A DNA stretch of 24,650 bases from the UHGV virus genome UHGV-0200293. One strand, 5' to 3'. Source of the DNA: a virus. The number at the start of each line of letters is the position of its first letter. Position 1 is the stretch's first letter. Shown here in pieces: positions 1 to 24,650 of the stretch. Made by a program: the position numbers and the translations under genes. The notes beneath the pieces are model-generated. The model did not search any database. It saw only the letters and a program-made list of their open reading frames with translations, and was not told the origin of the DNA.

Positions 1-1
1 C

Positions 2-271
2 GGATTGTATGTATCTAATTTTTCTGGCTATGTTGTTGGGATATTGTTCAGTTACGTCCTTAACACATATTTTACTTTCTCGTCAAAGCCATCATTCAGA
101 AGGTTGGTTAAGTTCATTGTATGTTGTGCAGCCTGCTACGTCATCAATCTCATAGCCATGAAAACAACTATAGCATTTGGTTTTGAAAATAAATATTTAA
201 TCCAGCTGGCAGGGATGTTTTTCTATACAATCTCTGGTTTTTTAATTAATAAACTCTGGGTAATGAAATAA
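2..271 (+). CDS. gtrA: GtrA-family bactoprenol-linked glucose flippase, 5'-truncated by the window edge
   Basis: The frame is open to the window edge, so the TTG at 5 is an internal Leu. The sequence is small and hydrophobic with a ...LNTYFTFSSK... GtrA-like motif. A TAATG overlap leads into gtrB, and it is first in a gtr-type operon. Confidence 0.8.
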   Translation, partial: GLYVSNFSGYVVGILFSYVLNTYFTFSSKPSFRRLVKFIVCCAACYVINLIAMKTTIAFGFENKYLIQLAGMFFYTISGFLINKLWVMK

Positions 272-1227
272 TGAAAGCGCCTGTTCTTTCCATTGTTGTG
301 CCTTGCTATAATGAGCAAGATGTTTTTAGCCTTTGTCTTAATGAGTTATCATCTCGTATGAGTGAAATGAAAGACAAAGGGAAAATAGATAGAGAAAGTC
401 ATATAGTCTTTGTTGATGATGGAAGCAAAGATAATACCTGGCGATTAATAGAAGAAGCATCAAGTGACAGTTGTCTGGTGAAAGGGGTAAAACTTTCACG
501 AAATAAAGGCCATCAGACTGCATTGATGGCAGGGTTATCATCATGCACTACATCTGACATTACTGTAAGTATTGATGCTGACTTGCAAGATGACACCGCT
601 GTGATTGAAAAAATGGTTGACTCCTATCTCTCTGGTCACGACATAGTATACGGAGTAAGGAACGACAGAACCTCAGATAGTTTTTTTAAGAAGTTTACAG
701 CAGAAGCATTCTATAAGGTAATGACCAGGCTTGGTGTAAATCAGGTTGAAAATCATGCTGATTTTAGGCTGTTAAGTCGAAGGGCGCTCAACTCCCTTTT
801 ACAGTATAAAGAACAAAACCTATATATTCGGGGTCTTATCCCCCTGATCGGATATCCAAGTGATAAAGTGTACTATTCTCGTCATGAGCGAGCGGCAGGA
901 GAATCAAAGTACCCGCTCAGAAAAATGCTGGCTCTTGCCCTTGAAGGAATCACATCGTTCTCAGTAACTCCGTTGAGGATCGTAACCGCTTTAGGTTTTA
1001 TTATCTCTATACTTTCATCAATTGGAGTTATATATACTCTTGCCCAGTATTTTCTTGGACATACTGTTAGTGGATGGGCGTCGATGATTTTAGCTGTACT
1101 ATTTATAGGTGGAGTTCAAATGCTCTGCCTTGGTGTGATTGGCGAGTATATTGGTAAGATATATATTGAAAGTAAAAAAAGACCAAAGTTTTTTATTTCT
1201 GAGGTAACGGAAAATGACAAAGAATAA
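271..1227 (+). CDS. gtrB: Bactoprenol glucosyltransferase (GT2 family)
   Basis: It has the LSIVVPCYNE, VDDGSKDNT and DADLQDD (DxD) motifs. Two C-terminal TM helices match classic GtrB architecture and size (318 aa). Confidence 0.9.
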   Translation: MKAPVLSIVVPCYNEQDVFSLCLNELSSRMSEMKDKGKIDRESHIVFVDDGSKDNTWRLIEEASSDSCLVKGVKLSRNKGHQTALMAGLSSCTTSDITVSIDADLQDDTAVIEKMVDSYLSGHDIVYGVRNDRTSDSFFKKFTAEAFYKVMTRLGVNQVENHADFRLLSRRALNSLLQYKEQNLYIRGLIPLIGYPSDKVYYSRHERAAGESKYPLRKMLALALEGITSFSVTPLRIVTALGFIISILSSIGVIYTLAQYFLGHTVSGWASMILAVLFIGGVQMLCLGVIGEYIGKIYIESKKRPKFFISEVTENDKE

Positions 1228-2914
1228 TAAAGTATATTTTATATCCTTTGTGATTGTGTTAGTTTTAGCTCTGTTAAATGTGCATGTATTCATGGGTAAT
1301 GAACAGAGCGTGTACTTTTGGGACTCCAAAAATTTTTGGATGCAATGGATGAGATACGCCGATCTGTTGTTCCAGAGCCCGTTGGACTGGGGCATGTCTG
1401 TTTATACAACAGTAACAAAGGATGACTATAACGCTCTGTCTACAGCATTATTATTTCCATTTAAATTTCTGCCCATCGACTCAAGAAGTGCTTACATATA
1501 CGCTATAACCATTACATATTTAATCCCTGTAATTTTATTGGCAACATTTATTTTATTAAAAATATTTGAAAACAAGTCAGCATTCTATGTAATAACAACA
1601 GCTATTCTTGTTGTATTATATACTCCATTCTGGAAACCAACTCTTAGAGGTTTGCCTGATGTTGTCGGACTGATACCTATTCTCTGTGTGATTTATTTTA
1701 CGATAAAAAATAACTTATCAAACAGAGTATTGTTATTTAAATCAGTTTTTCTCGGCATTCTGTTATGGATGCCATTTGCATTTAGAAGATGGTATATATT
1801 TACGGTCATCACCTTATATATAACCTTGCCTTTTTTTGTGGCTTATTATCATGATGTTAAGTTTAAGTTCGAGTTAAACAAAGCAAAAAACATATTGATT
1901 AACTTTTTCATCTCAGGAATAATCACTGTTGCCCTTGCATTATTAATTCAGAAAGAGTTAATAGCCAGAATAATATCTACAGATTACTCAACCATGTATT
2001 CAGCTTACCAATATGGATTCTCAAAATCACTTATGGTGATTTTTGGAGATATTGGTTTGTTTATGATGCCATTTTTTATATTTGGCATAATTAGTGCCAT
2101 TTCAAACATTAAAACAAAGCAAAGCGTTTTTGTTCTTTTCTCTGCTTTCTCGTTTGTTATCAGTGTACTATTATTTACTGGTACTCAGACACCCGGCATT
2201 CATCATGTTCTACCATTCTCTCTGTGGTTCTTGTTTGTTTCTATTTTTGGGCTAAATTACATATCATCATTATTCAAGAGCAAGGATGCCGAACATTCTT
2301 TACTTACCATAATTATGGTAGGCATGACGCTTATATCTGTTAGCACTTTTAACAAACCATTCCCTTCTTATAAAAATGGCTTCCATATATTTCCTGATGG
2401 ATTATACCCATATAAAGTTTCCAATTTCGACGAGTACAAAAGGCTGAGTGATAGACTTGTAGCCCTTACGAATAGTGGCGATAAAATATCTGTATTTAGC
2501 TCTAACTACATCTTAAATGATGATATGTTACTTACAATATCTAATTTCAAGCTTACCCCTCGTGTATTCCGTGTATCTCAAGTAGATTTGCGCGATAAAC
2601 TCAGGATGGAAGCTTTCTCCACAAAATATGTTGTGGTTACTAACCCCATACAGTTGCATTTAAACAAGGACGGACAAAGGGTCATCTCTTACCCTGCGAC
2701 CTTATTGTTAAATAGAAAAGGTATAGGTTCGGCATATAAAAAACTTGATGAAAAATATCAACTAAGTAAAGGGGTTTCTGCATATATCTATGAAAAGCAG
2801 AGGCCATTTACTGAGTCTGAGTCCCAAGATTTTATAAAAAACATAGTTAATATGTACCCTCAATGGAATGAACTATACAATAATGCTAAGACATTAAAAT
2901 TATTATCTGAATAA
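1214..2914 (+). CDS. gtrC: Serotype-specific O-antigen glucosyltransferase-like polytopic membrane protein (GtrC position)
   Basis: This is a 566-aa, very AT-rich ORF with many predicted TM segments followed by a ~190-aa soluble C-terminal region. The start overlaps gtrB by 14 nt and has a GAGGT SD. It is third in the gtr operon. Confidence 0.7.
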   Translation: MTKNNKVYFISFVIVLVLALLNVHVFMGNEQSVYFWDSKNFWMQWMRYADLLFQSPLDWGMSVYTTVTKDDYNALSTALLFPFKFLPIDSRSAYIYAITITYLIPVILLATFILLKIFENKSAFYVITTAILVVLYTPFWKPTLRGLPDVVGLIPILCVIYFTIKNNLSNRVLLFKSVFLGILLWMPFAFRRWYIFTVITLYITLPFFVAYYHDVKFKFELNKAKNILINFFISGIITVALALLIQKELIARIISTDYSTMYSAYQYGFSKSLMVIFGDIGLFMMPFFIFGIISAISNIKTKQSVFVLFSAFSFVISVLLFTGTQTPGIHHVLPFSLWFLFVSIFGLNYISSLFKSKDAEHSLLTIIMVGMTLISVSTFNKPFPSYKNGFHIFPDGLYPYKVSNFDEYKRLSDRLVALTNSGDKISVFSSNYILNDDMLLTISNFKLTPRVFRVSQVDLRDKLRMEAFSTKYVVVTNPIQLHLNKDGQRVISYPATLLLNRKGIGSAYKKLDEKYQLSKGVSAYIYEKQRPFTESESQDFIKNIVNMYPQWNELYNNAKTLKLLSE

Positions 2915-2942
2915 AAACAGGCCGCGAACGCGGCCTGTTTTT
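2913..2942. terminator. Bidirectional rho-independent terminator shared by gtrC (+) and the tail-tube chimera (-)
   Basis: Sequence is AAAAA-CAGGCCG-cgaacg-CGGCCTG-TTTTT. The stem is perfect and GC-rich, flanked by an A-run and a T-run. Confidence 0.85.
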
Positions 2943-3750
2943 ACACTATCGTCCCAGTACCATTTTTCCATACTGATCCGGTCCATGTTATAGCGTAACC
3001 TAAAGTTGTATCTAATATCTGCGCACCTGCGTCAACAAGACCAAGGGCGGGCCTTCCTGCGGTAGTAAAACTTGGCAGGCGCGGAGGCTTTACAAAGTTA
3101 ACAGAGTTAGCTGTTCCAAAACATGTAATACTAGCTGTAGTTAACTGTACTGTATATGTATTAGACCAAGCCCAGCGAGTTGTTCCATCATAATATCCAT
3201 TTGCAATTTTGTTATCAAATGTAGCTGGAGTAACTTCAACACCAGTAACAGCGATTGAATCAGCCACTTCGAACACCACGGTGTCAGCGTCGTAAACTTT
3301 CCACTCACCAGAGAAAGTGGAAATGTCGTTGGTCCCGAAGTCTCCAGACCATGACGTGGTATTCATGTAGCCCTGAATGTAGGTGCCAGCGTTCTCACCA
3401 GCGAAGTCGAAGCGTACCCAAAGGTTAGGCTGCCGACCTGCCTGCACTTCATCAAAGATGTACTTCGACAGACGCCACGCGCCGATCTCGTTATCTTTAT
3501 CCGACTTGCGAAACTCACCTTCACCGGAGATCGTCAGATCCATGTTGTTGACCAGGTTCTCCACCAGCCCTTTAGCATCATCTGCTTCGGAGTTGATGGT
3601 GTTCATCGAATAGTCGATGCCCTTGGTCGTCATAGCGCCGAGACGCTTCCACTCGGAAAGCGCTGGCACTGCGTCGGGGCAGCCAAAGGCCATGCGTAGC
3701 ACAGTTACTTTCCCGATCAGCTTGCCAAAATCATTAGCACAGCCTTGCAT
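2941..3750 (-). CDS. Phage major tail (tube) protein-like N-terminal domain fused to an AT-rich fibre-like C-terminal extension
   Basis: Residues 1-~160 have the pattern of TP901-1/phi13-type major tail proteins (...TISGEGEF...WVRFDF...SGEWKV...). Composition shifts near 3235-3260. The C-terminus carries LPSFTTAGRPA...LDTTLGYAITWTGSVW, a motif I associate with tail fibres/spikes. SD is GAGAGGT. Confidence 0.6.
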   Translation of the reverse strand: MQGCANDFGKLIGKVTVLRMAFGCPDAVPALSEWKRLGAMTTKGIDYSMNTINSEADDAKGLVENLVNNMDLTISGEGEFRKSDKDNEIGAWRLSKYIFDEVQAGRQPNLWVRFDFAGENAGTYIQGYMNTTSWSGDFGTNDISTFSGEWKVYDADTVVFEVADSIAVTGVEVTPATFDNKIANGYYDGTTRWAWSNTYTVQLTTASITCFGTANSVNFVKPPRLPSFTTAGRPALGLVDAGAQILDTTLGYAITWTGSVWKNGTGTIV

Positions 3751-3761
3751 GTGTACCTCTC

Positions 3762-3790
3762 AAATAAAAAAGGCCGCCGGATGGCAGCCT
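3762..3790 (-). terminator. Rho-independent terminator (minus strand) just upstream of the tail-tube gene
   Basis: The minus strand reads AGGCTGCC-atcc-GGCGGCCT followed by TTTTTTATTT. Confidence 0.7.
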
Positions 3791-3809
3791 GATGGGTTGG
3801 TGATGGGGG

Positions 3810-4016
3810 CTATTCGCCGTAAACGCACATGAACTGAAGTCGGAAGACCAATCGTCCCTCTTCAGTCAGGAGTGGTGCTGGCATATTCCCGAGGTTTTGA
3901 ATCAGGCCAAGGCACTCATCGGCAATGTCGTTCTGTTCGACATAATTGATGATTTCCTATGCCTTTTCTGCTGCTGGGCGACGATTACGTACTCGTTCGT
4001 ACATTGGAGGAGTCAT
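3810..4016 (-). pseudogene. Small 68-codon late-operon ORF interrupted by an in-frame TAG at codon 20 (3957-3959)
   Basis: The ATG at 4016 overlaps the upstream stop as ATGA. Translation is MTPPMYERVRNRRPAAEKA-TAG-EIINYVEQNDIADECLGLIQNLGNMPAPLLTEEGRLVFRLQFMCVYGE. It was missed by the ORF track. Confidence 0.5.
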
Positions 4017-4381
4017 AACGACATTTCCTTGGCGATTGCAGCGTCTATCTGTCGCCGGGTTTCTTCGAAACCTTTAGTAAGAAATTCTTTCTTGGCCGTT
4101 GCCCGGCGGAAGTTCTGCGGTACATTCGGATCATGGACATAAACGGCGTAGTTAGCAGTGTATCCAACGCGCCCAGTAACACGATTTCCGTTCACCGTAA
4201 TCTCTCTGAATTGGCTGTTTATGAGGGTTGAAGTATCAATTGGTGTATACAGAGCCGCCTGCGTTCCGCCTATAATCAAAGCAGATTGCATAGCACGAAC
4301 GACTTTTCTCCCCTGTATATCACCAACAATAGTGTTCAGGTGCCTCTTCGCCTAGTTGACGCCCTTCACTTTGATGCCCAT
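4013..4381 (-). pseudogene. HK97 gp10-family head-tail protein with an in-frame TAG at codon 10 (4352-4354)
   Basis: SD GGAGAAAAA precedes the ATG at 4381. Translation is MGIKVKGVN-TAG-AKRHLNTIVGDIQGRKVVRAMQSAL...YTPIDTSTLINS...YANYAVYVHD, the typical gp10-family pattern. The ORF track shows only the 92-aa 3' part. Confidence 0.7.
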
Positions 4382-4394
4382 TTTTTCTCCAGGC

Positions 4395-4420
4395 AATAAA
4401 AAAGGCCGCCTTAGCGACCT
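4395..4420 (-). terminator. Rho-independent terminator after the 57-aa moron
   Basis: The minus strand reads AGGTCGC-taag-GCGGCCT-TTTTTTATTG. It is near-identical to the module at 8531-8575. Confidence 0.75.
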
Positions 4421-4437
4421 TATCTGAATGCGTTGTG

Positions 4438-4611
4438 CTACTTATACATGATGCTGATTTCTTTTGAATCCTCTGACTCTTTCCATTCCAACTGAATGAG
4501 AAGAGACGGATCATTACGAATTAGCTCTGCAATTTCATTAAGCTTATCCGCAACAACTCCCGCTGACTCTGGAGTGAAATTACCAGTGTTGTAACCGCTG
4601 ACTTCAGACAT
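4438..4611 (-). CDS. Hypothetical 57-aa moron protein (MSEVSGYNTGNFTPESAGVVADKLNEIAELIRNDPSLLIQLEWKESEDSKEISIMYK)
   Basis: It has a strong SD (GAGAGGA), sits in an AT-rich segment, and has its own terminator directly downstream. It is below the ORF-track size cutoff. Confidence 0.55.
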   Translation of the reverse strand: MSEVSGYNTGNFTPESAGVVADKLNEIAELIRNDPSLLIQLEWKESEDSKEISIMYK

Positions 4612-4657
4612 AAATTCCTCTCAACGCGTGGGTTTAGAAGACTCTATCATACTCCCG

Positions 4658-4999
4658 TCAGGATGGCGTAATCATCCGCCAGGCGTTCGAACGTGTCGGC
4701 GTAGCGGATATAACCTGGCGCACCTCGTCGGCACCGGCCACAACCGGGTCTGCTTCAGTCGAAACCCCAATCAGCAGGTAATCACCAGCGGCCGCCAGCG
4801 CAAACTCCGTCCAGACGGTATTCTTCACGACGATTTCAGCGCCCAGGCTGGCTAGCTTCTTGCTGAGTCCGCCCTCGTAATCACAGATGATTTGCTCAGG
4901 TTCGGCATAGCCTAGCGGGTCGCCGTATTCGTCATTGCCTTCCAGTTTGCGCCAGATGGTCGCCGTGGCGGTATAGCTCCACGAAGCAATGCTCGACAT
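4658..4999 (-). CDS. Head-tail joining / head-closure-like protein (113 aa)
   Basis: The start at MSSIASW has SD GGAAGGAGGG and a TGATG overlap with the upstream ORF. Assignment rests on its position in the head-tail module and is weak. Confidence 0.55.
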   Translation of the reverse strand: MSSIASWSYTATATIWRKLEGNDEYGDPLGYAEPEQIICDYEGGLSKKLASLGAEIVVKNTVWTEFALAAAGDYLLIGVSTEADPVVAGADEVRQVISATPTRSNAWRMITPS

Positions 5000-5172
5000 C
5001 AGCCCTCCTTCCAGCGCAGCACCTTCGCGCCGGTCGCCCGGATGCGCGGGCAGTTGATGAACCACTCGCCATCCGATTTCACGTGGCCAGTCGTCTCCCG
5101 CCCGGTGTCGGTCATCACCCAGACGCGGGTGAAAGAGCGCGGCAGCCCGTGCTTAACTGATTTGTACGTCAT
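4999..5172 (-). CDS. Small 57-aa head-tail module protein (MTYKSVKHGLPRSFTRVWVMTDTGRETTGHVKSDGEWFINCPRIRATGAKVLRWKEG)
   Basis: It is coupled at both ends by TGATG overlaps at 5172 and 4999. It was missed by the ORF track. Confidence 0.55.
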   Translation of the reverse strand: MTYKSVKHGLPRSFTRVWVMTDTGRETTGHVKSDGEWFINCPRIRATGAKVLRWKEG

Positions 5173-5552
5173 CAGCAGCCTCCGACCACCATGAACAGGC
5201 CGACGCTGCTCCCGGCGCTGATTGGCAGGTCGCCGGTGCAGCCGCTGGTATCGAGTTTCGCCAGTGAGTCGCGCAGCCAGTTGATGCTGTCGTCGCCATA
5301 TTCAAACGAGCGGGACGCGCCAGACGGAGCGCCCTGCGATTTGATGCGACGCGCGCCGGACGACGTAGCCATCAATGCGGCGGCGTACATCAGGATCAGC
5401 TTCGCGGTGCACTCGTCATACCCCGCGCCATCGAGGCATGGGATAATCTTGTTCACTACGCAGAGGATCGGCTCCAGCAGCGAGCCCGGAATGGAGTAAC
5501 CCAATTCACCGGGGAACGCCTGCACGTCTGCCGCTGTGATTGGGTCAGCCAT
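5172..5552 (-). CDS. Head-tail connector/adaptor-like protein (126 aa, DUF4054-like by eye)
   Basis: It lies downstream of the capsid gene. The N-terminal MADPITAADVQAFPGEL... resembles gp6/DUF4054-type connectors. Confidence 0.5.
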   Translation of the reverse strand: MADPITAADVQAFPGELGYSIPGSLLEPILCVVNKIIPCLDGAGYDECTAKLILMYAAALMATSSGARRIKSQGAPSGASRSFEYGDDSINWLRDSLAKLDTSGCTGDLPISAGSSVGLFMVVGGC

Positions 5553-5554
5553 GG

Positions 5555-5761
5555 TTATTTACCCTTCTTCGCTTTGGTTTTCGGCTCTGCTGGAGCGGCA
5601 ACCTCAATATGACGCTCTCCGCCATCGATCACCTCAACCAGACCAGTAGATTCCCAGCGTTCCGCAACATCATCGCTAACCTCTAACGTCATGCCAACCT
5701 CCAACTTCTGGAGATTGGCACCGGAAAAGAGGTTAGATGAGACCACTTTTACCAGTGCCAT
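5555..5761 (-). CDS. Small 68-aa head-module protein with a Lys-rich tail
   Basis: A G-rich SD is present. It sits between the major capsid and connector genes. Confidence 0.55.
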   Translation of the reverse strand: MALVKVVSSNLFSGANLQKLEVGMTLEVSDDVAERWESTGLVEVIDGGERHIEVAAPAEPKTKAKKGK

Positions 5762-5841
5762 GCCGCCCCCCCTTAGCTCGAAGCGAAAACGACAGAGAAG
5801 TGACCGTTGATGTCCTGCTTAACCATCAGGCCAGCTGCACC

Positions 5842-6852
5842 CTAGGTACGCCAGACATAATCGCTGTTATAGAAGAGGCGCGGGTCGGCTACTGTGCCGA
5901 ACGCCTGACCAATAATGGGGGCAATAACTCCAGCACCCAGCGGAACAATCAGGATCTGGTTGCCGGTCAACTGAGCATCTTCTTTTACTGCGGAAATACC
6001 AGATAACTTCAGAATCTCTTCCAGCACGGTGCGGGTTTTATTCTGAGTGTCGTAGTACTGCTCGAGGTTGGACATGATTTCTGCCGACACATGCCAGGTC
6101 TGCTGGCCATACTGATAGTTTTGAAGCTTCAGTACATCGCGCAGCGCAATCGCGGCAGCACGCATAGCGTCTGGATCAGTGCTGGTCGCGAAGTTTACTG
6201 TCAGTGTTACCTGAGCAACGCGCTCGTCCGCCTGCAGCCCTTTCCAGGTATAGTCATCAAATTTGATGAAATTGCCTTCGCTGTCGCGAAAACCATTCCA
6301 GATATAGTCCACATACTGACGGCGAACATCATCAACAGAGCCTGCCTGAGCGTCAGACAGTGATGCCAGAGCGGAACCTTTGTTGAATACCGGATCACGC
6401 CAGTTGAACTTAAAGCCGCTGTCATGGATCGACACCATCGTTCCGTCAAAGGTGTAGCTTTTCGCGTCCAGAGCGGCACCAATCTGACCTGACATAGAAG
6501 TGTGAGCCCAGCCTCGTCCGCCTTTGCGGGCATACTCGTACACTGATTCTTCCAGACGAACGGAACGGGACAGCGGCATCAGATCATTCAGTAGCGTAAA
6601 CTCTGTGGTCGGCTCAAACTCGGCCAGTACTGTCTGGTCATACGCTTTATACAGTCGGCGGATATCGTCTACTGCATTAACAACATCCAGTACAGGGGCG
6701 TTGGATGCCTCACCACGAAATTGCGCGCGGGAGATGAAATCTGCCACAGCCTGAGCGCTAGCATTGCGTGCGAATTGCAACTCCTGAAACTGAGCCTGGT
6801 TGGCCTCAAAGTTTCGGGTCTCCTTCGCCTTTTTCATAGAAAATGCAAACAT
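5842..6852 (-). CDS. Major capsid protein (DUF2184/encapsulin-like type by eye)
   Basis: The ORF is 336 aa with SD AAGGAGAG. It follows the scaffold/protease and decoration-like genes. Sequence character matches capsid proteins that accompany DUF1073-type portals. Confidence 0.75.
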   Translation of the reverse strand: MFAFSMKKAKETRNFEANQAQFQELQFARNASAQAVADFISRAQFRGEASNAPVLDVVNAVDDIRRLYKAYDQTVLAEFEPTTEFTLLNDLMPLSRSVRLEESVYEYARKGGRGWAHTSMSGQIGAALDAKSYTFDGTMVSIHDSGFKFNWRDPVFNKGSALASLSDAQAGSVDDVRRQYVDYIWNGFRDSEGNFIKFDDYTWKGLQADERVAQVTLTVNFATSTDPDAMRAAAIALRDVLKLQNYQYGQQTWHVSAEIMSNLEQYYDTQNKTRTVLEEILKLSGISAVKEDAQLTGNQILIVPLGAGVIAPIIGQAFGTVADPRLFYNSDYVWRT

Positions 6853-6863
6853 TCAGTCTCTCC

Positions 6864-7307
6864 TTACTTGAATACGACGCGAACCAGATCGCCAGCAGCA
6901 GCGGTCAGCGCTTTGTCTTCTTCTACATATGCGAACACAGTGTCAGGCGTTTCGCCTGTAGTCGTTGCCAGTTTGATCCGACCATTGTCCACGGCAACCG
7001 GATCGCCTTTTGAGTACGTTCCCGCCGCTGCTCGCAAATTGAGGAACACACCAGGAGTGGGGTGAAATGCAACTACCCAGTCACCAGCGGCGATTGTATC
7101 GTCTACTGTTTTGCAGCGCAGGTAGTCATAGTTGGCAACGTAGTGAATTGCTGCTTCTGAGCCATCGGTTGAAGCAGTGAACTTACCATCAACAAAAATA
7201 CCGACAGTACCTGGCTGAGTGGCTGCCGCAGCAGCACCTTCGCGATGAAGTTGCGGGTTAGCGAAAATGCCGCCCGCGTGAATTACGTGTTTTCCGTCTT
7301 TAGCCAT
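6864..7307 (-). CDS. Head decoration / capsid accessory protein-like (147 aa)
   Basis: It is a Gly/Ala-rich, beta-type sequence lying between the scaffold and major capsid genes. Confidence 0.55.
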   Translation of the reverse strand: MAKDGKHVIHAGGIFANPQLHREGAAAAATQPGTVGIFVDGKFTASTDGSEAAIHYVANYDYLRCKTVDDTIAAGDWVVAFHPTPGVFLNLRAAAGTYSKGDPVAVDNGRIKLATTTGETPDTVFAYVEEDKALTAAAGDLVRVVFK

Positions 7308-7310
7308 TTT

Positions 7311-8507
7311 TTACTCCGGCATTTCGCTGACTGATTGGGTATTGGTAGCCTGGTTGCGGAATGCACCGTTCAGGCCGAAAGATGTCTGGCACTTGGCGTA
7401 CATGGCGTCGAGCGCCTTACCGTCCAGATCTGCAACTTCGTCGTCGCTCATGTTTATTGCCAGCTTTACAGCGGCGCGCTTTTCGCCTTTCTCTTTGTCA
7501 GAGTTGGCATTGATCTGGCTATTAATTGCGGAGACCTGCTCAGTAAGGACCTTCGCCCACGCTGGCATCTCTTCGCTGTTGGTGGTCTGCTCTTTAGCCT
7601 TCTTGTCTTCCGCTTCTTTCTTCTCACGGGCGGCCTTCTCTTCAGGCGTTTCTTCTTTGCTGCCGGCGTTTTCTGCCAGCATTTGGTTGTATGCGTCCAT
7701 CAGTTCGGCATCGGTTTTACCGTCAACCGATTTACCTTTGGCCTTCAGCGCATTAACGATGAGCTCTTTCATCGGGTCTGTTTCCTTCTGGGTTGAATCG
7801 CTGTTGGCGCCGAATAACGCCTTTAGCTGGTTGAAAAATGATTTGAATGCGGGGTCTTGCTGGTCTGGGGAATTGGACTCTTCGAGATTGACGACCTCGA
7901 TTTCGACTTCATCACCCTCAGCATTTACGAAGATGCCCACGCCCTCCTCCGGCGTTCCGGCGCCAGGCTCATCAAGCAGCACCGCCACATGGTCGAACAT
8001 CATGTTGGTGGCGATCTCGTTGTACTTCTTGCCCTTCGATTCGCCGTTGGCGGCTATGCCGGAATACAGCAGGCCGGTAGAAATGTGAATCGGGTCGGAG
8101 TTGGTGCCGGCCAGCATCTCATCCAAACGGTTAATCAGGCGCTTGCTCTTGTCGCTGGACTCGGCGTACTGGCGGTTAACGTACATGTCGCCCATCACCT
8201 TCCCGTCCTTGTGGCTGACGTTCTGAAGCCATGCCCCGACGTGGTACTCATTCACTGCCCGGACATCACGTGCCGACACATGCTTGCCGTCCACTTTCGG
8301 GTGGCCCAGCGGCATCGGGTTACGCTCGAGCGTGTTGTAGGCCTTTTCGATTTCTGCTGCCGGGTACAACTTCCGGTTCATCACGATATCGTCCACGACA
8401 GGCGTGATGCCGCGAACCACGATATGTGGCTTGCCGTCGATGGTTTCAGTGGTGATGTTTGAAGCGGAGTTGACGACGGTCAGCACGTTAACGCGGTTGC
8501 GTTTCAT
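7311..8507 (-). CDS. Prohead scaffold/protease-like protein (DUF2213-like N-terminal half, Lys/Glu/Ala-rich coiled-coil C-terminal half)
   Basis: The ORF is 398 aa with SD GAGGA. It sits upstream of the capsid gene. The C-terminal low-complexity helical region is typical of scaffolds. Confidence 0.7.
   Translation of the reverse strand: MKRNRVNVLTVVNSASNITTETIDGKPHIVVRGITPVVDDIVMNRKLYPAAEIEKAYNTLERNPMPLGHPKVDGKHVSARDVRAVNEYHVGAWLQNVSHKDGKVMGDMYVNRQYAESSDKSKRLINRLDEMLAGTNSDPIHISTGLLYSGIAANGESKGKKYNEIATNMMFDHVAVLLDEPGAGTPEEGVGIFVNAEGDEVEIEVVNLEESNSPDQQDPAFKSFFNQLKALFGANSDSTQKETDPMKELIVNALKAKGKSVDGKTDAELMDAYNQMLAENAGSKEETPEEKAAREKKEAEDKKAKEQTTNSEEMPAWAKVLTEQVSAINSQINANSDKEKGEKRAAVKLAINMSDDEVADLDGKALDAMYAKCQTSFGLNGAFRNQATNTQSVSEMPE

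Positions 8508-24650: not shown

What the first reader, a model, noticed from the sequence alone, without database searches (positions are those of the whole stretch)
2941..3750. Tail-tube gene fused to a fibre-like 3' end, the scar of a deletion that removed the whole tail module
The first ~160 residues look like a TP901-1/phi13-type major tail protein. Near 3235-3260 the DNA becomes visibly AT-rich. There the protein switches to ...LPSFTTAGRPALGLVDAGAQILDTTLGYAITWTGSVWKNG, a TTAxRP...(N/D)T(T/D)LG...W.G..W motif I associate with tail-fibre/spike proteins.

The ORF ends exactly in the bidirectional terminator shared with gtrC. In P22-type converting phages that position is occupied by the 3' end of the tailspike/fibre gene. 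No chaperone, tape-measure, baseplate or fibre genes lie between the tube gene and gtrC. The simplest reading is an in-frame deletion from mid tube gene to the end of the receptor-binding gene.

The result is an element with a complete packaging and head module but no tail.
Basis: partly seen in the sequence, partly recalled or inferred. Interest (0 to 1): 0.6.

Follow-up and report, generated by a model that had tools for sequence, protein, structure and literature searches.

The report
Tail-tube/tailspike fusion scar, decayed prophage
This gene is the leftover of a deletion of roughly 10 kb that cut out the tail genes of a dead virus in the Citrobacter koseri chromosome, joining the start of its tail-tube gene to the last 92 codons of its tailspike gene; this is ordinary prophage decay, not a new kind of protein.

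Summary
Window 2941-3750 (minus strand) is one 269-codon ORF made of two unrelated pieces.

- Codons 1-177 (3220-3750) are 97% identical to the first 177 residues of a 251-aa siphovirus major tail protein. In 79 related prophages that protein carries a C-terminal Big_2 Ig-like domain.
- Codons 178-269 (2944-3219) are 99% identical to the last 92 residues of a 672-aa tailspike.

Other Citrobacter koseri strains carry that intact spike at the same purB-phoP locus, directly followed by the same gtrC-gtrB-gtrA genes. Their DNA homology to the window stops exactly at 3219.

The junction (3220|3219) lies inside the Ig-like domain and is in frame. GC falls from 52% to 42% across it. The ORF's stop codon overlaps the T-tract of a hairpin terminator shared with gtrC.

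Its corollary, a complete head module, is not. The capsid gene, the Q antiterminator, the tail-completion gene and the tail terminator each carry a premature TAG. A head-tail gene is frameshifted, and no immunity or replication gene was recognised. Sister strains carry further deletions.

This is a multiply defective cryptic prophage that keeps its O-antigen glucosylation cassette. Interest is low.

The parts
2941..3750 (-). Chimeric ORF of 269 codons plus stop (tube 5' part fused to spike 3' stub). Identical to NCBI WP_230032128.1 of Citrobacter koseri.
3220..3750 (-). Codons 1-177: the tube domain of a siphovirus major tail protein plus the first ~10 residues of its Big_2 Ig-like domain.
   Evidence: PHROG 853 E 4.6e-81. 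97% identical to L001 tube residues 1-177. Big_2 spans residues 168-245 in the intact protein. 79 relatives are all 251 aa.
2941..3219 (-). Codons 178-269 plus stop: the last 92 codons of a 672-aa tailspike gene, read in their native frame.
   Evidence: 99% identical to L006:10001-10276, spike residues 581-672. Collinear with L093 spike-gtrC at 97.6% over the whole 3.2 kb, with only about 17 differences in window 1000-3219. HMMER hits fall at C-termini of spikes and fibres.
3219..3220 (-). Deletion junction: ...CCAGCTACA|TTTGATAAC... on the minus strand. No clear microhomology to the available reference alleles.
2912..2942 (.). Bidirectional intrinsic terminator shared by gtrC and the chimeric ORF. 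The 8-bp G+C-rich stem lies at 2917-2937 and is flanked by an A-tract and a T-tract.
   Evidence: Sequence. MFE -23.1 and -25.2 kcal/mol on the two strands. The pattern scanner missed it; I assume this is because the A and T tracts pair and extend the stem.
1214..2914 (+). gtrC-position gene (566 aa). About 10 hydrophobic segments followed by a ~185-aa soluble C-terminal domain; GC 33%; no family match.
271..1227 (+). gtrB (bactoprenol glucosyltransferase type).
   Evidence: PHROG 841 E 3e-110. Pfam Glycos_transf_2 on the same gene in L002-L005.
5..271 (+). 3' part of gtrA. The window starts inside the gene.
   Evidence: GtrA_DPMS_TM on the homologous gene in L003, L004 and L093. Collinearity.
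3810..4016 (-). Tail-terminator pseudogene. It lacks about 59 N-terminal codons relative to the 127-aa L001 protein and has an in-frame TAG at 3957-3959.
   Evidence: L003 has the uninterrupted 68-aa form with Pfam Phage_tail_terminator_3.
4013..4381 (-). HK97-gp10-like tail-completion pseudogene, with an in-frame TAG at codon 10 (4352-4354).
4650..4999 (-). Head-tail gene (116 aa in L001) with a frameshift near 4694-4709.
5776..6852 (-). Major capsid gene with TGG->TAG at 5842-5844. The last 23 conserved residues are lost.
   Evidence: PHROG 771 covers profile positions 1-330 of 354
16583..17263 (-). Q antiterminator gene split by TGG->TAG at 16958-16960.

Best explanation
The ORF is a non-functional scar. 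A lambdoid siphovirus prophage integrated between purB and phoP of Citrobacter koseri. Its gene order was int-xis ... lysis-head-tube-tail-tailspike-gtrC-gtrB-gtrA. It lost an internal segment, about 9.5 kb if the tail module resembled that of the E. coli relative. The lost segment ran from codon 178 of the major tail (tube) gene, inside its C-terminal Ig-like domain, to codon 580 of the tailspike gene.

The joint happened to be in frame. Translation therefore runs from the tube domain into the last 92 residues of the spike and ends at the spike's own stop codon, in the terminator shared with the convergent gtrC.

The chaperone, tape-measure, distal-tail (TipJ etc.) and spike genes are gone, so no tail can be built. 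The rest of the prophage is decaying too. I infer that selection keeps only the gtrABC O-antigen glucosylation cassette with its terminator.

Shown: the two parental identities, the exact junction, the shared locus and the further lesions. Inferred: that the deletion occurred in situ in one prophage, that the chimera has no function, and that gtrABC is what selection retains.
For: Tube side:
- Residues 1-177 are 97% identical to the 251-aa tube protein of an intact E. coli prophage, which is followed by chaperone-position genes (one annotated DUF6246), tape measure, NlpC/P60, TipJ and a spike next to O-antigen-modifying genes.
- All 79 related loci with a complete gene of the normal form encode the 251-aa tube+Big_2 protein.

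Spike side:
- Residues 178-269 are 99% identical to residues 581-672 of a 672-aa tailspike.
- That spike (P0060) is annotated in C. koseri and has a Tail_spike_N domain.
- In L093-L098 the full spike sits at the same purB-phoP locus, 27 nt from the same gtrC.
- Window 6-3219 aligns with L093 14955-11741, and the alignment ends exactly at the junction. Window and L093 differ at only about 17 positions over window 1000-3219, which covers gtrC and the stub.
- The L093-type remnant keeps the 3' end of tipJ plus the spike. Tail genes therefore once lay upstream of this spike at this locus.

Junction and distribution:
- The nucleotide junction is defined.
- The exact chimera is indexed in 69 blocks of public assemblies, and every copy inspected lies in this context.

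Decay of the rest:
- TAG stops in the capsid, Q, gp10-like and terminator genes; a frameshift in the 116-aa head-tail gene; no cI, cro, O or P recognised.
- Sister strains carry extra deletions of window 6389-19220, 5161-6388 and 9795-13579.
Against: - No genome with the direct intact ancestor was found, meaning the window-type head and tube together with this spike.
- The only complete phage carrying this spike (L099) has an unrelated head and tail module. The tipJ stub of the L093-type remnant is L099-like.
- The deleted interval could therefore have been larger or more complex than one tail module, for example spanning tandem or recombinant prophages.
- The chimeric ORF is intact and nearly invariant in all copies seen. 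That is also what weak selection or recent origin would give. No expression data are available.
Confidence: 0.92

Rival explanations
1. Natural domain shuffling. The 269-aa protein is a working tube protein whose usual C-terminal Ig-like decoration domain was swapped for a fibre-type C-terminal module, in a phage that can still build tails.
For: Tube proteins do carry exchangeable C-terminal decoration domains, such as Big_2 in the relatives. The 92-aa stub contains a widespread, sometimes repeated 'TTAxRP...DTTLG...W.G..W' module, PHROG 20787. The fusion is in frame and intact in all copies seen.
Against: - There are no tail genes anywhere in the element.
- The junction lies 10 residues inside the Big_2 domain rather than at its boundary.
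- The stub DNA is the very 3' end of the neighbouring spike gene, at its native distance from gtrC.
- None of 79 tube relatives and none of the 17 stub homologues examined (of 59 found) shows this architecture.
- The flanking tail-completion and terminator genes are pseudogenes.
Confidence: 0.02
2. Exapted product. The chimeric tube fragment is expressed from the cryptic prophage and retained because it helps the host, for example as a dominant-negative subunit that poisons tail assembly of superinfecting relatives.
For: The ORF is uninterrupted while at least four neighbouring phage genes have acquired stops. It keeps its ribosome-binding context and its own terminator. The exact protein is indexed in 69 blocks of public assemblies.
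Against: Late-gene transcription needs Q, which is broken by a TAG. A terminator-like hairpin sits just upstream at 3790-3771. The sequences are too similar for a dN/dS test. Other C. koseri strains do without the chimera and keep the spike-gtr remnant instead.
Confidence: 0.04
3. Tail-less, capsid-forming satellite (cf-PICI-like). The element makes its own heads and borrows tails from a helper phage.
For: The window has terS, terL, portal, MuF-like, scaffold/protease-like, decoration and capsid genes but no tail genes.
Against: - The capsid gene is truncated by a TAG, and Q is broken.
- The head-tail joining genes (gp10-like, terminator, the 116-aa gene) are pseudogenes.
- The backbone is lambdoid, with NinB/NinG/Q, endolysin and Rz-like spanin genes.
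- Sister strains delete parts of the head module.
- The tail-less state has a visible deletion scar rather than a dedicated architecture.
Confidence: 0.01

Closest known systems
Cryptic (defective) lambdoid prophages of enterobacteria, such as DLP12, Rac and Qin of E. coli K-12 (from general knowledge)
   Same: An integrated phage that has lost essential modules through internal deletions and point mutations. It is left with truncated or fused ORFs, and decay states differ between strains.
   Different: This one lies between purB and phoP in Citrobacter koseri. I did not find it described in the literature searched. The specific tube::spike in-frame fusion is particular to it.
Serotype-converting phages with the tailspike gene next to gtrABC (P22, epsilon34, BTP1, Sf6 types). 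General knowledge; see also PMC2629481 and PMC4413052, listed.
   Same: The receptor-binding spike gene is the last late gene and converges on gtrC-gtrB-gtrA near the attachment site. The intact arrangement is seen in L093-L098.
   Different: Those are podoviruses. Here the head and tube genes are siphovirus-type (PHROG 853 tube; a TipJ stub and tape measure in relatives). In the window only 92 codons of the spike survive.
Salmonella SPI-16-type gtr islands, which are phage remnants that retain only gtr genes (general knowledge, not tested here)
   Same: The O-antigen glucosylation cassette outlives the phage that brought it.
   Different: The window still holds about 20 kb of phage genes. No sequence comparison with SPI-16 was made.
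Lambda gpV-like major tail proteins with a C-terminal Ig-like (Big_2) domain
   Same: The parental gene has this architecture: a tube domain plus Big_2 at residues 168-245.
   Different: In the chimera the Big_2 domain is cut after about 10 residues and replaced by spike residues 581-672.

Membership tests
Siphovirus major tail (tube) protein, PHROG 853 type with C-terminal Big_2 domain | N-terminal tube domain homologous to the family | tested here: met
   PHROG 853 E 4.6e-81 over residues 1-182. 97% identical to the L001 tube protein over residues 1-177.
Siphovirus major tail (tube) protein, PHROG 853 type with C-terminal Big_2 domain | Complete C-terminal Ig-like (Big_2) domain and a full length of about 251 aa | tested here: not met
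   The match stops at profile position 178 of 254. Big_2 spans 168-245 in the intact protein, and the junction is after residue 177. 79 relatives are 251 aa.
Siphovirus major tail (tube) protein, PHROG 853 type with C-terminal Big_2 domain | Followed by tail chaperone, tape-measure and distal tail genes | tested here: not met
   The ORF's stop is 26 nt from the gtrC stop. Compare the intact order in L001.
TP901-1 / phi13-type major tail protein (Pfam PF06199 Phage_tail_2; NCBIfam/TIGRFAM models) | Score above the curated family threshold | tested here: not met
   PF06199 scores 18.7 bits against a cut-off of 23.8, E 0.0018. No NCBIfam hit at E <= 0.01. At most a distant resemblance.
Tailspike with TSP1/Gp66-type N-terminal anchor and beta-helix body (the donor of the 3' end) | C-terminal 92 residues identical or near-identical to a bona fide spike | tested here: met
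   99% identical to residues 581-672 of the 672-aa L006/P0060 spike.
Tailspike with TSP1/Gp66-type N-terminal anchor and beta-helix body (the donor of the 3' end) | N-terminal Tail_spike_N anchor and beta-helix catalytic body present | tested here: not met
   Both are absent from the 269-aa chimera. They are present only in the donor: PF18668 at residues 67-124, and weak beta-helix tailspike fold matches from a model of mean pLDDT 58.
gtrABC O-antigen glucosylation cassette of converting phages | gtrA flippase-type and gtrB glycosyltransferase, followed by a polytopic type-specific gtrC | tested here: met
   GtrA_DPMS_TM and Glycos_transf_2 on the homologous genes. gtrB matches PHROG 841 at E 3e-110. 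The 566-aa third gene has about 10 hydrophobic segments but no family match. Its gtrC role is inferred from position and topology only.
Cryptic / defective prophage | Integrated next to an integrase, essential modules missing, pseudogenes present, and decay states that differ between strains | tested here: met
   int lies at 22264-23550 next to phoP. The tail module is absent. TAG stops and a frameshift are present. No immunity or replication gene was recognised. Other deletions occur in L003-L005 and L093-L098.
Capsid-forming phage satellites (cf-PICI type) | Intact own capsid and packaging genes with intact head-tail connectors, in a dedicated tail-less architecture | tested here: not met
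   The capsid gene is truncated by a TAG. The gp10-like, terminator and 116-aa head-tail genes are disrupted. The regulatory and lysis backbone is lambdoid.

The most novel reading that the evidence does not exclude
The uninterrupted tube::spike chimera, and in other strains the uninterrupted full-length spike kept beside gtrABC, may be retained by selection rather than by chance. For example, the chimera could act as a dominant-negative tube subunit that blocks tail assembly of superinfecting relatives. The purB-phoP locus would then be a domesticated phage-derived surface and defence module existing in alternative states.
Probability: 0.04. Interest if true: 0.5.

Novelty: new member of a known kind. 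Interest (0 to 1): 0.15.

Why it matters
Mostly it matters for annotation.

- The protein is deposited as 'DNA breaking-rejoining protein' (WP_230032128.1). It should be flagged as a chimeric remnant of a tube gene and a tailspike gene.
- The surrounding 24 kb should be called a defective prophage, not an intact or head-only element.
- The locus is a clean, nucleotide-resolved example of one prophage site decaying along different routes in one species while the O-antigen-modifying gtrABC cassette is kept. That may be useful for studies of prophage domestication and of C. koseri O-antigen variation.
- It does not reveal a new mechanism.

Tried and rejected
- tblastn of the 92-aa stub against 50,697 phage records: no match. 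The word-indexed search of 5.8 billion proteins found no candidate. Only the full HMMER scan and the IMG/VR pattern scan found relatives.
- Scan of GTDB species-representative genomes with the stub: 600 pattern hits, none confirmed.
- blastn of window 1-3300 against phages: only one weak hit, inside gtrB.
- Search for the direct intact ancestor through the exact DUF7370 neighbour protein: every copy lies in the fusion context. None of the 180 fetched loci combines the window-type tube with this spike or gtrC.
- AlphaFold2 on the chimera without an alignment: mean pLDDT 31, uninformative. Only window sequences and homologous-protein hits may be submitted, and I ran no further search on collecting tube homologues.
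- Model of the donor spike from 17 homologues: mean pLDDT 58. Residues 566-626, which include the breakpoint residue 581, are low-confidence, so I cannot say whether the stub is a complete domain. The Foldseek PDB search gave only weak beta-helix and tailspike matches, TM about 0.2.
- Pfam and NCBIfam on the stub and on gtrC: nothing significant.
- Amber-suppressor idea to explain four TAG stops: no tRNA gene in the window. TGG->TAG and CAG->TAG are the commonest transition routes to a stop, so I rejected this as a signal.
- Microhomology at the junction: none evident against the available reference alleles.
- Literature: no description of this locus was found.

Full report
**What is there**

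The window has one ORF at 2941..3750 on the minus strand, 269 codons long. Upstream on the same strand lie phage head and packaging genes. Directly downstream, convergent on the plus strand, lie a gtrA fragment (5-271), gtrB (271-1227) and a 566-aa polytopic membrane protein in the gtrC position (1214-2914).

The ORF's stop codon (2941-2943) overlaps the T-tract of a perfect 8-bp G+C-rich hairpin at 2917-2937, which is flanked by an A-tract and a T-tract. The hairpin folds at -23.1 and -25.2 kcal/mol on the two strands. gtrC stops at 2914. No gene can therefore lie between the ORF and gtrC.

**The 5' part is a tube gene**

- PHROG 853 'major tail protein' matches residues 1-182 against profile positions 1-178 of 254 (E 4.6e-81). 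The profile's C-terminal third is unmatched.
- Megablast against complete E. coli genomes finds about 90% identical prophages whose homology begins at window 3221.
- One of these prophages, L001 (NZ_AP042695), is intact. Its order is int, O-antigen acyltransferase genes, a 665-aa tail spike, TipJ, NlpC/P60, two small genes, tape measure, two chaperone-position genes, a 251-aa 'Ig-like domain-containing protein', tail terminator, head-tail genes, capsid, portal, terminase, lysis, Q.
- The window ORF is 97% identical to that 251-aa protein over residues 1-177, and not beyond.
- Pfam places a Big_2 domain at residues 168-245 of the intact protein. The break is therefore about 10 residues inside the Ig-like domain.
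- Of the 80 closest IMG/VR loci, 78 encode the 251-aa tube+Big_2 form (79 with L001). The other two are a gene cut by a contig end (L045) and a different fusion, to a tape-measure C-terminus (L013).
PF06199 scores below its threshold, and no NCBIfam model hits.

**The 3' part is the end of a tailspike gene**

- Residues 178-269 gave nothing in phage tblastn or in the word-indexed protein search.
- A full HMMER scan of 1.84 billion representatives found 59 hits. The eight long ones examined match the stub at or near their C-terminal ends, and six of them carry a tail fibre, tailspike or minor tail PHROG match.
- The best long hit, P0002, aligns over the whole stub and has a tail-fibre N-terminus.
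- None of the ten shorter hits scanned has a tube domain.
- A scan of IMG/VR found a 46.6-kb prophage whose last gene encodes a 672-aa protein. Its final 92 residues are 99% identical to the stub...VYFRPH|FDNKIANG....
- That protein has a Tail_spike_N (TSP1/Gp66) anchor. Its N-terminus matches solved tailspikes by sequence.
- It has 99%-identical copies annotated in Citrobacter koseri, which identifies the host. In line with this, the window's phoPQ flank is only 81% identical to E. coli. The chimera itself is NCBI WP_230032128.1 of C. koseri, named 'DNA breaking-rejoining protein'.

**The decisive comparison**

Exact look-up of the full spike shows it in other C. koseri strains at the same chromosomal site. 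The order there is: phoQ-phoP, a truncated int (170 aa), xis, about 1.2 kb, the 672-aa spike, then gtrC (566 aa), gtrB, gtrA, purB, hflD, mnmA ... icd.

Window 6-3219 aligns with L093 14955-11741. The alignment ends precisely at window 3219, which is spike codon 581. Over gtrC and the stub the two differ at only about 17 positions in 2.2 kb.

The 1.2 kb upstream of the spike in those strains contains the last ~700 bp of a tipJ gene. A tail module therefore once preceded this spike at this locus, and it was removed there by a different deletion.

At nucleotide level the window reads ...GTTGAAGTTACTCCAGCTACA|TTTGATAACAAAATT.... The left side follows the tube genes and the right side follows the spike gene. 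I see no convincing microhomology.

GC is 0.524 left of the junction and 0.424 right of it. The spike gene as a whole is 0.459. Using L001 as a ruler, the lost interval is about 9.5 kb.

**The state of the rest of the element**

The claim of a complete head and packaging module does not hold. Compared with L001 and with the sister strain L003:

- The major capsid gene has TGG->TAG at 5842-5844, removing 23 conserved C-terminal residues.
- The Q antiterminator has TGG->TAG at 16958-16960 and is split into two ORFs.
- The HK97-gp10-like tail-completion gene has a TAG at codon 10 (4352-4354).
- The tail-terminator gene lacks about 59 N-terminal codons and has a TAG at 3957-3959.
- The 116-aa head-tail gene is frameshifted near 4700.
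- The DUF2213 scaffold/protease-like gene lacks about 70 internal codons.
- Between int/xis and NinB/NinG I found only DinI, a RecT fragment and small ORFs. There is no recognisable repressor, cro, or replication gene.

Sister strains with the identical fusion carry additional large deletions: window 6389-19220 in L004, and 5161-6388 plus 9795-13579 in L005. L003 has a split gtrC. Every copy of the neighbouring DUF7370 protein that I could look up lies in the fusion context.

**Interpretation**

The ORF is the in-frame scar of a deletion that removed the distal two-thirds of the late tail operon of a lambdoid siphovirus prophage.

I infer that the deletion happened in the integrated state, because a tail-less phage could not have delivered itself. 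I also infer that gtrABC, with its terminator, is what selection keeps. The gtr genes are present at this locus in every copy inspected, although gtrC is split in L003 and gtrA is shortened or not called in several strains. The survival of 92 spike codons is most simply a by-product of a deletion endpoint that spared the shared terminator.

**What remains uncertain**

I could not find the direct intact ancestor. The one complete phage with this spike (L099) has a head and tail module unrelated to the window's, and the tipJ stub of the L093-type remnant is L099-like. The window's ancestor was therefore either a mosaic phage, with an L001-like head and tail plus this spike-gtr-int module, or the product of a more complex event such as a deletion across tandem or recombinant prophages. 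Either way the ORF is a deletion joint.

Structure prediction did not help. The chimera alone gave a mean pLDDT of 31. The donor spike model (mean pLDDT 58) is unreliable around residue 581, and its fold search gave only weak beta-helix tailspike matches.

**Rivals**

- A naturally domain-swapped, working tube protein. This is contradicted by the missing tail genes, the junction inside Big_2, and the absence of the architecture among 79 relatives and among the stub homologues examined.
- A capsid-forming satellite. This is contradicted by the broken capsid, Q and connector genes and by the lambdoid backbone.
- An exapted product, for example a dominant-negative tube fragment. This cannot be excluded, because the ORF is intact where its neighbours are not. 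However, its Q-dependent late transcription should be off, and other strains lack it.

**Novelty and score**

Gene fusions and deletions in cryptic prophages are commonplace. This one is a clean, apparently undescribed instance in C. koseri. It is a new member of a known kind, of interest mainly for annotation and for prophage-decay studies. Interest 0.15.

Noticed in passing
window 16958-16960, 5842-5844, 4352-4354, 3957-3959: All four premature stops in the prophage are TAG. They fall in Q, the major capsid gene, the gp10-like tail-completion gene and the tail terminator. Two are clear TGG->TAG changes. There is no tRNA gene in the window. This is probably just the commonest transition route to a stop, but the uniformity is striking.
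   Followed up: partly
L093-L098 (for example L093:8101-15076): Other C. koseri strains hold a different remnant at the same purB-phoP site: a truncated int (170 aa), xis, the 3' ~700 bp of tipJ, an uninterrupted full-length 672-aa tailspike, and gtrC/B/A. The spike protein is indexed in 47 blocks of public assemblies. Whether an intact O-antigen-directed spike beside gtr is kept by selection is open (compare BTP1, PMC4413052).
   Followed up: partly
L013 (IMGVR_UViG_3300032124_000008), ORF starting at 7802: An independent, different scar in a related prophage. The tube gene with almost its whole Ig-like domain is fused in frame to the C-terminal part of a tape-measure-like protein (546 aa).
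   Followed up: no
window 4438-4611 (-), terminator-like hairpin at 4421-4402: An AT-rich 57-aa ORF with its own terminator is inserted between the 116-aa head-tail gene and the gp10-like gene. It has no PHROG match and no counterpart at this position in L001, so it looks like a moron.
   Followed up: no
window 1-1000 (gtrA/gtrB); L002-L005, L093-L097: The called gtrA length varies between strains (128, 115, 107 or 33 aa, or not called). The window's gtrA/gtrB allele differs by about 7% from that of L003 and L093, whereas gtrC and the stub are almost identical. This suggests recombination inside the gtr cassette.
   Followed up: partly
window 7314-8507 (-): The DUF2213 scaffold/protease-like gene is 398 aa here, against 460-464 aa in L003 and L001. 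An internal ~200-nt segment is missing, in frame.
   Followed up: partly
window 2941-3750; Klebsiella phage ST13-OXA48phi12.5 (MK714353.1): This tube-protein family is named 'DNA breaking-rejoining protein' in NCBI records (WP_230032128.1 and the Klebsiella phage). Another Klebsiella phage record (KY271396.1) calls the homologue 'major tail subunit'. The first name looks like a propagated misannotation.
   Followed up: no
P0184 (178 aa, 5 contigs) and P0183 (171 aa, 17 contigs): Members of the same 90% cluster are tube proteins that end at almost the same codon as the junction ('...VTGVEVREAHW' and '...AATGV'). They may be further independent truncations at the tube/Ig boundary, or contig ends.
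   Followed up: no
L096:15403-22019: In one complete C. koseri genome (CP136810.1) the gtrA side of the remnant is flanked by Peptidase_S24, H-NS and cold-shock genes instead of purB. This suggests a chromosomal rearrangement with an endpoint at the prophage site.
   Followed up: no
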